Part shown: in pieces, positions 1-64,000 of the stretch
How the letters are laid out: the number at the start of each line of letters is the position of its first letter
How positions within the stretch are numbered: the first letter of the stretch is position 1
DNA from: a phage
Assembly (NCBI GenBank): GCA_037574385.1
Contig: GCA_037574385.1_4529.1
Reading direction: 5' to 3' (one strand)
Length of the DNA: 64,000 nucleotides
Notes under the pieces: model-generated
Databases searched by the model: none
Seen by the model: only the letters and a program-made list of their open reading frames with translations
Told to the model about the DNA's origin: nothing
Translations under genes and position numbers: made by a program

Positions 1-1
1 A

Positions 2-2215
2 GAAAACTATGCTTTGGCCACTGTTGTTACTTACCATGATAATAACGCATACGGCGACGGTCAAACTCTTTTAGGTTATTACCAAGGTGGTAATTATCAT
101 CATTATTTCCGCGGTAAGGGTACTACAAACATTAATACTCACGGCGGTTTGTTGGTTACTCCTGGTAATATTGACGTTATTGGCGGTTCTGTTAATATAG
201 ATGGTAGAAATAATTCTTCTACACTAATGTTTAGAGGCAACACAACAGGATACAGCTCGGTTGATAATATGGATATTAAAGTTTGGGGTAATACGTTTGT
301 TGATCCAAGCGGAGGTACCCGTAAAAACATTATGGAAATTTCTGATGCAACTAGCTGGATGAGCTATATTCAAAGACTTACTACTGGCGAAGTAGAAATG
401 AACGTTAATGGTTCATTTGAATCATCTGGTGTTACTGCTGGAGATAGAGGAGTTCACACAACAGGTGAAATTTCATCTGGAGCAGTGAATGCTCTTCGTA
501 TTTGGAACGCAGATTATGGAGCCATTTTTAGACGTTCAGAAGGCAGTCTTCATATTATTCCAACTGCTTATGGTGAAGGTAAACACGGTGATATCGGTCC
601 ACTTCGCCCGTTTAGTATGGCTTTAGATACTGGTAAAGTTACTATTCCAGATTTACAATCAAGTTACAATACGTTTGCTGCGAATGGCTATATTAAATTT
701 GTTGGTCATGGAGCAGGCGCTGGTGGTTATGATATTCAATATGTTCAAGCAGCTCCTATTTTCCAGGAAATTGACGATGATGCTATAAACAAATATTATC
801 CTATTGTTAAACAGAAGTTTTTAAACAGTAAAGCTGTTTGGTCTTTAGGTACTGAAATTAATTCGGGTACATTTGTTTTACACCATATCAAAGAAGATGG
901 TTCACAAGGCCATACATCAAGATTTAACGCTGACGGTACAGTTAACTTCCCGGATAACGTTCAAGTCGGTGGCGGTGAAGCTACTATTGCTCGCAATGGT
1001 AATATCTGGTCTGATATCTGGAAAACGTTTACTTCTGCCGGTGATACTACAAATATTCGCGATGCTATTGCGACTCGTGTTTCGAAAGAAGGCGACACGA
1101 TGACCGGCAAATTGACTTTATCTGCAGGTAACGATGCCCTTGTTTTAACTGCAGGTGCTGGTGCTTCATCACATATCCGTAGTGATGTAGGTGGTACAGG
1201 TAATTGGTATATAGGCAAAGGCGGTGCCGACAATGGTCTAGGTTTTTACAGTTACATTACACAAGGCGGTGTATACATAACAAATACCGGTGAAATATCG
1301 CTTTCTCCTCAAGGACAAGGAACATTTAATTTTAATAGAGACCGCCTTTATATAAATGCTAGTCAATGGGTTGCACATAAATCTGGCGCTTGGGGCGACC
1401 AATGGGGCTTAGAAGCTCCTGTATTTGTGGATTTTGGCTACGTCGGTAATGATAGTTATTATCCTATTATCAAAGGAAAATCAGTTATTACTAATGAAGG
1501 ATTTGTATCAGGCGTTGATTTTGGTATGCGCCGTACCCCTAATATGTGGGCACAAGGTATTATCCGTGTAGGCAACCAGGAAAACGGTTCAGACCCACAA
1601 GCCATCTATGAATTCCACAGTAACGGTACTTTTTATGCCCCTAGCCTACTTAAGAGCAATAGAGTATCAGCAGGTGGCGGTGACCCCGTATGGGCCGGGC
1701 CATGTATTGTTCTTGGCGATAATGACACAGGTCTAGTTTGGGAAGCAGATGGTATTTTCAACGCATACGCAAACGGACAAGGCGTGTTTAGTTTTAGAGC
1801 TGGTCTCGCACAAACATTTGGTAACGTATCTTTAAACGTTAACGCAGGTATGTATGTTCGTGATAACATTGATGTTAACGACGTTTATATCCGTTCTGAT
1901 ATTCGCTGTAAGTCAGAAATTAAGCTTATTAAGAACGCTCAAGAGAAATCTAAACTCTTAGGCGGCTATACTTATCTGCTTAAAAACTCTGTTACAGACG
2001 AAGTTAAACCATCTGCAGGTTTAATTGCTCAGGAAGTTCAAGAAGTATTGCCTGAACTTGTTTCTGAAGATAAAGAGACCGGACTGCTTCGTTTGAACTA
2101 TAACGGTATTATTGGTTTAAATACTGCCACTATCAACGAGCATACTGACGAAATCAAGGAATTGAAATCTGAAATTGCTGAGTTGAAAGCATTAATTAAA
2201 TCATTGATAAAATAA
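2..2215 (+). CDS. 37: long tail fibre distal subunit gp37, C-terminal part (5' truncated at window edge), with C-terminal intramolecular-chaperone/autocleavage domain
   Basis: Frame is open to position 2 (track start at 14 is a TTG). Gly/Asn/Thr-rich fibre-like sequence; last ~120 aa (DVYIRSDIRCKSEIKLI...GLIAQEVQEVLPELV...) resemble the S74-type intramolecular chaperone of fibre/endosialidase proteins; followed by gene 38. Confidence 0.8.
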   Translation, partial: ENYALATVVTYHDNNAYGDGQTLLGYYQGGNYHHYFRGKGTTNINTHGGLLVTPGNIDVIGGSVNIDGRNNSSTLMFRGNTTGYSSVDNMDIKVWGNTFVDPSGGTRKNIMEISDATSWMSYIQRLTTGEVEMNVNGSFESSGVTAGDRGVHTTGEISSGAVNALRIWNADYGAIFRRSEGSLHIIPTAYGEGKHGDIGPLRPFSMALDTGKVTIPDLQSSYNTFAANGYIKFVGHGAGAGGYDIQYVQAAPIFQEIDDDAINKYYPIVKQKFLNSKAVWSLGTEINSGTFVLHHIKEDGSQGHTSRFNADGTVNFPDNVQVGGGEATIARNGNIWSDIWKTFTSAGDTTNIRDAIATRVSKEGDTMTGKLTLSAGNDALVLTAGAGASSHIRSDVGGTGNWYIGKGGADNGLGFYSYITQGGVYITNTGEISLSPQGQGTFNFNRDRLYINASQWVAHKSGAWGDQWGLEAPVFVDFGYVGNDSYYPIIKGKSVITNEGFVSGVDFGMRRTPNMWAQGIIRVGNQENGSDPQAIYEFHSNGTFYAPSLLKSNRVSAGGGDPVWAGPCIVLGDNDTGLVWEADGIFNAYANGQGVFSFRAGLAQTFGNVSLNVNAGMYVRDNIDVNDVYIRSDIRCKSEIKLIKNAQEKSKLLGGYTYLLKNSVTDEVKPSAGLIAQEVQEVLPELVSEDKETGLLRLNYNGIIGLNTATINEHTDEIKELKSEIAELKALIKSLIK

Positions 2216-2220
2216 TAAAA

Positions 2221-2234
2221 GGGCCTTCGGGCCC
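2221..2234 (+). promoter_or_regulatory. intercistronic RNA hairpin GGGCC-UUCG-GGCCC between 37 and 38
   Basis: Perfect 5-bp GC stem with UUCG tetraloop, then U5 and GGAGG-N5-ATG of gene 38. Confidence 0.5.
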
Positions 2235-2245
2235 TGGAGGTTTTT

Positions 2246-3025
2246 ATGGCAGTAGTAGGAATACCTGGTTGGATTGGAACATCAGCAGTGGCTGAAACAG
2301 GTCAACGTTGGATGTCAGCAGCTTCTAGAGAATTACGTCTAGGGAACCCATCTTGGATGTCACAATTCGCTGGACGTTCAAGAGAAATTATTCACACTCT
2401 TGGAGCAGACCATAACTTTAATGGTCAATGGTTCCGTGACCGCTGTTTTGAAGCCGGTGGCGCTCCTATAGTGTTTAATATCACAGGCAACTTAGTATCA
2501 TATTCTAAAGACGTTCCTTTATTCTTCATGTATGGTGATACTCCTAACGAATATGTTACTTTGAATATTCATGGTGGTGTTCATATGTGGGGCCGAGGTG
2601 GTAATGGTAGCGTAAATGGAAGCCCAGGCACTAATGGCGGCGACGTAATCCAAAATGATATTGGTGGACGACTTCGCATTTGGAACTATGGCGTTATTGC
2701 ATCAGGTGGCGGTGGCGGGGGTGCAGTGTCGTTAAAGAATAGCTGGGATGCGTATGCTACAGCTGGTGGTGGCGGTGGCAGGCCATTTGGTCTTGGCGGC
2801 GGCGGTGTTAATTGGCCTGGTGGCAATGCTAGTTATGACGGTCCAGGTGGTGGCGGTAATACAAGTCAATTTGGTGGCGGCAATGGCGGTGATGCTGGGG
2901 GTGCTGGTGGTGACGGATGGGGCAGTCACTTATCTAGATCTGGGGGTGGTGCTCCTGGTAGAGCAGTATTCGGAAGTTCACCTTCATGGGGTGCTACAGG
3001 CACAATCTACGGCTCCTGGATTTAA
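2246..3025 (+). CDS. 38: tail fibre adhesin gp38 (T2-type receptor-recognising protein with glycine-rich motifs)
   Basis: 259 aa; conserved N-terminus MAVVG.PGWIG...QRWMS...[14 protein letters not shown]; C-terminal half has polyglycine runs (GGGGGG) separating short variable segments, as in T2/T6 gp38. Confidence 0.9.
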
Positions 3026-3043
3026 ACGATAATACCTCTCAAT

Positions 3044-3051
3044 TATAAATA
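3044..3051 (+). promoter_or_regulatory. late promoter TATAAATA upstream of t
   Basis: Exact TATAAATA ~20 nt upstream of the holin ATG; consensus of T4 gp55-dependent late promoters. Confidence 0.6.
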
Positions 3052-3070
3052 TTGATAAATGGGAGGTAAT

Positions 3071-3730
3071 ATGGCAGCACCAAAAGTATCATTTTCGCCT
3101 AGTGATATTTTATTTGGGTTGCTAGACCGCATTTTCAAAGATAACGCCTCTGGAAATATTCTTATTTCCAGAGTTGCTGTTGTAGTTCTTTTGTTCCTAA
3201 TGGCACTAATATGGTACAAAGGGAGTATTTTTATGGATTATTACGTGAGGTCGAAATATGATACTTACACAGAAGTAATTCAAAAAGAAAGAAATACACG
3301 ATTTGAATCTGCGGCTTTAGAACAACTACAAATAGTCCACGTCACATCAAGGGCGGATTTTAGTTCGGTGTATTCTTTCAGACCTAAAAATCTAAATTAT
3401 TTCGTCGACCTTATTGCGTATGAAGGTAAGTTACCTAGCACAGTAACTGAAAAATCTATGGGAGGATTTCCTGTCGATAAAACTACAGCAGAATATTCGG
3501 TCCATTTAAGTGGACTTCACTTTACTTCTAAAACAGATTTTGCTTTCTTACCTACCAAATCAAAAACTCCGGAACTGGCATATATGTATAGTTGTCCTTA
3601 CTTCAATTTGGATAACATATATGCTGGAACTGTTTCTATGTATTGGTATAAGGGGTCGGATGTGTTAAATGAAGAACGCTTGGCAGCAATATGCAACCAA
3701 GCAGCAAGGATATTAGGGCGGGCTAAATAA
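3071..3730 (+). CDS. t: holin T (lysis timing)
   Basis: Starts MAAPKVSFSPSDILFGLLDRIFKDNA, one TM segment, ends ...CNQAARILGRAK; high identity to T4 holin as I recall it. GGGAGG 5 nt upstream of ATG 3071 (track ORF begins at 3059). Confidence 0.9.
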   Translation: MAAPKVSFSPSDILFGLLDRIFKDNASGNILISRVAVVVLLFLMALIWYKGSIFMDYYVRSKYDTYTEVIQKERNTRFESAALEQLQIVHVTSRADFSSVYSFRPKNLNYFVDLIAYEGKLPSTVTEKSMGGFPVDKTTAEYSVHLSGLHFTSKTDFAFLPTKSKTPELAYMYSCPYFNLDNIYAGTVSMYWYKGSDVLNEERLAAICNQAARILGRAK

Positions 3731-4003
3731 TTAGTTGTTAGAATACATCGTCAAATGGCGATAAATATTTTCAAAACCTTCATTGAATTCACTAATCAGT
3801 GTTTTCTTTTCTTCGGCAGTTAAATTTGTAATTAGTTTTCTGAACGAATTCTGATTTAGCTGCCGACCATCTTTTTTAATTCCAATCTCATTCAAGAATC
3901 CGATGAAATTTGCTCGGTCTTCAACAATATCTTCCCTAGAGAATTTAATCAAAATAGAAGCAATAGTAATAATTTCACGTACGATTTCAATGTCTTTATT
4001 CAT
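3731..4003 (-). CDS. asiA: anti-sigma70 factor AsiA
   Basis: 90 aa, MNK.I..VREIIT.ASILIKFSREDIVE.RANFI.FLNEIG...NQNSFRK...EFNEGFE matches T4 AsiA. Confidence 0.9.
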   Translation of the reverse strand: MNKDIEIVREIITIASILIKFSREDIVEDRANFIGFLNEIGIKKDGRQLNQNSFRKLITNLTAEEKKTLISEFNEGFENIYRHLTMYSNN

Positions 4004-4049
4004 AACGTTTTATTCATTCCATTTGGTTGATACGAGTATAGTACCATTA

Positions 4050-4250
4050 TCAGTGTTGATTGTAAACAGCTTTTTCTACACTTTTAACGTAATCAATGTA
4101 GTCTTCCTGTTCATACGAGTGTAAGGCCAAGAACGTGGCTAATAGTTCATTATAGACTAAAGCCTCACGCTCACGTTCTGCCTCTACTACGTTCTGAAGA
4201 TTATGGCTCATATCATTCCTTATAACTATCAATGTAGTCCTGTATGTCAA
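4050..4250 (-). CDS. hypothetical early protein (66 aa)
   Basis: ORF in early-gene orientation between asiA and motA; 3' overlap with next ORF. Confidence 0.4.
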   Translation of the reverse strand: MTYRTTLIVIRNDMSHNLQNVVEAEREREALVYNELLATFLALHSYEQEDYIDYVKSVEKAVYNQH

Positions 4251-4500
4251 AGAATGACATTTCGTATTCTAGGACATTAAGAGCCCGTTCTTCAGTATAG
4301 TCAGAACCAAAGACGATAGTGATTTCACCAGGCTTCATATGATTGAAATCGACACTAAAAGGAATACGAGAACATACTTCGTCTGCCATATCTGCAACAA
4401 CACTACGATATACTTCTCGGTTAACCTGATAAAGCTCTGCAAGTTCTTCACAACGAATAACAAGTTCAGTGGCAGGATTTTCTTTGATTTTAGTAAGCAT
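4213..4500 (-). CDS. hypothetical early protein (95 aa); positional candidate for Arn-like anti-restriction protein
   Basis: Acidic 95-aa ORF at the position where T4 has arn; no sequence match verified. Confidence 0.45.
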   Translation of the reverse strand: MLTKIKENPATELVIRCEELAELYQVNREVYRSVVADMADEVCSRIPFSVDFNHMKPGEITIVFGSDYTEERALNVLEYEMSFFDIQDYIDSYKE

Positions 4501-4574
4501 AGTCTTTACCCTTATGTTTTTGTTTGCGTTTAGATTGAAGTTCTGATTTCTTCTTGTCCTTATGGACAGAAGCC

Positions 4575-4802
4575 TTATTGAAATCGTGTTTTGCTACAAG
4601 ATTGTTCATAATGATTTATAACCTCATTTAAACATTTATCGGTAAAAGAAAACTTTTTAGCCACAGAACATTCGATAATGTGCTCTTTCAAATCTTTAGG
4701 GTCGGTATAACCCATCTCAGTAATAAAGTGGCGAATTAAAGCTTTATTCTTATCATTAACAGAATTAAAATAATCTGCTTTAGAATCAATTATTCTCATC
4801 AT
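4575..4802 (-). CDS. hypothetical early protein (75 aa)
   Basis: ORF in operon orientation, tightly packed. Confidence 0.45.
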   Translation of the reverse strand: MMRIIDSKADYFNSVNDKNKALIRHFITEMGYTDPKDLKEHIIECSVAKKFSFTDKCLNEVINHYEQSCSKTRFQ

Positions 4803-5067
4803 CTAATTTCCTTAATTGATATTGCAGCGAGCTAATAATTTCTTCGTTCATTTTAATATACATGTCACGCAAGAAAGGTTTTAACCCTTCACGAATAATT
4901 GCTAATGTGTCACCTTTACATAGATTGACCAAATAAGGGTGATCTAAAGCGTCCCAACCAGGCTGATTAGCATACATGCCATAGTTTTCTTCCATCATAT
5001 GATTAAGACGTTTGATATCTTGGATACGTGATTCAATAGCATCTTTCTGGAGTTGTTTAATATTCAT
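4786..5067 (-). CDS. hypothetical early protein (93 aa)
   Basis: ORF in operon orientation. Confidence 0.45.
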   Translation of the reverse strand: MNIKQLQKDAIESRIQDIKRLNHMMEENYGMYANQPGWDALDHPYLVNLCKGDTLAIIREGLKPFLRDMYIKMNEEIISSLQYQLRKLDDENN

Positions 5068-5528
5068 TAATAAAGGTCCTCTGAATAAAGTTCTTTCTCA
5101 CTTCCACCACGTTCAATACGTACCTGTCCAGCATACGTTGCAATAATCATTGCTTCTTCACGAGTCCAGTAATTAGAGTATTGGTCAATAAAGCCTTGGT
5201 CGTCGCCACAAACTTGTTGCGAGACTAATTGAGGACCAACTATATCAAGTACTTCAGCCATATCTTTAGAGTAATGACGAACTCCAGGAATAACCAGAGT
5301 TCCACCACTCTTCAATTTAAACCTATTAGCTGCACATACTATAACACGTTGAACTTTTTGGTCATTGTTCCAATAGCACGTTTGCCAACAGATTTCAGGA
5401 ACTTCATTCATTATATCATCAGCAGAATAATTATAACCGTAGGACTGGAATTTTTCTGCTAGACTTTCAGGAGTCTCACGAGACAAGGCTAAATCTAATA
5501 GCTCTAAGCGTTCTTTAAATGATTTCAT
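5067..5528 (-). CDS. hypothetical early protein (153 aa)
   Basis: ORF in operon orientation; stop/start coupling with neighbours. Confidence 0.5.
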
Positions 5529-5854
5529 TTAAACCATTCCTTAATACGTTGCCAAATAGATTTTTGTGCTTGTTTATTTACACCAATCGAACGAATAACC
5601 GGTTGTGACTGCTGATATTCTTTATAATCTTCTTTATAGATTTCGTAAGCTGCATCAACAAATGAACTGATCGCTGCCATGTAGTTTTTACGAAGGCCAA
5701 ATGGCGCATCATTATTTTCACGAATAACCATATATTGGCCTGCTTTAATCTTTACAATTGTCCCTAAATAAGCCCCGTGGTACCAAATATCCCATCCTTC
5801 CTGAGTAGGTTCTGCACATTTACGAAGTTCGTTAATAATATTCAGCTTATTCAT
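5525..5854 (-). CDS. hypothetical early protein (109 aa)
   Basis: ORF in operon orientation; 4-nt overlap with upstream gene. Confidence 0.5.
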
Positions 5855-5864
5855 TATGTATTCC

Positions 5865-6497
5865 TCACAGTACGTTAGTTACAAGGGTAATGATTTCTTT
5901 GGACACATTAGGGAAGTCAATGTAAGTATATTTACCACCGATCTTAATCTTAACATCATTTTCAAGAGAAGTAAACAGCTTTGATTCAGCTTCTGACATG
6001 TTGTATGCAAAGATTCTAAGAGCGCCATCTCGTCGAATTTCAATTTGGCGAATACCTAGAACTCGTTTTGCAAATCGAACTTCCAAGTTACTACGGTTTT
6101 CACCAATTTCTTTAACTTCAACTTTATCTTTAATATTTTCAAAAACAAAGTTTGCTAATTCATGCATTTCAGGAGTAACTCCACGTGCTTTTCTAGTGTT
6201 ACGTTTCTGAAGAAGTTCTGGAGCATTTTCTTGAGCAAATAGGTCTGCAGCTTTTTGGATAATATCCATTGCTTCGCCGGTTGCCACAAGTCCATCACCG
6301 GATTTTTCGACTAAACCTTTCTTAATCAATACACCAATGTTAGAGTTAACAACTGATGCGTTGTATTCTGCTTCCAGAGCTTCACGGACATTGGCAGCAG
6401 TGGTGAAGTTGTTCTTAATGATATAAACCATTATTGCCGCAGTTTTTTCATTCAGAGCGTTTTCAGAAGCTTTGATGATGTAAGTAACTTTAGACAT
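5865..6497 (-). CDS. motA: middle-promoter transcriptional activator MotA
   Basis: 210 aa; MSKVTYIIKAS...NSNIGVLIKKGLVEKSGDGL...AQENAPELL matches T4 MotA. Confidence 0.9.
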   Translation of the reverse strand: MSKVTYIIKASENALNEKTAAIMVYIIKNNFTTAANVREALEAEYNASVVNSNIGVLIKKGLVEKSGDGLVATGEAMDIIQKAADLFAQENAPELLQKRNTRKARGVTPEMHELANFVFENIKDKVEVKEIGENRSNLEVRFAKRVLGIRQIEIRRDGALRIFAYNMSEAESKLFTSLENDVKIKIGGKYTYIDFPNVSKEIITLVTNVL

Positions 6498-6594
6498 TTT
6501 ATTTCTCCAATTTGGTTGTTTTGTTTTGATAGGTCTATAATATCACGTTTGAAGCACGTGTAAACTGTTTTATGAGAAAAAAAAATGCACAAAA

Positions 6595-6610
6595 GGGAGC
6601 TTCGGCTCCC
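6595..6610 (-). terminator. rho-independent terminator after gene 52
   Basis: GGGAGC/GCTCCC stem; on minus strand followed by UUUUGUGCAUUUUUUUUU. Confidence 0.6.
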
Positions 6611-6686
6611 TAATCGTGATTGTCCAACCAATACAGCCAAATCACTAGTGCAGCTATTGCACCGAGAAATCCTAAGGCTAAGGCAC

Positions 6687-8012
6687 TCAAAGTGCCTCCA
6701 AGTCTTTAGTGTACTCTGTCACAACATCGGTAGACTTCCAATACTCATTTTCTTCTTTCTTAGCTTTAGCTTCTTCTGCTAGTTTACGTGCTTCATCGGA
6801 AGTGATATGGAAGATGTTAAGACCTACCAGTTTATCAACATGTTCTTTATACATTTCGATTTGTGCTAGCTCTTCAGTCAAAGCTTTACGAGTCTTGCCC
6901 TGAATCACAATTTCACCACTGATAACTTTTTTGATGAAGTGTGCCTTAGCAAAAGCAAGTTTAAATGCTTTTTCAGATTCAAGGATTTTGTTGTCAATAC
7001 GTTTCTGAACGTAAGTCTTACGGACTTCAACAAAATCTTTGATTAAGTCTACTACATTATCGTAGACCGCTAATTTACCTTTTTCATTAATCACTGTGAT
7101 GTTTTGTGAACGACGTTCGATGAGACTAAAATCTTTCATGATTTTTTCATGACGTAGCTCTTCATCGTCTGGAAGCGAGTACTCTTTACGGAACTTCACC
7201 TTAAACCCAAATCCATGTTCACCACAATCATCTTCCCATGAGATTAGACCTTTATCTTCTAATGGGTCAAGAACCTTACTCACATACGTTTCACGGTCGA
7301 ATTTATATGGGATTTCAGTTATCTGCATTTGAGTACGAGATGTGAACTTATATGTTCCGTGAATCTCATAACGCCCATCAACTTCATGTACTTCACCACG
7401 GAATTCCGGGAATTCAACTTTTGGCTTAGTGACATTTTTACCTTGAAGAGCTTGTAATACAGCCTTTTTGACTGATTTAAAACTATGAGGCAGAATATTT
7501 GTTGCATAACCGGTTGCAATACCGGAGACACCATTCAAAAGAACTGTCGGAATAATAGGAAGATAGAATTTTGGTGGAATATGTTCTTTATCTTCATGAG
7601 TTGGAGCATATTCGGTATCTTTATAGACATTATAGAAATTTTTGCTTACACGAGCAAAAATATAACGAGATGCCGCAGCTTTTTGGACTGTTCTAGAACC
7701 AAAGTTGCCTTGGCCATCTAACAGTGGATAGTTGTTGTTCCATGTGTTAGCCATTAATGCACCTGCATCTTGTGCAGAAGATTCACCATGGTGATAACCT
7801 AAATCTGCAACACCACCCGCAATTGACGCAAGTTTATGAAATTTTTCTTTATTACCACGAGCCAAATCTAACGCACGATGGACCACAAAACGTTGAACCG
7901 GCTTAAATCCATCAATCATGTTTGGGATTGCACGGTTTTCAACGGTGTACATCGCATATGCTAAGGCTTCGTTATCAATAATACTTTTTAGATTACGAGA
8001 ATTCAATTGCAT
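6687..8012 (-). CDS. 52: DNA topoisomerase II medium subunit gp52 (GyrA-like)
   Basis: 441 aa with GyrA/ParC-like cleavage-core sequence; size and position match T4 gp52. Confidence 0.95.
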   Translation of the reverse strand: MQLNSRNLKSIIDNEALAYAMYTVENRAIPNMIDGFKPVQRFVVHRALDLARGNKEKFHKLASIAGGVADLGYHHGESSAQDAGALMANTWNNNYPLLDGQGNFGSRTVQKAAASRYIFARVSKNFYNVYKDTEYAPTHEDKEHIPPKFYLPIIPTVLLNGVSGIATGYATNILPHSFKSVKKAVLQALQGKNVTKPKVEFPEFRGEVHEVDGRYEIHGTYKFTSRTQMQITEIPYKFDRETYVSKVLDPLEDKGLISWEDDCGEHGFGFKVKFRKEYSLPDDEELRHEKIMKDFSLIERRSQNITVINEKGKLAVYDNVVDLIKDFVEVRKTYVQKRIDNKILESEKAFKLAFAKAHFIKKVISGEIVIQGKTRKALTEELAQIEMYKEHVDKLVGLNIFHITSDEARKLAEEAKAKKEENEYWKSTDVVTEYTKDLEAL

Positions 8013-8019
8013 ATTTTCA

Positions 8020-8157
8020 CCATATTAATGAACGAATAACCATTATAACATCTGAAATGAAAAGCACTACTTGGATTAGTCCAAACATCACACCGTAGTA
8101 CAGAACCGTAAGCAACAACAAGAGCCCGAAGGCTCCTGTTAAGATTTTCTTAATCAT
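8020..8157 (-). CDS. possible small hydrophobic protein (~46 aa), below ORF-track threshold
   Basis: Hand translation MIKKILTGAFGLLLLLTVLYYGVMFGLIQVVLFISDVIMVIRSLIW; ATG overlaps upstream stop (TAATG). A GAGCC-UUCG-GGCUC hairpin lies inside it, so it may be spurious. Confidence 0.3.
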
Positions 8158-8159
8158 TA

Positions 8160-8303
8160 CTCGCCTTTTAATACGTTAAGAAGAGCTAAGACTGCTAAGG
8201 TACCTTGTGATACGGCCTGTTGAAATACTGTTGTTTCGCCCGTAACTAAAGTGTTAACGAATAAAAACGACCAACACAGCAATGCAATAATCCATGCTAC
8301 CAT
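8160..8303 (-). CDS. possible small membrane protein (~48 aa); candidate ac-like peptide
   Basis: Hand translation MVAWIIALLCWSFLFVNTLVTGETTVFQQAVSQGTLAVLALLNVLKGE; sits where T4 has ac/stp between 52 and ndd. Confidence 0.35.
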
Positions 8304-8355
8304 TTTAATTACCTCAAAAATAAATTAAAGGCCTAACTTAATAGGTCCGTATAAA

Positions 8356-8802
8356 TTAGTAACTCTGCAGAATGAATTTGAAATTATCAGCCAGAAGACG
8401 GTTCATTTCAGTGAGTGTTTGATATTCTGACGTATGGTTGCGAGTGAATGCCAGAGCCAATTGACCTTTACCATAACCAGTGGTCAGTGGTTTCATGTTC
8501 TTAGCTGCAACAAAGATTACATCATATTCAATATTGTTAGTGCCCATGGTACGGGCTAGTTGCGAACGGCCTTGACGAATGTGAGAAAGAATTGCATCCA
8601 ACCCTTGTTTAGAACGTTGACGTCCTACAAAGAATCGTGCTGCTACTTGACGCCAATCAGATGAACCTTTAACAAAGAAGTAAAAACCTTCACGAGAACG
8701 AAACTCTTTAGAAACTTCAGAACCATATTCACCATTACGAACTACTGCAACAACTTCACCGCCAACTGCCAGAAGGTCTTTACGAGTTAAATATTTGGTC
8801 AT
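8356..8802 (-). CDS. ndd: nucleoid disruption protein Ndd
   Basis: 148 aa; ...[29 protein letters not shown]...[41 protein letters not shown] matches T4 Ndd. Confidence 0.85.
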
Positions 8803-8840
8803 GCTAATTTCCTCAATTGATTAATGTTTTTGTAATCCAT

Positions 8841-8876
8841 GAGAGCATTATACTCTGCTCTCAAGAGTTTGTACAA
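8841..8876 (-). promoter_or_regulatory. early promoter with -10 inside a hairpin loop (copy 1 of a 36-nt repeat)
   Basis: Minus strand TGTACAAACTCTTGAGAGCAGAGTATAATGCTCTC: -35-like, 17-nt spacer, TATAAT; GAGAGCA/TGCTCTC stem flanks the -10. Near-identical copy at 53237-53272. Confidence 0.5.
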
Positions 8877-8878
8877 TT

Positions 8879-9139
8879 TTATTCGGTCATATCAGAACGT
8901 TCAAAAAGCTCTTCAACAGTTAAACATTCGGTGTCATCCTCAATAAAGAATCGGGTCCAACACGTTGGGGCGATGCAGTTATGAGTTTGTCCAGCTATAG
9001 AAGCTACACGAATAAGCTGCTGACCATTATTCAGGACAAATTTTTCACCAATTTCAACATCTTTAAAAAGCTTAGCCATTTTGTATTCCTCATGTTTAAG
9101 TAGGACTACTATACCATAATCATACCGTGATGTAAACAA
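8879..9139 (-). CDS. hypothetical early protein (86 aa)
   Basis: ORF directly downstream of the promoter-hairpin; MAKLFKDVEIGEKF... Confidence 0.55.
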   Translation of the reverse strand: MFTSRYDYGIVVLLKHEEYKMAKLFKDVEIGEKFVLNNGQQLIRVASIAGQTHNCIAPTCWTRFFIEDDTECLTVEELFERSDMTE

Positions 9140-9329
9140 TTAAATTACATTAAAATATGTTAAAGCCAACCATGTTCCAGTGAACGAACATGCAATGTAA
9201 AAAACCGTATCACAAATTGTTTTTAGTACAATAAGAAGTGCATTTTTCATAAGTACCTCAATGCAATTGAAAATATTATACAAATCATAGGGATACTAAG
9301 CAACCATATTCCGATCCACATTTTAGAGC

Positions 9330-9593
9330 TCATATCTCAACTTCCGCGAGTTCCATATATCCTTTGCTGATAACCTCTTTAAGGTCTTTAGAAAGAATAA
9401 CATCAAAATGGTCGTTCATATGTCCATTAACCAGACGAGTTATTTCGGCTTCAGATGACATATAAGGCACGTCTGAGTCCCAATGAGATAGACCTAAATG
9501 GGTATAAATCATCCCTTCGTCGTCTGCGGTGTTGTACATTGAAACAAACTCACCTGTCACTTTATGTTTTGCGTAGAAAAATTTAAATTTCAT
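9330..9593 (-). CDS. hypothetical early protein (87 aa)
   Basis: ORF in operon orientation, preceded by a GGACTA...TAGTCC hairpin with embedded -10-like sequence (~9601-9640). Confidence 0.5.
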   Translation of the reverse strand: MKFKFFYAKHKVTGEFVSMYNTADDEGMIYTHLGLSHWDSDVPYMSSEAEITRLVNGHMNDHFDVILSKDLKEVISKGYMELAEVEI

Positions 9594-9661
9594 GATGTTA
9601 TCCTCTTTTAGATAGGACTACTGTATCATAGTCCTACTTAGTTGTAAACACTTTTATGAAA

Positions 9662-10282
9662 TTAAAGTTGAAGATACCACCCGTTGTAGTTGCTCTTGCG
9701 GACGATTTTCTTTAGGTCTTCATGGTCTCCCACGAACTTTATAGAATAAGAGAAGACGTCAGGTGAGGTTTCTTTGACATTCAATATAATAATACAGTCT
9801 GCAACTCGATGATTCAGGAATGGCCCTATGTTGATTCCGTTGCCACCCGGATAATCACCACTGTATCCTGTGGTAACAGAAATCCATTTAGAATCCATCT
9901 GATGTGTCTTGACTTCTACACGAATTCCACAATATTTAGGATGGGCTAACACGTCCCATGCATATGTGTACGGGTCTTCTACGTCTTCATTACCTTTATT
10001 AACATATCCGTCTAGCCAATTTGCTACTACATACTCTGCAAAGACTGCAACCTTACAACGTCGAACTACATCTTCTTTGTTTTGGTCTGGATTTTGGCTC
10101 AATGAATATCGAGCAGTGTCAGCAATCTTCACCTTCATTTCACTAGTCAAAAACTCATTCGACAGGATAAATGTCGGAAGATTCTTCAGTCTCAATAGTC
10201 CCAAGTTCGTCTTTACCATAGATACCTCTGATGTGTAGTTCGCCAAAATAAATGCGGTCTCCTTCTTCAAGATAGTTAGCAT
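9662..10282 (-). CDS. denB: endonuclease IV (DenB)-like protein; true start probably an internal Met giving ~185 aa
   Basis: Position between ndd region and rIIB as in T4; internal Met (MVKTNLGLLRLKN...) gives the T4 DenB length. Identity asserted from synteny and size, not verified. Confidence 0.55.
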   Translation of the reverse strand: MLTILKKETAFILANYTSEVSMVKTNLGLLRLKNLPTFILSNEFLTSEMKVKIADTARYSLSQNPDQNKEDVVRRCKVAVFAEYVVANWLDGYVNKGNEDVEDPYTYAWDVLAHPKYCGIRVEVKTHQMDSKWISVTTGYSGDYPGGNGINIGPFLNHRVADCIIILNVKETSPDVFSYSIKFVGDHEDLKKIVRKSNYNGWYLQL

Positions 10283-10493
10283 CTACCGGCGGGATTTCAA
10301 TAACAACTTCGTCGCATTCTAACCAGCCGTAGTGTGCATCACCAGGATGTTTTACCAATTTAGCACAATAAACTGATTTACACTTATGATGACCACGAAG
10401 ATTAGCAATTTTGGATTCTGATACGTCAAATGGATGAATCATAATTACCCCTAAAGAAAAAGGGGACCGAAGTCCCCAATTATTATTCTGCAA
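10155..10493 (-). CDS. hypothetical protein downstream of rIIB (start probably internal Met near 10442)
   Basis: ORF between rIIB and denB; track start overlaps rIIB; Cys/His-containing small protein. Confidence 0.4.
   Translation of the reverse strand: MQNNNWGLRSPFSLGVIMIHPFDVSESKIANLRGHHKCKSVYCAKLVKHPGDAHYGWLECDEVVIEIPPVDANYLEEGDRIYFGELHIRGIYGKDELGTIETEESSDIYPVE
10462..10477 (-). terminator. UUCG-tetraloop hairpin / terminator after rIIB
   Basis: Minus-strand RNA GGGGAC-UUCG-GUCCCC followed by UUUUUCUUU. Confidence 0.55.
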
Positions 10494-11418
10494 ACAATTC
10501 AGTAACGTCTGAAATTACTTCATAACGACAAGTACGCATCTTAGCATCACCATAGTCAACTGGGATGGATACAACATCACGTGGATGAACTTTAACCTTA
10601 ACAACTTTATCTGAGCTTGAACCAAAGTGGCGAATATAAGATTTAGCACAAACGTGGAGACCACGAGAACAGGTTTGAGTATCATCGTCGTTAACTCGAG
10701 TACGAGGCATTGAAACAACTTTACCTGGGGAGTTATCAAATGTACCACTATAGCAGTCTAAATAGTCCTTACGAACTACTTTCCACGCGTAGAAATGCCC
10801 ATCTTCAGTGATTTCAATATCATTTGCAACCAAGAAGTCGAATAAACGTTGTACAGCTTTTTCGCTCGGGTTTTCTAACAGGTTTTCAAGGAACGGCAGA
10901 TAGAATTTAAAGTCTTCGCCTTTTTCCATGGAATCAATAATACGATTAACCAGACCTGAACGAATTTCTATACCTTGATAAAATAAACTACCACCTTCAA
11001 TAGTAACATTACCGTCAACAAACTTAGTAATAGCTTTCTTGACGTTAATAAGTTCAACAGCTTTACTAAGGTTTCCTGCGACCAGATTAGCTTTAATTTC
11101 TTCAAAATTTGCATGACTTGATGGGGTCGCATTGTATGCTACGCGTCCTTCAATGATTGAAATAAATTTAGATGACGCGTTCCATACGATTTCTGGACGA
11201 TGTCCGCCGATAATAGGTTCATCATTTTCTGGGATCTGTTCTTCGTCTTCAAATTCAGCTGCTTTCTCTTCAGCTTTAAAATTCTTAACAATCTTACGAA
11301 GAGTATCTGTTGAAATGTCGAAGTAATCGGCAATTTCTTTACGAGTCCATTTGCCCGATTCAACCAGGCCGTAAGCTTCTAACTGTTCTTCTTGGGACAA
11401 GCATTTAATATTGTACAT
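10483..11418 (-). CDS. rIIB: rIIB protein
   Basis: 311 aa; N-terminal MYNIKCLSQEEQLEAYGLVESGKWTRKEIADYF... and overall length match T4 rIIB; directly downstream of rIIA. Confidence 0.9.
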   Translation of the reverse strand: MYNIKCLSQEEQLEAYGLVESGKWTRKEIADYFDISTDTLRKIVKNFKAEEKAAEFEDEEQIPENDEPIIGGHRPEIVWNASSKFISIIEGRVAYNATPSSHANFEEIKANLVAGNLSKAVELINVKKAITKFVDGNVTIEGGSLFYQGIEIRSGLVNRIIDSMEKGEDFKFYLPFLENLLENPSEKAVQRLFDFLVANDIEITEDGHFYAWKVVRKDYLDCYSGTFDNSPGKVVSMPRTRVNDDDTQTCSRGLHVCAKSYIRHFGSSSDKVVKVKVHPRDVVSIPVDYGDAKMRTCRYEVISDVTELFAE

Positions 11419-11427
11419 AATGTTTCC

Positions 11428-13641
11428 TTATTTGGCCGCTTCCACGGCCTTCATGAATTTAACGATTTGAGCGACTTGTTCTTTAGAAAGAGTACCACGT
11501 CGTCCCATGTATTCTGACACAATATGATAATTGGTTTCGAATTCAATAACCATTTTATCATCATTATCGTAAGCATTATCTTTAAGCTTATCGAAAATTT
11601 TAGCACACAATTCTAACTTTTTATTCAGTTCTCTGTTAGTAGCACCTGAGAATCGATTCCATCCCCAACGATTATTTACCGTTGAGAGTTTTGCAAAATC
11701 TTTACTGATTTCTTTGTTTTTAGAGCTAAAATACTTACTAAGGAAGTTAAGCTCTTCGTTACGAGTAATATGATTCAAATAAGGCTGTGCTCTACGACTT
11801 GGTGATACATACTCATCATAATCCACTTTATCAATTAGCGTAATATAGTCATTAATTGATTTTTCGAACAAGCATTCTACTTCGCCAAGTTTACGAACTT
11901 TCTTAGCAATCTGTGGACGAACTACAGTGAACTCTTTAATACCTGACAAATCAGCAATACGGGTCAAGAAATTGGAGTCATAGTTCAACCAACCTTTATC
12001 TGCGTCAAGACATTCAGCATTAGAACGATTACGAACTATAGCATAACCTTGGATTTCATCTGCTTCACTTGCTGGAATAAAGAGGTCTTCTGATACCCAA
12101 ACATCGTTTTCATTCTTAAAGAATCGATGAGCACTTGGCGATTTAGGACGAGGCTCATTAGTCCGTTTCCTGACTTCAATCCATGGCTTAACGATTTGTA
12201 AAAGCTCTGAAGTCTTGTACATGTTAATGTTGTCGCCGTCAAAGATAACTTTAAGGCGTTCCAGAAGTTTCATTGCATCTTCGTCTGTAGGGTCAACGAA
12301 TAGTACGCTTTTACCAAAACCGCGTGGAACTTTACCGGTTAATTTAACCTCGTCTTTAGACATTTCAATTGAATTAAGAGCTCGCATTAATGGAACGCGT
12401 CCCTTAACGTCGTCAATAACAATTTCAACGTTTTTAATGTTAATGCCAATCAGGCTGTTAATTGAAATAGTTGATGATGAGCTACCACTTTCACGAATAC
12501 GACGAAGACGAGGGGATTCAACGATATCGTATACGACGCCAAGATTACACCACTCAGGCCCCATTTTAAAACGTTTATACAACTCAGAATAAGTTAGTTG
12601 TTCTTTAGAGTATTTCAGTGATTCAATATTAGACCCAGCCTTTTCCATGTATTTACGAGCGGTATAGCCAAGAGAATCAATTTCACGGAACACATGACGT
12701 GGGTATTTACAATCAATCCATTTCTTAGAATCTTCAGCGAACAATTTAGCATCGATTTCTGCAACGCGTTTATGGATATTTGCTACTGTACGTTTATCAA
12801 ACGACAATGCTTCACGAGACGGAGCTACATCTAGTTCACCCATAGGGAATTTAATATAAGCTGTAGTGCATCGTGTCATCATCCATGTTTGTTCTTTAAT
12901 AACACTTCCGATTGGATAAACAATACCACCATAAACAGCCATGATATTACCACGTTCACCCCGTGGAGCTTCCTTGGCCAAATATACATCGTCAAATTCT
13001 GGGAAGTATTTAATATCTTTAACACCACGAACTTCTGCTATATCACCTAAAGGACGCATAACATATGCAATTTCAGATGCGAACTTTTCAAAATCTTCTG
13101 GGTTAACCGGTACGACTACTTCTACACCCGTACGGTCATCAGGACCCATCTTATCTACAAAGGTTGGCTTAATTTGAGGACCCGTGTCATCTTGGTAGAT
13201 TACGTAACCACGAACTTCACCGTTGTGATAAGACGTAAGGTTAAACGTATCGGTATATGCTAGCGGAGCTTTAGAGCCGAGCCCGAATCCACCAATGAAA
13301 TCGTTGCTCGATGTTTTAGTTGAAGCAAAATATGAGTTATAGATTCCTGGCTCTTCGTCATTACCTCGAATAGTGAAATCACTCATACCAGGACCAAAGT
13401 CTCGAACTACAAAACGTGGGTCTAAACGACCTGGAGCCTGAACAATAAACTTATCAGTGCAACCGTTAAGAATTTGTCCATCAATACAGTTTGTGATTAA
13501 TTCACGTACACAAGCCAATTCTTTGTTTGTATAAAGGTCATTAGACAAAATCTTATAAACTTTGCTATTGCCTTGAATAGTGAATGCTGTACTCTTACCG
13601 CCTGAACCAATAATCGTTTCTTTAGCCGTTTCAATAATCAT
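11428..13641 (-). CDS. rIIA: rIIA protein
   Basis: 737 aa, N-terminal GHKL-ATPase-like region; size and position match T4 rIIA. Confidence 0.95.
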   Translation of the reverse strand: MIIETAKETIIGSGGKSTAFTIQGNSKVYKILSNDLYTNKELACVRELITNCIDGQILNGCTDKFIVQAPGRLDPRFVVRDFGPGMSDFTIRGNDEEPGIYNSYFASTKTSSNDFIGGFGLGSKAPLAYTDTFNLTSYHNGEVRGYVIYQDDTGPQIKPTFVDKMGPDDRTGVEVVVPVNPEDFEKFASEIAYVMRPLGDIAEVRGVKDIKYFPEFDDVYLAKEAPRGERGNIMAVYGGIVYPIGSVIKEQTWMMTRCTTAYIKFPMGELDVAPSREALSFDKRTVANIHKRVAEIDAKLFAEDSKKWIDCKYPRHVFREIDSLGYTARKYMEKAGSNIESLKYSKEQLTYSELYKRFKMGPEWCNLGVVYDIVESPRLRRIRESGSSSSTISINSLIGINIKNVEIVIDDVKGRVPLMRALNSIEMSKDEVKLTGKVPRGFGKSVLFVDPTDEDAMKLLERLKVIFDGDNINMYKTSELLQIVKPWIEVRKRTNEPRPKSPSAHRFFKNENDVWVSEDLFIPASEADEIQGYAIVRNRSNAECLDADKGWLNYDSNFLTRIADLSGIKEFTVVRPQIAKKVRKLGEVECLFEKSINDYITLIDKVDYDEYVSPSRRAQPYLNHITRNEELNFLSKYFSSKNKEISKDFAKLSTVNNRWGWNRFSGATNRELNKKLELCAKIFDKLKDNAYDNDDKMVIEFETNYHIVSEYMGRRGTLSKEQVAQIVKFMKAVEAAK

Positions 13642-13653
13642 ATTTTTCTCTCA

Positions 13654-13854
13654 TCACAAGTTACGTTTAAAAATTTCTGCTACTTCAAGAAGTTCTTCTT
13701 TAGTAGCTGTATCGGTTTGTATTTTATATCGAATTTCTTTAAAGCGTTCTTTAAAGGACTCTGCTGACTCGATATCAAAAAATCTTTGGATAAGCCGGAA
13801 TTCCCGGAGCACTGCTTTATCAAAAAGTTCCAAGTCCACGTTATATGTTCTCAT
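13654..13854 (-). CDS. rIIA.1-like small protein (66 aa)
   Basis: Short ORF immediately upstream of rIIA as in T4. Confidence 0.6.
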   Translation of the reverse strand: MRTYNVDLELFDKAVLREFRLIQRFFDIESAESFKERFKEIRYKIQTDTATKEELLEVAEIFKRNL

Positions 13855-13879
13855 AATATTCTCTTCAGTAGATTCCTAG

Positions 13880-13930
13880 GGCACTATTACTAAAGACCAT
13901 ATAATCTATCATCTTATGTGTAATAGTGCC
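13880..13930 (-). promoter_or_regulatory. 11-bp stem-loop with -10-like element in the loop, between glycosyltransferase gene and rIIA.1
   Basis: GGCACTATTAC ... GTAATAGTGCC perfect inverted repeat; loop contains GATTATAT. Confidence 0.45.
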
Positions 13931-13946
13931 TCAGGCGATTCAGGAT

Positions 13947-15047
13947 TTACGCTGTGAAGATTTTATCCCACATTGCAACAACTGCATCTCGGTTATACTT
14001 CTTCCATACTGCTTCAGCACGTTTAACTCGAGCTTCGTATGTGTCAGTGAATTCTAATACAGCTTTTGTGTAAAGCGCAACTACTTCTTTCTTAGGAGTA
14101 GAGGAATCAATTTCTACACGCACAGTATCTGGGTCATATTCGAATGTCGCATGCGGATAATCCTTAAAAACTAACTGAATTACAGGGACACCTTTAGAAA
14201 TGGCTTCAATAGAACTATTCTCTACCGTACCTGTGTCAGGACACGTATTAATAAGTGCTTTAGCTGTTTTAAGACGTTCCATAATTTCACTGTGTGGAGC
14301 ATCAATAATAACAGGATACTTAGCCGGTGGTGCCCATTTACTAGGACAGTATCCTGCGCCATTTTCGCCTAGTGCTTTAATCGCTTCAAGAGCAACATCA
14401 GTACGACGCATTTTAGTGTCATAACGTTGTGCACTAATAATCAGATCAGTCGCCGGAAGAACTTCAGGTTTCTCATTCAAACAAATAACCGGATAATCTT
14501 CGGCTTCAAACAACGGATTTGCTCGCCAATAATCATAATCAATTTTGTCAGTCAGACCTGAAGTCATATAACAATATTTGCGTTCAAATTCACGGAAGGC
14601 TTTAGTAGGAGCATAACTCTTACCACCGTTCTTATGAATTTGAATAGTCTGGTCCCAAATTTGAACAATGCCACGAGATACCGGCTCAAACGGTGTTGCC
14701 ATAAAATTCTTATGAACTTTAGAGAGACCTGCGTCTTTAATTGCCTGAACGGTTAGTTTAGTCGGTTCCATTGTAACAACGAAATCGTACTCATTAATGC
14801 CGGCTAGTTCAACAATCTTACGAGCCATAGTATAACTCATACCTAGACTGAATTTAGTCAGATGACCAACAGGATGATGATTAACCTTCCAATCACCAAA
14901 CGTGTCATTATCAAAGCCGATATAATCAATATCAGCACCGATGGACACAAGATATTTCAACACATTTAAATGTACTGCTTCAAGACCACCTTGTACACGT
15001 TCTGGGTTAAACGGGACTGCGCGAGATGGGATAAACATAACTTTCAT
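13947..15047 (-). CDS. GT-B fold glycosyltransferase (candidate DNA sugar transferase)
   Basis: 366 aa; N-terminal Rossmann segment and C-terminal ENSSIEAISKGVPVIQ resembling the GT4 E-x7-E donor-binding motif; occupies the rIIA-39 gap. Confidence 0.55.
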   Translation of the reverse strand: MKVMFIPSRAVPFNPERVQGGLEAVHLNVLKYLVSIGADIDYIGFDNDTFGDWKVNHHPVGHLTKFSLGMSYTMARKIVELAGINEYDFVVTMEPTKLTVQAIKDAGLSKVHKNFMATPFEPVSRGIVQIWDQTIQIHKNGGKSYAPTKAFREFERKYCYMTSGLTDKIDYDYWRANPLFEAEDYPVICLNEKPEVLPATDLIISAQRYDTKMRRTDVALEAIKALGENGAGYCPSKWAPPAKYPVIIDAPHSEIMERLKTAKALINTCPDTGTVENSSIEAISKGVPVIQLVFKDYPHATFEYDPDTVRVEIDSSTPKKEVVALYTKAVLEFTDTYEARVKRAEAVWKKYNRDAVVAMWDKIFTA

Positions 15048-15073
15048 AATTAAGCCTTATTAAAATTAAAATG

Positions 15074-15091
15074 AAGCTCCCGAAGGAGCTT
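15074..15091 (-). terminator. UUCG-tetraloop hairpin / terminator after gene 39
   Basis: Minus-strand RNA AAGCUCC-UUCG-GGAGCUU followed by U-rich tract. Confidence 0.5.
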
Positions 15092-16907
15092 AGGACATCC
15101 ATTCTTTACGAAGTTCTGAATCATCACCCAACAACATTTCAAAGAGTTCTTTCCAATTTTCAGGAAGTTTAACTACGTCGTACACAGGGTTTTGAATCAT
15201 TTCACGATATTCTGACTTTTCAAGGGAGCCCAATCCCTTGATGTATCGAATACTATGCTTAGGCAGTGTATCTTTAGCTTCTTCATACTCAGCTACAGTA
15301 TAAAACCATTTTTGAGTTTTGCCGATTTGTGCAATAATTACAGGTGTTTTAACAAAGCGAATACGTCCTTGTTCAAACAATTCAGGCCAATTACTAAAGA
15401 AAGCAAGCAAAGCCGGATAGATACTTCCAAGACCGTCATGATCGGCATCGGTCATAATTGCAATATTACGATAGTTCGTATTCTCTGCCTTTTCACCAAG
15501 AATAAGACCTGTGATAGCACAGATATCAAAGAGCTCTTTGTTCTTCATCATATCGGCATATGACATACCCCAGCTATTCATCACCTTACCACGTAATGGG
15601 AATCCGCCGTGTAGTTCACGGTCACGAACATCAATGAGATATCCAATTGCCGAATCACCTTCTGTTAAAAACAATGTCGTATCTGCATCTTTACCGCATT
15701 GGTTAGCTTTAATATGCTTATGAACCTTAGCTTTAGTTGCCTTTTTAGCTGCTTTAGTTTCTGCAGCCTTTTCTGCTGCCAATTTACGAGCTAATGCTGC
15801 TTCAACAATAGGCATAATCAAGGCTTCGTTTTTAAGAAGTGCCTGAGCAATTTTCTTAGCATCTAATTGGATATGATTACGAATATCACCATACGTTGAC
15901 GTTAAACGTTCTTTAGTCTGAGAATCAAAACGCATGTTGCTCATGTCTCTAATAAACATCAACATTGTGAGACATTCTTTAACACGAGCTTTAGTGACTT
16001 CAATACCCTTATATTTCTTTTTAATACCCGGCAAAAGATGTTCGCAAATATCATCCATTACACATTCAACATGATGACCACCATTTTTAGTATGGATGTT
16101 ATTCACATAAGTTAAATGACGGAAGCCATCCGGTGATGTTGTGAATGCTATAGAGACTTTATCATTTTCTTGAATGATGTTATCTTCACCAAATTGTTTA
16201 GCAAATCGTTTAAAATTGCCATCAACCTTTTTACCATTAAATGTGAACTTGATATCAGGATAAACGACTGCCAATGTTTGAAGTCGGTCTAAAGTAATAT
16301 CTAAATAAATTTGAGATAAATTATGCTCTTCAAATGAAGTGAAATCAGGAGTGAAGATTACTTTAGTGCCTTTACCTTTAGATTTCTTAGAAGACCATGA
16401 TTTGTTTTCCATTCCGTTTGAACAGTTAACAGTGATTTCATTTTCGCCATCTGACGTGATGCCTGTAAACAACGTAGAGAAGATATTAGTTAAACTACTC
16501 CCGACGCCGTTCATACCACCTGTCTTGCGTTCAGAGTCGTCACCAAAGTTACCACCGGCCTTTGGAATAGTCCAGGCTGCTACAGGCCCAGGAATTTGTT
16601 CACCCGTTTGGTCGGTAACTAAACCTTGAGGAATACCACGTCCGTTATCTTCCACTGAAACTTGATTATTTTTAATTTGCACATCAATTTTATTTGCAAA
16701 CTTAAATGATGTACGAATAGCTTCATCAACCGAGTTGTCAATAATCTCATCGATTAATTTAACCAGACCAGGAACATATTCAACTTGTTGATATTTACCA
16801 AACAAAAAACGCTCATGTGCTTCTTTAGCTGAAGAACCAATATACATACCACTACGTTTCTTAATATGTTCTACATCTGACAGTACCTTAATTTCATTTT
16901 TAATCAT
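15090..16907 (-). CDS. 39: DNA topoisomerase II large subunit (GyrB-like), gp39 and gp60 as one uninterrupted ORF
   Basis: 605 aa: GHKL ATPase N-domain plus Toprim region; length equals T4 gp39 + gp60. Confidence 0.95.
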   Translation of the reverse strand: MIKNEIKVLSDVEHIKKRSGMYIGSSAKEAHERFLFGKYQQVEYVPGLVKLIDEIIDNSVDEAIRTSFKFANKIDVQIKNNQVSVEDNGRGIPQGLVTDQTGEQIPGPVAAWTIPKAGGNFGDDSERKTGGMNGVGSSLTNIFSTLFTGITSDGENEITVNCSNGMENKSWSSKKSKGKGTKVIFTPDFTSFEEHNLSQIYLDITLDRLQTLAVVYPDIKFTFNGKKVDGNFKRFAKQFGEDNIIQENDKVSIAFTTSPDGFRHLTYVNNIHTKNGGHHVECVMDDICEHLLPGIKKKYKGIEVTKARVKECLTMLMFIRDMSNMRFDSQTKERLTSTYGDIRNHIQLDAKKIAQALLKNEALIMPIVEAALARKLAAEKAAETKAAKKATKAKVHKHIKANQCGKDADTTLFLTEGDSAIGYLIDVRDRELHGGFPLRGKVMNSWGMSYADMMKNKELFDICAITGLILGEKAENTNYRNIAIMTDADHDGLGSIYPALLAFFSNWPELFEQGRIRFVKTPVIIAQIGKTQKWFYTVAEYEEAKDTLPKHSIRYIKGLGSLEKSEYREMIQNPVYDVVKLPENWKELFEMLLGDDSELRKEWMS

Positions 16908-16956
16908 GTTGTCTCCTCGTTATGAAGGTATTCTATCATCCGAAATCTAAAGCAAA

Positions 16957-16972
16957 AAGGGCCGAAGCCCTT
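16957..16972 (-). terminator. UUCG-tetraloop hairpin at 3' end of upstream gene
   Basis: Minus-strand RNA AAGGGC-UUCG-GCCCUU then U-rich. Confidence 0.45.
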
Positions 16973-17396
16973 ATTTAAATTTAATTTTCTGAAGTGCATC
17001 AATTGCAGCCAAACGCCCTTGTTCACTTTTAACTGTAATGACCACATCGCCTGATACGATCACCGAACCATCAACAAATTCTATAGAGTCTTTTTTGAAA
17101 TCGACAGCTGTATCTGGTTCCGGAACTTCTTCAAAGAATTTAAATTCTGCACCATAAATCAGAATATCACCTTGCATACTATGAATAGTTCGGCCATAAT
17201 CGCCTACGGCTTCTACAGCAATCATTGAAACACCGTAACCAATCATCTCTTCCACAATAAAATCTTTAGACAATAAAGTAGTATGCAGATTAGTATTAAG
17301 ACGTTTACCAGTCGTATTAAGAATTCTCAAGAAATTATCTTCCTGTCCTTTGATAATACGGTATTTCTTGCCAATTTCAAAACCTTTAAAAGCCAT
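16971..17396 (-). CDS. hypothetical early protein (141 aa)
   Basis: ORF in operon orientation. Confidence 0.55.
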   Translation of the reverse strand: MAFKGFEIGKKYRIIKGQEDNFLRILNTTGKRLNTNLHTTLLSKDFIVEEMIGYGVSMIAVEAVGDYGRTIHSMQGDILIYGAEFKFFEEVPEPDTAVDFKKDSIEFVDGSVIVSGDVVITVKSEQGRLAAIDALQKIKFK

Positions 17397-17398
17397 AA

Positions 17399-17578
17399 TT
17401 ATCCCTTCTTAAGTAAGTCGTAAAAACCACCGTTCACATGTTTAGGAGCAGAAACCCGACGAGTAGACAGACGATGACATTCAGGGCAAACATCGTTTTC
17501 TCGTTCAGAAATCCTTTTAATTTTTTCATATTCATGACCACAATCTTCAGATTGACATTTATAGTCGTATAACGGCAT
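17399..17578 (-). CDS. FmdB-like zinc-ribbon protein (59 aa, below ORF-track threshold)
   Basis: Hand translation MPLYDYKCQSEDCGHEYEKIKRISERENDVCPECHRLSTRRVSAPKHVNGGFYDLLKKG; MP.Y.Y.C..CGH.FE...CP.C pattern typical of FmdB zinc ribbons; stop abuts next gene start. Confidence 0.5.
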   Translation of the reverse strand: MPLYDYKCQSEDCGHEYEKIKRISERENDVCPECHRLSTRRVSAPKHVNGGFYDLLKKG

Positions 17579-17580
17579 TA

Positions 17581-18009
17581 TTATTCCTTAAAATGTGTTT
17601 TCAACATTTGATACAAAGACCATGCCTGGTCGTTATTTTCGATAGTAATCGTCATCACCGGAAATTCGGTCAATTCATCAAGTTCTTCAGAGTCTTGCTC
17701 TTCAGACGCTTGATATGGATTTCCAACTTCATCAAAAAACTCTGCTTCACTAGTAGAGAGCCAGATAAAGTTTTCATCAAGAATATCACCACCAGTTGCG
17801 TATCCAACCATGCCAGTAGATGTCACAATTTTAGTAGGTCGACCAAGATGGTCAACATCTAATACTTTAAATGGTTCCATGCCAAGACGTCGTGCATAAA
17901 TCCCATTATCAGTGTGGTTTTTAATAAACTCTTCTTGGACACGTTTATCTTTAAATTGGTACCATGAGTTAACGCGGAATTTATTAGCCATTAGTAAGTT
18001 TCCTTCCAA
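17581..18009 (-). CDS. hypothetical early protein (142 aa)
   Basis: ORF in operon orientation. Confidence 0.5.
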
Positions 18010-18263
18010 TAAGTTGTACCATTTTCAGTGATTTCACGGAAGATACCATAGATAGGCATTTCATCACCGAGTTTTTCGTAAACGTAAACCACTTCAGTGT
18101 AGCATAAAAATTCAGTCCAGTTTTTCTGTACAACAACTAAATCAGGATTAAACAGAACATCTTCAAACTCATCGATGTTTGAATCAGTAGTTACGTTTTT
18201 AATGATTTGACGTTTCATAATATTCTCCTCTTGTTTTGATAGGTCTATAGTATCATAGACCAT
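17991..18263 (-). CDS. hypothetical early protein (90 aa)
   Basis: ORF in operon orientation. Confidence 0.5.
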
Positions 18264-18275
18264 AGTTGTTGTACA

Positions 18276-18800
18276 TCATTTTAGCAAAATAAAATCAACT
18301 TGTTCTGCCAATGAACGTCTGAACATTAATTGACAACTTCCGAGGATGAAATCAGGTGCTTCATAGACCGCGATGTAGTATCCTTTAGCTTTCAAGAGTT
18401 CAACATCTACCTGGTCATCAAACCATGCATAAACCGCGTCAACACTTTCAAATCCAAAATAGAACCCTTGAGCCCAATCTTCACTCAATTCAAATGTGTG
18501 CTCAATTCTATAGTATCTTAAGATATTTTGTTCAAGGAGTTTATCTTCATTTACTGTAGGACGATTAGGGACATTATAGTTGTCGCCGTGATGGTAGAAA
18601 TTACCTGAGAGTATTCCATGTTTATCAAGGAACTCCCATGTTTCTTCAGAGTTGTCGGTGCCCGACCAACCGTAAGGTGAGCGAGGTTCTTTATTCCAAG
18701 AGGTTTCCCAAATTCTGACGGCTTTACCGTCTTCGATGGCAATTCCTGGTAATGATTCACGTTGAGTACAAAAACTACGTTCTACGCGGTAAACTAACAT
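18276..18800 (-). CDS. hypothetical early protein (174 aa)
   Basis: ORF preceded by RBS-sequestering hairpin/promoter element. Confidence 0.55.
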   Translation of the reverse strand: MLVYRVERSFCTQRESLPGIAIEDGKAVRIWETSWNKEPRSPYGWSGTDNSEETWEFLDKHGILSGNFYHHGDNYNVPNRPTVNEDKLLEQNILRYYRIEHTFELSEDWAQGFYFGFESVDAVYAWFDDQVDVELLKAKGYYIAVYEAPDFILGSCQLMFRRSLAEQVDFILLK

Positions 18801-18806
18801 ATTATT

Positions 18807-18847
18807 CTCCTCTGGTTGATACGGTTATAATATCAAAACCAGAGGAG
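18807..18847 (-). promoter_or_regulatory. 11-bp stem-loop with -10-like element in loop and Shine-Dalgarno in 3' arm
   Basis: CTCCTCTGGTT ... AACCAGAGGAG perfect inverted repeat; minus-strand 3' arm CAACCAGAGGAG is followed by AATAATATG. Confidence 0.5.
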
Positions 18848-18859
18848 AAGTAAACAACT

Positions 18860-19279
18860 TTATGCGAAAGCAGCCGGGCTATATTTTTTAATTTGGAATT
18901 CAGGAACTACCATGAACTGACCAGCGAAAACGATGTTATAAAGCTTAACACCATCTTCTACCCAACGGTCGCTAATAAATCCGGCGATTTGCTTAGTTTT
19001 CCATGGCGTTCCATCGGTTGCCGCAGCAATAGTGAATTCGTGGTCTTTTTCAACAGAAACTGATCTGCATAGTCCCCATTTGAACGCTTTTTCTTCTGGT
19101 TCAATGAATTGGCTTGAGACGTAGCCAATGTTGCCATCAGCATCACGAACTTTAACTTGATGTGGACTAAAGAGTCCACAACTTACAGAAAGAACTTCAA
19201 CCAACTTCCCAGCAACTTTAGAGCGAGAAGCAACAGATACATATACGTAATCACCAATAGAGAGATTTGCAATATTCAT
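18860..19279 (-). CDS. hypothetical protein, member of a 3-gene tandem paralog family
   Basis: C-terminal region shares ...GFISD.WVEDG.KLYNIVF.G.F.VV... with the next two genes. Confidence 0.6.
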   Translation of the reverse strand: MNIANLSIGDYVYVSVASRSKVAGKLVEVLSVSCGLFSPHQVKVRDADGNIGYVSSQFIEPEEKAFKWGLCRSVSVEKDHEFTIAAATDGTPWKTKQIAGFISDRWVEDGVKLYNIVFAGQFMVVPEFQIKKYSPAAFA

Positions 19280-19288
19280 AATAATTCC

Positions 19289-19774
19289 TTAAGCTTTACG
19301 AGGAGACACATAACGAGTGATTTCGGATTCTTTAACAACTCTGAAGTCACCTAAGAATACGATATTGTATAACTTTTCACCATCTTCAACCCATTGGTCA
19401 CTAATGAAGCCACACATAGTATCAGTTTTGCTTGGATAACCGTATTCATCGATGAAGTCAAATTCTTTATCAGTCTGGAATTCAACGCCTTTGCAAAGGG
19501 CCCATTTGAACTGTACATTATGCTCTGTGGATTCAACTTTTTCTCTTGAAGCAAAAGCACTACTCACAGGCGTTTCCAAGAACTTTGCACGAACATAAGC
19601 AAATTTGGTTTCCTGTGTCCCAAAACTAGGAATAATACGAACCTTTACCTCAGAATCTTCATCTTTAACGCCTTCTTTAAGTTGAATACTTACAACTTCG
19701 ACCAATTTTCCTGCGGCTTTAGAACGAGATTTGTTAGATACGCGAACGATTTCACCAATAATACCAAGATTCAT
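19289..19774 (-). CDS. hypothetical protein, tandem paralog 2 (start moved to MNLGIIGEIV)
   Basis: Track N-terminus (MLYIQGWMEYNEF) is the translated promoter repeat; internal Met is the likely start. Shares the C-terminal motif. Confidence 0.6.
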   Translation of the reverse strand: MNLGIIGEIVRVSNKSRSKAAGKLVEVVSIQLKEGVKDEDSEVKVRIIPSFGTQETKFAYVRAKFLETPVSSAFASREKVESTEHNVQFKWALCKGVEFQTDKEFDFIDEYGYPSKTDTMCGFISDQWVEDGEKLYNIVFLGDFRVVKESEITRYVSPRKA

Positions 19775-19804
19775 AATTTCTCTCTCTTTGTTTAAATTGA
19801 ATTC

Positions 19805-19833
19805 ATTATACTCCATCCATCCTTGGATGTACA
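19805..19833 (-). promoter_or_regulatory. early promoter-hairpin repeat, copy with compensatory stem variant
   Basis: Minus strand TGTACA-[CATCC AAGGAT GGATG]-GAG-TATAAT; stem CATCC/GGATG where the other copies have CAACC/GGTTG. Confidence 0.55.
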
Positions 19834-19836
19834 ACA

Positions 19837-20331
19837 TTAATTAAGGATATTAACCACAGCACTACGTGGAACTACACTAAAATCACCTGCATGAACAACG
19901 TTCAGAAGTTCAACACCGTCTTCAATCCACTGGTCAGTTACCCATCCATTTACTGGACCTGCGAAAGGACGTCGAATTGAAACATATTTACACAGCAAAT
20001 CAGTAGGCTCAATAGGCTTAATCAGAGTACCGTACATACAAGCGATATCCATATCAATACAGATGTCTTTAACGGGTTCTACTTCTTCAATCAACAGTTC
20101 AAAGTCTGTGCTTGGAAGGGCGGTAGTGGAAATTGTACCATATGAATTTTTAATTTCTAAGAATAACCAAGGGCCTTCAGCTTGTTTGATGAAGTTAACA
20201 ATAGTGAAACTATTGCCTTGAGTGGCACCTAAAATTTCACAAAACTTTTCGTAAGCTCGCACTGAAGCACTGTACCAGTTGATTTGTTTTTCGTCTTTCA
20301 GGATGTAAGTAGCCGTAGTATTGATATTCAT
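19837..20331 (-). CDS. hypothetical protein, tandem paralog 3 (164 aa); positional candidate for MotB-like protein
   Basis: Shares C-terminal ...GWVTDQWIEDGVELLNVVHAGDFSVV... motif; T4 has motB in this neighbourhood; not verified. Confidence 0.55.
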   Translation of the reverse strand: MNINTTATYILKDEKQINWYSASVRAYEKFCEILGATQGNSFTIVNFIKQAEGPWLFLEIKNSYGTISTTALPSTDFELLIEEVEPVKDICIDMDIACMYGTLIKPIEPTDLLCKYVSIRRPFAGPVNGWVTDQWIEDGVELLNVVHAGDFSVVPRSAVVNILN

Positions 20332-20362
20332 AATGTTTTTCCTGTTTGGTTAAGATAGAAAG

Positions 20363-20392
20363 ATTATACTCCAACCATCCTTGGTTGTAAAC
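20363..20392 (-). promoter_or_regulatory. early promoter-hairpin repeat (TTATACTCCAACCATCCTTGGTTGTAAACTG)
   Basis: Minus strand has GTTTACA, ~17-18-nt spacer containing CAACC..GGTTG stem, TATAAT; ~30 nt upstream of the gene start. Confidence 0.55.
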
Positions 20393-20397
20393 TGATT

Positions 20398-21075
20398 TTA
20401 TCGCTGTTTTACACTTAACGGGTCAGGATTCTCAGGGACATCTTCAAGGCCAAGCGCATAACGCTGAGCATATTTTAACATCAAAATATCTTTAGCACAA
20501 TCATGAATACTATCATGGGCAATGAATCCTTTTAGCGTACCCATAGGTAATGGACACATACTTAATCCTCGCGTCAACGAGTAAGCTTCGATTGCCGTAC
20601 GAATATCGCGTTGAGCCCAGAATTTAACCGGTTCTAATTTATCAGTATCAATATCTGGTTCAAGAACACCTTCATCACGATAGAGGTCACGAATCAAATC
20701 GACCAAGATCGGGAAGTCAAAGCTCATACCACGGCACCACATCTGTGATTTCCATTGGTCAACTTTATTAGCTCGACAATAATCTAAAAAGATTTTAATG
20801 CCTTCAAGCGTAGTGACATCGTCTTCAGACGGAGCCAGGTTTTTACGTGCTTCTGCTGATTGTTCTTTCCACCATTTCATAGTGGATTTAGCGAAAACTC
20901 GCTTCCCTTTTTGAGAAGCTAAATTAAATTTAATTCGCTTACCTCGTTGAACAAGTTCTTCAAATGTTTCAACAACTTCAGGGTCCGAATTATATGCAAT
21001 AACCGCAAGGTCAATAACAGCCGCTTTTGATGTATTGCCGAATGTTTCAAAATCTATAATAACATCAGTGCTCAT
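20398..21075 (-). CDS. dexA: exonuclease A (DexA), DnaQ-like 3'-5' exonuclease
   Basis: 225 aa; N-terminal IIDFETFG exonuclease motif; size and position upstream of dda as in T4. Confidence 0.85.
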   Translation of the reverse strand: MSTDVIIDFETFGNTSKAAVIDLAVIAYNSDPEVVETFEELVQRGKRIKFNLASQKGKRVFAKSTMKWWKEQSAEARKNLAPSEDDVTTLEGIKIFLDYCRANKVDQWKSQMWCRGMSFDFPILVDLIRDLYRDEGVLEPDIDTDKLEPVKFWAQRDIRTAIEAYSLTRGLSMCPLPMGTLKGFIAHDSIHDCAKDILMLKYAQRYALGLEDVPENPDPLSVKQR

Positions 21076-21084
21076 AATTTTCTC

Positions 21085-22398
21085 TCAAATAAAATGGACG
21101 TCAAAACGACCACGAGTCGTGCCGACATACAATAACTGTTTAGCTAATTCTGAATCGGCATAATGGATACAAGGTGTATAAACAAAGGCTGTGTCAACAG
21201 ACATACCCTGAGCCTTATGGAAGGTTGATACTGGTAGTGCCTTCACCTTAGTGAACATACGTTTAGCATCCCAGAATTCGCTCCATGGAGCTTTACCACC
21301 TTTATTCCAGAATTTGTATGTTTCTGCAGTCTTAGCCAAAAACAAATTGAATTTATAAAGCTCTTCTTCAGAAGAAATAACCTTTATATCTTCGCGGATG
21401 TATTCTTCATCATCCCCATATGTTTCTACTGTAAGATTCCAGTATCGTATCATATACTCGCCAGAAACACCACGTGCTTTAACGAATGTAGACGTTTCTA
21501 CAGCATCTCGAATACGAACGAATTGCCCGTTATTGAAAAGCATTTCGGTCATATTTTTGCCATCTAGCTTATATGTCTTAGTAAATGGCTCTTGTAGAAC
21601 AATGACCTCGTCTTTAATAAATGGCTTTTCTGTTTCAAGAAGTTTTCGGCGAATAATTGAATTCAACTTATCCACCGACTTATTTGTGAATGCCATCATT
21701 CGATTTTCGAAAAGGTCTTCAGGAGTTTTAACGACGTTAAAATAGTTCATCATATACGATTTAAGGTCTGTATATCCATGAACACCGTGCCCATCAACTA
21801 CTTTATCATAAATCCATTTGCCATTACGAATATCGGTCGCAACATCAATAATTGGTGCATTGCTACGTTTAACTTCTGTAAGGTTGCATTGCACGAAGTC
21901 TTTGTGAGTGAAGAAAGGACTTAGATACGCAGTTGATTCGCCGGGGTCCACTGGACGAATCTGACATCGGTCACCAATTCCAATTACTGTACACCATTTA
22001 GGGATACTAGCTAACATTATTTTAAACAGAGAACGGTCACACATTGACGCTTCATCAAATAACAGTACACGACACAAGGCTAAGTCGGGAACCTTTTTCT
22101 GTTCAAATAATACGTTTTCTTCGTATGTAGTTGGGTTGATTTTAAGAATGCTATGAATAGTCGATGCTTCTTGTCCAGCAAGTTTGCTTAGAACCTTTTT
22201 AGCAGCGTGTGTTGGTGCTGCTAAAATAATACCTGATTCTCCAGAAGAAATAAGGGCTTCAACGATGAATCTAGTAAGGGTTGTTTTACCTGTACCCGCA
22301 GGTCCATTAATAGTTACGTGATGTTTCTTTTCTTTAATAGCTTTCATAACAACGTTGAAGGCGTTTTTCTGGCCTTCAGTCAAGTCATCAAATGTCAT
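21085..22398 (-). CDS. dda: Dda DNA helicase (SF1)
   Basis: 437 aa; Walker A INGPAGTGKTT; matches T4 Dda in length and order. Confidence 0.9.
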   Translation of the reverse strand: MTFDDLTEGQKNAFNVVMKAIKEKKHHVTINGPAGTGKTTLTRFIVEALISSGESGIILAAPTHAAKKVLSKLAGQEASTIHSILKINPTTYEENVLFEQKKVPDLALCRVLLFDEASMCDRSLFKIMLASIPKWCTVIGIGDRCQIRPVDPGESTAYLSPFFTHKDFVQCNLTEVKRSNAPIIDVATDIRNGKWIYDKVVDGHGVHGYTDLKSYMMNYFNVVKTPEDLFENRMMAFTNKSVDKLNSIIRRKLLETEKPFIKDEVIVLQEPFTKTYKLDGKNMTEMLFNNGQFVRIRDAVETSTFVKARGVSGEYMIRYWNLTVETYGDDEEYIREDIKVISSEEELYKFNLFLAKTAETYKFWNKGGKAPWSEFWDAKRMFTKVKALPVSTFHKAQGMSVDTAFVYTPCIHYADSELAKQLLYVGTTRGRFDVHFI

Positions 22399-22706
22399 CG
22401 TAAAGTCCCTGCAATTGGAATACTAACAATACGGCCAGTATCTAGAATTCGTTGATACAATCTTTGCGTCTCTGCATCTAGTTTAACGTGTTTCATTTCA
22501 AGCTTATTAAACCAGAACTTACGCGGAGTTTCGACCATTCTTAGAACTCCCATTTTTAAATCTGTTTTATACTGTGTTTTCAAAGTATCGAAAACTTTAT
22601 CTGCAATATCCTTTCTAAAAAATACTGCAGGACGATATTCATCAAGAGGAACCGGGACAGTAAATCCTTCCATATCTCGATAAACTATTGCATATACATA
22701 AACCAT
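22395..22706 (-). CDS. dda.1-like small protein (103 aa)
   Basis: ORF overlapping the dda start by 4 nt. Confidence 0.55.
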   Translation of the reverse strand: MVYVYAIVYRDMEGFTVPVPLDEYRPAVFFRKDIADKVFDTLKTQYKTDLKMGVLRMVETPRKFWFNKLEMKHVKLDAETQRLYQRILDTGRIVSIPIAGTLR

Positions 22707-22708
22707 AA

Positions 22709-23455
22709 TTAACCTTTAACCAATTGGAATAATGATGCGCTAAGTGGTAAGCCACGTTTCAATTTTAATTTACCAATGAAACCAATCTTTTCAAAACGTT
22801 GCAAACCTTGGATAACTTTATCATATGTATCGAAAAGCGATTCAGCGTCAGTTAATTTAGTTTTAGTTTTCCAGTCAGAGCCTTTAAGAAGAACGTTGAG
22901 TTTAGTAAGTTCATGGCCTTCTGCTTGGTGTGAACCATTAATGCGTGCTTTCAAAGCAACAATTCTAAGTTTAGATTCGTTAGATAAAGGTTGATTTTTC
23001 ATCATGTTCGCCATATGCTTAACACGATTTTCACGTTTTGCTCGGATTTTTAAAATAGTACCATAAACCTTTTTAATTTGGGCCCATTTCTTCTCGTCGA
23101 GATTAAGTTTCTCTACTTTACGGACAGAAGGATTAGCGATACGTCTTGCAATGGCATCACGTTTCTCAATAAGTTCTTCTAATGTTAAATCAGAACGAGC
23201 CGTGTTATATTTTTTCTTAACTGGGATAACATTACCTTTAATGTAGCCGATATCGTTATCAAAACGTTCTAAGGATAATTTCTCACCTTCAACAGAGTTA
23301 TTGAAAGATTCACCTGAGTAAGCGCAGACCTTTTGATCAAGAATGTTTTTAAGGTAATTAAAGTCTAAGTTAAAATCCTTAGAGCGTCTCTTCGCAGAAG
23401 CTCTGGTGTGGTCAAGACGACGATTGATTTTGTTAATTTTATTATTTGATAACAT
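22709..23455 (-). CDS. srd: Srd-like protein (sigma-related, host transcription modulation)
   Basis: 248 aa basic protein at the T4 srd position (between mod genes and dda); size matches. Assignment by synteny. Confidence 0.5.
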   Translation of the reverse strand: MLSNNKINKINRRLDHTRASAKRRSKDFNLDFNYLKNILDQKVCAYSGESFNNSVEGEKLSLERFDNDIGYIKGNVIPVKKKYNTARSDLTLEELIEKRDAIARRIANPSVRKVEKLNLDEKKWAQIKKVYGTILKIRAKRENRVKHMANMMKNQPLSNESKLRIVALKARINGSHQAEGHELTKLNVLLKGSDWKTKTKLTDAESLFDTYDKVIQGLQRFEKIGFIGKLKLKRGLPLSASLFQLVKG

Positions 23456-23608
23456 AATATTTTCCTCTGTCTTACGGACGTTAGGTCATTTAGCTGATAA
23501 GCTTATAATATCATGCCCTCAGGTAGTGTACACTCTTTTTTTCGTAAAATGCTTTAATTTTTTATGTGTTATAATGGTTCTGAGTTCCATCCGGTTATTC
23601 CAATCCAG

Positions 23609-24217
23609 TCAGTAACTGACAATAGTCAGATTCCAGATTGTATAATTTCCATCTTGAATAATAGAATCTACACGCAGTGTAGTCCCTATAGGGAGCATAA
23701 ATTCACATTCGTCAGATATAAGTCTAGCATTAGACCGTCTTGTCGCTTCAGGGAAAGCTCCATTGAACTCACAAGACGGCGCAGCCAGAATCATATTAAG
23801 CATATGTTCACGGAAGTTGAAAGCAAATGGTGCATCTTTGATGCAGAACATATTAAATGTTCCATAAAAATTATATGAAGCAAAGTTACGTGCTACACCG
23901 AACACCGGGCTGAAGCTCATTACTCTGTCAAATTTAATAATACTACCAACGCCTTTATCATCAAGTGTGGCCATAGTTTTCTTAGAGATTCCACGATACA
24001 TTGTCTCAGGAACAGAAGACGACCAATTTCTACGAACAATTGCACTTAAATCTTGTTGGATGCTATCAGGCTTGTTTTCCATACACTGCCACAGTATACT
24101 TTGTTCAATGTCGCTGAATTGACTATCAATTTCGTACTGCAATACATCTTGATATTCGGGGTTTTGAGCACGACGAACCATTTCTTCAATTTCACACTCG
24201 TTATACGGCATAAACAT
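23609..24217 (-). CDS. ADP-ribosyltransferase, ModA/ModB family
   Basis: 202 aa; spaced R (YRGIS), S-x-S (MSFS) and E (ECEFMLP) elements; T4 ModA/ModB are ~200 aa at this locus. Confidence 0.6.
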   Translation of the reverse strand: MFMPYNECEIEEMVRRAQNPEYQDVLQYEIDSQFSDIEQSILWQCMENKPDSIQQDLSAIVRRNWSSSVPETMYRGISKKTMATLDDKGVGSIIKFDRVMSFSPVFGVARNFASYNFYGTFNMFCIKDAPFAFNFREHMLNMILAAPSCEFNGAFPEATRRSNARLISDECEFMLPIGTTLRVDSIIQDGNYTIWNLTIVSY

Positions 24218-24274
24218 TTAGGTTTCTCCTGTGGTTGATAAAGGTATAGTATCATCGTCGGTAGAGTTTGTACA

Positions 24275-24409
24275 CTAAAAATTCAACATTTTCAAATGAA
24301 TGATTTTGTATAATCGAGATAAAGGGTCATATTCTAAGTCTTCAATTTCCACAATCTCAAATCTAGAGATACTTGAGACCATGTACTCTTGTTCAGATTG
24401 ACATGTCAT
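24275..24409 (-). CDS. possible small protein (~44 aa, below threshold)
   Basis: GGAGG 6 nt upstream of ATG; hand translation MTCQSEQEYMVSSISRFEIVEIEDLEYDPLSRLYKIIHLKMLNF. Confidence 0.35.
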   Translation of the reverse strand: MTCQSEQEYMVSSISRFEIVEIEDLEYDPLSRLYKIIHLKMLNF

Positions 24410-24806
24410 GATAGACCTCCATTTAAAGATAAGCCTATCATAACACGAGAGGAGGGAATGTAAACTACTTTTTAAGCTTTCCGACTAAAGGTCCATCAGG
24501 GCCAGGTTGTTCTAACATGAATGGTGATGCTTTAAGAAGCAATGCCAACCCTTTCACCATTCGATACCATATCTCAAAGTCCTTTTTCTTGGTTTCCACT
24601 AAGAATTGCTCTTTCAAATGCTCTTTCATTTCCAAGGACTCCACGGTGGTGGGTCGTCATAATAAGAGGCAAGGTCTTTCAGGGCTTCAACAGGTAAACT
24701 AAAGCCATGTCGTTGTATAATACTATCTAGTTCATCAACAAGTTCACTACGATGCACTTTAGGAGCCTCAACTTCAGGCTCATCAAACATACTCATCAAG
24801 TCCATA

Positions 24807-25271
24807 TTATTCACCAAGATAAAAACTAGCCGGTTCAGAGAATGTTTCTAGTGCTACACCTTTTGTCTTAAAAAATTTCCAAATAGCTCGTTGCAAATGG
24901 GTTAAATCTGCTAATGATGTAATAAAGTATTTTTTGGCAAAATACTTATGGTCTCGCTTTTCAAACAGGTCTAAACGCTTTTCAGGATTCACATAAACGG
25001 CATTTTCTGTAGATTCATACCCTAAATCCTTTATGCCTTCTTCAAGACTAAACGGAGAATTTTTAGAATGAGTAATAGCTCCAACTCGCTCTACACGAAT
25101 TTTGTAACCTTTAGGAATCTGCAATTTGCAGAATTCTTCTACGATATATTGCGGATTATTTAGACTTTTGTTAATGAGAATAGCTATTTCTAGCGGAGTC
25201 TTATCTTCTACTGGTATATGTTTAAACGACTTGGCTTCAAGCAAATACATTTTAAATAGCATAGCATCCAT
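24807..25271 (-). CDS. hypothetical early protein (154 aa)
   Basis: ORF in operon orientation between mod and soc. Confidence 0.55.
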   Translation of the reverse strand: MDAMLFKMYLLEAKSFKHIPVEDKTPLEIAILINKSLNNPQYIVEEFCKLQIPKGYKIRVERVGAITHSKNSPFSLEEGIKDLGYESTENAVYVNPEKRLDLFEKRDHKYFAKKYFITSLADLTHLQRAIWKFFKTKGVALETFSEPASFYLGE

Positions 25272-25477
25272 TATAATTTCCTCAATGGTTCACCCATATA
25301 AAGTTTTACAATACGTTCGCCTTCATCTTCGACGAGCTTTTCTTCATGTTTCTGGAATTCTTTAGCCATATTCTCTTCAAGAACATCCAGCCAATCTTCT
25401 GGACCGACTCCATCATTCAAGCTTTTAAACCATTTTACTATTCTGTTCATTCGCAGCTCCCTGAGCTTGAACCACAA
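25271..25477 (-). CDS. hypothetical early protein (68 aa)
   Basis: ORF with start/stop coupling to neighbour. Confidence 0.5.
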   Translation of the reverse strand: MWFKLRELRMNRIVKWFKSLNDGVGPEDWLDVLEENMAKEFQKHEEKLVEDEGERIVKLYMGEPLRKL

Positions 25478-25770
25478 TCAGAATAACTTGACCCAGAATC
25501 ACCAGGCCAAGACGATACGTATGAATGATTATAACTTGAAGAGCTTGAAGCATTAACCTGTTTTGTTTTTGGACGAATAACTTCTTCCATCATTCCGTCA
25601 CCGATATATTCCCAACTTTTTTCGTGTGTATCAGGAATAGGCATCATACCTTCGCCTGGTTTAACAGCAAATAACTTCTTCAGTATCGTAAGCATTAATT
25701 GTTCCTCGAACAAAACGAACACCACCATCATCCCAACGGATTTCGGCATTAAATTTGACGTCTTCACCAT
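25447..25770 (-). CDS. hypothetical protein with Ser-rich C-terminal tail (start probably internal Met near 25647)
   Basis: C-terminus ...NASSSSSYNHSYVSSWPGDSGSSYSDCGSSSGSCE; track start overlaps upstream ORF. Confidence 0.4.
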   Translation of the reverse strand: MVKTSNLMPKSVGMMVVFVLFEEQLMLTILKKLFAVKPGEGMMPIPDTHEKSWEYIGDGMMEEVIRPKTKQVNASSSSSYNHSYVSSWPGDSGSSYSDCGSSSGSCE

Positions 25771-25888
25771 CCATCATGAATGAGTGTACGACTACATCAT
25801 CGTAATATCCAAGACCGTATTTCAACGAAACTTCTTGAGCAATCAAAGCACCTAATGTGTTATTAGGTTTAATCCAACGATTTAACAT
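25661..25888 (-). CDS. hypothetical early protein (75 aa)
   Basis: ORF in operon orientation upstream of Ser-rich ORF. Confidence 0.5.
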   Translation of the reverse strand: MLNRWIKPNNTLGALIAQEVSLKYGLGYYDDVVVHSFMMDGEDVKFNAEIRWDDGGVRFVRGTINAYDTEEVICC

Positions 25889-25964
25889 ATTGTTCTCCTC
25901 TTGAGTAGGTAAGAATATCTTAACACAGTTTTTAGTGGTTGTAAACTCTAGAAACGAAAAAAAA

Positions 25965-25986
25965 AAGGAATCCCGAAGGATTCCTT
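25965..25986 (-). terminator. rho-independent terminator after soc
   Basis: Minus-strand RNA AAGGAAUCC-UUCG-GGAUUCCUU followed by U9. Confidence 0.7.
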
Positions 25987-25993
25987 AAATTAT

Positions 25994-26230
25994 TTAACCG
26001 CTTACTGGTGTAGGGGTAAACATTGCGGCGTTCTTAGTTTTCCAAGTTGCTGCATCAGAAACGACATCAGAATAAGCTGCCTTTTCTGATGGAAAGATTT
26101 GGTAATGAGAATCTGCAATCCGATGTTCGTTTGAATAAATCTCAAACGGAACAGAAACTTCCATACCTTTAACTTCTTTACCTTCACCAGCTGGATGCGT
26201 GAAGGTTTTGATATTAACGAAACCACCCAT
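25994..26230 (-). CDS. soc: small outer capsid protein Soc
   Basis: 78 aa; ...VNIKTF......KEV.GMEVSVPF.IYS..H.I...HYQIFPSEKAAYS.V... matches T4 Soc. Confidence 0.9.
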   Translation of the reverse strand: MGGFVNIKTFTHPAGEGKEVKGMEVSVPFEIYSNEHRIADSHYQIFPSEKAAYSDVVSDAATWKTKNAAMFTPTPVSG

Positions 26231-26261
26231 AATAAACTCCTTTGTTGTTTAATTACAGGTG

Positions 26262-26269
26262 TATTTATA
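26262..26269 (-). promoter_or_regulatory. late promoter TATAAATA upstream of soc
   Basis: Plus-strand TATTTATA = minus-strand TATAAATA ~32 nt upstream of soc ATG. Confidence 0.6.
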
Positions 26270-26271
26270 AC

Positions 26272-26553
26272 TTACAATTTAGCAGCTTGGACTGCTTTAT
26301 TGGCTTCAGTCATTTTAGCTAGATTTTCAGCAGTAGGATTAGCAATGTATTCGGCTGTAGCTTGAGCAAAAACATTATGAGTTTCGATTACATTTTTAGC
26401 ATTTTCAGTATTCATATCAATTTCTTGTTTAGATAAATTTTTTAGTTGATTGGCTAAGAGTTCTACAAAGATTTCAACATTAGCGTTTTCAATTATAGCA
26501 TTAATATGCTTCTTACGAGCTTTCTTAAGCTGACGTTTATTTAAACGAGACAT
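26272..26553 (-). CDS. hypothetical protein (93 aa)
   Basis: ORF between 56 and soc. Confidence 0.5.
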   Translation of the reverse strand: MSRLNKRQLKKARKKHINAIIENANVEIFVELLANQLKNLSKQEIDMNTENAKNVIETHNVFAQATAEYIANPTAENLAKMTEANKAVQAAKL

Positions 26554-27089
26554 TAATAACCTCGGTCCTGACGAGCAAAGTTCTCGGCGTTTTTCAGGTA
26601 ATACAGTTTAAAGATTTCTTCTGCAGTCAGTCCAAGGCCATGGAACATATTCAGAACAAAGTGGAGGATATCAATCATTTCGAATTTAATTTCGAGCTGG
26701 TCTTCAGGAGACAACTCATCAATACGACGATTACGGAATTCAGCATGTTGTACTTTCCAAGGCTTCCATACACTGCTGGCAGCTTTTTCACCATTGCTCA
26801 TACCACCAAGTGAAGTCAGCAGTTCACGGAATTCATCATCAATATAATCTTTCTGATTACGCAGCCAATCAACAACATCGCCAGCAGTGGCCAATTCATC
26901 AGGATGTTTGTTATGTTCAGGCTTGTCATTTGCCAGACGAACCTGTAAAGATTTCTGCATATCAAGCATAACTTGCAGTGGGTCTTTATCTTCGTGAATC
27001 AGAGCATTAAAATAAGCTTCTTCTGCTTTATCAACACCAGAAATAAGTTGTGAACATTCGTTAAAGTGTGCCATTATTTTTCCTTTCAA
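26553..27089 (-). CDS. 56: dCTPase/dUTPase gp56 (MazG-like); probable start at MAHFNEC (~27074)
   Basis: ...MAHFNEC..LI.GVDKA......DPLQVMLDMQ..LQ.RLAN......DVV.W.R.QKD.IDDEFRELLTSLG...EIFKLYYLKN.ENFARQDRGY matches T4 gp56. Confidence 0.85.
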   Translation of the reverse strand: MKGKIMAHFNECSQLISGVDKAEEAYFNALIHEDKDPLQVMLDMQKSLQVRLANDKPEHNKHPDELATAGDVVDWLRNQKDYIDDEFRELLTSLGGMSNGEKAASSVWKPWKVQHAEFRNRRIDELSPEDQLEIKFEMIDILHFVLNMFHGLGLTAEEIFKLYYLKNAENFARQDRGY

Positions 27090-27163
27090 TTCAGTAATAA
27101 GTGAGTTAATTCTAACATTAATTTTATAAAGCGTAATAAATAATAGGTAACTAAGGAGATATT

Positions 27164-27361
27164 ATGTTTAAACTTCCATCGTTAATCAACGCTATTAAAG
27201 GCAATAAAAAGAAAACTGCTATCGCTGCAATAGTTGTAGGCGGCATTATTTCATGGAACTTCGGGATTGCACCATTGTTAGTTGCCCATGGTGTTATAGT
27301 TCCTTCTGTTCCATTGGATACTGTAGTTGATTTGGCCTTTGCTATTATAGGGCTTGTTTAA
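27164..27361 (+). CDS. small membrane protein (65 aa), lone plus-strand gene between 56 and 61
   Basis: AGGAG 6 nt upstream of ATG; KKK then hydrophobic TM stretch; only plus-strand ORF with a good RBS in this early region. Confidence 0.45.
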   Translation: MFKLPSLINAIKGNKKKTAIAAIVVGGIISWNFGIAPLLVAHGVIVPSVPLDTVVDLAFAIIGLV

Positions 27362-28380
27362 ATCTTCGAATAACGAGATAATCTCATTTTAGCATGCAAC
27401 CCACTTGAAATATTCTGTTTCATATATTCTAAAATTTCTTGTGGTGTTGCATTTTCTTTCATTACCATATCATTCACATCCTTTGATCTCCATGGAGCTC
27501 TATCCCAGAACATAACACGTTCGCCTGCATCTACTAATCGCTTCATACGAGCTATAGTATCCGGATGCCTAGGTTCATTATCCATTACCCATACCCGACG
27601 TTCTTTAAATGGTACCACATCTAAATCTATTGAGCCGCCTGTAATAGCGATTGCATTGGGTATGAATAAACTATCAATAGGGCCTTCCATTACCCAGACG
27701 TCTCCTTCCTTAACACGTTCAACACCATAAATTTTTGTTGCAGACTCAAACGCTTTAATAGTGATATATTTCTGAGGAGCATCTTTACGAAGTGCACGTC
27801 CTTGGAATGACTCGGCCTTCCCGTCTTTATTAAAAATAGGAATCACTAAACGTGGTTCAGGAATCTCTTTCTTATACGTACCAGGTTGAATTTTGTTAAC
27901 CAATTTAGGCCATTCTAATGTGAACCATAATCTGTTCCACGATTCTTTAGGAATACACCGAGACTTAACATATTTCACAATAGGATGCTCTTCAGGCAGC
28001 TTGTCCAGACGAGAACAAGACGGCAAAGAATTTATAGTCTTTTTCTCCGGTTCTGGTTTATGTTCAGGAACCTTTTCAATCTTTGGTTCCATTCTAGCTT
28101 TTTCTTTACGAACTTCCATTAGATATTCACGATAAAGATCTTCGTCATACTCTTTTAAGTATCCGGAAATTGTATTATGATATTGACAGTTATAGCAATG
28201 CACATTACCTGGAGTACCGCCATAATACCATCCGCGAGCTTTCATTGCATCTGTCTGAGAGTCGCCACAAACTGGACAACGAAACGTTAATTTAAATGTG
28301 CTTGAATTATTGATTTGTCTAAAACGAGGTAGGTGAGAAAACGCACGATAAGCAAATTCATTATCTATCCATTCAGCCAT
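27358..28380 (-). CDS. 61: DNA primase gp61
   Basis: 340 aa; N-terminal zinc ribbon CPVCGDS...CYNC and Toprim region; matches T4 gp61. Confidence 0.9.
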   Translation of the reverse strand: MAEWIDNEFAYRAFSHLPRFRQINNSSTFKLTFRCPVCGDSQTDAMKARGWYYGGTPGNVHCYNCQYHNTISGYLKEYDEDLYREYLMEVRKEKARMEPKIEKVPEHKPEPEKKTINSLPSCSRLDKLPEEHPIVKYVKSRCIPKESWNRLWFTLEWPKLVNKIQPGTYKKEIPEPRLVIPIFNKDGKAESFQGRALRKDAPQKYITIKAFESATKIYGVERVKEGDVWVMEGPIDSLFIPNAIAITGGSIDLDVVPFKERRVWVMDNEPRHPDTIARMKRLVDAGERVMFWDRAPWRSKDVNDMVMKENATPQEILEYMKQNISSGLHAKMRLSRYSKI

Positions 28381-28419
28381 AGTATTCTCCAGAGGCCTTA
28401 AATTAATAAGGCCATCATA

Positions 28420-28914
28420 TCACAACTTATTGATATTTACTTTAATTCGCTTTCTTTTCTTGGAAGGAATTTGTTCTGGACCTTTATTTACGACTGCACC
28501 TGTAGTTGTTCCTGATGCAATAGCTTGAGGACTGCCACCTGAATCACCAGCCACCATATCCTCAAATAAAGGGAGTTCTTTAAATATTTCTTTCTGCTGT
28601 TCTTCTGTAATGTTATAGCGGGATGCTACAGCACTCCAGGCAGACATCATTGAGGCCATTCCATTAAGACCCGGAACAGTGCTCATCATTCGCTTCATTG
28701 AACGAACTGAAGCATGAAAAGGTGTATAAGCCGCTTTCTCTTCAGGAGTGGAAGGACGTTTAAGAACACTTCCACGTTCGTCGATGATTTTGGCTTCATA
28801 CGCTTTCCATTCGGTAAAAGGTTTTTGCATTAGACGAATAAACTTATATGCATAAACTGAATCTATTGCAGTGTTAATAATACCCATAGGTACCTCCTGA
28901 GTATATTTAATCAA
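28420..28914 (-). CDS. 61.1-like hypothetical protein (164 aa)
   Basis: ORF immediately upstream of 61. Confidence 0.55.
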   Translation of the reverse strand: MIKYTQEVPMGIINTAIDSVYAYKFIRLMQKPFTEWKAYEAKIIDERGSVLKRPSTPEEKAAYTPFHASVRSMKRMMSTVPGLNGMASMMSAWSAVASRYNITEEQQKEIFKELPLFEDMVAGDSGGSPQAIASGTTTGAVVNKGPEQIPSKKRKRIKVNINKL

Positions 28915-29104
28915 TCACAAAGATCGCTTTATCACCGTTCGCATCTGTGACTTCATATGTAGTGTCTTCATAGTGTGGAATATTCCAAATTACACCGTCA
29001 TTAGCTTTTACGCTAATATGACATTGGTGTTTTGAAACAACTTCATAATCTTCAAAACTTGTAAAAACACTAATTTTAGAACCAGTGCAAATTGCAGTAG
29101 TCAT
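28907..29104 (-). CDS. hypothetical protein (65 aa)
   Basis: ORF in operon orientation. Confidence 0.45.
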   Translation of the reverse strand: MTTAICTGSKISVFTSFEDYEVVSKHQCHISVKANDGVIWNIPHYEDTTYEVTDANGDKAIFVID

Positions 29105-29105
29105 T

Positions 29106-29765
29106 TTAACCTCGATTCATAAATGCATTAAATATTTGGTCATCAACAGAAATTTCTAATTCGACTTCAATTGCTTCAGCCTTTTCTTCAGGTGGTAATT
29201 CGTATCCACACACTACAATTTTTTCATCGATATCAAAATATACAGAAGCAATATGATTAATGTTATTTTCAGTTAAGTCTAAATCAACATCAACATCTTT
29301 TTGACCTACACTTAAAGGATAACTAATACGGGTTATTTTATTATCTTTAACAAAGAGTCCACCAACATACTCTGTACTACGTTTGAAGTTTACACGTTTC
29401 CGAATTGAAAGATATGATGCATCTTTACCGTGAGCTCGGCTCATAGGACATAATGAATAACTAGAATAAGAGATATCAAATCCTACGCCTTCAACATGTG
29501 CCAGAGTATCATGAGTAAACCAATTATAGTCGTATGCCAAATCCATTAAATTATAATATGTGAACGGAACTGGATTAACGTCATACGTTGTACCTTTAAA
29601 ATCTGCCCAGGCAACGATTTCGTTATCTTTAACAATTACAAAAATTACACCAATATGGTATCCGTTATTATTTTCATTCGGCGTTATATTATAACATTGT
29701 GCATTAGGAAATTTACCATATTTAAATGGCGCGTTTTTGTGCATATAATAAATCATATTATTCAC
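29106..29765 (-). CDS. hypothetical protein (219 aa)
   Basis: ORF in operon orientation. Confidence 0.55.
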   Translation of the reverse strand: MNNMIYYMHKNAPFKYGKFPNAQCYNITPNENNNGYHIGVIFVIVKDNEIVAWADFKGTTYDVNPVPFTYYNLMDLAYDYNWFTHDTLAHVEGVGFDISYSSYSLCPMSRAHGKDASYLSIRKRVNFKRSTEYVGGLFVKDNKITRISYPLSVGQKDVDVDLDLTENNINHIASVYFDIDEKIVVCGYELPPEEKAEAIEVELEISVDDQIFNAFMNRG

Positions 29766-30051
29766 CTGTGATTTCGGTTACGATATCTTTGTTATCGAAA
29801 TTAGGGTCACAATACAAAACATAGTTGTACTGCATGATACCGCCAGACTTAAGTTGTTCAACAACTTTATTAACCATATTAGGACGGTCTCGTTTAGTGA
29901 TGTTCATGATATCAGAGAAGATTTGTTGTTCAACATCTTCTTGATTTGCAGTCATTGACCACTCACAGAGGTCTTTATCATAACCTGCTGTAACTGGAGC
30001 TGGTGCACATGATACTGCAAGTAAGATTGCTGCCAATGATAACTTTTTCAT
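29758..30051 (-). CDS. sp: Spackle (Sp) periplasmic protein
   Basis: 97 aa; signal peptide MKKLSLAAILLAVSCA..., GYDKDLCEWSMTA...MQYNYVLYCD.NF.NK.I..E..GE matches T4 Sp. Confidence 0.85.
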   Translation of the reverse strand: MKKLSLAAILLAVSCAPAPVTAGYDKDLCEWSMTANQEDVEQQIFSDIMNITKRDRPNMVNKVVEQLKSGGIMQYNYVLYCDPNFDNKDIVTEITGE

Positions 30052-30114
30052 TTTAACTCCTTAGTTGATTTGATAGGACTACTATACTATAGTCCATCTA
30101 TAATGTAAACAAGT

Positions 30115-30363
30115 TTATTCTTTTTCGCGAATAATAATTACTTGTTGAGGCTGCTGAGCAGATTTCTTTTCGGCAACGATAGACCAAATTAAAGTTCCAA
30201 TCCAACCAACCATCGTCCAGTTAAAGAGCAAAGATACAAAGAAGATTGCTGTTGTGCTTTTTGTGCCACGAATAAGTGCGATTACCCAAGGCAACATGTA
30301 AATGATGATTGAACCAATACCTGCGATTAAAACTGCTACTGAACTAGCTACGAATAATTCCAT
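30115..30363 (-). CDS. small membrane protein (82 aa, two TM segments)
   Basis: Hydrophobic ORF in operon orientation. Confidence 0.5.
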   Translation of the reverse strand: MELFVASSVAVLIAGIGSIIIYMLPWVIALIRGTKSTTAIFFVSLLFNWTMVGWIGTLIWSIVAEKKSAQQPQQVIIIREKE

Positions 30364-30424
30364 GTTAATTTCCTCTTGATTTGTTATGTTTATAGTATCT
30401 TGTTTTAACTTTGGCGTAAACCAA

Positions 30425-30793
30425 TTAATTAAATTTGTTTAAACGTTCAATACACTGGACGTAGTTATTCGCGATTTGTTTCTGGGTAGGCTCTTTACCA
30501 GTTGTTTCAATATAGCGAATGAATGCGATTTCAGTAGCCTGTAAGCAATGTTCTTTAACGCGTTGTTCTTTTGTCAATGCTACAGTATCAGAATCACGAT
30601 AACGTTGAGCATGGGCATCAGCTTGAATCATTCGATTACCTACAGTAACCGGGTCTTCCACTTCAACTTTAGGTTGGTTGTACTGTTTAACATTCGGGTT
30701 ATAAATCAATTGGCCAACATTATTAGGGATAAAGCCGTGAGCACCACATCCAGTTAATCCGAATACCATTGCTAAAGCGATTAATTTTTTCAT
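30425..30793 (-). CDS. putative lipoprotein (122 aa)
   Basis: Signal peptide plus lipobox MKKLIALAMVFGLTGC. Confidence 0.55.
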   Translation of the reverse strand: MKKLIALAMVFGLTGCGAHGFIPNNVGQLIYNPNVKQYNQPKVEVEDPVTVGNRMIQADAHAQRYRDSDTVALTKEQRVKEHCLQATEIAFIRYIETTGKEPTQKQIANNYVQCIERLNKFN

Positions 30794-30864
30794 TTCAATT
30801 TCCTCTGTAGTTGATAAAAAGATAGTAACACAGTATGTGGTGCTTGTAAACAGTTATTTTAAAA

Positions 30865-31074
30865 TTATCGAAAATCAGCTTCAAAAACTTTCTCGTCATT
30901 AATAAATGCTTTAACAAGTGCACTGTTCACTTCGGCGAGTTGTACCGCAACCCACTCGATTTCTTCACGATCACCTGATAACATGATATCTTTAGTGAAC
31001 ATCTCACCACTTTTAAACCAGCCAATAAAAGTAATTTTAGTTAATTTGCTCATATTTCCTCGCAAAATGCCCAT
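30865..31074 (-). CDS. hypothetical protein (69 aa)
   Basis: ORF in operon orientation. Confidence 0.45.
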   Translation of the reverse strand: MGILRGNMSKLTKITFIGWFKSGEMFTKDIMLSGDREEIEWVAVQLAEVNSALVKAFINDEKVFEADFR

Positions 31075-31367
31075 TCAGCGTGATAAACTGTAGCACCTTT
31101 AGTATCGTTCATTTGAACTACGTCTACCGGAGAAATTACTCGATAGAGACGTGGTTCACCTCCATAAGAGCGTGCTGCTCGTCCTGCATAAATCTTTGCT
31201 AAACCGATATCTTCAGTAAAGAATACACGATTCAAGTTTTTCTTACGTCCAGTTTCAGACAGAACTCCTGTTTCTTCAGGAGGACAAAGCATGTTTTCGA
31301 TGTTAGCTGAACTACTTGAACCGTGATAAAAAATCTTAAATTCTGCTTTACAATCGATGGTTTTCAT
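31050..31367 (-). CDS. hypothetical protein (105 aa)
   Basis: ORF preceded by promoter-hairpin element. Confidence 0.5.
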   Translation of the reverse strand: MKTIDCKAEFKIFYHGSSSSANIENMLCPPEETGVLSETGRKKNLNRVFFTEDIGLAKIYAGRAARSYGGEPRLYRVISPVDVVQMNDTKGATVYHAEWAFCEEI

Positions 31368-31373
31368 TTTGTT

Positions 31374-31414
31374 CTCCAGTAGTTGATAGGTCTATAATAA
31401 CACAACTACTGGAG
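31374..31414 (-). promoter_or_regulatory. 12-bp stem-loop with -10-like element in loop and Shine-Dalgarno in 3' arm
   Basis: CTCCAGTAGTTG ... CAACTACTGGAG perfect inverted repeat; minus strand GTTTAC-17 nt-TATTAT; 3' arm ...CTGGAGAACAAAATG. Confidence 0.5.
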
Positions 31415-31422
31415 AAGTAAAC

Positions 31423-31797
31423 TTAAAAACGTAATTTAGATATATCTGCGTTGATTTCGTTTTGGTTTGCGTCGTATGCAATTAAACGAACCGCTTTAGA
31501 TGGGTCATTCAATGCATAGAAATGATGGAACATTGCTCGAACGATATCACCATTTACGAGTTCTACCTGGATAGGAGAACCTTTTTCTAGTTGGAAATGT
31601 TCATAAGCTTTGATGGTTCGCAGATAATCAAGTTTTTGATTTCCGGCTCCAACAATTTGTACGATACGTTTGCCCATGTTTTCCATACGAGATACAATAG
31701 TTTTAGGAGCAAGAATAACGTAGGTTGCCAACGGAGAAACTACTTCAACAGTTGTGTTTTCGGTGATTGCAGTAAAAATTGCTTGAGACATATTCAT
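31423..31797 (-). CDS. hypothetical protein (124 aa)
   Basis: First ORF downstream of 41. Confidence 0.5.
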   Translation of the reverse strand: MNMSQAIFTAITENTTVEVVSPLATYVILAPKTIVSRMENMGKRIVQIVGAGNQKLDYLRTIKAYEHFQLEKGSPIQVELVNGDIVRAMFHHFYALNDPSKAVRLIAYDANQNEINADISKLRF

Positions 31798-31863
31798 AAT
31801 GTTTTCCTCTTGGTTGGTGTAAGTACATCATATCATGCCTAGAGGAAGATGTAAACCCCGAAA

Positions 31864-31879
31864 GGAGACCGAAGTCTCC
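31864..31879 (-). terminator. UUCG-tetraloop hairpin after gene 41
   Basis: Minus-strand RNA GGAGAC-UUCG-GUCUCC; U-rich flank mainly on the plus strand. Confidence 0.45.
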
Positions 31880-31885
31880 TTTTTA

Positions 31886-33328
31886 TTAAAATTTTAACTC
31901 ATTGGCTAAGCTATCTAGGTCAGCACGTGTTGCTTTGGCTTTACCTACGCGTTCCGTACGATTCACCTCTGCCTGACGCATCTGAGCACCTGCGTTTTCA
32001 TTTACTGTGTTAGGTGTGTTCATGCCTTCTTGCTCAATCTCAACCCATTTCTGATTGCCTTTACGTACACCCATCAAGAACTTGTTCCACTTATTCTTAT
32101 CACCATATCGTGATTTGATTTGTTTGATAAGTTGTTGTTCAGCTTGTGCAAGTTCTTCAGTTTCAATTACGGCCAACATGAAATCTGCCGTTGCTGGTAA
32201 ACCTGCTGATTCTGCAATATCACTCATGTTCATGTCTGAAGCATCCCATGCTGCACGTCCTACTTGAGCTGCAGTCCATAGAACTGTTTCAGATTCTACT
32301 GCTAATGCACGAAGTTCTTCTGCAATAGCTTTAACTAATGTGTAACTATTTTCAGTGTAAACTCTGATACGACAAGACCCACAAATACCTAAGTAATCGA
32401 CTATAATTACAGACGGCACAAAGTTCTTCTTAAGTTTCAATTCATTAAGCAATGCACGGAATGTATTAGCATTAGCTCCACCAGTAGGATACTGTTTGAC
32501 TACTAAACGTCCTAATGTTGATTTTGAACGCCATTTTTCCATCTTGGCTTTATATTCAGCATAAGATACGTTACCATCATCGATATCATCGAGTGATACG
32601 TCAAGCATGTTTGCATCTATACGCTTAGCACAAACTTCTTCAGCCATTTCCATGGAAATATAAAGAACATTATGTCCTGTTTGAAGATAATCTGCAGCAA
32701 GTGAACAAAGGCCTAAAGATTTACCAACGTTAACACCAGCCATTAAAACGTTCAGTGTACCTGTTTCTGCGCCACCTTTGGTGATTTTATTAAGAATGTT
32801 TAATTTGAACGGGACCTTACGTGCTTTATTTAGATAAGAAAGCCAGCGTGCTTCATAGTCTTCCATCCAGTCATGTCCAACATAACTATCGAACGAAATT
32901 GAAAGTGCTTGACGCATAATATCAGGAATAGCTCCTACGTCAGGCATTTTCTTGTTACGTTGTTCTGGAGGTAGTTCAGCATTAGACTGAATCTCAATGA
33001 TTTTGGATGTAGCATTATACATCGCTTTTTGCTGGACATATTTCTCAGTTTCTTTAACCAACCATTCGTGGTCTTCAGGAGTATCAGCCAATTTTTCAAT
33101 TAGGTCTGAAGTTCCTTTATATTCGGCTTCAGTTAAAGAACTGTTATCTAAAGCCACCTTTAATGCATTGATGGATGGCATTGCATTATATTCGTTAACG
33201 TGGCTCTTTATAATTTTAAAGACATTTTTTGCCGGTCCACGCTCAAAATACTCAGAATCCATATAAGGCCAGACCTTAGAAAAATAAGCCTGGTCGTATA
33301 CGAGATGAGACAAAATAATTTCTACCAC
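31886..33328 (-). CDS. 41: replicative DNA helicase gp41 (DnaB-like)
   Basis: 480 aa; Walker A GVNVGKSLG; DnaB-family architecture; matches T4 gp41. Confidence 0.95.
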   Translation of the reverse strand: MVEIILSHLVYDQAYFSKVWPYMDSEYFERGPAKNVFKIIKSHVNEYNAMPSINALKVALDNSSLTEAEYKGTSDLIEKLADTPEDHEWLVKETEKYVQQKAMYNATSKIIEIQSNAELPPEQRNKKMPDVGAIPDIMRQALSISFDSYVGHDWMEDYEARWLSYLNKARKVPFKLNILNKITKGGAETGTLNVLMAGVNVGKSLGLCSLAADYLQTGHNVLYISMEMAEEVCAKRIDANMLDVSLDDIDDGNVSYAEYKAKMEKWRSKSTLGRLVVKQYPTGGANANTFRALLNELKLKKNFVPSVIIVDYLGICGSCRIRVYTENSYTLVKAIAEELRALAVESETVLWTAAQVGRAAWDASDMNMSDIAESAGLPATADFMLAVIETEELAQAEQQLIKQIKSRYGDKNKWNKFLMGVRKGNQKWVEIEQEGMNTPNTVNENAGAQMRQAEVNRTERVGKAKATRADLDSLANELKF

Positions 33329-33337
33329 GATAACTCC

Positions 33338-33700
33338 TTAAAAGAATTTAAATTTTTTCTTGGTTCGTTCATTAAAAGCTTGTTGTACCTGCATTGTAAC
33401 ACATTTTTCAACATGCGGCGCAAGTTCTGCTTTTCTGTCCTGGTCAAGAACTGCAAAGTCCATTACGATTTTACCATCAACCCAATCTAGTTTTGTAATA
33501 TAGACTATATGATGGGAGCCGTCTTCAAGTGTAATCAGAATCTCTTGAATGACATTTTCCATTGCTGAACGGATAATTTTAAGAGATTCATTAAACACTC
33601 GTTCTTTGCGAATGTCTTCCCCTTCCGAAGAAGGGGATTCATCAACGATTTCTAGATTCAAATCATCGAGATTATTCATCGAAATCTTCCATTTCGTCAA
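33338..33700 (-). CDS. 40: gp40-like protein
   Basis: 120-aa ORF between uvsX and 41 as in T4. Confidence 0.6.
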   Translation of the reverse strand: MTKWKISMNNLDDLNLEIVDESPSSEGEDIRKERVFNESLKIIRSAMENVIQEILITLEDGSHHIVYITKLDWVDGKIVMDFAVLDQDRKAELAPHVEKCVTMQVQQAFNERTKKKFKFF

Positions 33701-34844
33701 GGTCGTTTTCTATATCTGCTGCAGATGGAGCATCAGAAGCTTTAACCGGAACTTTAGTTGTTGCTTTGCAATTAATAAGGTCGTTAACAGCGTCATCAAC
33801 TTCTTTAATAGAAGAGATAGCACCTAGTTTATATTTAGTTTCAATTGCATCTCGGAAAGGTTTGTGTTTAAACAACGGTCCCCAGAATTCTACACAATCA
33901 GTAGCTTTAGCACGCCATGATTTCTCTTCACGAATCATTTCGCCTGTTTCTTCGTCAAGGAATTCGCGAGCATACCACCCAGCTTTAGGCTTAACTACAA
34001 AACCAATTTCGGTTGCCATTTCTAGCAAGCCACTGAATGGGTCGATACCGCCATCAAAATTAACCGTGATCGGGAAAGTAGATTTCTCTTTAACTGTACG
34101 AGATTTTTCTGCTTTCAACGTGAAGTCATAACCGGTCAATTCTGTACCTTCTTTAACCTGACGTTTAGAGATAAAGAATACAGTGTTAGCAGAGTAAAGA
34201 ATACCTGTACCACCGCCCATAATCTCTTTAGGATATAGTCCGCCGATTTCCATTGCGGTATGGTTGATTGCAACACACGGAATATCTTTAATAGTCAGAT
34301 AAGGAGTCACAATGCGGAAAAGAGATTTAAGTGCCTTAGCACGAGACATATCACCTACGACTTTCTCGTTCAATGCATCTTCGGTTTCTTTCTTAGATGC
34401 AGTATTACCGATTGAATCGATAAAGATAATAACTTTATCACCGCGTTCAATTGCATCAAGCTGATTAGTCATATCAACTTTAAGTTGTTCGACAGACTGA
34501 ATTGGTGTATGAACTACACGGTCTAAATCAACACCCATTGAACGAAAATAAGATTCTGAAGCACCAAATTCCGAGTCATAAAACAAACAGATTGCATCTT
34601 TATATTTCTTCATATACGCTGCAACCATAGTCAGCCCAAACAATGTTTTAAAATGTTTAGAAGGTGCAGCAAAAATAGTCAAGCCTGATTGCAATCCTGC
34701 ATTCAGAGCACCACCTAGTGCAATATTCAACATCGGAATACGAGTAGGGACTTCATCACGATTATTAAACAGCTTAGACTTAGTCAAGTCTGCAGTCATT
34801 TTAGAAGTAGAAGCTTTAATCAGACGAGATTTTAAATCAGACAT
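33672..34844 (-). CDS. uvsX: UvsX recombinase (RecA-like)
   Basis: 390 aa RecA-fold ATPase with acidic C-terminal tail; matches T4 UvsX. Confidence 0.95.
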   Translation of the reverse strand: MSDLKSRLIKASTSKMTADLTKSKLFNNRDEVPTRIPMLNIALGGALNAGLQSGLTIFAAPSKHFKTLFGLTMVAAYMKKYKDAICLFYDSEFGASESYFRSMGVDLDRVVHTPIQSVEQLKVDMTNQLDAIERGDKVIIFIDSIGNTASKKETEDALNEKVVGDMSRAKALKSLFRIVTPYLTIKDIPCVAINHTAMEIGGLYPKEIMGGGTGILYSANTVFFISKRQVKEGTELTGYDFTLKAEKSRTVKEKSTFPITVNFDGGIDPFSGLLEMATEIGFVVKPKAGWYAREFLDEETGEMIREEKSWRAKATDCVEFWGPLFKHKPFRDAIETKYKLGAISSIKEVDDAVNDLINCKATTKVPVKASDAPSAADIENDLDEMEDFDE

Positions 34845-34943
34845 TGTATTTTTCCATAGGCATCATTATATTTTACTCATGTTTAAAAGATAAGATGATT
34901 ATATACTAAGAGTTATACAGCATTTAAAACTTTAAACAGGCTC

Positions 34944-35492
34944 TTAACGAGCCCATTTGATAATTTCTGTAATCAAATTATTACGTTCGCTTGCATTAAA
35001 TCCTATAACTTTGTTAGCACCATCATGATTAAGTAATTGATACGTTTGGATTTTGTTATGAATTGCAAACTCTTCAAAATGTGAAATGACTGTATTAAAA
35101 CCGAATGAAGACAAAGTAATAAGGTCGTCTTCAAAACTTTCAGTCATTTCGTTACGTGTTAAAATAATTGTGAACACATCATGGTTTTGGCAAAGACGAA
35201 TATAATCCTGTTCATAAACGTCAAGAACCGAGTCCGCATCTTGTCGAATACGTCCATAAACCCAGTTACTAATATATCCACGGTCTAATAGATAAATCTT
35301 AGTAGGGTCTAAATAATTCAACATCGTTTCGAAACAGCCAACTTCATTTCGAGACTTAACATCGAAACGCCCATCAACTGTTCGTTTAGGGAAATCAATC
35401 TTTACATATCTTTCACTAATTTCCATTATGTCATTAATGAAAGTTGTTTTACCAGCATTATCCGGTCCGTCTACTAAAATAATTTTAGCCAT
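34944..35492 (-). CDS. P-loop kinase (NMP-kinase/gluconokinase-like fold), substrate unknown
   Basis: 182 aa; Walker A LVDGPDNAGKTT at residues 5-16 and a later hhhhD Walker B-like segment. Confidence 0.55.
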   Translation of the reverse strand: MAKIILVDGPDNAGKTTFINDIMEISERYVKIDFPKRTVDGRFDVKSRNEVGCFETMLNYLDPTKIYLLDRGYISNWVYGRIRQDADSVLDVYEQDYIRLCQNHDVFTIILTRNEMTESFEDDLITLSSFGFNTVISHFEEFAIHNKIQTYQLLNHDGANKVIGFNASERNNLITEIIKWAR

Positions 35493-35493
35493 T

Positions 35494-36393
35494 TTATTCC
35501 TCGATTACGACATCTTCGTATTTAGGTATATTATACGGTGAAGAAATTAAAGCATTAAAGTAGATGAACTCACCAAGACCTGGATGGAATACTTCTTCAG
35601 GATTTTCGAAATATTGAATCTTCGGACGTCCTTTAAGAATTTGATAGTACTCAGTTTTAGTTGGTTTAAAAATTCGAATCAGCGCTTCTTCAGGGTACTT
35701 ATTTCTGTCGAAGCTAATATTTGGATCTGTTATATAAAGCGGTTGGCCTAATTGAATTGCACATTCAACCACTTGTTCAAAACGATAGCACGGGTCACTA
35801 ATTCGAAATGGATGAAAAATACCATCTAGATGAATAGGAGCCAAATCACCTACAAGACGCTGCATGATGGAAGGACGTATAACTTTCTGCGTTACGATAA
35901 TCTTATTACCATCTGCACCTGCGTTAACCAGCACTTCCTTTTGACGTTCATTCAACACAGTAGTTTGAAGTGAACGATTAACCGACAACATATCGGTTTT
36001 TAAGAATTCATCAATATAAAAGCGTGGTTTATTAGGGTCTGTAGTGATATTGAAATTGAATTCCACATCAAAAGCGCCATCATATCCAGTGATATCTGTG
36101 ATTAGAAAATCACAATCATAATAAGCAATTAATGAATCAACCACAAATTCATTTTCAGACCAGAAATATTTACGAGTGTTATACGCGTTATCTTTATACC
36201 ATAATGGAACAAACTTAAATTCCGGGAAAAGACGTTCACATTCTTTAATATCAGATGCATTACGTGGATATGTAATCACATCACCCGGATTAGCACGGTG
36301 CAAATGAAGTTGGAAGTTGCCATCCTTAAGGATAGCATACTGTCCAGTTTCATAAGACCGCATACTCAAGATTGGTACGCGGAAAATAGCCAT
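35494..36393 (-). CDS. hypothetical protein (299 aa) at the position of T4 beta-gt; candidate transferase
   Basis: No motif recognised; placed between uvsX and the hydroxymethylase where T4 encodes beta-glucosyltransferase. Confidence 0.5.
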   Translation of the reverse strand: MAIFRVPILSMRSYETGQYAILKDGNFQLHLHRANPGDVITYPRNASDIKECERLFPEFKFVPLWYKDNAYNTRKYFWSENEFVVDSLIAYYDCDFLITDITGYDGAFDVEFNFNITTDPNKPRFYIDEFLKTDMLSVNRSLQTTVLNERQKEVLVNAGADGNKIIVTQKVIRPSIMQRLVGDLAPIHLDGIFHPFRISDPCYRFEQVVECAIQLGQPLYITDPNISFDRNKYPEEALIRIFKPTKTEYYQILKGRPKIQYFENPEEVFHPGLGEFIYFNALISSPYNIPKYEDVVIEE

Positions 36394-37109
36394 TAGTCAA
36401 GGAATCCTTTAACATAATCAAAATCACGTTCAAACACATGGGCACTTACCATGGTATGAGTATAATCACCAACTTCTACACCGCATTCGTTAGCGATATA
36501 ATGAAGTAATTTTCCTTGGAGATAAAAATCCAACTGCATAACAACAGCACAGTTCTGAGAACGCATATGGCAGTGCGTATAAAGCTTACCATCACGAATA
36601 TAATAAGTAACTGAGTCAGTACATGGATATTCAAGCGTTTCGTCTGAATCAAGCAAAGCCTGATCAGAACTTTCTAGAATTTGGAACACAACTCTTCGGG
36701 AGTTAGGCTTCTCTTTAAGTTCTTTTAGAAGAGCTGGTAATTGGGCCGCAATGCGAGGACCATAGAAAGTGTTGAAGTTCGCCGGCAAAACATCTGATTT
36801 TGGTTTAGAAATAAATTTAGCGACATTAGGATATGCCTTAAACGCTTCTTCTGCGTTGGTACCACCAGAAATCATAAACTTCCAGAAGTCTTCGGCATAT
36901 TCATAAGAGATGCGGTTAATACGTGGGTCGGTCATTTTGAATGATGATGGAGTGTCAACAACTACTGTCATAGACCCAATTTCATTACAACGTCCAATAC
37001 GAGAATCAGTTACGAATTCCGGGTTTTCTAAAATTTCACGATTGACTGCTTTAAATGCGGTTTGAAAATCTGCGGCTTTGATATATTTCATTGTGTTATG
37101 TTTTCCCAT
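36393..37109 (-). CDS. thymidylate-synthase-family pyrimidine nucleotide hydroxymethylase (divergent gp42-like)
   Basis: 238 aa; SRRVVFQILES, EYPCTDSVTYYIRDGKL and VSAHVFERDF align with TS / dCMP-hydroxymethylase motifs (catalytic Cys in PCT). Confidence 0.6.
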   Translation of the reverse strand: MGKHNTMKYIKAADFQTAFKAVNREILENPEFVTDSRIGRCNEIGSMTVVVDTPSSFKMTDPRINRISYEYAEDFWKFMISGGTNAEEAFKAYPNVAKFISKPKSDVLPANFNTFYGPRIAAQLPALLKELKEKPNSRRVVFQILESSDQALLDSDETLEYPCTDSVTYYIRDGKLYTHCHMRSQNCAVVMQLDFYLQGKLLHYIANECGVEVGDYTHTMVSAHVFERDFDYVKGFLD

Positions 37110-37151
37110 GTTTACCTCAATACAATTTATTATATACTCAATTCGTAAAGC

Positions 37152-37391
37152 TTATTTGAATTTCTTGACAATGTTGATATAACGTAAAGCTTCAGCATCG
37201 ATACTTCCAAGGACACTATGAAGAAATGCATCAGCGTAGTATTCCAATTGAATAGGTTCTTTAATCACTTTAGCCGCTTTGGTTTCAAACAGGCCCATCA
37301 GGGCCTTTTTAAGAATTTGTTCGTTGCTGTTAATTTTCGTAGTCAAAATCTCTTCATTAAGTTGGTGGTTAAAAGTTTTTCTAGAAATCAT
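37152..37391 (-). CDS. hypothetical protein (79 aa)
   Basis: ORF within the cassette. Confidence 0.45.
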   Translation of the reverse strand: MISRKTFNHQLNEEILTTKINSNEQILKKALMGLFETKAAKVIKEPIQLEYYADAFLHSVLGSIDAEALRYINIVKKFK

Positions 37392-38563
37392 TCCGGGTAC
37401 CTCAAAGCGTCATCAGAGTTAGTTATATCAATAATAGATATAGAGTTTTCTGCTAACCCATTTTTAGATAATTGACGTTTATAATATCTTTCACAATATG
37501 TACACGTTGACCCACAGATTTCATTAGCACAATCAAAATCAGGATGTCTGAACCACCTTTTTTCTAAAAAGCCATCTAACAAAGAGGTTTCAATATTTAC
37601 TGTATGTGAAAACTCAGTCTCATTTTCAAGAGTGAAAATAGTCTCTAAAGGCTTCCACAGTTCTAACAAATTACCTTCAAACTTTTCAGAAGCGTATGCT
37701 TCAAGAACTTTCAAAATGTAGTCTGTGCTACCTGTACGTCCTGAAACTTTGAATTGAGTGATACCAATATCATTATAAAGTTTCAAATCTTGAGGACGAA
37801 CAAAACGAGTTCTCAACCAGTTAAATGGGTCTGTATCACGAGCTTTAATACAGTGCTGCATTGGATATCCATTTAAGGATTTAGCATCATCAGCTGTAAC
37901 ATCAGTACTATGGAAAATATAGCAAGAGTCACGATAGCTACAATGTGTTGTATACCCTTTACCAGCATTAGAACAGAACTCATTTACAAGAACTTCAAAT
38001 ATTATATTGTTCTTATTGCAAAACTCTGCTGCACGCTTCAGGAAAGAAACTGAACGGTTCTTATGAATTCCACAGCAGACCTTTTTGATATTATATTGGT
38101 CATGCAAGTATTTGATTTGAGTTACGGCATCGACATGTAGAATTGTTGAAACTTCAATCTCAATATCTTTATTGACTTCACGAACAATTTCCATAACAAC
38201 AGGGTTAGCGATAGTAATACGCCATACGCCTATTGACCAAAGATACTGAACATAATCCTGAATAGCTTTCTTCTTCCACTCAACTAGTTCTCTTTTTGAA
38301 CCAGGATTTATCGTGTTGAGTGTATAGTTAAAGCAAATACCTAATTCGTTACAACGTTTAACGTAGTCTTCTAACATCTTTTTGTCAACGTCAGGAAGCC
38401 TAAAATCAGGTCTGGCTGCTACAAAAGCCATTTCTCTTGTAGAGCCATATACTTCGTTTATCAAGCTATTAGGATAGGTTTTATTGAGCTCTACGATTTT
38501 ATCAAGAAGAGCTAAATCAAAATTCGTTCCGATTTTAAAAGTATTCATTTTTTTGCATCTCAC
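37388..38563 (-). CDS. Cys-rich hypothetical protein (391 aa), possibly metal/Fe-S binding
   Basis: Several conserved-looking Cys; C-terminal C-x4-C-x3-C-x2-C (CANEICGSTCTYC). No family assignable by eye. Confidence 0.5.
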   Translation of the reverse strand: MRCKKMNTFKIGTNFDLALLDKIVELNKTYPNSLINEVYGSTREMAFVAARPDFRLPDVDKKMLEDYVKRCNELGICFNYTLNTINPGSKRELVEWKKKAIQDYVQYLWSIGVWRITIANPVVMEIVREVNKDIEIEVSTILHVDAVTQIKYLHDQYNIKKVCCGIHKNRSVSFLKRAAEFCNKNNIIFEVLVNEFCSNAGKGYTTHCSYRDSCYIFHSTDVTADDAKSLNGYPMQHCIKARDTDPFNWLRTRFVRPQDLKLYNDIGITQFKVSGRTGSTDYILKVLEAYASEKFEGNLLELWKPLETIFTLENETEFSHTVNIETSLLDGFLEKRWFRHPDFDCANEICGSTCTYCERYYKRQLSKNGLAENSISIIDITNSDDALRYPE

Positions 38564-38604
38564 GTTAATTGATGCGATGGTTTTTGCAGGTCTTACTTAA
38601 ATTA

Positions 38605-39006
38605 TTATAGATTCGGTTTATATGATTTAAATGTTTCGAATTCGCCTTTATTCATAAGAGCTTTGAATTCGTCAGGACGCATAGCTTTGTCGTCGATAAT
38701 CCAATCATATACTGGTTTATGTGTTAGCAAATTATGGTACTTCAAGCCAATGTTTGCCAAGTTCTGAATCAGACTTGGGAGAATGTCAATTGCTATACGT
38801 CCAGGACCTACTGACTTCATACCACGAGCAGTGTAAAGCGTTATGGTATGCCCTGCATCATACAGGGCATTAATGGCAGACACCATTTCGACGTCTGGTT
38901 TGAAGTTCACGTAATCGCGATTGTTATTCCATTCTGTGATGCAATCATCGACATCAAAACAAAGATTAAGCATGTTTTCTACACGGTGCATTAGATTTGT
39001 TCCCAT
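38605..39006 (-). CDS. small HAD-superfamily phosphatase
   Basis: 133 aa; motif I FDVDDCIT near N-terminus; later T/S and K/D motifs consistent with a capless HAD phosphatase. Confidence 0.55.
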   Translation of the reverse strand: MGTNLMHRVENMLNLCFDVDDCITEWNNNRDYVNFKPDVEMVSAINALYDAGHTITLYTARGMKSVGPGRIAIDILPSLIQNLANIGLKYHNLLTHKPVYDWIIDDKAMRPDEFKALMNKGEFETFKSYKPNL

Positions 39007-40676
39007 TGATGAGTGATATCGCCACCGATTGGACGATAAGAAACACCAGTTTCTTTATCAGTTAGTACCCATTTACCAGGATTTTTTGTAATCAGAGTAG
39101 CCGTTACAGGTTCTGCTACGTCATAACTAATAGAGCCGTCTTGAAGTACACGGCCCATGTTACGTAATTGCTTAGTTAGAAGTTCCATACCTTTATAATA
39201 TGCGGCTACCGCTTTAAGTGGATTATTCTTGAAATAACCACCTAATGCAATCCAGATAATTGCCACTGCCAAATGATGATACTCGTTAAACGAACTCATC
39301 TTTCCATATTTGTAAACTAATGGATTGATGTTAATAGTCACATTACAAGTTGTTTCATCAATAATAAACTGGCCCCAGGTCGGATTAGCGTTGAATTCAT
39401 CATAACCTGAAACAGCATAAAGCACTTTAGCTTCATCATACAATTTTGGCCCGTAAATCTTGGTTTCACCAAAATATCCACGAGGGTCGATAAACTTGAC
39501 TTCGCCGTTATCAGTAATCATAGTATTACTGAAGTTCGGGTCACCGTGAATAACAGAGTACTGTCCCTGAGAACGGTTATGATAACGAATAAGGTGTTCT
39601 AAAGCTTGTTTCAGCATTGGCTTCAGACGTCCAATCTTAGTGTAGTTCACGTGTGTGATTTTACCAAATGAATCAATCAATGGCTGAATGCTTTCACAAC
39701 GATCAATAACTTTCGTATAGAACTCTTTAGTGAAATCACGACGAACAGTTTCAGGACTTACAAAATAAATGTCTGTGTTAAATTTCAGTGCATCTAAAAT
39801 TGCATCAATAATTTGTGGACGAGCAAGACTTGATTTGGATTTAATATATTCAAATGCTGGCTTACCTTTAATGCGTTCCATTTCAAAGTTATTTTCATTA
39901 ACAGAAACTAACTGAGGAACTGAATCTGATTTCACTTTCAAATACCATGAAATCTCATCTTTTTGAAGAGCTCGACCTTGTTCAGTTAATGCGAATTTAG
40001 TTACAGTTTCTTCACCAATTTCAACCGCATTAAAACTACGATTAAGTTCACGAACTTCATGAGCTTTTTCAAGTTTAGGCATATCACCAAGGTCGATGAT
40101 ATTCATAAGCTCTGATTTATTGAATGCGCCGCTGTAAAGGAATTCTACAAAATCACGTCCTTTGCAGTATTCGTGAATTTCCTCATCAGTAGAACCCATG
40201 TAGAATTCCCAGTCTTTGAACTGATAAATTCCTACAACATTACCGCCTGTTGCACCTACATTAGTGATATTTTCACCATCGAAATTATATCGACATTCAT
40301 CACCTTTAACATAGATTGCGTTAACATTCCAAGACCATGAACCAAAATCAGGAATAATATCACACCAGTTAACAACTACGTTATGGCCGTCTAAATCTTT
40401 GTGTAATTTAGCAAGAGCATAAGCAGAACCATACGCTTCATCAACTGTACGAATAGTCACATTGAACCCTTCTTGCTCACAATAAGCTCGAACAGTTTCA
40501 GCAAATTTTGAATGAACTACTACAATAATTTCATCTGCGCCAAGGTCAGAATAAATTGTATACAAATTGCTCAGAATAGTGTCTTGTTTATAGTTCACAA
40601 GAACTTTTGGAATATGGTGAGTAATTGGATATAAACGAGTTGCCAATCCAGCACCAAGAATAACAGCTTTTTTCAT
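38991..40676 (-). CDS. bifunctional sugar-1-phosphate nucleotidyltransferase / APH-type anomeric sugar kinase
   Basis: 561 aa; N-terminal ILGAGLATRLYP (G-x-G-x-R nucleotidyltransferase signature); C-terminal HGDPNFSNTMI...KFIDPRG matching the APH/choline-kinase catalytic loop. Confidence 0.65.
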   Translation of the reverse strand: MKKAVILGAGLATRLYPITHHIPKVLVNYKQDTILSNLYTIYSDLGADEIIVVVHSKFAETVRAYCEQEGFNVTIRTVDEAYGSAYALAKLHKDLDGHNVVVNWCDIIPDFGSWSWNVNAIYVKGDECRYNFDGENITNVGATGGNVVGIYQFKDWEFYMGSTDEEIHEYCKGRDFVEFLYSGAFNKSELMNIIDLGDMPKLEKAHEVRELNRSFNAVEIGEETVTKFALTEQGRALQKDEISWYLKVKSDSVPQLVSVNENNFEMERIKGKPAFEYIKSKSSLARPQIIDAILDALKFNTDIYFVSPETVRRDFTKEFYTKVIDRCESIQPLIDSFGKITHVNYTKIGRLKPMLKQALEHLIRYHNRSQGQYSVIHGDPNFSNTMITDNGEVKFIDPRGYFGETKIYGPKLYDEAKVLYAVSGYDEFNANPTWGQFIIDETTCNVTININPLVYKYGKMSSFNEYHHLAVAIIWIALGGYFKNNPLKAVAAYYKGMELLTKQLRNMGRVLQDGSISYDVAEPVTATLITKNPGKWVLTDKETGVSYRPIGGDITHQWEQI

Positions 40677-40713
40677 GTTGAAGTCCTCATTGGTAAGTAG
40701 GTGTATTGTACAC

Positions 40714-40860
40714 TATTCTAGTTAAAGCATTCATACTTTGCCTGTAGACCAATCATAATCCATCCAATTACAAGTGTTGGAATCATTACTGGAGCCGTTA
40801 AGCTCCAGTAGATAGTCATGACAAGCATCAATAGTAAAAGTCCTATTGTTATTGCTTTCA
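40714..40860 (-). CDS. possible small membrane protein (~48 aa, below threshold); positional candidate for Imm-like protein
   Basis: Hand translation MKAITIGLLLLMLVMTIYWSLTAPVMIPTLVIGWIMIGLQAKYECFN; ATG overlaps the upstream stop (ATGA). Confidence 0.35.
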
Positions 40861-41493
40861 TTGTTCGCCTCGTAACATGGCACCTAGTGCACCGCCAGGG
40901 TGGAACTTAAGGAAATCATTAGAGGTAAATCCGCGTTCAGACGAAAGGTTGATAGCGAACGTATCGATAAGCGCTAACAACAATGTAGTGGACATAGTCG
41001 GAGCTAAAGAGTTCTCGTCAACTTCTACCGCGATACCGGTACAGAATGTATAATCAAAAAGAGCTTCGTATTCTTGTGGAATGTCAGGGTTACAATGTAA
41101 CAGAATCTGTTTAACCTGAGGACGAATCATACGAAGATGTTTAGCAACACCTATCATTTCTTCAGTCTTACCAGAACGACTGATGTGAACTAATACATCA
41201 TTAGGTGCAATGAATCCTGCATCACCGTGAGAATAATGCCCAGTGTTCAAATACATGCTAGGAATACCTAGTGAAGCAAAAGTCTCGGAAGCTTTAGTTG
41301 CGATATTAGCGTTCTTACCAACACCTGTAATAATTACACGACTTTCATAATTACTCAGTCCTGGGCGTCGAAGAGTTTCTAGAATAGCATTATAACGAGC
41401 AGGGTTTTGACTAATTACTTTGGCCATAGCGGCCAAAGAAGAAGCTTGTTTTATGATTGCGTCAATAGCGATAGTGATTGGTGTAGTTTTCAT
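40858..41493 (-). CDS. SIS-domain sugar-phosphate isomerase, D-arabinose-5-phosphate isomerase (KdsD/GutQ)-like
   Basis: 211 aa; ITGVGKNANIATKASETFASLGIPS matches the SIS phosphosugar-binding motif; single SIS domain without CBS domains. Confidence 0.65.
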   Translation of the reverse strand: MKTTPITIAIDAIIKQASSLAAMAKVISQNPARYNAILETLRRPGLSNYESRVIITGVGKNANIATKASETFASLGIPSMYLNTGHYSHGDAGFIAPNDVLVHISRSGKTEEMIGVAKHLRMIRPQVKQILLHCNPDIPQEYEALFDYTFCTGIAVEVDENSLAPTMSTTLLLALIDTFAINLSSERGFTSNDFLKFHPGGALGAMLRGEQ

Positions 41494-41533
41494 ATTTCTC
41501 TCATTTAATTAGTTTACCGTCCTTGGCATTATA

Positions 41534-44245
41534 TCAAAAATCGAACATATCGAACAGAGATGCTTTCTTCTCGTAATCGAGTTTCGCTGCTGATGTGAAT
41601 CCTTCAAGTGGTTTAATAAATGTCTTCTCAAGGAGAACCGTGTAGTCCATCCAATGAAGTACGTCGTCTTTAATTAAATCTGTGATTTCAGTACCAGAAG
41701 GCCATGCGATACATTTATCACCGAATGGGTTTCCTTCACGTAAAGGCAGAACATATACTTTTTCACCTTCTACAACTTGTGGTGCATCAATATTACCTTT
41801 GATAGCCCGGTTATACGTTAGAATTCCACGAATATGGAACGGGCATTTGGGACCCGGGAATCCACCTACATCATATTTAGCAATGTTATTCGCAGAAGAT
41901 ACCGACGCGATGCTAATATAATTCAATTGACGGAATTCTTTTTCAAACTCTTTAAAATACTCTTGTAATGATTCTTCACCTTCCTGAAGCATACGACGAA
42001 TACATTCCTTAAGAGCTTTCTGTACCGCTTTAGGAGTTGAAGATTTCTGTGTTTCGAGACCCATGATTTTGAGTTTAGGCTTAGCGTAACGAGTACCTTC
42101 CATATCCCACACGTTTAATGCATAACGTTTCTTACCAGTCCAAAATCCGCCAATACCTTTAGAACCGAGCGGAGGACCAGCGATAGCTTCTCGGTCCATG
42201 AACATCAAATGTTGCTTATTATTCATGTATTCGCACATTTCACGGAAACCTCTATCAATAGCAGGTTCCATACGTTCACGAGCGAACTTATCTAAGAAGT
42301 CTACCCAATGGTTGGTATCACGGAATTTAGATTCACCAACCTTATCAATAATTTTATCTGCAGATACATAAATGGAGTCTGTATCACCGTATAGAACGAA
42401 AGCTTCACCTTCTGTACCACAAACTTCGTTCAGATATTCATTAACTTTACGTTCAATCCACTGTAAAGCCATTTGCCCGAATGTTGTGATTGCAGTAGCA
42501 TTACGCAAATCATAATAACGGAACCAAACGTTGCCAAGTGCACCATAAAGTGAGTTGATAAGCAATTTACGGTTAATCTGTGCAGTCATACCTGCAACTT
42601 CAGTACGTTGAGCTCTAAACAACATTTCATTAAGAGATTTAGCAGACAACTTTTTAATCTTTTCTTTAATCTCGTCAGTGAAGTCGAAACGATAATCAAC
42701 ATCTAATGGTTCGTCAACAGAAAGATTAGGATTATGCAATGCCTCTTTAATTATTTCACCATTACGTTGAGCTGCAAGCATGTAACCTTTATGTTCTTTA
42801 CGCTGATTAAAGACCTTAGTGATTTCAGTTGGAACTACACCATCACGGTCTTTATAATACATCATGCCATTAGGAGAGCAACTGTACACATCTGAAGGAC
42901 GTTCAGCAACAGCGTTAATATAATCATGTAATGGAGCTACTTTAAACGTTCCTGCTATTGTTTCTGGGCTAATATTCACTTGGCGAATAATACTTGGATA
43001 CAGAGATGTAAGGTCGAAACTCATTACATATTTGTATCGATTTGGAATAGGTTCCTTAACAAAAGCGCCTGGGTAAGGTTGAACCGGGTGAGAACGACCT
43101 TGTGGAATCACCTTGTTCTGCTCTTTAAGGCTATTAAAAATAATAGCATCCCATGTTTTAATTGGGCTAAACACAGATTGAATCTGTATCTTAGCATAAT
43201 AACCCATGTCCAAACTCAAGTTGATGAACTGACGCTTAGCATCAATTTGCAATACACGATACACGTCGATAATGTTATAAGAAATATATCGTTGGTGATT
43301 GCTTTCACGAAGCTTAGAAATAGGGCCGTCATATTTCAGTTTACCAACGTTCAATTCAAATTCTGAAATGTAATCCAGAGAATACGACGGTTGATTGGTA
43401 AAAGAGAATTTTTTGTAAAGGTCAATGTAATCAAGAACAGAGATACCGAACAATGTAATGATTTCACGAGAACCATACATGTTTTCGATAACTTTAACAT
43501 GAGTTTTACGATGTGGTGATAAACGTTTCGCAGTAGATTCGCCAAAAATATTCTTGATTCGGTTATACACATATGGAATATCAAATGACTCAACGTTCCA
43601 TCCGGTTAAAATGACAGGAGTTTTCTGTTGCCAGAAGTTGAGATATTCCATCAACAATTCTTTTTCGTTATCGAACGGCATATAAATGATTTTATCAATA
43701 ATTTCGGATGGAACTTCATCACCACCTTGTTCTTGAAGCTTAGCAGCGATTTCAATAGACCATTCTTCTACATTACCATATGGAGAATTCAATAGATCAA
43801 ATACGTAAAACCTGTCGTCAATTGAGTCATAATGAGTGATAGCATCAATCGGATGTTTTGCTTGTGACGGCTCAGGGAACCCATCCGGAGATGTTACTTC
43901 GATGTCGAAGTTAGCCACACGAATTTTTGTATGGTCGTATTTGATTTCATAGTTATAAGTGTCAGACAAATACGCCAATTTGAAATCGTCCATGCCAAGT
44001 GCTTCAAGTCCGATATCTTCCATGCGTTTAATCCATTGGGAGGCATCACGCATATTAGCGAACAACTTACGAGTACACGACTTACCGTAGATATCGAAAT
44101 ATTTCGTAGCCTGACTTTCTGGACAATGAGCAAACAGTGATGGTTTATATTCTACTTCACGAGTACGTTCACGGCCATTAGAATCGATGTAACGTTCAAA
44201 AATTGAATCACCGATCTGTTCAACCGTTAAGTAAAATTCTTTCAT
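41534..44245 (-). CDS. 43: DNA polymerase gp43 (family B)
   Basis: 903 aa; exonuclease motifs, YGDTDS polymerase motif; N-terminus MKEFYLTVEQIGDSIFERYIDSNGRERTREVEYKPSLFAH... matches my memory of RB69 gp43. Confidence 0.97.
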   Translation of the reverse strand: MKEFYLTVEQIGDSIFERYIDSNGRERTREVEYKPSLFAHCPESQATKYFDIYGKSCTRKLFANMRDASQWIKRMEDIGLEALGMDDFKLAYLSDTYNYEIKYDHTKIRVANFDIEVTSPDGFPEPSQAKHPIDAITHYDSIDDRFYVFDLLNSPYGNVEEWSIEIAAKLQEQGGDEVPSEIIDKIIYMPFDNEKELLMEYLNFWQQKTPVILTGWNVESFDIPYVYNRIKNIFGESTAKRLSPHRKTHVKVIENMYGSREIITLFGISVLDYIDLYKKFSFTNQPSYSLDYISEFELNVGKLKYDGPISKLRESNHQRYISYNIIDVYRVLQIDAKRQFINLSLDMGYYAKIQIQSVFSPIKTWDAIIFNSLKEQNKVIPQGRSHPVQPYPGAFVKEPIPNRYKYVMSFDLTSLYPSIIRQVNISPETIAGTFKVAPLHDYINAVAERPSDVYSCSPNGMMYYKDRDGVVPTEITKVFNQRKEHKGYMLAAQRNGEIIKEALHNPNLSVDEPLDVDYRFDFTDEIKEKIKKLSAKSLNEMLFRAQRTEVAGMTAQINRKLLINSLYGALGNVWFRYYDLRNATAITTFGQMALQWIERKVNEYLNEVCGTEGEAFVLYGDTDSIYVSADKIIDKVGESKFRDTNHWVDFLDKFARERMEPAIDRGFREMCEYMNNKQHLMFMDREAIAGPPLGSKGIGGFWTGKKRYALNVWDMEGTRYAKPKLKIMGLETQKSSTPKAVQKALKECIRRMLQEGEESLQEYFKEFEKEFRQLNYISIASVSSANNIAKYDVGGFPGPKCPFHIRGILTYNRAIKGNIDAPQVVEGEKVYVLPLREGNPFGDKCIAWPSGTEITDLIKDDVLHWMDYTVLLEKTFIKPLEGFTSAAKLDYEKKASLFDMFDF

Positions 44246-44291
44246 TTAATTTCCTTTAGACGAGTTATTGTCTTTTGTTTGTTGATGAACT

Positions 44292-44323
44292 TATTATACT
44301 CCAAATGGGACCGAAGTCCCATT
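44292..44323 (-). promoter_or_regulatory. UUCG hairpin immediately followed by -10 TATAAT between regA and 43
   Basis: Minus strand CAAUGGGAC-UUCG-GUCCCAUU then TGGAGTATAAT. Confidence 0.5.
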
Positions 44324-44326
44324 GCT

Positions 44327-44704
44327 TTAATTACCAATTGTATATTTTGCTTTCAAAGTCCAGTCATCTTTCTGTTTAAAAGAGATAACTCGGAAGTTAT
44401 TAGTCAGGCTAAATAGATCTTCACGAGCAGAGTCTTCAATAACAATCAATCCCCAGTCTTCAAGCAACTGAGCAATCGAATCACGTCGCTGATAGTCTTC
44501 GCCGTCAATATCAACCTGGCGTCCATCCATACGCAACATTTCTTTAAAGTGGACAATATAGTACTTACCTTGCTTTTGGAGGATATGACAAGACTGGTAA
44601 AGGACTTTATCTTTGTTATTAGCGATGCCCATACGGGTCAAAGTCTCTTTGACTTTCAGAAAATCTTCAGGGTTCTTCAATTTAATTTCAATCATTTTTA
44701 CCAT
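44327..44704 (-). CDS. regA: translational repressor RegA
   Basis: 125 aa; ...[51 protein letters not shown]...[12 protein letters not shown]...KYTIGN matches T4 RegA. Confidence 0.95.
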
Positions 44705-45261
44705 TCCAATGCTAATTTTTTAAATTGTTTTTGTTCTTTCACGTTTTTGGTAACTTCTTTGAGAAATTCATCAGTGACCATGGCCTTCAGTTCTTTAAGG
44801 ACTATTGGCAACTTGTTATTTTTTTCAAGGAGCCGCTTATACTCGGTAGCATCATTCATGTTGATTGTGTAATGTTTCATCAACAGTTTGATAACTAGTA
44901 ACTCTGAAGTGTCTTCGACTAGTTTAGCCCATTTAGAGAATCGACGACCACGCGGAATTGCCGCCATCATATAGTTGAAGTGCGCTTCATCACTTAATTC
45001 AGAACCGACTAAGTTCATCATGTAAACGGCTGGCATACATTCTGGGAACTGGGATAATGAGTTCTCAACCATAAATTTTGAGTAGTCGACCTGAGCAATT
45101 GACATAGATTTCTTTTCGTTAATAGCATTAATGATTTTAAAGAATTCATTCTCAGGTTTTTCTTTAAACATATCAGCACATTTTTGAATCGCATCAGCGT
45201 CATTAGACTTCCATGCAATTTGGTGCTCGTTAAGCTGGACGTCATCATCGAATAAGTTCAT
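44698..45261 (-). CDS. 62: clamp loader small subunit gp62
   Basis: 187 aa; ...QLNEHQ.AW.S.D...FKEK.ENEFF.II.AIN.K...[25 protein letters not shown]... matches T4 gp62. Confidence 0.9.
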
Positions 45262-45262
45262 A

Positions 45263-46225
45263 TTATTTCCAAGTCAGTTCGCAGGTCAGCTGAAGAAGCA
45301 TATACATAACATGTAATTCAATATTACTTGCTAGTCCATGAAACTTATTATTTTCGCCTGCAATTTCGTAAAGCGAAATAATACTTTTACCAGGTGCAAC
45401 TTGGTCATAACATTCTGAAACTAATTTATCGATGAACCACGAATAATCTGCAGCATATTTTGGAGCTAATGCACGAAGCTGTTTGATATCTTTGTTCTTC
45501 ATTGCTTCGATAACATCAGAGACTGTGCCACGGTCATTAGTTACGATAGACAGAATACCTGCATCAAGAACACCTTTAGACGAGTACTGGTCTAATTGGC
45601 CGATTGTGCGACGAAAGTCTGGGAAGTTCTTTTTAACCAGAGCTGCAACAACTTTCATATCAGCGATTTCGATATTTTCGTTCTTACAGATTTCAACCAT
45701 ACGATGAATCATTTTCTTCATCATCGAGATTTTATCTTCTTCGGTTGGACGACCGAATTCGATAACTCGACAACGGCTACGTAATGGTTCAATAATTCCG
45801 TCAATATTGTTAGCAGTGATAATAATAGAGCAGTTACTAGAGAATTCTTCCATAAACGTACGAAGGTGACGTTGTGATTCGGCGAGGCCACTACGGTCAA
45901 ATTCATCAATAACAATAACTTTAGGCTTGCCTTCCATTGAGACTGAACGAGCGAATGCAGTTAACGGACCACGAACAAAATCAATCTTACAATCAGAACC
46001 GTTGACGAACATCATTTCGGCATTGATATCGTTACATAATGCTTTTGCTACAGTTGTTTTACCTGTACCAGGAGAAGGAGAGTGCAAAATAATATGAGGA
46101 AGTTTTCCTTTAGATACTAAAGACTTGAATGTTTCATGGTCATACGCAGGCAGAATACATTCGTCAATGGAAGAAGGACGATATTTCTGTTCTAGAATGT
46201 GTTCTTTAGAATTGATAGTAATCAT
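45263..46225 (-). CDS. 44: clamp loader ATPase gp44
   Basis: 320 aa AAA+; Walker [11 protein letters not shown]; matches T4 gp44. Confidence 0.95.
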
Positions 46226-46300
46226 GTAATTTTCCTCATTATCATTAAACTGGAGGATTTCTCCTCCATAATCGTATCACATTAAACTTAAAGCTTTGAC

Positions 46301-46987
46301 TTAGAAGTCGTGAGTAGAATCGGCTTCCATTGCAATAACATAACTTACTTGAGAGCTTTCAAACTTGGCTGCAACTTTATCACCAGCTCCCCACAACATT
46401 ACTTTATAGTTACCTGGCTGGATTTTCATATTAGCCATATTGATTACGAAGTTAAAGTTATTAGAACCATCATAATCGGTAAGAGTCAAAGAATACTTAG
46501 GACGAGTTAGTCCAGAATCTTCAACTTTATTATAACCGTTGATAACAATTTTACCATCTTTATTTGTAATAGCAATTGTATCAATCTGAAGACCACGTGA
46601 AACTCGAAGCAATTGTTGAAGGTCCTCAGCTTTAATTTCAGTAATCACCGAAGCCACCGGGAATTGAATTGGCTTATTAGGAAAAACAATGGTGCTCTTG
46701 TCGGCAGCAGGCCAATAAACTGTGGAACGTGTATCTGCAATTTTAATATTGCCATCGGTGTGCATTGAAATTTCAGCATCATCAGACACTAGACTCAAAA
46801 TGCTTAAGAAGCTATTCAAATCATAAAGTGCTACGTCAAAATCAATTTCATCAGAGATATTTGCTTCCGCATAAGTGGTGCCATTAACTGCACGAGTCAT
46901 AATAAATTTACCTTGACTCAGCAGAATGCCTGAGTTAATAGAGGCAAAGTTTTTCAGAATAGCGATAGTATCTTTAGACAGTTTCAT
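46301..46987 (-). CDS. 45: sliding clamp gp45 (start at MKLSKDT)
   Basis: Track ORF starts 15 nt upstream (to 47002); MKLSKDT..LKNFA.INSGI...FIMTRAVNGTTYAEANISD... matches T4 gp45. Confidence 0.9.
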   Translation of the reverse strand: MKLSKDTIAILKNFASINSGILLSQGKFIMTRAVNGTTYAEANISDEIDFDVALYDLNSFLSILSLVSDDAEISMHTDGNIKIADTRSTVYWPAADKSTIVFPNKPIQFPVASVITEIKAEDLQQLLRVSRGLQIDTIAITNKDGKIVINGYNKVEDSGLTRPKYSLTLTDYDGSNNFNFVINMANMKIQPGNYKVMLWGAGDKVAAKFESSQVSYVIAMEADSTHDF

Positions 46988-47027
46988 TTTATTTCCTTTC
47001 AAGACAATTCAAAGTTTAACAAATTTA

Positions 47028-47444
47028 TTATGCAGCAACCATTTGCTTTTTAATAGCTTCAGGCAGTGATTCAATATATTCTGGAATTTTAGAAGCAACA
47101 ATTTCGCCGGCTGCAATTAGTTGTTCGTCGGCATCAACACAATAGAAATCTTCCAGGCGCTCAGAACCATCTTTATCAAGAACGATTTTTCCACCAGCTT
47201 CAATAGAATCTTTATAGTGCTTACGCATCAGATGAATCCACATATCAGATACATCGTTATCAATAAAACCATAAATCATAAAACGAGTTTCTTGTGGCAA
47301 AGATTGAAGCTTTTTAGCACTTGCGTCATCACAATGCAGGACCCATGCTTTACGAACACGATTATGGTTATGCGGGTTAGCGTCAGTACGGATAGAAGTA
47401 ACTTTCAGATCAGCAGCAGTGAAACCTTTAGCAGTAGTAAACAT
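47028..47444 (-). CDS. rpbA: RNA polymerase binding protein RpbA
   Basis: 138-aa ORF directly downstream of 45 as in T4. Confidence 0.65.
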   Translation of the reverse strand: MFTTAKGFTAADLKVTSIRTDANPHNHNRVRKAWVLHCDDASAKKLQSLPQETRFMIYGFIDNDVSDMWIHLMRKHYKDSIEAGGKIVLDKDGSERLEDFYCVDADEQLIAAGEIVASKIPEYIESLPEAIKKQMVAA

Positions 47445-47456
47445 ATTATTTCTCTC

Positions 47457-47657
47457 TTATTCGTAGAAGTCGGTAACTGTCCATGCGGAATTGCGATTAG
47501 ACATTATTTTATTATACTCATCTTTAAAAGCAGATTTGAGCATTTGTTCAGTAACAATATGTTCTTCACCTGAAAACGTATTGGTCAAAACATATTTTTT
47601 AATTTCAGGGACAACGAGAAGATGATGTCCGGTTGAATACTCCATGTTGTTCTCCAT
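47457..47657 (-). CDS. 45.2-like small protein (66 aa)
   Basis: Short ORF between 46 and rpbA as in T4. Confidence 0.55.
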   Translation of the reverse strand: MENNMEYSTGHHLLVVPEIKKYVLTNTFSGEEHIVTEQMLKSAFKDEYNKIMSNRNSAWTVTDFYE

Positions 47658-47699
47658 TTAATTTGATGTGGTCATTATAACCACATCGTGTTAAAGCGT

Positions 47700-49388
47700 T
47701 TATGAAACAGTCATTACAGTAAATCGTCCAACTTTGCTCATCTGAAGATGTTGTCCATAAGCTTGTGGGTCATGGTCTCTGTGACTAATTATAAACACGT
47801 TTGCATCGGTTAGAGAGTTAAGAATCGTTGAAATAGCTTTAATACCTTCAGAATCAGTCGCGGAATCCATGACTTCGTCCATAATTAATGTATTGATTCT
47901 AACACCAGAGACCTTTTCAGCAATATCTCGCCATGTAAACAACAACGCGATATCAATGCGTGCTTTTTCACCTTGACTAAATGAAGCATAACTAAAATCT
48001 TCACGGCCGCGTGATTTTATAGATTCATTGAATTCTTCGTCAATAGAAAACACATAATCAGCTTCCATGATTTTAAGATAATGGTTAATCTGCTTGTTGA
48101 ACAGAGGCACATATTTTTTAATGATAGCACCTTTAATACCAGAATCTTTTAACATATCTGTGATAATACCACGATGGTATTTTTCAAGAACGATATCCGA
48201 TTTTGTTTTAATGATTTTATCAAGTTCTTTTTGAAGCAAAGCTATCTCATCGGCATGGTCGATAAATTCCGCCGAGGCTTGTTCTATTGCAGCTTTAACT
48301 TTCTTAGCTTTATCAATAGTAGCAATCATTGCTTGTTTCTTTGTACGAATATCGGATGCAAGGTCCTGTTTAGTCTTAACATTAGCTCTATATTCGTCCA
48401 CTAGGACACTCAGATTATCTCTGTGACAGGTAAGTTGCTCGAATGAGTGATTACATTCATGAAGCTTATCGGTAATCTTAGAGACAATAGGATCGCCCTG
48501 GTGCAACTGTGATGCACAAGTAGGACATGTACCGCCATCGTGATACATCTTAATAACTTTGTTATATGAGTCAATTTTAGATTTAATCAAGAATGCTTCT
48601 TGTCCTATCTTGTTGAATGCCTCAGTAGGGTCTTCATCAAGAACGATATTAAGTAGTCGCTCATTAGCTTCTTCGATTTCTGCTTTTAATGAACGAGCTT
48701 CTTTGGCTAGGTCGTCATACATATTCTGTAGACGTGCTACATTATCGCCAGATAATTTCTTTTGGCGTTCGATATTCTCGTTATAAATCTTAATTTGTTG
48801 GATAATACCATCTTTCTTGGCATCGAGAACTTGTCCCTGGGAATTAAGTTCTCGAACTTGAGACTTATTGATTTTATCCATTTCAGCGAGTGTGCCGACT
48901 TCTAAAAGGTCTTCGACAAGTTTTCTACGAGCAGGGGTGCTAAGAGCCATGAAAGGGGTATACCCTGCCGTCCCAAGCACAACGATCTGTTTAAAAGACG
49001 CGTATGACATTCCGATGCTACGTTCAAATTCTTCTTGGAAGTCGCGACTGCTGGCAGATTCATCAAGACGAACACCGTTAACGGAGATTTCGAAAATATT
49101 GGGCTTTTGGCCACGTTTAATGAAGTATTTTTTATCATCGAATTCCATCCAAAGCTCAACTAAGAGCTCTTTCTTGTTCGTGCTATTAATGATTTGTCCT
49201 TTCTTAACATCACGAAATGGTTTACCGAAAAGTCCGAAAGTAATGGCTTCTAACATCGTAGATTTACCACCGCCATTTTTACCAGTGATTAATGTCTTTT
49301 GGACTTTATCTAATTGGATATCAATAGGATTCCCACCTACCGACATGATGTTTTGATAACGAACACGATTTAATTTAAATGATTTCAT
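47700..49388 (-). CDS. 46: recombination endonuclease subunit gp46 (Rad50/SbcC-like)
   Basis: 562 aa; Walker A GKNGGGKSTMLEA, central coiled coil with CPTC zinc hook, C-terminal ABC signature/Walker B. Confidence 0.95.
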   Translation of the reverse strand: MKSFKLNRVRYQNIMSVGGNPIDIQLDKVQKTLITGKNGGGKSTMLEAITFGLFGKPFRDVKKGQIINSTNKKELLVELWMEFDDKKYFIKRGQKPNIFEISVNGVRLDESASSRDFQEEFERSIGMSYASFKQIVVLGTAGYTPFMALSTPARRKLVEDLLEVGTLAEMDKINKSQVRELNSQGQVLDAKKDGIIQQIKIYNENIERQKKLSGDNVARLQNMYDDLAKEARSLKAEIEEANERLLNIVLDEDPTEAFNKIGQEAFLIKSKIDSYNKVIKMYHDGGTCPTCASQLHQGDPIVSKITDKLHECNHSFEQLTCHRDNLSVLVDEYRANVKTKQDLASDIRTKKQAMIATIDKAKKVKAAIEQASAEFIDHADEIALLQKELDKIIKTKSDIVLEKYHRGIITDMLKDSGIKGAIIKKYVPLFNKQINHYLKIMEADYVFSIDEEFNESIKSRGREDFSYASFSQGEKARIDIALLFTWRDIAEKVSGVRINTLIMDEVMDSATDSEGIKAISTILNSLTDANVFIISHRDHDPQAYGQHLQMSKVGRFTVMTVS

Positions 49389-49633
49389 ATGTATTCTCTT
49401 CGAATGAAGTCCTCTACATATTTTAACATGTCATCCCTATCAGCAAAATATTCATCTAGTTCTGCATACATAACAACACCCGGTGCGTACTCACAGGTAA
49501 CATACATTGTTCCAAAGAAACGAGGAGTTGATTCCTCGCAATTCTCAGTCCATTCAACGATACCAATATAACCGTCACCAATACTAAATTCATGACGATG
49601 GATTTCATAATCAGTCTTCGTCATTATACGCAT
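49385..49633 (-). CDS. 46.1-like small protein (82 aa)
   Basis: ORF between 47 and 46. Confidence 0.5.
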   Translation of the reverse strand: MRIMTKTDYEIHRHEFSIGDGYIGIVEWTENCEESTPRFFGTMYVTCEYAPGVVMYAELDEYFADRDDMLKYVEDFIRREYI

Positions 49634-49868
49634 CCTCGATACATGCTTCAGCCATTTTAAGAATAGAGCCAGGAGTATCGTTGTCCATTATATTAAAGCT
49701 AAATTCAATAGCCCAGTCGGTGCAGACATGAACTGCTTTAACTTCATTGCCTTCAACGCGTAATGGCTCAATCCAATACTTGATGGTGTTCTCGAATCCA
49801 TCATCATCTTTAACGTCTATTTCAACTTCAAGCCCGAGCCCAGCATTGTTAAATTCATCTAAAGTCAT
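49611..49868 (-). CDS. 46.2-like small protein (85 aa)
   Basis: ORF between 47 and 46. Confidence 0.5.
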   Translation of the reverse strand: MTLDEFNNAGLGLEVEIDVKDDDGFENTIKYWIEPLRVEGNEVKAVHVCTDWAIEFSFNIMDNDTPGSILKMAEACIEDAYNDED

Positions 49869-50884
49869 TGTGTTGCCTCAATATAAAGTTCGTTGGAATA
49901 TTTGACCAGCGCTTCTCTGTCTTCGTCTGAGATATCTGGAATCGCGTCAATATATTCTTTAATGATATCTTGAAGTGATTTAATCTCGATTTCCTGGTCG
50001 TCATCAGATTCAACACTGTTATCAACTTTAGAAACCATACGAAGAGAGTGAACTACTTTTTCAAGTTCAGATTCAAACTTAGTCAACTCTGAATCAATTT
50101 CTGATACTATAACACGTACGGCTAGATTAGTATAATCAGAATAATTGATTTTGCCTTTAAACGGATAAGTGATTCGTCGATGCCATGTCGTTTCATTGGG
50201 AATAAATTCCATACGTTCAACGTCGGTGTCAAATACCCAGAATCCGCGAGGATCATTCTCGTCACCTGCAGTAAGGGTCCATGGTGTCCCAATATATTTG
50301 ACGTTAGCAGCTTCAGAGATTGTGTGGAAGTGGCCGGACCAGACTTGTTTATAGGTCTTTAAGAAATCAGGTTCAAGCCCATGAGACTTCATTCCTTTAT
50401 AGAAATAAAAGCCGTTCAGTTCCCAGTGCCCAACACAATACGCAGCAGAAGAAGTCTTGATATGCTCTAAGATTTCACCTGTATTTTCTTCACACATCCA
50501 TGGAACGATATCAATCAGACATCCGTCAAAATCTACAGTAGTTGGATGTTCATAAATAGTAAAGTTTTCAAATTGAGTTAACAATTCAGAAACAGTGTTA
50601 GGTGTTATTGTATTCTTAAACGCCATGTCATGGTTTCCTATCGTGACATGAACGTGAATGCCTGCCTTAGAAATCATATCAACTATTTCACGATTGAATT
50701 CCATCGTACGATGTGTAATTGCTTTACGGACGTCGAACCAATCACCGTACTGAATCCAAGTTTTAATCCCGTGTTTCTTAGAGTATTCAATTGCTTGACG
50801 AATACCATCACGTTGAATATCTTGGACCCATGGGTCGTCCTGTTTAACGCCGATATGGAAGTCACCTAAATGTAAAATTTTCAT
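49865..50884 (-). CDS. 47: recombination nuclease gp47 (Mre11/SbcD-like); start at MKILHLGDFH
   Basis: Calcineurin-like phosphoesterase motifs (LHLGDFHIG, GNHD, GHFH); track ORF extends 27 nt further upstream (to 50911). Confidence 0.9.
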   Translation of the reverse strand: MKILHLGDFHIGVKQDDPWVQDIQRDGIRQAIEYSKKHGIKTWIQYGDWFDVRKAITHRTMEFNREIVDMISKAGIHVHVTIGNHDMAFKNTITPNTVSELLTQFENFTIYEHPTTVDFDGCLIDIVPWMCEENTGEILEHIKTSSAAYCVGHWELNGFYFYKGMKSHGLEPDFLKTYKQVWSGHFHTISEAANVKYIGTPWTLTAGDENDPRGFWVFDTDVERMEFIPNETTWHRRITYPFKGKINYSDYTNLAVRVIVSEIDSELTKFESELEKVVHSLRMVSKVDNSVESDDDQEIEIKSLQDIIKEYIDAIPDISDEDREALVKYSNELYIEATQ

Positions 50885-51024
50885 AAGTCTAACGCCGTTA
50901 TCGCAATGCAAAATAAAACCACAGAAATTAATCCATCTGGGGTACTAAAGAAACCTATCCAACACGCCCTAGTGAATAGATAGAAGGCTAATATCAATAT
51001 AGTCACACCTAAAAATATAATCAT
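50881..51024 (-). CDS. possible small membrane protein (~47 aa, below threshold)
   Basis: Hand translation MIIFLGVTILILAFYLFTRACWIGFFSTPDGLISVVLFCIAITALDL; stop overlaps gp47 ATG (ATGA). Confidence 0.35.
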   Translation of the reverse strand: MIIFLGVTILILAFYLFTRACWIGFFSTPDGLISVVLFCIAITALDL

Positions 51025-51071
51025 ATGTTTTCCTCATTAGTTGGTTCATTTTATCATCCAGAATATAAAGC

Positions 51072-51100
51072 AAAAAAAAAGGAAGCACTAGGCTTCCTTT
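51072..51100 (-). terminator. rho-independent terminator at the alpha-gt locus
   Basis: GGAAGC/GCTTCC stem with 5-nt loop; minus strand followed by U9. Confidence 0.65.
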
Positions 51101-51260
51101 CCAATTAACACACCGTACAGAGGTTCGCGATTAGACGTGAACTTGATAGGCTTATACGTAATAGTACCTTCATTTTCTGCTTTAATACGAGCGGCTTCAA
51201 ATTGAAGTATCATCTCATTTTTGTCAGATTTAATCTTATCAAAATCCATCGAATTCGTCA
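51087..51260 (-). CDS. possible small protein (~57 aa, below threshold) ending inside the terminator loop
   Basis: GAGG 8 nt upstream of ATG; hand translation MTNSMDFDKIKSDKNEMILQFEAARIKAENEGTITYKPIKFTSNREPLYGVLIGKEA. Confidence 0.35.
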
Positions 51261-51410
51261 TTCATAAAACCTCTTAAACTTTTTCGTATTCGTAATTCAT
51301 AAGCTTAAAAATCTGGGTGTTCGTCTTTCATTAGCCACCTGTCCACGTTATCATCGTTTCCACCATTTCTTAACTTGAAATGAATCAACCCTGCGTTCAG
51401 CTTCAGACGT

Positions 51411-51734
51411 TTAAACTTTGTTTGAACTAGCGCCATTAATGATGTCCTCAATAGCCTGACGAGTAGTAACCCACTGGATTTTAATTAACTTGTCATTATA
51501 CGGTTGTCGTAGAATATCCCGAGATTTCTTAATAGCATATTCATAAGCTTCGAAGTTGTTTTGAATTGCTGCTTCTTGAGCATGAGCATAAAGTCGATTT
51601 AGTTCGAAACGATTCTTTTTAAGAATCTTTTCGGATTTTTTACGTGCTTCAGCTTCATTTTTCTTTTGTATTTCTTGTAGCATTTTAGCTACTGCATCTT
51701 CTGCTTCTTTATTTTCAATAATCTCGGTAGTCAT
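51411..51734 (-). CDS. hypothetical protein (107 aa), 55-downstream
   Basis: Charged, helical ORF in operon orientation. Confidence 0.5.
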   Translation of the reverse strand: MTTEIIENKEAEDAVAKMLQEIQKKNEAEARKKSEKILKKNRFELNRLYAHAQEAAIQNNFEAYEYAIKKSRDILRQPYNDKLIKIQWVTTRQAIEDIINGASSNKV

Positions 51735-51735
51735 A

Positions 51736-51945
51736 TTATCTCATTAAATTAAAATAAAAACGTCCGTCCTCTTCAATACAGAACTCGTACTCAACTGGAG
51801 TCCCATTTATTGAAAATGACACGTCATGTGGGTTCAAAGGGTCGATGTCAAAATTAATTTTAAATTCTCGACCCAACAGTTTTACCAAATAAGGGATTGC
51901 TTCGTCAAAAGGTTCTTCTAAGTAGTTAGAGATGTCAATTGTCAT
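51736..51945 (-). CDS. hypothetical small protein downstream of 55 (start at internal Met)
   Basis: Track ORF overlaps the 55 coding end; internal [17 protein letters not shown]... start removes the overlap. Confidence 0.45.
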
Positions 51946-52510
51946 CCTCATATAAAAAATCCAAACTAGGCGAATCGCTAACAACTTCCTTCTTTTCAGC
52001 CCCAGGAGCTTTATAAGCGGATTCTTCATAATGCGTCATTTTATCGTAGATGTCTTGAATAAACGTTTCATCTACCAACGCTACCATATCATCGTCATGA
52101 CTGTCGTAGACATTATGAACGAAGTAACTATATTTCTTTGCAACTTCCTTACGTTCTTTTTTGATACGTTGGACAAAAGCATTAAAACAAGCTCGAGTTA
52201 TGTATGCATGTGGGTTATTGTACTTAGTTTCGTCGAAATTATGAAGTCCCTTAATAGAGGCTTCAATCCCATCTGCAATCATCTCCTGCTTCCAAGACTG
52301 GGTATACCCTGAAAAGTTGAAACGTTTGGACAGGCCTTCGGCGATAAGCATAATTGCTAAACCGATGGTATCATTCTGACGAATAATTTTGTTTGGGTCT
52401 TTATTATTTAAGAGCTCCTTTTTCCACTCGATTATAGCAGCGAGAAGCTCTTTATTATTCACATAGTTATTTTTAGGTTTTTGTTCAGTCATAAGTACCT
52501 CTTGGCTCAA
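51935..52510 (-). CDS. 55: late-transcription sigma factor gp55
   Basis: ...[148 protein letters not shown] matches T4 gp55. Confidence 0.95.
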
Positions 52511-52647
52511 TTCATAGGTCTATTATATCATAATATTTAGAGACCTATCTTAAAGCACGAGATACTATCAAAGATACGTAACTTTCATAAAGTTGACGAC
52601 TTAAAATTCACCAAACTTTTCTTCGGTTATAGCAATTCTAGATAGTT

Positions 52648-52875
52648 TCATTCTAATTCCTTCGCTGCAAATAAGGCAGCATCCAACGAATCAAATTGGT
52701 CAACGAAATCAATATTCAACGCATCGTCAACCGTAGCATATAACCACCATTGTTTGAATTCGTATTCTAGAATAAATCCAGGACCTTCAATCTGAGGAAG
52801 ACCTAGGCTATTTGTACCAACTTCGTAACCAGCTAGACGCAGGTCATTAATCAAAGTTTCTGTTAATACGCTCAT
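52648..52875 (-). CDS. hypothetical protein (75 aa)
   Basis: ORF in operon orientation between nrdG and 55. Confidence 0.5.
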   Translation of the reverse strand: MSVLTETLINDLRLAGYEVGTNSLGLPQIEGPGFILEYEFKQWWLYATVDDALNIDFVDQFDSLDAALFAAKELE

Positions 52876-53243
52876 TTTGCCGCCTTAACAATTTTCAGGT
52901 CAATGAATTTTTTCTTACGTTGATTTTTCATACGACGGATAGTCTTTTCAGAGATTTCATGTTTCTGATAAGCTTTAGATTCAACACCAAATGCAGCAAC
53001 GTCAAATTCAGAAAGAATATATTGTACTAGAATTTCACGAATAGAATTACGTCCAATTTTCTGGTCGTGTTTTTGCATGATTTCATAAAGACGGAATTCC
53101 CACGCGTCAAGAACTTGAGGAGTAACAATATTGCCGGATTCCAGAAGAGCAACAACTTTATCGAAAGCGAAAGAATTAACTACGTTTTTGATTTTAGTAG
53201 ACATATTATTTTCCTCGGTTATTTTATTATCCAACGAGAGCAT
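52872..53243 (-). CDS. hypothetical protein (123 aa)
   Basis: ORF immediately downstream of the promoter-hairpin repeat. Confidence 0.55.
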   Translation of the reverse strand: MLSLDNKITEENNMSTKIKNVVNSFAFDKVVALLESGNIVTPQVLDAWEFRLYEIMQKHDQKIGRNSIREILVQYILSEFDVAAFGVESKAYQKHEISEKTIRRMKNQRKKKFIDLKIVKAAK

Positions 53244-53272
53244 TATACTCTGCTCTCAAGAGTCTGTACACT
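53237..53272 (-). promoter_or_regulatory. early promoter with -10 inside a hairpin loop (copy 2 of the 36-nt repeat)
   Basis: GAGAGCATTATACTCTGCTCTCAAGAGTCTGTACA, one mismatch to copy at 8841-8876. Confidence 0.5.
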
Positions 53273-53510
53273 ATTTTTTAAGCATGAAAAGCAAGTAATT
53301 TGTATCACGTGGAGTAATATCAACACCCATATCAAAGATGCCTTTATAGATTGGGTATTTGTTTTCGGTTGTATCGAAGCTGAAACTATTTCCATCACAT
53401 CTAACAGTAATGGCATCTGTTAAAATGTCATACTCAATCCTAACAATTGAATCCCCAATTTTAACGTCGAGGTGTTTTTTGAATTTGATAAAATCTAATT
53501 CTTCGGCCAT
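53271..53510 (-). CDS. hypothetical protein (79 aa)
   Basis: ORF in operon orientation. Confidence 0.45.
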   Translation of the reverse strand: MAEELDFIKFKKHLDVKIGDSIVRIEYDILTDAITVRCDGNSFSFDTTENKYPIYKGIFDMGVDITPRDTNYLLFMLKK

Positions 53511-53570
53511 GATATTTTCCTCATTTTAAGACGATAGGAAGAAGTGTTATCTTCCTACTATCGTAAACTA

Positions 53571-53783
53571 TTAACCGAACTTTTTAGCACCTTTCCAGCC
53601 TTCGTACATAACTGCACAAGTCAATAGTACAGCATGTTGGCATTCTTTGTATTTGTAAACCCAGAACCAGCGTAAGAAGTCTTCATCCTCAACGCCGTTG
53701 AGTTTCATGTTGGCAAAGAATTCTGCACGTTCTTCACGAAGTTGCCATGACACAATATTTTCAGGATTCATTTTATATTCCAT
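53571..53783 (-). CDS. hypothetical protein (70 aa)
   Basis: ORF in operon orientation. Confidence 0.45.
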   Translation of the reverse strand: MEYKMNPENIVSWQLREERAEFFANMKLNGVEDEDFLRWFWVYKYKECQHAVLLTCAVMYEGWKGAKKFG

Positions 53784-53995
53784 GCCCCATTTTCATCGAT
53801 GAACTTAATCCAGTCATTTACAGACCATTTAGTTGTATCACCCTTTGGATTAACATTTAAAGTATATAATCCCTGCTTAAAAAGCATTCGTTTGATATTC
53901 ATAATTTCCTCAACTGTAACGATAACATTCGTTAGCTTTACGTTTGGCTTCAGTATGAGAAGTATTATAATCATAATCTTCTTTACTGTAAACAT
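53768..53995 (-). CDS. hypothetical protein (75 aa)
   Basis: ORF in operon orientation; overlaps the next ORF. Confidence 0.4.
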   Translation of the reverse strand: MFTVKKIMIIILLILKPNVKLTNVIVTVEEIMNIKRMLFKQGLYTLNVNPKGDTTKWSVNDWIKFIDENGAWNIK

Positions 53996-54230
53996 CCTTT
54001 TTCAACTTACGAACTTCTTTGCGGAGTTGTCGATTCATTTCGTTCTTGACTTCAGAATCAACACCTTTCGTACGTTTCCATTTATCTGAGCGGAAGATGT
54101 TTTCAACCATGTCTTTGTGGCTAACACCATCAGGAGCTTTACGCTTACCAAAATAGTCGTAATCGCGAACTTTCAAATCTTTACGACGATATGTTTTACC
54201 CATAAGTACCTCAGAGGTTGATTGATACAA
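53910..54230 (-). CDS. hypothetical basic protein (106 aa)
   Basis: ORF in operon orientation. Confidence 0.45.
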   Translation of the reverse strand: MYQSTSEVLMGKTYRRKDLKVRDYDYFGKRKAPDGVSHKDMVENIFRSDKWKRTKGVDSEVKNEMNRQLRKEVRKLKKDVYSKEDYDYNTSHTEAKRKANECYRYS

Positions 54231-54459
54231 TGCGTTTGATAAAATTCACTTCACTTACTGAAAGGTCTTTAAGGCCAATTGCTTCTAAACGCTGAGTAAG
54301 CGTCAACATCGGGATATAATCCCATTGAGTTTTATTTGCTTGATAAGTACGAACGCCATTAGCAATTTCAACATGCAAATCTGAAATGGTAACGAATACC
54401 GGTCGCTCATCATTAACTTTAAGGGTTAGAACAACTTTCTTTGAATCTAAACTAATCAT
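54211..54459 (-). CDS. hypothetical protein (82 aa)
   Basis: ORF in operon orientation. Confidence 0.45.
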   Translation of the reverse strand: MISLDSKKVVLTLKVNDERPVFVTISDLHVEIANGVRTYQANKTQWDYIPMLTLTQRLEAIGLKDLSVSEVNFIKRIVSINL

Positions 54460-54800
54460 AGTTTAATTTCCTTCGCGATTGAACAGAAGATACCACGGTC
54501 ACAAAGCATTTCACCGATTTCTGGATATTTGATTGAACGATACCAAACATCCAGGCTTGAAATTCTGGTTATCCGTACTGCATTACCATTGACAGAATAG
54601 TACTGGTCAACCTTAATTTCTTTATCTTCAATTGTCATTTTGTTTTCCTCTGTGGTAGATGGTGTTAATCTTAACATATCTATCGAGGATGTAAACTGGT
54701 TTATGAAAATATTTTCGATTTGAGAGGGGCACAAGGAGATAGCGAAGTGAAGATTCCAATGGATTATATTAGAAATGAGATAAAGAAGACCAGGCGGCAC
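54456..54800 (-). CDS. hypothetical protein (114 aa)
   Basis: ORF in operon orientation. Confidence 0.45.
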   Translation of the reverse strand: MPPGLLYLISNIIHWNLHFAISLCPSQIENIFINQFTSSIDMLRLTPSTTEENKMTIEDKEIKVDQYYSVNGNAVRITRISSLDVWYRSIKYPEIGEMLCDRGIFCSIAKEIKL

Positions 54801-54804
54801 CTGG

Positions 54805-55101
54805 TCAATCTTCTATGATATCAGAGTCGTATCCTAATGAAATCAAGGACTTTTTAAACTCTGCAATATTCTTTTGTTTCTTATCATTTAAAAATATGAC
54901 AGGATAACGAATATTAAGTGAAGTGAATCCTGCACGTTTAGCAAGAGATACGATTAAAGGACGGTCATATTCAATCTTACCATTATTAGTGAGGACTTTA
55001 TAAAATGTATAAGGAGCATTGAGCTCCTTTAAAAGTTTTGTAACGGTATAACATCCTGGACAACGTCCTACTTCTTCAGGGATGCCATAGATTTCAATCT
55101 T
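54805..55101 (-). CDS. glutaredoxin-like protein (NrdH-like); start codon uncertain
   Basis: KIEIYGIPEEVGRCPGCYTVTKLL...: glutaredoxin fold start with CPGC active site. Track ORF (to 55257) overlaps the upstream gene; no in-frame ATG directly before the domain. Confidence 0.5.
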   Translation of the reverse strand, partial: KIEIYGIPEEVGRCPGCYTVTKLLKELNAPYTFYKVLTNNGKIEYDRPLIVSLAKRAGFTSLNIRYPVIFLNDKKQKNIAEFKKSLISLGYDSDIIED

Positions 55102-55411
55102 ATTCTTTAAGTTCGAGTTTTGTTCCACGAGAAATAATTCCTTGATACGCCCAGTATGGCGGGTTAACAGAATCCTCACCAGAGTTTTCTTCAGGAAAAT
55201 AAACCTGGATAACGAAGCCGGATTCATCAAAGGTGAAATAAGTAGTAGGCAGTTCACCTAACAAATCGGCACGAGCGTTGATTTCTTCGAGGTCTTGTTC
55301 ACGTCCAGCCCAGAAGCTTGGGTTCAGACTACATTCATAGAAATAATAGTCATTACCGAACATATCAAACCCCTTCCAACTCTCTACCACGTACCGCTCA
55401 AAACTAATCAT
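55100..55411 (-). CDS. hypothetical acidic protein (103 aa)
   Basis: ORF in operon orientation upstream of glutaredoxin-like ORF. Confidence 0.5.
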   Translation of the reverse strand: MISFERYVVESWKGFDMFGNDYYFYECSLNPSFWAGREQDLEEINARADLLGELPTTYFTFDESGFVIQVYFPEENSGEDSVNPPYWAYQGIISRGTKLELKE

Positions 55412-55413
55412 AA

Positions 55414-55629
55414 TTAAGCCTTTTTATCAAGAACAGAATTCAGTTTATTAGTAATTTTGTCCAAACGTTCATTGAATTCGCTGGAGGATAAACCCTTTTC
55501 CGGAGAAATTAAACTAATCACGAAAAATACACCAGTAAAAGGAATAAGAAAAATAGCTCCAACTGCCATAAACAGAAAGAATGTTACAGTTGTAAGAAAA
55601 TCAGCTAAACCTTTACGAAATTTATACAT
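55414..55629 (-). CDS. small membrane protein (71 aa)
   Basis: Two hydrophobic segments; operon orientation. Confidence 0.45.
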   Translation of the reverse strand: MYKFRKGLADFLTTVTFFLFMAVGAIFLIPFTGVFFVISLISPEKGLSSSEFNERLDKITNKLNSVLDKKA

Positions 55630-55743
55630 ATTTACCCTTAATTAATTAACCAAGCATTGATAAGCACTAAACTATATTGCGAATAAAATTCTGGACCAAA
55701 ATGAAAAATCATATCATTTATAGTATCCATAATATAATTCAAT

Positions 55744-56214
55744 TTAATCATGTTTCCACACCCCATCGGTATTTGACCAAAGTCGCTGATTATCTGATCC
55801 TCGCCACAGCTTTTTAGTCGGAAGATTTTTCTCATACTTCCCATCAATAATAACATCAACATATTTAAGCATTTCTAGCTGTTTAATATCTTCAAACTTA
55901 TATCCTGTCCACAACCAAATGCTTTTATTGGGATAAAGATTTTTAATAGTTTGAACCACAGAGTGAATAACATCTCGGTTATCAGGATAGAGAGGGTCGC
56001 CTCCAGTTATAGTCAATCCTTCTATATAATCATTATTCAAACATTGAATTAATTGTTCTAGTGTTTCACCAGTGAATGGAGCACCATTTCTAGCATTCCA
56101 TGTTGATTTATTATAACACCCTTCGCATTTATGCAAACAACCTGTAACGAAAAGAACGACCCTACAACCAGGGCCATTAACAAAATCGCAAGGATAAAAT
56201 CTATCATAATTCAT
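55744..56214 (-). CDS. nrdG: anaerobic ribonucleotide reductase activating protein NrdG (radical SAM)
   Basis: 156 aa; C-x3-C-x2-C (CLHKCEGC) near N-terminus; directly downstream of nrdD. Confidence 0.9.
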   Translation of the reverse strand: MNYDRFYPCDFVNGPGCRVVLFVTGCLHKCEGCYNKSTWNARNGAPFTGETLEQLIQCLNNDYIEGLTITGGDPLYPDNRDVIHSVVQTIKNLYPNKSIWLWTGYKFEDIKQLEMLKYVDVIIDGKYEKNLPTKKLWRGSDNQRLWSNTDGVWKHD

Positions 56215-58028
56215 TGGTGTTTAACCCTATGCATGATTTCTTTATTTTTACCGAGATTAAATCCGCGTTCGTTCGGATTTCCCAAATAACCGCACGTTCT
56301 TCTTATTGTGTTCATCTTTTTAGGATCAGTTTCTCCGCAAACTGAACAAACAAATCCGTTTTCAGTAGGAGTCATTTCATGGGTACTTCCGCATGTAAAA
56401 CATTTATCCACTGGCATATTAACACCAAAATAATCTAAATGTTGTGCAGCATAATCCCAGACGGCCTCAAGTCCTTTTAAGTTATTTTTCATATCAGGAA
56501 GTTCAACATAAGAAATGTGACCACCTGTCGCAATGAAATGATATGGCGCTTCACGAGAAATCTTTTCAAACGGAGTAATATTTTCTTCTACTGAAACGTG
56601 GAAACTATTAGTGTACCAGCCTTTATCGGTAACATCTTTTACACTTCCGTATTTTTCTGTATCAAGTTTACAGAAGCGATAACAAAGGTTTTCAGCAGGA
56701 GTCGAATATAAACTAAAAGCAAATCCAGTTCTTTCAGTCCACTGTTTAAGATGAGCATTCATTTTAGTTAAAATTTCTTGCCCAATATCACGACCGACAA
56801 GAATATTCAATTCGTGAATACCAATGTATCCCAAAGACACTGAACTTCTACCGTTTTTAAATAACTCAATTATGTCGTCATCAGGTTTAAGACGAACACC
56901 GAATGCACCTTCTTGGTAAAGAATAGGAGCAACAGTCGCTTTAACTCCTTTTAAGGAACTAATTCTACACATCAAGGCTTCAAAACACAGATCCATTCGT
57001 TCATTGAATAATTCAACAAATTTCTGTTCATTGAACTGTGTTCCAATATAAGAATCTAATGCGATACGAGGAAGATTCAGCGTTACAACACCTAGATTAT
57101 TACGCCCATCAAGAATTTCATTACCGGTTGAATCTTTCCACACACTCAAGAAACTACGGCAACCCATTGGAGAAACTGGAACTGAAGAACCGGTAATAAC
57201 TTTGTTATTCTTAACCGAAATGATGTCAGGATACATTCTTTTGCTTGCACATTCTAAAGCAAGCTGCTTAATATCATAGTTCGGGTCGTCTTTATAAAGA
57301 TTAACACCTTCTTCAATGAACATAACAAGTTTAGGGAAAATAGGAGTTATCCCATCACGTCCAAGACCTTTAATCCGATTTTTCAGAATTGCTTTCTGAA
57401 TCATTCGTTCAGTCCAATCGGTTCCCATGCCAAATGTAATTGTTACAAAAGGCGTTTGTCCATTTGAACTAAAGAGAGTATTTACTTCATATTCATAAGC
57501 TTGGAATGCATCGTATACGTCTTTTTCTGTTTTAGATTGAGCATAATTCAACGCATCAGCGATTTGCCATTTTTCTGCATCTTCAACATGTTTAGCGTAT
57601 GTGCGTTTAACATAAGGAGAAAGAACTTTATCGACATTCGCAAATGTAGTTCCGCCATACTGATGTGAAGCAACTTGTGCGGTAATTTGTGCCATAATTG
57701 CAGTAGCAACACCAATTGATTTAGGCGTTTCAATTTGAGCATTGCCTAATTTAAATCCATTCTCAAGCATCCCCTTTAAATCGACTAAACAGCAATTAGT
57801 AAATGGAAGAGCAGGAGAATAATCAATATCATGCATGTGGATAATTCCACTTTCATGCGCATTCATAATAAAAGACGGGACCATATTTTTGGCAATGTGC
57901 TTAGACACAATACCAGCCATAAGGTCCCGTTGAGTTGGAAAAACACGAGAATCTTTATTAGCATTCTCGTTCAAAAGATCTTTATTAGTTTTATGAATTA
58001 ATCCTTCAATTTCTTTTTCAATTTTCAT
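56211..58028 (-). CDS. nrdD: anaerobic ribonucleoside-triphosphate reductase NrdD
   Basis: 605 aa; C-terminal zinc site (C..C...C..C) and glycyl-radical motif RTCGYLG; uninterrupted (no intron). Confidence 0.95.
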   Translation of the reverse strand: MKIEKEIEGLIHKTNKDLLNENANKDSRVFPTQRDLMAGIVSKHIAKNMVPSFIMNAHESGIIHMHDIDYSPALPFTNCCLVDLKGMLENGFKLGNAQIETPKSIGVATAIMAQITAQVASHQYGGTTFANVDKVLSPYVKRTYAKHVEDAEKWQIADALNYAQSKTEKDVYDAFQAYEYEVNTLFSSNGQTPFVTITFGMGTDWTERMIQKAILKNRIKGLGRDGITPIFPKLVMFIEEGVNLYKDDPNYDIKQLALECASKRMYPDIISVKNNKVITGSSVPVSPMGCRSFLSVWKDSTGNEILDGRNNLGVVTLNLPRIALDSYIGTQFNEQKFVELFNERMDLCFEALMCRISSLKGVKATVAPILYQEGAFGVRLKPDDDIIELFKNGRSSVSLGYIGIHELNILVGRDIGQEILTKMNAHLKQWTERTGFAFSLYSTPAENLCYRFCKLDTEKYGSVKDVTDKGWYTNSFHVSVEENITPFEKISREAPYHFIATGGHISYVELPDMKNNLKGLEAVWDYAAQHLDYFGVNMPVDKCFTCGSTHEMTPTENGFVCSVCGETDPKKMNTIRRTCGYLGNPNERGFNLGKNKEIMHRVKHQ

Positions 58029-58498
58029 TTTAAACTCTTTCTAAGCTGCTTTTTGAATGAAGATATTAATTGTGTTTTAGTATCAGATTCATTATATTCA
58101 AATCCTCTTTGAAGCATCTCAGCCATCATTTCCTCTTTACCTAGTCTTGAGAACTCTTTAGTTTTGTCTGGAACAAAATTAGGATGGATATTATTATCAG
58201 AATAATCTTGTTTCAAATAAGCAAGAAGAGCTTCAAGCCATTCGAGGTAATCAACGTTTTGACCTTTCAAACCGGAACGGTTGAACTTATGCTTCATTTG
58301 ACCTTCTGCTGCGTTGCACAGATTACAGAGTAATCCACGAACTCTACCGGCTTTTGGCCCGTTTAATTCATGGTCGTGGTCAAGATGGTTACCTTGAACA
58401 TCAGAGTCTAATTCACGGCGGCAAATAGGACACTTACCGTTCTGTGCATCATAAAATTTTTGTTTTTCTTCTTTATATTTTGCGCCTGATAATAACAT
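58025..58498 (-). CDS. 49: endonuclease VII (gp49), Holliday-junction resolvase
   Basis: 157 aa; ...KEEKQKFYDAQNGKC.IC.REL..DVQ.NHLDHDHELNGPKAG.VRGLLCNLCNAAEGQMKHKFNRSGLKGQ.VDYLEWLE matches T4 EndoVII. Confidence 0.95.
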   Translation of the reverse strand: MLLSGAKYKEEKQKFYDAQNGKCPICRRELDSDVQGNHLDHDHELNGPKAGRVRGLLCNLCNAAEGQMKHKFNRSGLKGQNVDYLEWLEALLAYLKQDYSDNNIHPNFVPDKTKEFSRLGKEEMMAEMLQRGFEYNESDTKTQLISSFKKQLRKSLK

Positions 58499-58503
58499 GA
58501 TAA

Positions 58504-58535
58504 ACCCTTACCTTAAATAGATAAGGGTATTTATA
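58504..58535 (-). promoter_or_regulatory. late promoter TATAAATA overlapping an RBS-sequestering hairpin upstream of gene 49
   Basis: Minus strand TATAAATA (plus 58528-58535) followed by ACCCTTA...TAAGGGT stem, ~30 nt upstream of ATG. Confidence 0.55.
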
Positions 58536-58537
58536 AT

Positions 58538-58735
58538 TTAGTAAACTTTATAAAAGTTACGATGAGAACGTTTAGCTTTGCGAAGCTGACGTTTAGTAGG
58601 ACGAACTGTAAATGGTTGTCCAGAGAAAAAATTCGGATCGGTTTTAATAAGCAAATACCAATCATGCTTGCCATTTTTTAATAAACGGTACAATAATTTA
58701 ACTTGCATAATAATCTCTTCCCATTTCCATATCAA
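58538..58735 (-). CDS. hypothetical basic protein (65 aa)
   Basis: ORF upstream of gene 49. Confidence 0.45.
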   Translation of the reverse strand: MIWKWEEIIMQVKLLYRLLKNGKHDWYLLIKTDPNFFSGQPFTVRPTKRQLRKAKRSHRNFYKVY

Positions 58736-58836
58736 TTAATTCATTTATTGAAGGTTCATCATAACATGGTTCTTCGTCGTTGTAAACTGTTTCGACGTCT
58801 GGCTCGACTGTCTCCCATCGAGCAGAATACCACGGT

Positions 58837-59046
58837 TTAACCCCGGAGTTTATTGAGCTCTTCATAATCAATCCAGGATTCTAGCCCAGATGGCAAATCA
58901 GATTCAATTTCCCAAAGAAGCTCTTCAATTTTCTGAAGACGATCTAATTCTTCAACAGGAATAGTAACCATTGATGGAGCTCTTGCTGCACTAATATCGT
59001 ATATCATATTTACCCCAGTTTGACCATACAATCGCCGTATTTCCAC
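58837..59046 (-). CDS. hypothetical protein (69 aa)
   Basis: ORF in operon orientation. Confidence 0.45.
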   Translation of the reverse strand: MEIRRLYGQTGVNMIYDISAARAPSMVTIPVEELDRLQKIEELLWEIESDLPSGLESWIDYEELNKLRG

Positions 59047-59225
59047 TTAGAAATAGACTTTTCGCCATTAGAATAATAAACTTCTAGTTTAGCACGATTA
59101 TTTTTAATTTGAATAATCTTTGCTGTCATCAAAGTTCCATACCCATAATAAACTGCAACTTCGTCACCTACATATACTGCGTTTCCACGGTAGTCATGGA
59201 TATAATCAGTTCCTTCAAGCATCAT
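59010..59225 (-). CDS. hypothetical protein (71 aa)
   Basis: ORF in operon orientation; overlaps neighbour. Confidence 0.45.
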   Translation of the reverse strand: MMLEGTDYIHDYRGNAVYVGDEVAVYYGYGTLMTAKIIQIKNNRAKLEVYYSNGEKSISKWKYGDCMVKLG

Positions 59226-59485
59226 TTAAAATATTCTCGCAGTTGGTCAAATCCACCAATGTGACTTCCGTCAGGAGCAAATACTTGAGGCATAGTCAAT
59301 CCAACTTGTGATTCACGTCCAAGCTTAACCAAAAGCTCAGTAATTTTCTCATCGTCGAACACACCTTTTTCCGGCATAACATTAATGAATTCGAACGGCT
59401 GTTTCTTAACAGTCAACAATCGTTTCGCATTATCACAATAAATGCATTTATGAATAGTAGAGTCATACCCGTACACTTTAAACAT
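59222..59485 (-). CDS. nrdC: glutaredoxin-like thioredoxin NrdC (start at MFKVYGY)
   Basis: MFKVYGYDS.IHKC.YCDNAKRLLTVKKQPFEFIN.MPEKGVFDDEKI.ELL.KLGR..Q.GLTMPQVFAPDGSHIGGFDQLREYFK matches T4 NrdC; track ORF begins 18 nt upstream (to 59503). Confidence 0.9.
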   Translation of the reverse strand: MFKVYGYDSTIHKCIYCDNAKRLLTVKKQPFEFINVMPEKGVFDDEKITELLVKLGRESQVGLTMPQVFAPDGSHIGGFDQLREYFK

Positions 59486-59891
59486 TATTTTTCCTTTCGT
59501 CAATTAAGCAATTAACACCCAATACAATACATGTAATAAAACCTGTGATACAGATAGAAACTAACAACACTGTACCAAAGAACCAAATCAGGTTATCTTT
59601 ACTATTTTGTTGAATATCCATCTCGCGAATTTCTATAGCTATCGTATCACCTTTATTCAGAAGCGTATAAAACGATGGTGATACATGCCTGTCAAAAACT
59701 CGTCCTTGCTCATCTTTATAGACTGCAATAAATTCTAATTTAGAATATTTTCCTGTAGATTGGCCTGAGATTAATTCCACTACCTCCACAGGAATTACTT
59801 TAGTTTCCATATAAGTATTCTGGCTGTTCCAAATGAATGGAATAATGGCAAAAACTAAAGCTGCAATAAAACAACGAAGACTATATCTCAT
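59478..59891 (-). CDS. membrane protein (137 aa, N- and C-terminal TM segments)
   Basis: Hydrophobic termini; operon orientation. Confidence 0.5.
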   Translation of the reverse strand: MRYSLRCFIAALVFAIIPFIWNSQNTYMETKVIPVEVVELISGQSTGKYSKLEFIAVYKDEQGRVFDRHVSPSFYTLLNKGDTIAIEIREMDIQQNSKDNLIWFFGTVLLVSICITGFITCIVLGVNCLIDERKNNV

Positions 59892-60196
59892 TATAATGTT
59901 CTCTCAAATTTGTGGAAGCATTTACGGCATTTCAATTTCAGGTTATCAGTGGTCCAGTTAACCAATTGAACCTGAATAGTTCCACATTCCGGACACGGAT
60001 GTTTTGCTGCCGATTTGGCAGCATTTTCACGTCGTTCAACCATTTTCATTATTTCGTTCCATGCCGGAGGAACGAACTCTTCTTTACCATGAATTTTATC
60101 TCGCTGAACAAATTCAATCTTTGAACTATCGTCAATAAACTTAACTAAGCTGTGATTAGTGTTCATATCAATATCCTCTAAAAGACGTAGTTTCAT
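59891..60196 (-). CDS. zinc-ribbon protein (101 aa)
   Basis: CPECG ... CRKC four-Cys pattern in C-terminal half. Confidence 0.5.
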   Translation of the reverse strand: MKLRLLEDIDMNTNHSLVKFIDDSSKIEFVQRDKIHGKEEFVPPAWNEIMKMVERRENAAKSAAKHPCPECGTIQVQLVNWTTDNLKLKCRKCFHKFERTL

Positions 60197-61146
60197 TATA
60201 ACACCTCAATGGCATTTCGTAAACCATCCGCTTTCGCATTCAGAGCTTTTAACGATTTAGTTTGTTCTTTAATCTGGGCTTCGACTTCTTTCAGACGAGA
60301 TTTGAGATATTCACGTTCTTCTCTTAAGTTATCAACTTTTTCTGCTTTAGGCTCTTTAATAGGCTTAGGCTTATACTCGTTAGGGTTCTTCAGTTTAATT
60401 TTAATTCGAGAACTGAATAACATTGAACCGTTATCTTCGGTTTCGTCGAACATTTCAACAACATCCATAGTCTGTAACATCATGCGAAGTTTATAAGACA
60501 GAGAACGAACGGTTTTATTGTGCTTCTTAATTTCTTCAGCTTTCATGGTACCGAGATTACGTGAGTAGTAATAAGGAACCTGGATATCAATTGATAACGA
60601 CGCGGTGCCATTACCAGTTGGTTTGAATACTGCAGTAACCCAATCTTTAACATGAACTTTATTTGTACGATCATCGCCGCCTGTGAATAATTTACATGAA
60701 TGTTTAAAAAGCATATTCACTTGGTTATTGAATTCACAAGCAAATTTATCAGCAAATTTAGTTTCAGGAATGGTAGATAACCAATCAGCCAAATGAGTCT
60801 TTTTAACATCATTAACAATAGTGAATTCAACCAAATCGGTTTTAGATGTCACAGATTTAATAAAGCTCGGCTTCATAAAGTTTTTAATGTTATCGCGAGC
60901 TACAGTAGAAGATAATAAACGAGAACGTTTGAACCATTGAAGCAGTGTCCCTAATGAATGAGAATACGCATTCTGAGTATCTTTACAGATATGATTTTCT
61001 TGGCCTGTGTATGTACCAAAATCGCGAAGAATACCACTTACTACATCTCGGTGTGGAACATCAAATCCTAGTGCACCAGTAGCGCGCTGAGCATGAACGT
61101 TAGCGATAAGACCGGCAAAGTATTCAATGTAATGTGAACGTGTCAT
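60196..61146 (-). CDS. hypothetical protein with C-terminal coiled coil (316 aa)
   Basis: Globular N-domain plus heptad-like C-terminus (LREEREYLKSRLKEVEAQIKEQTKSLKALNAKADGL); own promoter repeat upstream. Confidence 0.6.
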   Translation of the reverse strand: MTRSHYIEYFAGLIANVHAQRATGALGFDVPHRDVVSGILRDFGTYTGQENHICKDTQNAYSHSLGTLLQWFKRSRLLSSTVARDNIKNFMKPSFIKSVTSKTDLVEFTIVNDVKKTHLADWLSTIPETKFADKFACEFNNQVNMLFKHSCKLFTGGDDRTNKVHVKDWVTAVFKPTGNGTASLSIDIQVPYYYSRNLGTMKAEEIKKHNKTVRSLSYKLRMMLQTMDVVEMFDETEDNGSMLFSSRIKIKLKNPNEYKPKPIKEPKAEKVDNLREEREYLKSRLKEVEAQIKEQTKSLKALNAKADGLRNAIEVL

Positions 61147-61174
61147 AATATTTTCCTCTCGTTAAGATAGATTC

Positions 61175-61203
61175 ATTATACTCCAACCATCCTTGGTTGT
61201 AAA
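61175..61203 (-). promoter_or_regulatory. early promoter-hairpin repeat
   Basis: Identical to the 20363-20392 copy (ATTATACTCCAACCATCCTTGGTTGTAAA). Confidence 0.55.
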
Positions 61204-61208
61204 CTGAT

Positions 61209-62165
61209 TTATGATTTTAATGCATTCATTGCGTTAAAAAGTTTAGAGTACTGCAACTGGAGATTGGTCACCACCTGTTGAGCATCACGAAGCTTAGCTT
61301 GTGCCTTATCAAGTTCAACAGACAGTTGGTCTACAGTAGCCTTGATTTGATTGTAATGATAATCTTCAGCCGGAAGAAGGTCATTAGAAACATTTAGTTT
61401 TGCTGCCGACAGTTTGCACACATTTGGCAAACCTTTAAACATACCAGATTGTGCTGGAGAATATGCGCCTAGAACCTCTGCATTACCGACTGGTGTTGAT
61501 GTAATATTGCCTTCGAACGTTGCATTTTCCTTTTTAAGATTTTTATAATATTCAGAGTCTTTGTGCCACCATGGTGCAGGAACCTTTTTACCAATAGATA
61601 CACGAGCCTGGATAGCGATATGGCCCTTATTCTTGATAGGGTCGATAATATTAAGCTCACGAGAATAAATTGCTTTAATCTGGTGGATATTATCACCTAA
61701 AACTTCCAACGCTTGGTGGAATACACGAGCAACGTTATCATTCTTAGGTTTATACGTAAGAGTGAACTCGTTCTCACTGATAACCATGGTTTCTAACTTA
61801 TCGTAAGTATATTTCAAATGCTTCATGTTAATTGCTTGAGGACGAATACGAGAAGCAATGGCCATCAGATTGTTAAGGTTATTTCTGAACTGTTTAGCAA
61901 AATATTGTCCATAACCGCCAATACAAAAATTACGAAGTTTCTGTTTGGCCAGTAAACGACTGAACTCACCGTTTTTAATGAACTCTTTAACGGGTGTGTT
62001 AGTAACACATTCAAATTGAGTAAACTTACGAGAAGTAATCCCATAATATGAACAGATTTCCTCAATCTCTTCAGGAGTCTTTACAGGCATACGGATAGGA
62101 TTAGGTCCTGGAGTATATGCGTTCGAGGTAAATTCTTTGATAAGTTCTCTACGTGTAATAGCCAT
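61209..62165 (-). CDS. hypothetical protein with C-terminal coiled coil (start moved to MAITRREL)
   Basis: Track N-terminus (MMYNQGWLEYNNF) is translated promoter repeat; C-terminal LSVELDKAQAKLRDAQQVVTNLQLQYSKL coiled coil. Confidence 0.6.
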   Translation of the reverse strand: MAITRRELIKEFTSNAYTPGPNPIRMPVKTPEEIEEICSYYGITSRKFTQFECVTNTPVKEFIKNGEFSRLLAKQKLRNFCIGGYGQYFAKQFRNNLNNLMAIASRIRPQAINMKHLKYTYDKLETMVISENEFTLTYKPKNDNVARVFHQALEVLGDNIHQIKAIYSRELNIIDPIKNKGHIAIQARVSIGKKVPAPWWHKDSEYYKNLKKENATFEGNITSTPVGNAEVLGAYSPAQSGMFKGLPNVCKLSAAKLNVSNDLLPAEDYHYNQIKATVDQLSVELDKAQAKLRDAQQVVTNLQLQYSKLFNAMNALKS

Positions 62166-62192
62166 TTTATATTCCTCATGTTGAAAAAAATT

Positions 62193-62222
62193 ATTATACT
62201 CCAACCATCCTTGGTTGTACAT
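62193..62222 (-). promoter_or_regulatory. early promoter-hairpin repeat
   Basis: ATTATACTCCAACCATCCTTGGTTGTACA; same element with -35 variant. Confidence 0.55.
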
Positions 62223-63217
62223 CATTCCTTAAGAAGTTTTACTACCTGAATAAGATTAGCTCGTTCTGTTTTATTTTTACCGTTCAGTCCGGCCAATCGC
62301 GAGATTTCATCGTCAGTTTGTTGAATAGTTACATTAAGTTCATTAATCAAAGCTTCAAAGTATTTGATTTGCTCAGCATGTTTTGATTCAAATTTCTGAA
62401 CCGGAATAACGTCTTGGTTCAGTTCATCAATAAGGTCTTTAAGAGCATCTTCTTGGTTGATATCATATTCAACTTCTTTTATTTCTTCAACGAGCTCGTC
62501 TTTATATCTAACGTCTTTTAGTCCTGGTGCTGGTCCTGAAATCTCTTCTTTAAGAGTACAAACATATCCAATACGGTATCCAGTTCCGTCTCGCTTGATA
62601 TCAACTTCGTCGATAAATCCACAATGTTTAAGTCCAGAGCCGATTATGTCAAAATATCCTTGACGTCGTCCTTCAAACGTTACACGAACTACTAAGACAG
62701 TTTTGCCACCAACCTTTTGAAGCTCACATTTATAAAAGTCTGTTGAACCTGAATAACGTGGATGAGTTTTAAAGTTCATCTGACGATCTAAGCCCATTTG
62801 TAAACGTGCTGTTACGGCCATAAAACGTGTTTGGTTCTCGTTAAGATGAGCAACGATCCATTTCAAAGGCATTTTACACTGTTCACGTCCGAACAAATCA
62901 GTACGTCCTAGATTACGCAGGATGTTGTTAGAGTTAATCATCGACAGAACGTTAAGTTTATTCAGCGCGCTGAAGATTCCATCAGCCATTGATTTTCCAT
63001 AACCTTTACACGCTTTAATAAGTGCTCGCGGCAGATTAGCATAGATTTCGGACGGCATATGAAAATCAAATTTACTAGTCAGTAATTGATGAACTTGGAT
63101 AGCAATTTGCTCATAATTAAGTGCTCTGCGATCGTTATGGTCTTTAAACCACACTTTAATCTGTGAAGCACATAAACCGTTAATTTCATGTTTTACCGCA
63201 TCAGATGTAATGCTCAT
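62222..63217 (-). CDS. hypothetical protein with long C-terminal coiled coil (331 aa)
   Basis: C-terminal ~100 aa highly charged heptad-like; preceded by variant promoter-hairpin (ATTATAACCCGTCCTTGGGTAAA). Confidence 0.6.
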   Translation of the reverse strand: MSITSDAVKHEINGLCASQIKVWFKDHNDRRALNYEQIAIQVHQLLTSKFDFHMPSEIYANLPRALIKACKGYGKSMADGIFSALNKLNVLSMINSNNILRNLGRTDLFGREQCKMPLKWIVAHLNENQTRFMAVTARLQMGLDRQMNFKTHPRYSGSTDFYKCELQKVGGKTVLVVRVTFEGRRQGYFDIIGSGLKHCGFIDEVDIKRDGTGYRIGYVCTLKEEISGPAPGLKDVRYKDELVEEIKEVEYDINQEDALKDLIDELNQDVIPVQKFESKHAEQIKYFEALINELNVTIQQTDDEISRLAGLNGKNKTERANLIQVVKLLKE

Positions 63218-63279
63218 AACTATTTCCTCAGATTGAATTGGAACTCAAAACCATTATAACCCGTCCTTGGGTAAAGCGT

Positions 63280-63807
63280 TTATGCGTGAACCGTCTTTAA
63301 ACGTTCTTCAAATTTCCGAAGAGTACTAATACGTTCTGATTTCTGTTTTGTGTAGTTTGCAATACGTTCTGAAGTGAGAGCGTATCGTTCGTTTACTGTT
63401 TCTTTCATGAAGTCAGGGATTTCACGAGAAGCTTTAATTTCATCAAACTTATCGATTACTGCCTGGTCTTCAGCGATTAAATTTTCGTACATCTCGATAT
63501 CTTTCTTGATAAACTCGATATCTTCCTGGGTTACTTTGGATAAACGAGATGCTTTATCCTTTTTGTACTGCTCGTTAGTTTCACGAGACCAGAATAATGT
63601 ACGTTTTTTATTAGTGTTTTTGTAGACTTCCACAATTCCAACCGAATCGATGATAACAATCCAATTCCAGCGAGATTTGAAAATCTGACCTCCGTCCACG
63701 GTAATCTCGTTACCATAAGCAACGTCATTAAAGAACTTGCTTTGTGCTTCAGATTTAAATTTACCGTCGTTATAATTTACCAGGTTGAAAATATCTTTAG
63801 CGTTCAT
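63280..63807 (-). CDS. hypothetical coiled-coil protein (175 aa)
   Basis: Charged helical C-terminal half; preceded by promoter/hairpin region 63811-63850. Confidence 0.55.
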   Translation of the reverse strand: MNAKDIFNLVNYNDGKFKSEAQSKFFNDVAYGNEITVDGGQIFKSRWNWIVIIDSVGIVEVYKNTNKKRTLFWSRETNEQYKKDKASRLSKVTQEDIEFIKKDIEMYENLIAEDQAVIDKFDEIKASREIPDFMKETVNERYALTSERIANYTKQKSERISTLRKFEERLKTVHA

Positions 63808-64000
63808 GTTTTACCTCCAGTAGTTGATAGGTCTATAATAACATAACCATAGACCTTGTAAACAACTAAAAGAAACTTTTTTCGGTATTTTTTCCACTGA
63901 ACCAAACAGACTTCGGGATTTTTTGTAATTTTTCAGATTTAAGTTTCTCTTCCTGTTCTTTCTTATATACACCCTTGTCGTACTGGAGCATCTCTATGGC

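Follow-up and report, generated by a model that had tools for sequence, protein, structure and literature searches.

Gp39.2 of bacteriophage T4 has been reported to modulate the host chaperonin GroEL, and its gene to rescue both phage growth and the temperature sensitivity of groEL and groES mutants, in the passages that two accounts devote to it (PMC4396842; PMC5153855). In the passage by Georgopoulos, Gp39.2 is described as a 58-amino-acid peptide, genetic and biochemical studies are said to suggest that it shifts GroEL to an open conformation that binds host or phage co-chaperones of the GroES type, and a T4 39.2 deletion is described as fully blocked in specific groEL mutant hosts (PMC5153855). 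It should be noted that both passages come from one research circle and cite the same study, in which the protein appears as NwgI (Ang and Georgopoulos, 2012, Genetics 190:989). Gp39.2 is no replacement for GroES, and is reported instead to favor GroES binding. It shares its strategy, the adaptation of host GroEL to the folding of phage proteins, with Gp31 of T4, CocO of RB49 and phage GroES proteins; however, the latter are heptamers of the Cpn10 beta-barrel, whereas Gp39.2 is a zinc ribbon. In the NwgI work of 2012, the gene was reportedly first selected from an RB69 library; the RB69 allele itself is said to have been tested, and the homologues of RB43 and RB49 are said to have behaved alike.

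The other experimentally studied member of the same family is Ruc (Rv0991c) of Mycobacterium tuberculosis, in which an N-terminal four-cysteine zinc ribbon is followed by a disordered C-terminus, and which shares the HrcA regulon with GroES, GroEL1 and GroEL2 (PMC7448276). Upon oxidation and release of zinc, Ruc becomes a holdase that co-operates with DnaK; its long, hydrophilic, disordered C-terminus is required for this, and an N-terminal construct ending in ...VVFKG is inactive (PMC7448276). The homologues of Ruc adjoin DnaK, DnaJ, GrpE, ClpB or HrcA genes in several phyla, and GroES/GroEL genes in some, and the tails within the family range from about 7 to 61 residues (PMC7448276). No Pfam family is named and phages are never mentioned in that paper, and no paper linking Gp39.2 with Ruc was found in the literature searched. 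Both experimentally studied family members, Gp39.2 and Ruc, are connected to chaperone systems. Here, we analyze a window of 64,000 nucleotides of phage DNA (contig GCA_037574385.1_4529.1), in which a sequence-only reading had pointed out a small zinc-ribbon gene, and compare this locus with the systems described above.

The 39.2 gene and its surroundings

The gene occupies positions 17399..17578; it is read from the minus strand, which the sequence-only reading had left unstated. With ATG as start and TAA as stop codon, it codes for a product of 59 amino acids, MPLYDYKCQSEDCGHEYEKIKRISERENDVCPECHRLSTRRVSAPKHVNGGFYDLLKKG. Over the 3 kb around the gene, Mosigvirus genomes (Shf125875 and phiC120 among them) share 98% identity with the window, which by its sequence is that of an RB69-like Mosigvirus. 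The encoded protein is 100% identical to RB69p006 (NP_861696.1; RB69ORF006c), whose record bears the name 'FmdB-like transcriptional regulator' and the remark 'similar to T4 AAD42464'. Compared with the 58-amino-acid Gp39.2 of re-sequenced T4 (MT984581), 47 of 57 residues are identical (82%) over the full length, with E=2e-37, and the equivalent gene is named 39.2 in the records of PP01 and T4. As judged from these comparisons, the open reading frame (ORF) corresponds to T4 gene 39.2 and is its ortholog of the Mosigvirus (RB69) type; it encodes a small protein of the FmdB/Zn_ribbon_8 type with a single putative zinc site. The two proteins agree in length, cysteine pattern and tail motif, and their genes in the place upstream of gene 39; they differ by 10 substitutions and by one extra C-terminal residue in the window and RB69 protein (KKG instead of KG). 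The gene had been called unlisted, which is true of the ORF track, where 59 amino acids fall short of the default of 60, but not of the RB69 RefSeq record, which annotates RB69p006. It is therefore a gene already known, annotated in RB69 and with a T4 ortholog characterized in 2012.

In the window, the order of genes is cef (17991..18263), goF (17581..18009), 39.2, an ORF005-like gene and gene 39, all on the minus strand, and the order cef-goF-39.2-39 is common to RB69, PP01, T4, ECML-134 and RZ. On a larger scale, the arrangement dexA...motB...cef-goF-39.2-(39.1 or goF-like ORF)-39 is shared by Tequatrovirus, Mosigvirus and Gaprivervirus, while Krischvirus has a shorter version, dexA-Zn ribbon-39. 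In Jiaodavirus, the zinc-ribbon gene is also located inside the dexA-39 interval, and in Vequintavirinae and other large phages homologues are found in different early-gene contexts.

The upstream neighbor is the ortholog of goF (comC-alpha), as indicated by phrog_622 (3.1e-37), the goF phrogs and the RB69 annotation; it has 136 amino acids from the annotated RB69 start, and the listed ORF has 142 from an upstream TTG. Downstream, 39.2 is followed in Mosigvirus by a goF-like ORF of 141 amino acids (16971..17396, minus strand; RB69p005 type), whereas in T4 it is followed by 39.1. This 141-amino-acid protein also matches phrog_622 (E=8.8e-22), so that both ORFs that flank 39.2 belong to phrog_622, and the direct BLASTP comparison between them is barely significant (E=0.022). 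The two may be ancient goF duplicates that bracket 39.2 in Mosigvirus.

Gene 39, which served as a landmark of synteny, encodes the 605-amino-acid large subunit of topoisomerase II (15090..16907, minus strand). It is of the unsplit RB69/T2 type, without the gene 60 split or the mobA insertion of T4. After it comes a hypothetical gene of the RB69ORF003c type, encoding 366 amino acids (13947..15047, minus strand), which is absent from this place in T4. On the other side of the locus, three tandem ORFs on the minus strand (18860..19279, 19289..19837 and 19837..20331) have a conserved C-terminal block in common, seen for instance in GFISDRWVEDGVKLYNIVFAGQFMVVPE, GFISDQWVEDGEKLYNIVFLGDFRVVKE and GWVTDQWIEDGVELLNVVHAGDFSVVPR. 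The three are an array of MotB-like paralogues, in which RB69 names two genes MotB-like and one motB.1.

Could such a short ORF have arisen by chance, with no gene at all behind it? It has only 59 codons, short ORFs are plentiful in an A+T-rich genome, and as many as 52 ORFs of at least 30 amino acids overlap the 5.5-kb stretch around 39.2; consequently, its length alone is within chance. However, the protein matches Pfam family PF09723 with E=5e-13, tblastn finds homologues in 956 phage records, nearly full length in 913 of them, the ORF is tightly packed between its neighbors, and a Shine-Dalgarno sequence precedes it. In addition, the comparisons drawing on the orthologues of PP01, ECML-134, RZ and re-sequenced T4 gave dN/dS values (Nei-Gojobori) of 0.02-0.11 between genera with dS of at least 0.45, far below 1, synonymous sites between genera being heavily or fully saturated. 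The gene is under strong purifying selection. Taken together, the score of the profile model, the conservation, the dN/dS values, the packing and the Shine-Dalgarno sequence refute the reading as a chance ORF, the probability of which is negligible, and the earlier judgement that the gene is very likely real was sound. Two further ORFs overlapping it, 17434..17541 on the minus strand and 17438..17572 on the plus strand, are without support and were rejected as shadows of the conserved 39.2 frame.

Expression context

The dexA-39 region of T4 is pre-replicative, that is, early or middle. In the window, the translation start region of 39.2 (17579..17592, minus strand) contains the TAA of the goF-like gene (17581-17583), which ends 2 nt before the ATG of 39.2, and the Shine-Dalgarno-like AAGGA, which sits 6 nt upstream of this ATG, inside the 3' end of the goF-like gene. 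The start context TTTAAGGAATAAT(T/A)ATG is also present in T4 and ECML-134. At the other end, the stop codon of 39.2 (TAA, 17399-17401) is separated by 2 nt from the ATG of the 141-amino-acid ORF, just as the sequence-only reading had described. The layout of the goF stop and the 39.2 start suggests translational coupling.

By consensus scan, a G+C-rich terminator-like hairpin was found at 16957..16972 on the minus strand; its loop is UUCG, a T-run comes after it, and its palindromic stem gives a score on either strand. It would be the likely 3' end of a cef-goF-39.2-ORF005 unit, ahead of gene 39. Terminator-like sites are enriched in the scan, with 11 found and 3.5 +/- 1.9 expected. A second G+C-rich tetraloop hairpin of the UUCG type with a T-run is located at 15074-15091, and the two hairpins bracket gene 39 on the minus strand. 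Promoter-like matches were at the shuffled background (23 vs. 21 +/- 5.4), and consequently no dedicated 39.2 promoter is claimed. Neither a convincing promoter nor a convincing terminator was found between cef, goF, 39.2 and the downstream 141-amino-acid ORF. Therefore, the 2-nt gaps between stop and start codons, the lack of internal signals and the hairpin at 16957-16972 together suggest that these four genes form one polycistronic, translationally coupled unit.

Zinc-ribbon family and predicted structure

The assignment to the FmdB-type zinc ribbons, which had been made from the letters alone, is borne out by profile search, since the protein passes the curated cut-offs of both models of the family. 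Pfam PF09723 (Zn_ribbon_8) scores 49.3 bits, compared with a gathering cut-off of 34.4, and NCBIfam TIGR02605 (FmdB family zinc ribbon protein) scores 48.0 bits, compared with a cut-off of 31.3, in a match that spans only positions 1-42 of the 52 of the model. PHROG 1076 is matched with E=1.9e-12. The signature MP.Y.Y.C..CGH.FE...CP.C proposed before is correct in part. The protein starts with MPLYDYKC, in accordance with the family start MP-x-Y-x-(Y/F)-x-C at residue 1, and CPxC is present; however, the first knuckle is C-x4-C (CQSEDC) rather than CxxC, and GHEYE takes the place of GH.FE.

In an alignment of 53 homologues, M1, C8, C31 and C34 are invariant, and P2, Y4, Y6, C13 and R26 are each kept in at least 90%. 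The loss of the four cysteines in related phages, which had been named as the observation that would speak against the gene, was not seen. The few sequences without C13 are of the Krischvirus type and have His as the second ligand (C-x2-H-G), which makes a CHCC variant of the ribbon; as far as the alignment tells, this is a conservative swap of zinc ligand. Phage JSE and its close relatives have an extra Cys after the CPxC knuckle.

The AlphaFold2 model, for which the 53-sequence alignment was the input, has a mean pLDDT of 78.8. Residues 1-40 (pLDDT about 89) contain four short strands (3-8, 16-20, 28-30 and 37-40), and according to the model this part is a four-stranded zinc ribbon with the predicted ligands C8, C13, C31 and C34. 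Residues 41-59 have pLDDT values of 53-62 and are probably a flexible tail, in which the family motif SAP...GGFYD is found. The corresponding phage segment, SAPKHVNGGFYDLL, aligns with SAPxFRLKGGGWYETDF of longer family members, which were drawn from a library of 1.84 billion proteins (252 representatives at E <=1e-3). Beyond the GGGWYE motif, the longer, presumably cellular members add 30-100 hydrophilic low-complexity residues, where the phage protein stops; it ends about 8 residues past GGFY and has no Ser/Gly-rich 'SSSS' region at its C-terminus, a part that a score above the model cut-off does not depend on. As the tail motif is aligned and no extension follows, Gp39.2 is a complete but tail-less core of the FmdB family. 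In short, it resembles this family in the MPxYxYxC start, the four cysteines and the SAP...GG(F/W)Y segment, and differs from it in the C-x4-C knuckle, the missing Ser/Gly-rich tail and the absence of a formamidase context. The tail segment GGFYDLL was also set beside GGIVL of the GroES mobile loop; mimicry was considered, and no claim is made.

When the predicted structure was searched against PDB with Foldseek, no match fell below E=0.3; all that came up were generic zinc ribbons, among them the MCM N-terminal domain, RpoP and RbpA. The sequence matches in PDB are C2H2 zinc-finger arrays, which were judged spurious because of their repeated Y-C-x-C-G-K-x-F knuckle. Among the predicted viral structures, the best match is T4 Q01434, followed by other FmdB-type phage proteins. 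The predicted fold confirms the family and gives no independent functional clue. PADLOC returned no defense-system match for the 39.2 locus.

The T4 reference record

In the T4 RefSeq record NC_000866.4 (= AF158101.6, with the M89919 sequence), 39.2 is annotated with 45 amino acids only, and the UniProt entry Q01434 ('Uncharacterized 5.1 kDa protein in Gp39-comCA intergenic region') inherits this version. However, 13 other records have one common version of the 39.2/39.1 region, which over 341 nt differs from RefSeq at about 14 positions (95.9% identity). Eleven of them are labelled T4 or T4T (including HM137666, KJ477684-6, MT984581, OZ209023, OZ209057, OL964735 and OZ035787), and the others are RB55 and RB59. 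In MT984581 and HM137666, the two that were aligned, one T of RefSeq is absent, which results in a 58-amino-acid ORF, MPLYDYKCQSKDCAKEYEKIKKISERDTDVCPDCHRLAVRLVSAPKHVNGGFYDLLKG, in agreement with the '58-amino-acid peptide' of the literature (PMC5153855). These clustered differences also affect the beginning of 39.1, where RefSeq loses an N-terminal start resembling a signal peptide and lipobox, MKYINRSIAALVLAVSLIGC. To judge from these alignments, the 45-amino-acid entry reflects differences found in RefSeq alone, which are probably sequencing errors. The RefSeq and UniProt entries for 39.2 are contradicted by every re-sequenced T4 genome examined.

Cellular and jumbo-phage relatives

For the comparison with Ruc, its N-terminus was rebuilt from the published primers, which cover residues 1-18, residues 23-40 and the AVGVVFKG end; the mutated Cys codons were restored, and the rebuilt zinc ribbon carries X at five uncovered positions. 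This sequence is matched by the same two models as the 39.2 protein, PF09723 with 49.4 bits and TIGR02605 with 58.4 bits, at a pairwise identity to the window protein of about 23%. The two proteins are alike in having a zinc ribbon of the same profile families and a tie to the Hsp60/Hsp70 chaperone network. They differ in that Ruc is about twice as long, needs its disordered C-terminal half for holdase activity, becomes active upon oxidation and co-operates with DnaK, whereas Gp39.2 consists of the core without the tail, and modulation of GroEL is what has been reported for it.

We also sampled the neighborhoods of three cellular family members, and chaperone genes are absent from all three; therefore, the association of cellular members with chaperones is at best partial. 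One of them, from a Geminicoccaceae metagenome-assembled genome (MAG), is located in a formamidase arrangement, fmdA-amiS/ureI-fmdB, the source of the 'regulator' name of the family. The other two adjoin a flavoprotein and a rhomboid protease.

In two jumbo phages, vB_Ec-M-J (Asteriusvirus) and fHe-Yen9-04 (Eneladusvirus), a zinc-ribbon homologue is located immediately upstream of a gene annotated as the co-chaperonin GroES. Both GroES neighbors are true Cpn10 proteins (PF00166, E=2e-16 and 1e-16), and the zinc-ribbon proteins of the two phages each score above the PF09723 cut-off. The same Zn_ribbon_8-Cpn10 pair was found on five metagenomic contigs of the GAP32/Rak2-like clade, which gives 7 loci in total, and the zinc-ribbon proteins of these loci are about 33-42% identical to the window protein. 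The block consists of a DNA polymerase gene, three ORFs, the zinc ribbon and Cpn10. Since it is one conserved syntenic block, the pair should be counted as one evolutionary observation, not seven. Zinc ribbon and Cpn10 look like a conserved two-gene module of the GAP32/Rak2-like jumbo phages, as far as gene order can tell, and such adjacency is what would be expected of a zinc ribbon that works with GroEL/GroES. In the T-even phages, 39.2 adjoins neither gene 31 nor any chaperone gene.

Function of the 39.2 product

Given the 100% identity of the window protein to that of RB69 and its 82% identity to T4 Gp39.2, it is reasonable to transfer the reported GroEL function to it, and we consider it likely that the 39.2 ortholog of the window encodes a modulator of host GroEL like T4 Gp39.2 (NwgI). 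The product would probably be translated from a polycistronic mRNA of the dexA-39 region that spans cef, goF and 39.2. It would then act on host GroEL and tilt the equilibrium between open and closed forms to the open one, which would accept a co-chaperonin, either host GroES or phage Gp31. In this way, the folding of phage proteins by GroEL, classically that of the major capsid protein, could still work where the host GroEL matches poorly. The contact with the chaperone may be made through the rigid zinc ribbon and the conserved SAP...GG(F/W)Y segment. The sequence-only reading had guessed at a regulator or inhibitor of a host protein, which is right in kind, as the T4 ortholog is a reported GroEL modulator; the reported target is the chaperonin, and not the transcription apparatus as the label in the records implies.

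That label raises the question of whether the 39.2 protein could instead regulate transcription, acting on RNA polymerase or DNA in the early-to-middle switch. Many records bear the name 'FmdB-like transcriptional regulator', phrog_1076 carries the category 'transcription regulation', goF, motB-like genes and other modulators of expression surround the gene, and there is a weak, non-significant fold likeness to the RNA polymerase-binding proteins RpoP/Rpb12 and RbpA (E>0.3). However, the label derives from an unproven 'putative regulator', FmdB, adjoining formamidase, and no experimental support for such a role was found in the literature searched. Pfam and NCBIfam show no DNA- or polymerase-binding domain beyond the ribbon, Foldseek against PDB matched no transcription factor significantly, and the sole experiments reported on the ortholog implicate GroEL. 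Transcription regulation therefore seems very improbable to us, and 'FmdB-like transcriptional regulator' is probably a misnomer. Phenotypes in groEL and groES mutants could also be indirect, caused through the heat-shock response or the levels of GroEL/GroES while the protein targets some other host protein. Unexpected host targets are common among the small early proteins of T4, for example 55.1 and 55.2, and no report of direct physical binding between Gp39.2 and GroEL was found in the literature searched. Nevertheless, a direct effect is favored by the allele specificity and by the 'biochemical studies' to which the passage by Georgopoulos refers (PMC5153855), and the pairing of zinc ribbon and GroES in jumbo phages points to the chaperonin system, so that the chance of another target is very small.

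The relationship with Ruc suggests yet another function, that of a stand-alone, redox-activated holdase in which oxidation frees the zinc and a disordered segment holds clients for DnaK. The shared profile families, the four cysteines and the 19 C-terminal residues of low confidence, which are probably flexible and within the range of 7-61 residues seen for tails in the family, are in its favor. However, the phage protein has no tail of the long hydrophilic kind that Ruc requires, and it is consequently unlikely to work like Ruc; the roughly 17-19 residues after the ribbon carry a conserved aromatic motif and are not of hydrophilic low complexity. Moreover, the allele-specific phenotypes of groEL/groES fit a modulator better than a general holdase. 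We thus hold a Ruc-like holdase to be improbable, and modulation of GroEL remains the preferred function.

Implications

For the window itself, the finding matters little, as the gene was annotated in RB69 and characterized in T4 before. It matters more for the names in the records, since 'FmdB-like transcriptional regulator' conflicts with the only experimental data, those on a GroEL modulator. In addition, Gp39.2, Ruc and the zinc ribbon-GroES pair of the jumbo phages belong to one profile family and all touch chaperones, which suggests a common, testable role. A tentative idea, which we regard as rather doubtful at present, is that the FmdB/Zn_ribbon_8 core, that is, the ribbon and the SAP...GG(F/W)Y segment, might be a general module for docking to chaperones, to which Ruc-like members would add a disordered client-binding tail, and of which phages would repeatedly have retained a form without the tail to tune the chaperonin cycle, namely Gp39.2 in the T-even phages and the zinc ribbon-GroES module in the GAP32-like jumbo phages. 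If this were true, many phage annotations as 'FmdB-like transcriptional regulator' would be wrong, and a very widespread bacterial family would gain a testable role.

Follow-up and report, generated by a model that had tools for sequence, protein, structure and literature searches.

The window, the whole 64-kb stretch of phage DNA that was analysed, shares 96–98% identity with RB69-group T4-like phages (Mosigvirus: phiE142, phiC120, Shf125875, and RB69), and its minus strand is the early-gene strand. Two short intergenic regions on this strand each contain an early promoter and a long perfect hairpin (Table 1). A motB-like gene and the ortholog of motB.2 flank site 1; site 2 separates a 124-aa ORF from a 105-aa ORF, which dmd directly follows. 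Neither MotB.2 nor the 105-aa product gave a Pfam match, and PHROGs labels both as of unknown function. At each site the upstream gene ends against the promoter: the TAA stop of the motB-like gene (18862–18860) leaves a gap of 4 nt to the −35 element, with no terminator in it, and that of the 124-aa ORF (31425–31423) is flush with the −35 element. The 124-aa ORF has its own early promoter (31856–31827), placed after the gene 41 terminator. The 105-aa ORF (30865–31367 region, minus strand; 3082–3605 at locus L060) terminates within the start of dmd, and the annotations of Shf125875 and RB69 give this region a 149-aa ORF040c that overlaps dmd, a conflict of frame or stop.

Table 1. Coordinates of the genes and promoter–hairpin features at the two sites.
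Feature	Position	Strand	Remarks
Site 1 upstream gene	18860..19279	-	motB-like, RB69ORF010c ortholog
Site 1 -35 GTTTAC	18850..18855	-	T4-type early promoter; RB69 counterpart Pe:7443
Site 1 5' arm TTCTCCTCTGGTT (anti-SD)	18837..18849	-	within promoter spacer, upstream of predicted start
Site 1 extended -10 TGA-TATTAT	18827..18835	-	in hairpin loop; TATTAT 18832-18827
Site 1 predicted transcription start, A	18820..18820	-	placed by promoter geometry, 7 nt after -10
Site 1 3' arm AACCAGAGGAGAA	18805..18817	-	holds SD; GGAG 18810-18807
Site 1 downstream gene	18276..18800	-	motB.2 ortholog, 174 aa, ATG 18800-18798
Site 2 upstream gene	31423..31797	-	124-aa ORF, RB69ORF041c ortholog
Site 2 -35 GTTTAC	31417..31422	-	RB69 counterpart Pe:20537
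Site 2 5' arm TTCTCCAGTAGTTG (anti-SD)	31403..31416	-	within promoter spacer
Site 2 extended -10 TGT-TATTAT	31394..31402	-	in loop; TATTAT 31399-31394
Site 2 predicted transcription start, A of ATCAAC	31387..31387	-	placed by promoter geometry
Site 2 3' arm CAACTACTGGAGAA	31372..31385	-	holds SD; GGAG 31377-31374; ATG 31367-31365
Site 2 downstream gene	31050..31367	-	105-aa ORF, phrog_2110, RB69ORF040c region, then dmd

Read on the minus strand, site 1 runs GTTTAC, TTCTCCTCTGGTT ttga, TATTAT, aaccgtatc, AACCAGAGGAGAA, taat, ATG, and site 2 runs GTTTAC, TTCTCCAGTAGTTG tgt, TATTAT, agacctat, CAACTACTGGAGAA, caaa, ATG. Both promoters have a GTTTAC −35 element, a 17-nt spacer, and an extended −10 element (TGnTATTAT) followed by a Shine-Dalgarno sequence (SD) and ATG, the arrangement of T4-type early, sigma-70-like promoters. 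Both were predicted independently in RB69 by an HMM, as Pe:7443 and Pe:20537 (Nolan et al., 2006), and the 434 nt that separate the second of these from its neighbour Pe:20971 in RB69 also separate the window promoters at 31421 and 31855. Transcription is predicted to start 7 nt past the −10 element, at about 18820 and 31387, which is 2–3 nt ahead of the 3' arm of the hairpin; in the RB69 early consensus, positions −3 to −1 are C-rich (PMC1524935). A preliminary description of this DNA had placed a −10 element within the loop and a GGAG within the 3' arm, and both placements hold at the two sites, where the loop encloses TATTAT and the GGAG belongs to the SD of the next gene. That description was silent on strand; the functional strand is the minus strand at both sites. 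A plus-strand reading was rejected, as it offers neither a −35 element at the right distance nor a real downstream ORF on the plus strand.

The inverted repeats described earlier as 11 and 12 bp long do exist, but are longer, forming perfect stems of 13 bp at site 1 (loop of 19 nt) and 14 bp at site 2 (loop of 17 nt). These are the two longest perfect stems in the 64 kb among those with loops of up to 30 nt, and dinucleotide shuffles yielded 0.03 stems of at least 13 bp per shuffle. The outer 6 bp (TTCTCC/GGAGAA) are common to both sites, while the inner stems differ, each being compensated. Read-through RNA carrying both arms is predicted to fold at −24.9 kcal/mol at site 1 and −25.0 kcal/mol at site 2 (z = −4.8 and −6.2), whereas RNA begun after the −10 element folds at just −1.4 and 0 kcal/mol, respectively. 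When the approximately 108 called gene starts of the window were each folded with 80 nt of upstream sequence, the SDs of the two sites ranked first and second in predicted occlusion, with mean unpaired probabilities of 0.01 and 0.02. No match to Rfam at the gathering score was found anywhere in the window; the remaining matches, to a pair of miRNA-hairpin models for site 2 and a single snoRNA model for site 1, scored far below threshold and were dismissed as chance. Among the roughly 19 early promoters of the window, strong stems are found at these 2, and 3 others carry an anti-SD of 5–7 nt at the same spacer position. Many other early promoters of the genome have hairpins over the −10 element that do not reach the SD, and therefore hairpins at early promoters may serve a more general role.

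Related cassettes and site-1 orthologs were collected through a blastn search of GenBank phages with site 1; a search of IMG/VR with the MotB.2 protein returned just three near-identical loci. The blastn search placed the cassette ahead of different genes in other phages, including an unclassified coliphage (stem TTCTCCTCTAGTTG/CAACTAGAGGAGAA) and a Klebsiella phage whose stem contains G:U pairs, and unrelated genes are preceded by the same type of cassette in Dhakavirus and Klebsiella phages. Orthologs of motB.2 in three genera keep the hairpin architecture with differing sequences. The stem is 13 bp in Mosigvirus and 11 bp in Dhakavirus WG01 (TTCTCCTCATG/CATGAGGAGAA; −26.8 kcal/mol, z = −6.2), and in T4 it is a bipartite helix of 8+9 bp (UUCCUCGG-U-UAGUUGUGGU / ACCAUAGCUACUGAGGA; −27.1 kcal/mol, z = −6.5) with an 8-nt loop that holds most of the −10 element TACTAT. 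Conservation has exceptions. In the Mosigvirus phages mogra and SQ17 the site-1 stem has an uncompensated C:A mismatch. The neighbourhood of site 2 varies among phages, and some site-2 orthologs show only weak bipartite pairing, or no anti-SD, and have a terminator instead, so the downstream gene can do without the hairpin. In some relatives (loci L013, L017, and L018 were examined), a −35 element of the site-2 type lies within the loop of an intrinsic terminator hairpin.

Wider sampling came from exact-pattern scans of IMG/VR for GTTTAC-[T/A]TCTCC...GGAGA...ATG, which returned 27 + 75 = 102 distinct sequences. The pairing imposed by the pattern was extended by at least 4 perfect bp in 11 of the 27 and 36 of the 75 (about 45%, where about 0.4% is expected), and the extended stems comprise more than 15 different inner-stem sequences. 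In a fixed-register alignment of the 75 cassettes, where the five pairs that the search pattern itself fixes are uninformative, the covariation score was 0.278, compared with 0.112 ± 0.010 for shuffles (0 of 500 reached 0.278) and 0.05–0.11 for slid controls; 71% of the cells were paired, against 43–46% with slid partners. Internal mismatches in the stems were few in total, with 2 G:U and 4 A:C. A set of 74 distinct promoter-plus-leader sequences, a sample enriched by the search pattern, gave a similar picture: the spacer paired with its own leader over at least 9 bp in 28, where cross-pairing of spacers with the leaders of other promoters gives 4.0. Of the 31 stems of at least 8 bp, 30 had the SD core in the 3' arm, and the distance from SD to ATG in the cassettes is fixed at 4–9 nt. 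The 24 promoters without the anti-SD motif of the pattern at the start of the spacer included 1 long stem, which did not involve the SD. Judged by sequence, both hairpins of the window belong to a widespread family of early-promoter cassettes with strong covariation.

It is probable, on the strength of this architecture, that sites 1 and 2 are T4-type early promoters set within hairpins that mask a ribosome-binding site, and that an RNA would allow or prevent translation of the next gene according to the promoter it came from, because each early promoter sits within the hairpin that would hide the ribosome site of the following gene. The 5' arm, which begins with the anti-SD TTCTCC, fills the otherwise unconstrained spacer between the −35 and −10 elements; the −10 element is left in the loop, and the 3' arm is formed by the SD region of the gene that follows. 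Polymerase arriving from early or middle promoters upstream would transcribe both arms, and on such read-through RNA the helix of 13–14 bp would block binding of the 30S subunit at motB.2 and the 105-aa ORF. A minus-strand scan from the next upstream promoters (20391 and 31855) to the two sites found no terminator-like site, and so read-through RNA is expected across both. RNA begun at the embedded promoter, 2–3 nt before the 3' arm, would lack the 5' arm, so its leader would be unstructured and translatable. Translation of motB.2 and the 105-aa ORF would then come solely from their own early promoters, which would insulate their dosage from read-through and limit their expression to the immediate-early window. 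The mask could leak: the upstream stop codon lies 10 nt from the 5' arm at site 1 and 6 nt at site 2, and a ribosome terminating there could partly open the stem and allow some coupled translation. Time-resolved omics of T4 place MotB.2 as an early RNA and an early protein, and the flanking genes dexA and motB.1 as early RNAs with middle proteins (PMC9697503 supplement); the early-protein class of MotB.2 fits expression from its own promoter, without proving that this promoter is used.

Masks of this general kind are known from T4. In the e, soc, 49, and I-TevI genes, the SD or AUG is held in a helix on the long RNA, and an internal late promoter delays translation (PMC3014915). As in those genes, the SD at sites 1 and 2 is predicted to be sequestered on RNA initiated upstream, and the RNA from the internal promoter would lack the 5' strand of the helix, since the 5' arm lies wholly upstream of the predicted start. 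Masking of the SD on read-through RNA had been put forward in the preliminary description with a few T4 genes as its precedent. The sequence-level tests (geometry, occlusion, covariation, and conservation at motB.2) all fit such a mask, and the mechanism would be of the T4 type, but the promoter class is not. The T4 masks contain an internal late, gp55-type TATAAATA promoter; this element is absent at sites 1 and 2, where the promoter elements are of the early sigma-70 type and the promoter spacer itself is the 5' arm. The timing logic is therefore reversed: the T4 masks delay translation until late, whereas those described here would restrict it to the gene's own early transcripts. The literature searched, whose scope excluded older subscription T4 papers, holds no earlier description of SD masks embedded in early promoters.

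The window also contains hairpins with late promoters, which look different from sites 1 and 2. Upstream of holin t (3071–3730, plus strand), a hairpin at 3033–3068 (TACCTCTCA, loop ATTATAAATATTGATAAA, TGGGAGGTA) has the late promoter TATAAATA in its loop and the SD in its 3' arm (unpaired probability 0.12), a layout of the e/soc type. Upstream of gene 49 (58025–58498, minus strand), the region 58496–58535 contains the late promoter TATAAATA and, directly after it, a hairpin (ACCCTTATC..TAAGGGT) in which the endonuclease VII SD is buried (unpaired probability 0.08); the classical gene 49 mask is conserved here.

The two sites have a second set of relatives among the cassettes of T4-type phages known as PeSLs (promoter-early stem-loops; Arbiol et al., 2010; Comeau et al., 2014), a membership that the preliminary description missed, as it did the match of the masked SDs to the RegB consensus (see below). 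As in PeSLs, a short intergenic cassette combines a strong early promoter with a stable stem-loop and ends in an SD and ATG, and such cassettes are repeated through variable regions where genes are gained and lost by recombination between cassettes. The placement of the stem-loop differs. In the text of the PeSL paper, stem-loops are described between the −35 and −10 elements, overlapping either element, upstream of the −35 element, or just downstream of the −10 element (PMC2839356), whereas the helix of sites 1 and 2 runs from the spacer across the −10 element and the start to an SD about 15 nt beyond the −10 element, a layout absent from that text. The role published for PeSLs is that of a terminator or attenuator, whereas the two sites have no U-tract and, judged by sequence, are best fitted by SD masking. 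Neither PMC2839356 nor PMC4122927 mentions such masking, and the word 'translation' does not occur in PMC4122927.

On the published reading of PeSLs, the hairpins would terminate or attenuate transcription coming from upstream, in cassettes that chiefly serve homologous exchange and so shuffle genes, and inclusion of the SD would be incidental. We regard this as unlikely for sites 1 and 2, although it has experimental precedent, as one RB49 stem-loop reduced expression of a downstream lacZ about as much as rrnB T1 (PMC2839356). Intrinsic terminators likewise place a stable hairpin at the end of the upstream gene, but have loops of 3–8 nt and a U-tract, while the stems here have loops of 17–19 nt, are only moderately GC-rich, and are followed by UAAUAUG (site 1) and CAAAAUG (site 2). 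Neither was called by a local terminator scan or by TransTerm run on RB69, and an intrinsic terminator was rejected on sequence at both. Recombination between cassettes is visible in TH58 and ST2 (loci L165 and L029), which lack motB.2 and have a hybrid cassette made of the 5' half of the motB.2 promoter and the 3' half of the cef promoter; this looks, from sequence comparison, like a PeSL-mediated deletion. The hybrid still pairs over 9 bp. Recombination, however, needs identity rather than intramolecular pairing, and it leaves unexplained both the more than 15 compensated inner stems and the near-constant coincidence of the 3' arm with the SD. The cef promoter of the window (18242–18261, minus strand) has a hairpin that overlaps its −10 element (GGTCTATGATACTATAGACC).

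The distribution of the hairpins can be read in two ways. Strong hairpins sit where an intrinsic terminator is absent: 1 of 27 strong SD-containing stems follows an intrinsic terminator, compared with 14 of 39 weak or absent stems (Fisher p = 0.002, uncorrected for relatedness). This association would equally fit a hairpin that itself stops transcription. The hairpins of other window promoters that do not involve the SD also speak for the terminator reading. In the collected promoters the upstream stop codon typically lies about 10 nt before the 5' arm, so the hairpin appears where the promoter directly abuts the upstream ORF; this placement fits an insulating role, and fits the attenuator view too.

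A further alternative concerns the nuclease RegB, whose strong-site consensus is GG*AGRAYARAA and whose cleavage is blocked by secondary structure and requires an A-rich 3' flank (PMC3014915). The SD of site 2 (GGAGAACAAAA) agrees with GGAGRAYARAA at 11 of 11 positions and is the sole perfect match in the 64-kb window, that of site 1 (GGAGAATAATA) agrees at 10 of 11, and that of T4 motB.2 is GGAUAAUAAAA; regB is annotated in the close relatives RB69 and Shf125875. In sequence, the sites resemble the RegB targets of T4 early mRNAs, with GGAG in an early SD and an A-rich flank. Consensus-like matches are not enriched across the window (11 found, 10.6 expected), and only their placement at early SDs is suggestive. 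In the literature examined, no description was found of a RegB site embedded in a promoter-dependent hairpin. It is conceivable, but improbable, that protection from RegB or another RNase is the main role of the pairing: it would hide the RegB site on polycistronic read-through RNA, so that this RNA survives together with the cistrons further along it (dmd; cef and goF) while short promoter-proximal RNAs are cut, and masking would be a side effect. The perfect and near-perfect matches speak for this, but the window-wide matches are at the level of chance, avoidance of GGAG would be a simpler escape from cleavage, and a shield is compatible with translational masking rather than exclusive of it. 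Under the masking model, exposed SDs on the short RNAs are plausible RegB targets, and paired SDs would be protected; the short RNAs would probably be inactivated fast by RegB, because their exposed SDs match its strong-site consensus, while paired copies are shielded, resulting in a brief pulse of expression.

A role at the level of DNA, whether as a cruciform or single-strand hairpin that modulates the promoter, in replication, recombination, or packaging, or as the site of a dimeric protein, is very unlikely, since loops of 14–27 nt are unfavourable for cruciform extrusion, inner stems that vary between sites would be unreadable for a sequence-specific dimeric protein, and the coincidence of the 3' arm with the SD, at its fixed distance from ATG, would go unexplained. 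What favours it is that the stems are nearly all Watson–Crick paired (few G:U pairs, though these are present in T4 motB.2, the Klebsiella phage cassette, and one IMG/VR cassette), that the −10 element is invariably in the loop, and that PeSL stem-loops are reported to block sequencing polymerases on a single-stranded template (PMC2839356). All three alternatives are less likely than translational masking, and the first two could coexist with it.

Early regions of T4-type phages have dense strong promoters and few terminators, so most early genes lie on several overlapping transcripts. To our knowledge, it is poorly understood how individual small early genes keep their expression separate. 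Several of them encode host-takeover or anti-defence factors, and dmd is located directly downstream of site 2. An anti-SD encoded in the promoter spacer would be a compact and portable form of insulation: it would couple translation of a gene to that gene's promoter and, with RegB acting alongside, to the first minutes of infection. In that case a part of the PeSL cassettes would be re-read as translational insulators instead of terminators. More speculatively, the Tevenvirinae as a group might use modular, self-insulating early cassettes, in which a spacer anti-SD is tailored by compensatory evolution to the SD of the same cassette, the ORF downstream of any place where recombination inserts the cassette is translated solely from its own promoter, and pairing shields a consensus RegB site on read-through RNA, the whole acting as a pulse generator whose RNA is translated once and then cleaved; many PeSL stem-loops would then be switches of translation and RNase access, not terminators. 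As T4 motB.2 shares the architecture, the idea is directly testable in the best-developed phage genetic system, and the anti-SD spacer design is a usable part for synthetic operons.

Several other hairpins and promoters of the window may be recorded. An identical early promoter of about 34 nt (CAGTTTACAACCAAGGATGGTTGGAGTATAAT) occurs twice on the minus strand, at 20363–20392 and 61175–61204, 41 kb apart and ahead of unrelated genes, and both copies have a hairpin (CAACCA/TGGTTG) within the spacer. The early promoter at 31827–31856 (minus strand), which follows the gene 41 terminator, has an anti-SD of 7 nt, TTCCTCT, matching the promoter's own SD, AGAGGAA, across a loop of about 33 nt, with no significant fold. 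Between a 366-aa ORF and rIIA.1 (13654–13854), an inverted repeat at 13875–13935 (minus strand) has 16-nt arms that are 88% complementary, with 11 perfect bp and a 29-nt loop; it leaves the SD uncovered and has no obvious promoter. Inside the holin t coding sequence (3148–3173, plus strand), a stem of 11 perfect bp closes a 4-nt loop (CTCTGGAAATA-TTCT-TATTTCCAGAG) and is among the four longest perfect hairpins of the window. Finally, upstream of the ORF at 47457–47645, the region 47665–47697 (minus strand) has TATAAT 12 nt after a MotA-box-like GCTTTA, with the −10 element enclosed by an 8-bp hairpin (GATGTGGT/ACCACATC), a middle-promoter analogue of the cassette ('PmSL') whose SD (GGAGAACAACA) has one mismatch to the RegB consensus.

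Follow-up and report, generated by a model that had tools for sequence, protein, structure and literature searches.

The three tandem genes at positions 18860-20331 very probably form the motB.1–motB–motB-like early-gene cluster of an RB69-like Mosigvirus, in which homology of the C-terminal domain (CTD) is combined with domain shuffling and a proposed division of labor. The identification is based on the DNA identity of about 98% between the window (the whole stretch of 64,000 nucleotides analyzed here) and the annotated Mosigvirus phages phiE142, phiC120, and Shf125875. It is also based on Pfam and PHROG matches, on BLASTP comparison with T4 proteins, and on the survey of MotB homologs by Patterson-West et al. 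2021 (PMC7827196). Judged by its sequence, the window is that of a Mosigvirus, an RB69-like T-even phage. The Mosigvirus records label ORF3, ORF2, and ORF1 as "RB69 motB.1", "MotB", and "RB69 ORF010c, similar to motB", respectively, and the annotation "similar to motB" is carried by the ORF1 counterparts in both Shf125875 and RB69.

The gene family, its two-domain logic, and the extra RB69-type copy are already published and are covered by Pfam and PHROGs. In section 3.2 of PMC7827196, 102 MotB homologs were aligned and sorted into four groups, which include proteins that are MotB-like in both domains and a 29-aa peptide of RB69. MotB and MotB.1 combine a common CTD with N-terminal domains (NTDs) that differ, and RB69 encodes motB twice and motB.1 once (PMC7827196). 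Kim et al. [quoted passage not shown]

The Cluster and Its Genomic Neighborhood

The window holds a block of T-even early genes on the minus strand at 15-23 kb (Table 1). The initial annotation had described a local paralog family in an early region, and this was borne out: the three genes sit between dexA and cef in the early (pre-replicative) region, which is the locus of T4 motB as well. After the motB.2 homolog, the genes cef, goF, 39.2, an RB69-ORF005c-like gene, and the fused 60+39 topoisomerase subunit follow in transcription order.

Table 1. Features of the motB.1–motB–motB-like cluster and adjacent genes (positions in the window).
Feature	Positions	Strand	Evidence or context
dda	21085-22398	minus	upstream of dexA in transcription order
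dexA	20398-21075	minus	directly before ORF3 in transcription order
Early sigma-70-type promoter of ORF3, TTTACA-N17-TATAAT	20363-20391	minus	11/12 consensus matches; top site in 3.3-kb scan
ORF3, MotB.1-type protein, 164 aa	19837-20331	minus	annotated RB69 motB.1; phrog_2333, 1.3e-82
Shared CTD of ORF3, residues 107-164, EPTDLLCK...GWVTDQWIEDGVELLNVVHAGDFSVVPRSAVVNILN	19840-20013	minus	CTD alignment
Early promoter of ORF2, TGTACA-N17-TATAAT	19805-19833	minus	with the ORF3 promoter, best two sites in 3.3-kb scan
ORF2, MotB ortholog, 161 aa	19289-19774	minus	58% identical to T4 MotB; phrog_1671, 3e-70
ORF1, second full-length MotB paralog (RB69 ORF010c), 139 aa	18860-19279	minus	44% identical to ORF2
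13-bp perfect hairpin directly downstream of ORF1	18805-18849	minus	inverted repeat and folding
motB.2 homolog	18276-18800	minus	next gene after ORF1

The gene order in the window, dexA-motB.1-motB-motB'-motB.2, is unlike the order dexA-motB.2-motB.1-motB of T4 and some Tequatroviruses. ORF3 follows directly after dexA, whereas motB.2 intervenes in T4. The set of three genes is present in at least 152 phage records. These include phages classed as Tequatrovirus, and the second motB is therefore not peculiar to RB69.

In T4, motB and motB.1 are the genes that truly correspond to the three ORFs. The genes dexA.1 and dexA.2, which had been suggested as T4 comparators, are unrelated, and no similarity to them was found by BLASTP against T4 proteins. 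The RB69 annotation gives the old synonyms dexA.-3 (motB) and dexA.-2 (motB.1), and also dexA.-1; these synonyms probably explain why dexA.1 and dexA.2 were named.

Significance of the Shared C-Terminal Segment

The three ORFs exist on the minus strand as described, the C-terminal motifs quoted for them are present, and their similarity is far beyond chance. We ran the alignment that had been proposed as a check for similarity below significance, and the pairwise E-values were 1e-10 to 2e-30. ORF1 and ORF2 align over their whole length (BLASTP, 44% identity, E=2e-30). ORF3 aligns at the C-terminus only, both with ORF2 (44% over 36 aa, E=3e-10) and with ORF1 (55% over 29 aa, E=1e-10). The initial description of divergent N-termini thus applies to ORF3 relative to the other two, but not to ORF1 and ORF2 relative to each other. 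The profile PF17613 of Pfam (motB, "Modifier of transcription"; gathering score 25 bits) matches ORF1, ORF2, and ORF3 with 78.9, 182, and 35.3 bits, all above the gathering score. Its match to ORF3 is confined to residues 84-159 and profile positions 78-153.

A tblastn scan of the 64-kb window with the three motifs located exactly three copies, one in each ORF, and no fourth. The 29-aa "Category 3" peptide of RB69 was considered as an extra copy but is the tail of a motB.1 gene with a frameshift. It is extremely unlikely that the similarity is due to chance or composition, or that the ORFs are not genes. Against this stand the pairwise E-values, the Pfam scores over the gathering threshold, the hundreds of homologs, and the purifying selection on the ORFs.

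Among 5.8 billion proteins, 220 homologs of ORF3 and 125 of ORF2 were found at E<=1e-3. When 1.84 billion representative proteins (50% identity) were searched with the profile, no more than 32 clusters matched, 23 with E<=1e-10. The good matches are all proteins of 100-250 aa in which the domain is always C-terminal. Four long proteins (601-934 aa) matched via short repeats, for example GYQWQKNGV and GYATEQWV; of these, P0258 and P0260 were inspected and judged spurious. The remote member P0256, the only one for which the context was looked up, lies on a metagenomic contig with the same motB-cef-...-topoisomerase synteny. The MotB CTD family appears to be narrow, and its named members belong to T4-like phages.

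Two Full-Length MotB Proteins and One Domain-Shuffled MotB.1

ORF2 resembles T4 MotB ("Category 1" in PMC7827196) over its full length, with 58% identity across residues 6-155 (E=8e-60). ORF1 shares this layout and is 38% identical to T4 MotB (residues 6-139, E=9e-26). As in T4 MotB, a KOW-like NTD with the SRSKAAGKLVEV motif is followed by a CTD with a DQWVEDG..LYN.VF core. In ORF2, the basic KOW-like NTD comprises residues 1-68, a variable linker residues 69-87, and the shared CTD residues 88-161. We prefer the ATG at 19774, which gives 161 aa, as the start of ORF2, because translation of the mechanically called 182-aa ORF would start within or upstream of the gene's own promoter (the −10 box is at 19805-19810). 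ORF1 joins its KOW-like NTD to the CTD through a much shorter inter-domain linker. It lacks about 20 linker residues relative to T4 MotB, and its NTD is net neutral.

Sequence comparison indicates that an old tandem duplication gave rise to ORF1 and ORF2, which are paralogous over their full length. The dS between them is around 1.6, which is saturated; the duplication is therefore old and without recent gene conversion. This does not fit the recent duplication that a local expansion would suggest.

The layout of ORF3 is different from that of T4 MotB, with which it aligns only in its C-terminal part. A predicted LSm/SH3-like NTD (residues 1-85) is followed by the linker motif DMDIACMYGTLIKP (residues 86-106), which is conserved and has low model confidence, and by the shared CTD. 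ORF3 aligns over 134 aa with T4 MotB.1 (37% identity, E=1.7e-26). It shares with the MotB.1 of T4 and RB69 ("Category 2") the predicted helix-plus-five-strand NTD, the MotB-type CTD, and the position beside motB. [quoted passage not shown] The goF homolog in the window matches phrog_622 (3.1e-37), and a neighboring ORF (16971-17396) weakly links phrog_622 with phrog_2333, at 1e-4. ORF3 is thus domain-shuffled, with an LSm/SH3-like NTD of the GoF/MotB.1/Frd.2 type joined to a MotB CTD, and is not a third diverged duplicate as the description of three tandem paralogs had it.

The 143-aa MotB.1 of Tequatrovirus lacks the extra conserved segment of the 164-aa ORF3. ORF3 is intact in 8 loci. In contrast, motB.1 is frameshifted inside the CTD in the reference records of both T4 and RB69. 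The 119-aa MotB.1 of the T4 reference record is the product of a one-base frameshift; other T4 records, MT984581 among them, have 143 aa and a full CTD. Published negative results with the 13.8-kDa MotB.1 may therefore concern a truncated protein.

Predicted Structure and Charge of the Domains

We built AlphaFold2 models of ORF3 and ORF2 on alignments of 50 and 51 sequences, respectively (mean pLDDT 78.8 and 80). Each model consists of two beta-domains with a low-confidence or disordered linker between them. For the CTD of ORF2 (residues 96-156), the model gives five strands, the last of which is preceded by a helix of three residues (block-mean pLDDT 86-94). The same pattern is predicted at residues 116-163 of ORF3 (block-mean pLDDT 82-90 for its CTD, residues 107-164). 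In the NTD of ORF3, strands are predicted at residues 8-11, 42-49, 55-61, 67-73, and 80-83, together with a helix at 24-37.

The shared CTD has 58-75 residues and corresponds to the C-terminal half of PF17613. Its core is G-[WFY]-[IV]-[ST]-D-Q-W-[IV]-E-[DEN]-G-x-x-L-x-N-[IV]-V, and the residues L, D, W, E, G, L, N, V, and V are invariant in the CTD-only alignment. The first hairpin of the CTD is 16 residues longer in the MotB type than in the MotB.1 type.

Small SH3-like beta-barrels (Tudor, chromo, PWWP, and KOW) are likewise five-stranded and have a one-turn helix just ahead of the final strand, as predicted for both domains. For the CTD, this predicted resemblance is at the level of the fold only, without sequence similarity. 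The CTD profile gave 0 matches to PDB chains at E<=10, and a fold search of BFVD returned only family members and KOW proteins. No sign of an aromatic cage or of methyl-lysine reading was seen in the CTD. An OB fold (a cold-shock-like DNA-binding domain) was proposed for the CTD from HHpred in section 3.1 of PMC7827196. In our models, the CTD looks more like an SH3/Tudor-type barrel than like an OB fold. This difference from the published proposal is not decisive, since the models are predictions and the aligned ranges are unreported.

The same CTD is found behind several kinds of N-terminal part. These are a KOW domain, one GoF-like domain (ORF3 and the 143-145-aa Tequatrovirus MotB.1), two GoF-like domains in some proteins, a DMDIA.MYGTL motif plus a GoF-like domain (proteins of about 180 aa), and additional N-terminal domains (proteins of 245-252 aa). 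KOW domains are joined to a MotB.1-type CTD in Klebsiella and Enterobacter phages. In 51 MotB-type proteins, the KOW NTD has a median net charge of +5, and the CTD has one of −2. MotB.1-type CTDs have a median of −3.5, and the proteins that carry them one of −7. The whole of ORF3 has a net charge of −9 and a pI of 4.5.

Promoters and Expression Signals

The promoter-hairpin repeat that the initial annotation had assigned to two of the genes is real for ORF3 and ORF2 as a 29-nt promoter with a palindromic spacer; a stem-loop upstream of the promoter is not part of it. Inside this spacer, a perfect inverted repeat of 6 bp flanks a 4-nt loop. Three copies carry CAACCA-AGGA-TGGTTG. The ORF2 copy carries CATCCA-AGGA-TGGATG; both of its arms are changed, and the pairing is preserved. 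Two further copies of the 26-nt promoter core lie at 61175 and 62193, against a chance expectation of 0 matches. The ORF3 promoter is conserved in the loci of RB69, Shf125875, HX01, moha, and AV112. The 60-70 nt upstream of the −35 box are not conserved between the promoter copies. A stem-loop was sought upstream of the four copies, and the folding there is no better than that of shuffled sequences (z = 0.20, 0.41, −1.16, and 0.78).

This arrangement can be compared with the promoter-early stem-loop (PeSL) cassettes known from T4-type phages (Arbiol 2010, PMC2839356; Comeau 2014, PMC4122927). These likewise have a repeated, near-identical early promoter, TTTACW-N17-TAYWAT, before small non-essential genes in a plastic region, and the gene order around the promoter likewise varies between related phages. 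However, PeSL has a stem-loop upstream of the promoter. The window promoters are without one (folding z +0.2 to −1.2), and their only inverted repeat (6 bp) is inside the −35/−10 spacer. A PeSL-type promoter/terminator cassette was rejected because the region lacks the upstream stem-loop and folds no better than shuffled sequence.

From these signals, ORF3 would be transcribed from its own early promoter, and ORF2 and ORF1 would form a bicistron transcribed from the second, nearly identical promoter. ORF1 starts 9 nt after the stop codon of ORF2 with the Shine-Dalgarno sequence AAGGA, and the 3.3-kb scan gave no promoter of its own. The genes appear to have no terminator between them, so that read-through from upstream promoters is likely.

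The hairpin directly downstream of ORF1 has a folding energy of −24.2 kcal/mol (z=−5.9), and 0/200 shuffles were as stable. It is predicted to sequester the Shine-Dalgarno sequence of the motB.2 homolog. A promoter-like sequence, TTTACT-16-TATTAT, is present at 18827-18854, with its −10 box in the hairpin loop. This hairpin is the boundary of the cluster and is outside the paralog family.

Purifying Selection and Recombinational Mosaicism

Values of dN/dS were obtained by the pairwise Nei-Gojobori method from the window and 7-8 orthologous loci per gene: RB69 (ORF1 and ORF2 only), Shf125875, SF, HX01, moha, AV112, CAM-21, and 11B_SA_NWU. All three genes are under purifying selection, with median dN/dS of 0.16-0.22 (0.16 for ORF1, 0.22 for ORF2, and 0.17 for ORF3). 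The CTD is the most constrained segment in ORF2 (0.13, and 0.57 for the linker) and in ORF3 (0.09, and 0.35 for the linker). In ORF1, the CTD (0.15) and NTD (0.14) are alike. Positive selection was not seen by this method in the 8-9 orthologous loci. The diversification mentioned in the initial annotation, if taken as ongoing adaptive divergence, is not supported, every gene being under purifying selection.

The variation that is observed has another character. The NTD of ORF2 is 85% identical to that of T4 MotB and 64% to that of RB69, whereas its CTD is 96% identical to RB69 and 49% to T4, with the switch near nucleotides 110-150. In comparison with T4 MotB, the motB gene of the window thus reads as a mosaic of a T4-like NTD and an RB69-like CTD. 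ORF1 has allelic variants of a loop, SVSCGLFSPHQ and SVSDPVFGRNE. The variation at the locus is recombinational mosaicism and not accelerated substitution.

These results bear on the reading of the cluster as a recent local expansion, a host-interaction module whose copies are driven to diversify by positive selection in an arms race. Tandem paralogs in a plastic early region, swapped NTDs, allelic variants (the ORF1 loop and the ORF2 NTD mosaic), and a gene order unlike that of T4 all agree with it. We nevertheless consider it very unlikely, since dN/dS is well below 1 in every domain and only the disordered linkers reach 0.35-0.57. In addition, ORF1 and ORF2 are saturated at synonymous sites, the three-gene set is kept across the phage records counted above, and mosaicism describes the variation observed.

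Possible Functions of the Three Proteins

T4 MotB binds DNA tightly and non-specifically, is toxic in E. coli, and gives a two-fold benefit in burst size (PMC6070864, PMC7827196). It co-purifies with H-NS and StpA and alters H-NS footprints, and H-NS-repressed host genes are up-regulated by it (PMC6070864, PMC7827196). The host-interaction role proposed for the cluster in the initial annotation agrees with this action of the founding member on the host nucleoid and H-NS. DNA binding, toxicity, and the H-NS effects were demonstrated for T4 MotB only. Since ORF2 has 58% identity and the same architecture, it would share the T4 function: it would bind DNA non-specifically, join H-NS/StpA-bound DNA, relieve H-NS repression, and improve burst size. 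By the same analogy, ORF1 probably shares this function. ORF3, with the same CTD and an LSm-like NTD, may have a related but distinct task. Deletion of T4 motB.1 gave no laboratory phenotype (PMC12152347).

According to the 2021 paper, either domain of MotB could be the DNA binder (PMC7827196). The basic KOW NTD is likelier to be the DNA-binding part than the acidic CTD and may be the main nucleic-acid-binding part, although DNA binding can be predicted only poorly from net charge. In an alternative reading, the shared CTD itself binds DNA through an OB fold, all three proteins are nucleoid-associated, and the cluster raises dosage or broadens DNA-binding properties. The published HHpred assignment favors this, and so does the conservation of the CTD, which exceeds that of every other part of ORF2 and ORF3. 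However, the CTD is net acidic in most members of both types, ORF3 as a whole is strongly acidic, and none of the invariant residues D, W, E, G, L, N, and V is basic. We regard DNA binding by the CTD as unlikely.

We prefer the KOW NTD for DNA binding, and the acidic, strongly conserved CTD could then be a module that the three proteins have in common and use, behind different NTDs, to self-associate or to dock onto a shared partner. A more specific form of this proposal is tentative, and we would give it only a low chance. Here, the CTD would not bind nucleic acids but would serve for docking or oligomerization, as an SH3/Tudor-like barrel that bears a conserved D-x-W-x-E stripe. It would form mixed complexes of MotB, the second MotB, and MotB.1, or bind one host target such as H-NS/StpA filaments. 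The conserved disordered DMDIACMYGTL motif could be a ligand of the barrel. If the CTD is such a docking module, different activities would be brought to the same place by the swapped NTDs, with KOW acting on DNA and the LSm-like domain on RNA or another ligand.

The by-products of this analysis, including the frameshifted reference records, may be useful to workers on host takeover by T4. The family gives clean cases of domain-level recombination between T-even lineages. An acidic, constrained CTD of apparent SH3/Tudor type redirects the question of which domain of MotB binds DNA and what the target of the CTD may be.

Recombination and transcription signals at the motB locus

The motB gene of the window arose by recombination. 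Its DNA resembles that of T4 over nucleotides 1-120 (81-90% identity, vs 53-76% with RB69) and that of RB69 from nucleotide 240 on (85-98% identity, vs 45-78% with T4).

Features of the motB locus and of a second early region (window coordinates)
Feature	Position	Strand	Details
RB69-ORF005c-like gene	16971-17396
goF	17581-18009
Hairpin before motB.2 homolog	18805-18849		13-bp perfect stem; -24.2 kcal/mol, z=-5.9
Promoter-like site	18827-18854		TTTACT-16-TATTAT; -10 box within hairpin loop
motB (ORF2)	19289-19774	-
29-nt early promoter, four copies	19805-19833, 20363-20391, 61175-61203, 62193-62221
Motif in MotB.1-type ORF3	20014-20076		D-M-D-I-A-C-M-Y-G-T-L-I-K-P; residues 86-106
Three tandem ORFs	60196-63217	-	316, 338, 331 aa

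The Shine-Dalgarno sequence of the motB.2 homolog, GAGGAG, is buried in the stem of the hairpin that precedes this gene. With the stem over the Shine-Dalgarno sequence and the -10 box in the loop, translation of the motB.2 homolog would be masked on read-through transcripts, and transcripts initiated inside the hairpin would be open for translation. Other T4 genes are known with such an arrangement of a hairpin-masked Shine-Dalgarno sequence and an internal promoter. The site is kept in the seven Mosigvirus loci examined.

In the repeated early promoter, a 6-bp palindromic hairpin makes up the spacer, with GGAG after it. In the copy before motB a double change is present and the pairing is kept. 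The spacer of the T4 motB promoter also contains an inverted repeat (ACTCT...AGAGT), but one that differs from the spacer palindrome of the window. The spacer palindrome may serve as a protein site, act in read-through transcripts as an RNA element, or be a hotspot of recombination. The same promoter precedes two of the three tandem ORFs at the far end of the window, which may be another early-region set of tandem paralogs.

MotB.1-type proteins and their reference records

The motif in ORF3 is kept in many architectures that carry the C-terminal domain (CTD) common to the three tandem MotB-type proteins. It lies ahead of the CTD in ORF3; in proteins of the 180-aa class it comes before the GoF-like domain that is inserted there; the 143-aa Tequatrovirus MotB.1 is without it. 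Because AF2 confidence is low at these residues (block-mean pLDDT 44-59), it may act as a short linear interaction motif. Both the RB69-ORF005c-like gene and goF match phrog_622, and the former also matches phrog_2333, the family of ORF3, weakly (1e-4). This neighbourhood thus contains at least three proteins with a GoF/MotB.1-type N-terminal domain.

In the RB69 reference (NC_004928, 3870-4380), two frame changes within the CTD split motB.1 into a 132-aa CDS and the 29-aa RB69p012. This 29-aa product is evidently what Patterson-West 2021 (PMC7827196) classed as the 'Category 3' peptide. The gene is intact (164-169 aa) in the window and seven other loci.

Sequence comparison also revealed one extra G in motB.1 of the T4 reference (NC_000866.4, 4142-4660; ATTGGAAGATGG vs ATTGAAGATGG). 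As a result, the annotated MotB.1 (119 aa, 13.8 kDa) breaks off midway through the conserved CTD core, its last residues being ...DQWIGRWR*. The record of T4 MT984581 encodes an intact 143-aa MotB.1 (378-809), and by alignment the region is 518 nt, not 519, in twelve further T4/T4T records and in RB55/RB59. Kim et al. 2025 obtained motB.1 by synthesis and gave a size of 13.8 kDa (PMC12152347); their negative MotB.1 results may therefore concern a truncated protein.

Follow-up and report, generated by a model that had tools for sequence, protein, structure and literature searches.

Although the early and middle promoters of T4 are among the most thoroughly studied bacterial promoters, what lies between their boxes usually passes for filler. 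A question about this spacer is raised by the stretch of phage DNA analyzed here (64,000 nucleotides from contig GCA_037574385.1_4529.1 of NCBI GenBank assembly GCA_037574385.1, hereafter the window), which is 96 to 98% identical to the RB69-like phages of the genus Mosigvirus and close relatives. Four near-identical promoters in its motB and nrdC blocks carry a small hairpin in the spacer that separates the -35 and -10 elements. Is this hairpin selected, and if so, on which molecule would it act?

Promoter repeats in the motB and nrdC blocks

In the motB and nrdC regions, every gene is encoded on the minus strand. A pattern search for a 29-mer found four copies in the window, with 0 expected by chance: two that are exact (20363-20391 and 61175-61203), one with a single mismatch (62193-62221), and one with three mismatches (19805-19833). 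No match was seen in 100 dinucleotide-preserving shuffles. The four near-identical copies of about 30 nt reported in a preliminary description of this DNA are thus recovered. Read on the gene strand, each copy consists of TTTACA or TGTACA, 17 nt of any sequence, and TATAAT, and the four are the top-scoring σ70-like sites of both regions (scores of 11/12 and 10/12). From the end of the -10 hexamer to the true ATG (19774, 20331, 61146, or 62165) there are 27 to 31 nt, in agreement with the roughly 30 nt first given, and each of these ATGs is preceded by a Shine-Dalgarno (SD) sequence of GAGG, AGGA, or GAGA type. The upstream gene ends with a stop codon 0 to 6 nt before the -35 element or, in the middle-type promoter discussed below, the MotA box. 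The 25 nt upstream of the promoters show a modest enrichment in AT (68 to 76%, versus 63% for the window).

Comparison with the annotated RB69 genome identifies the genes downstream of the four copies as motB, motB.1, nrdC.3, and nrdC.5. The early-type promoter of motB.1 (20363..20391, minus strand, as are all features below) has its -35 element, TTTACA, at 20386-20391, its -10 element, TATAAT, at 20363-20368, and a hairpin, CAACC-AAGGAT-GGTTG, at 20372-20387; it is followed by the ATG at 20331 and the coding sequence 19837..20331. In the motB promoter (19805..19833), with TGTACA and TATAAT, the hairpin at 19814-19829 reads CATCC-AAGGAT-GGATG, and the coding sequence is 19289..19774. The nrdC.3 promoter (61175..61203; hairpin at 61184-61199; coding sequence 60196..61146) contains a 36-nt run that is identical to the motB.1 copy. 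In the nrdC.5 promoter (62193..62221; hairpin at 62202-62217; coding sequence 61209..62165), the -35 element TGTACA overlaps the stop codon of nrdC.6. The small spacer hairpin noticed at the outset is therefore present in all four copies, with the stems then stated. As judged from their sequence, the four copies are presumably active as early promoters.

These cassettes also affect annotation. Mechanical open reading frames 19289..19837 and 61209..62225 run on through the motB and nrdC.5 promoters, and these are indeed the two genes whose mis-extension had been suspected. In the public annotation of phiE142, the motB start is placed at an ATG inside the promoter. Thus, gene calls, and at least one public annotation, wrongly lengthen proteins at the N terminus because of the cassettes. 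In the SA79RD record, the nrdC.3 copy is annotated as a promoter by similarity, and the nrdC.5 copy is present there without annotation.

The preliminary description had assigned the -35, spacer, and TATAAT anatomy to a variant near 63253 as well. This anatomy holds for the four copies, with their 17-nt spacer, but not for the variant, in which only 11 nt separate TTTACC from TATAAT; with such a gap, the 63253 element cannot be a -35/-10 early promoter. It contains instead a MotA box. According to Hinton's review, the box (a/t)(a/t)(a/t)TGCTT(t/c)A lies 12 +/- 1 bp upstream of TAtaaT (PMC2988021). The element (63253..63281) consists of AAACGCTTTA at 63272-63281, 13 nt, and TATAAT at 63253-63258, with a hairpin, ACCC-AAGGAC-GGGT, at 63259-63272, and it precedes the nrdC.6 ATG at 63217 (coding sequence 62222..63217). 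Its one mismatch to the MotA box is the same mismatch that is found in PnrdC.7, a T4 middle promoter whose start has been mapped to 53325 (Hinton 2010, Table 1). In T4, the TATAAT that follows the hairpin ends exactly 7 nt before this mapped start. The two elements are alike in their CGCTTTA box, their AAGGAY hairpin, their position directly after the nrdC.8 stop, and a distance of 12 to 13 bp from the box to TATAAT; they differ in the stem (TTATACC/GGTATAA in T4 versus ACCC/GGGT in the window) and in the next gene (nrdC.7 versus nrdC.6). Conservation of the 63253 element extends to T4-like, Dhakavirus, and Mosigvirus contigs. By these sequence features, it is not an early promoter copy, as had been proposed, but the ortholog of the MotA-dependent middle promoter PnrdC.7. 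The hairpin family consequently spans two promoter classes, and one of its members has been experimentally mapped in T4.

Promoters with stem-loops have been described before. In RB49 and phi1, Arbiol et al. (2010) defined promoter-early stem-loops (PeSLs) as repeated intergenic motifs composed of an AT-rich lead, a σ70 promoter, a stem-loop, and an SD with start codon, in which the stem-loop most often lies between the -35 and -10 elements or over the -10; such motifs cluster in hyperplastic regions. For PST/T4 and nt-1/KVP40, Comeau et al. (2014) reported T4/PST stem-loops of the form AGNA-loop-TCNT that are located upstream of the promoter, as well as middle versions termed PmSLs. The window elements share with PeSLs the repeated intergenic motif, the AT-rich lead, the -35 and -10 elements with a spacing of about 17 bp, the stem-loop, the SD, and the start codon. 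In both cases, the stem-loop can lie between the -35 and -10 elements, a middle-promoter version exists, and the motifs sit in hyperplastic regions where neighbors come and go and where short homology is available for recombination. The differences lie in the stem-loop itself. That of the window is small, of mixed AU and GC pairs rather than poly-G/poly-C, and has a conserved AAGGAY loop on stems that covary over four lineages, whereas published PeSLs have no conserved loop. The resemblance to PeSL cassettes originally proposed is thus confirmed in every structural respect, but it does not extend to the features of a terminator: there is no U-run, and no hairpin was called in a terminator scan of both regions. 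It is well supported that the elements are a variant of the known PeSL-type cassettes of promoter plus stem-loop.

A constant loop on covarying stems

The hairpin is not impressive by its energy. RNAfold draws CAACC-AAGGAT-GGTTG as 6 bp closed by an AGGA tetraloop, at -6.9 kcal/mol, and the values for the hairpins are weak throughout, at -4.9 to -8.2 kcal/mol. Folding of 101-nt contexts yields unremarkable z-scores, no better than those of shuffles, and an Rfam search of the whole window gave no match at the gathering threshold. Since a hairpin this small says little in a single sequence, the evidence was taken from relatives.

As judged by blastn, the repeat occurs in 3 to 4 copies per Mosigvirus genome and in one copy per Dhakavirus genome; the same search with the repeat gave no match in T4. 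Direct reading of T4 intergenic regions reveals the hairpin element with other stems before nrdC.3 (AGCC-AAGGAT-GGCT), nrdC.4 (CCAC-AAGGAT-GTGG), and nrdC.7, where PnrdC.7 has the stem TTATACC-AAGGAT-GGTATAA, also found in JS98. All of the Dhakavirus genomes examined have their one copy before nrdC.4, with the stem CATCC/GGATG and a last loop base of T or C; this allele is common to the Dhakavirus nrdC.4 promoters and the motB copy of the window. Within Mosigvirus and Dhakavirus, there are only two stem alleles. A further lineage (L063-L065) has CTTCC-AAGGAT-GGAGG, in which a U.G pair works on the sense strand only. Family-wide, a stem of 4 to 7 bp carries a constant AAGGA(U/C) loop, with U/C as the sole variable loop position, and the distance from the loop to the -10 element varies from 2 to 9 nt. 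Two non-T4 contigs carry the same architecture.

Compensatory change had been taken early on as a sign that the hairpin is selected, at a point when only one double change was available; the case became strong once T4, Dhakavirus, and other relatives were added. A covariance analysis across related phages, which had been named as a check, comprised 11 distinct sequences: 90.9% of the cells are paired, both sides have changed in 4 of the 5 pairs, and at the third pair from the loop A:U, U:A, G:C, and C:G all occur. The covariation score is 0.687, compared with 0.148 for shuffles (0 of 500 reach the observed value) and 0.18 or less for slid registers, and RNAalifold independently predicts the same helix. 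Two uncompensated variants are present: L021 (CCC/GG), which looks like an intermediate, and L062 (AGCC/AGCT), in a copy whose -10 element has also decayed. A preference for the sense strand is seen in just two G.U pairs, both at outer positions.

The AAGGAY sites offer a control for this comparison. Those that precede a -10-like hexamer inside real promoter spacers all have stems of 4 to 7 bp, and the other sites with a -10-like hexamer (mostly coding, plus two in JS98 that are intergenic and on the opposite strand) have stems of 0 to 2 bp. Because the stems are confined to the promoters, ascertainment bias does not account for them. In the window, stems accompany 5 of 39 AAGGAY sites on the sense strand (0.2 expected) versus 0 of 26 on the antisense strand. 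Taken together, the sequence comparisons provide good support for the idea that the spacer hairpin is real and is kept by selection.

The family is narrow. Hairpins of any kind are no commoner in promoter spacers than in shuffled spacers. GGA-loop spacer hairpins are present in 4 of 22 JS98 promoters (P 0.004) and in 5 of 29 in the window, four of which are this repeat family; their frequency in T4 (2 of 19 over 6-56 kb, P 0.2) rules them out as a general property of T4-type early promoter spacers. T4 from 6 to 56 kb contains, on its sense strand, four ANGGAN hexaloop hairpins with at least 4 pairs, and three of these are the promoters described above. The hairpin family is restricted to the nrdC block and, in Mosigvirus, the motB block.

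A possible role on read-through RNA

In the reading that we favor, the four σ70 early-type promoters and the one MotA-type promoter would restart transcription before single accessory genes in two variable regions, motB and nrdC. The promoters' own transcripts would begin about 7 nt downstream of the -10 element. Since such local transcripts start downstream of the hairpin, the hairpin could exist only in RNA that reads through from elsewhere. There it would distinguish read-through from locally initiated transcripts and would affect the translation, processing, or stability of the message near the downstream cistron. A loop that stays constant on covarying stems is probably the mark of a selected RNA element that is recognized by a protein, and the variable distance from loop to -10 argues against a fixed contact with RNA polymerase. 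Both the function of the hairpin and its action at the level of RNA are points that we infer. For the account as a whole, that is, PeSL-kind cassettes whose selected hairpin acts on read-through RNA, we would put the probability at roughly 60%.

A precedent exists within T4. In e, soc, 49, and I-TevI, a hairpin sequesters the ribosome-binding site of read-through RNA, whereas transcripts that start from a promoter inside the hairpin leave it free. The likeness is that of a promoter-embedded 5' element present only on read-through RNA; unlike those hairpins, the hairpin of the four-copy family does not pair with the SD. At two other window promoters, 18854 and 31421, the spacer does pair with the SD. 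As a general trait, such pairing was rejected (P 0.59 for own versus mismatched pairs), though the few promoters that have it have it strongly.

A spacer element kept over at least four lineages and two promoter classes would mean that these promoters hold information readable only from RNA made elsewhere. It would also offer a concrete handle on how T4-type phages separate read-through from locally started transcripts. The idea is directly testable in T4, in which the nrdC region is dispensable and PnrdC.7 has been mapped.

A more specific version, which we consider possible but rather unlikely, names CsrA as the protein. A CsrA dimer bound to the hairpin on read-through mRNA would bridge to a GGA in the SD and block translation, or early transcripts would titrate CsrA; local transcripts would escape. 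The SELEX consensus for CsrA, RUACARGGAUGU, occurs mostly with six-nt loops, with the GGA invariant and stems of up to 4 bp; RsmE-RNA structures show an ANGGAN hexaloop, and CsrA bridges over a range of 10 to 63 nt (reviewed in PMC7652899). All members of the phage family have a six-nt AAGGA(U/C) loop on a stem of 4 to 7 bp, which fits ARGGAU/ANGGAN. The AAGGAU loop closed by C-G matches both the E. coli SELEX consensus and the hexaloop, and the T4 nrdC.4 copy contains ACAAGGAUGU exactly. The variable loop position, U/C, corresponds to the final N of the RsmE ANGGAN; the E. coli SELEX consensus has U there. In 4 of the 5 window elements, the GGA of the SD (the next one after the hairpin-adjoining GGAG, where that is present) lies 35 to 39 nt from the loop GGA, within the bridging range. 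In addition, CsrB is reportedly stabilized in T4 infection (PMC9697503). Several observations weigh against CsrA, however. The SD has no GGA in the leaders of window motB, T4 nrdC.3, and T4 nrdC.7; AAGGA is itself SD-like, so the match could be coincidence; and GGA-loop spacer hairpins, as noted above, are not general in T4 early promoters. A literature search found no paper linking CsrA to these promoters. Compared with known CsrA/RsmA sites (the glgC leader hairpin, CsrB repeats, and SELEX ligands), the phage element is similar in its short hairpin, six-nt ARGGAU loop, C-G closing pair, and the frequent second GGA in the SD at that distance. It differs in that it is located in a promoter spacer, and so on read-through RNA only, and in that some members lack the second site. 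If this version were true and the hairpin were a high-affinity CsrA site, T4-type phages would enlist a global regulator of host translation to silence or otherwise mark the accessory genes of long transcripts, sparing transcripts of local origin, or would soak up CsrA with these abundant early RNAs.

The sequence next to the hairpin bears a separate resemblance. The GGAG-UAUAAU that follows the early-type hairpins is similar to RegB/S1 sites, among them one in the T4 motB leader that is cut well. Such sites consist of a single-stranded GGAG followed by 7 A-rich, C-free nt (PMC1702504). In the four early-type copies, the hairpin is followed by GGAGUAUAAU(G/C/A), which has A at positions 6 and 8 but not at 11 of the RegB/S1 consensus GGAGAAUAAAA; the middle-type members are without this sequence. 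RegB cleavage within the loop GGAU is unlikely, given the published survey in which T4 intergenic GGAU sites other than those of 55.2 and motB.2 were reported to be RegB-resistant (PMC1702504).

Alternative explanations of the palindrome and proposed copying between loci

An alternative that dispenses with hairpin function altogether, and that we regard as improbable, is that one strong promoter gave rise to the elements, as paralogs that spread through duplication and gene conversion, with a functionless palindrome kept by descent or by template-switch correction. The genes make duplication of gene plus promoter plausible: nrdC.3 and nrdC.4 are distant paralogs (27 to 32% identity), and a C-terminal domain is common to motB, a motB-like ORF, and motB.1. 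Some of the copies may well date from such duplications. The presence of only two stem alleles within Mosigvirus and Dhakavirus, together with the weakness of the hairpin, would also suit this alternative. As a counterpoint to selection, template-switch mutation can keep palindromes perfect in its absence. Yet 4 of 5 stem pairs have diverged without loss of pairing while the asymmetric loop stayed constant, for which a mutational mechanism offers no explanation. Moreover, the loss of pairing in L062 coincides with decay of the -10 element, and the hairpin persists although its distance from the -10 changes by as much as 7 nt.

Less probable still is that the element works as duplex DNA, be it the operator of a dimeric protein or a spacer that tunes the binding of RNA polymerase. 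Its location inside the promoter does mean that a protein bound there would block the polymerase, and extra conserved regions in T4 early promoters are mentioned in Hinton's review (PMC2988021). Variable arms around a constant, asymmetric center are the reverse of a dimer operator, however, and neither the 2- to 9-nt range in loop position nor the occurrence in two promoter classes is as expected; furthermore, a G.U pair in the RNA corresponds to an A.C mismatch on the other strand.

Equally remote is the role proposed for PeSLs, in which the stem-loop would terminate or attenuate upstream transcription and so shield each gene from it: the position right after the upstream stop is the PeSL arrangement, and one RB49/phi1 PeSL stem-loop was proved to terminate (PMC2839356), but the stems of 4 to 7 bp, at -5 to -8 kcal/mol, are not followed by a T/U run and gave no call in the terminator scan, and a terminator would not be expected to conserve the sequence of its loop. 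An intrinsic terminator, with its G+C-rich stem and U-run, is not supported by the weak stem or by the sequence that follows it. The PeSL concept would thereby be refined, in that not all of its stem-loops are terminators.

The favored reading, in which selection acts on the hairpin in read-through RNA, also takes in the history of the cassettes. Being short and highly conserved, they would provide the homology by which a promoter at one locus is copied to, or converts, a promoter far away. The motB and nrdC blocks of T4, RB69, and JS98 differ in the genes they contain, which is the pattern predicted by PeSL-mediated shuffling. The order is nrdC.5-nrdC.4-nrdC.3 in T4, nrdC.5-nrdC.3 in the window, from which nrdC.4 is absent, and orf86-nrdC.4 in JS98, from which nrdC.3 is absent. 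As to concerted evolution of the copies within genomes, the signals are mixed, and there is an anecdotal hint of ongoing conversion between copies. The motB.1 and nrdC.3 copies, which lie 41 kb apart and precede genes for unrelated proteins, share 31 to 48 identical nt, with the longest run (48) in RB69 and runs of 31 to 36 elsewhere. When the motB promoters from the window, RB69, T4, and JS98 are compared, the flanks and the -35 element align and only the spacer has been swapped, Mosigvirus having the nrdC-type spacer. Short conversion patches between promoters fit both the spacer swap and the shared runs.

Promoter spacers and ribosome-binding sites

Two early-type promoters on the minus strand of the window (18800-18854 and 31367-31421) have spacers complementary to the Shine-Dalgarno region downstream, TCTCCTCTGGTT...AACCAGAGGAGA in the first and TCTCCAGTAGTTG...CAACTACTGGAGA in the second. 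The complementarity is perfect over 12-13 nt, and the MFE values are -24 and -21 kcal/mol, respectively (z = -6.5 and -5.2). Such pairing would mask the ribosome-binding site on read-through RNA and leave it exposed on locally started RNA. The design recurs at motB.2 of JS98, but with different arms.

In another near-identical pair of minus-strand promoters (53242-53270 and 8847-8875), TGTACA-(g/a)actcttgagagcagag-TATAAT-gctctc, the arms GAGAGC...GCTCTC form a hairpin whose loop contains the -10. The motB promoters of T4 (L006, about 1187-1215; arms GGGACC...GGTCCC) and JS98 (L005, about 3670-3698; arms AGAGCC...GGCTCT) share this design; their arm sequences differ from those of the window pair, yet complementarity is retained.

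motB leaders and gene starts

The motB leaders of T4 (L006, about 1150-1185) and JS98 (L005, about 3640-3665) carry 11-13 extra nt 3' of the -10, which include GGAGTATAAAA in T4 and GGATTATAAT in JS98. RegB reportedly cuts the T4 motB transcript efficiently at a GGAG (PMC1702504), and we infer that GGAGTATAAAA, which fits the published description, is this site. GGAGTATAAAA is also similar to the GGAGTATAAT found in the Mosigvirus cassette; it may have arisen by duplication of a -10 region or be what is left of one.

ORF callers run both motB (19289-19837) and nrdC.5 (61209-62225) of the window through their promoters. In the phiE142 RefSeq entry (NC_055709, KNT13_gp032), the annotated motB start is the ATG within the spacer sequence GGATGGAG of the promoter.

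The nrdC genes and an apparently decaying promoter

The products of nrdC.3 and nrdC.4 (window 60196-62165, L013, L005) resemble each other at the N-terminus, MTR..YI, and align over 85-156 aa with 27-32% identity, as distant paralogs; T4 nrdC.5 is distantly related to JS98 orf86. In a T4-like IMG/VR genome (L062), a change from GGCT to AGCT has broken one stem pair of the nrdC.3 promoter copy downstream of nrdC.4, and the -10 of this copy is lost as well (TATAAA to TACAAA); hairpin and promoter appear to be in joint decay.

Other hairpins with GGA loops

The spacer of an unrelated early-type promoter (30081-30109, minus strand), present in identical form in RB69, holds the hairpin ATTATAG-ATGGA-CTATAGT, in which a 7-bp stem carries an AUGGA loop. 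The imm and modA promoters of JS98 also have spacer hairpins with a GGA loop. At about 41500-41540 (minus strand), a TGCC-AAGGAC-GGTA hairpin with one G.T pair directly follows a GATATAAT, and the start of a small ORF lies about 20 nt further on; the loop motif is that of the Mosigvirus cassette, but the arrangement is different.

The AAGGAT loop is also found in uncultured, non-T4 phage contigs, on 6-bp stems flanked by perfect -35 and -10 boxes: TTGACA-g-TAGCCC-AAGGAT-GGGCTA-TAAT and TTGACA-a-ATCGCC-AAGGAT-GGCGAT-ATAAT (L098, a 363-kb IMG/VR contig, and L142, a 102-kb contig; also L072 and L144). Against known phages, one of L098 and L142 gave no match and the other only matches of 2% coverage. 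Among the matches listed in the pattern scan, long stems are over-represented.
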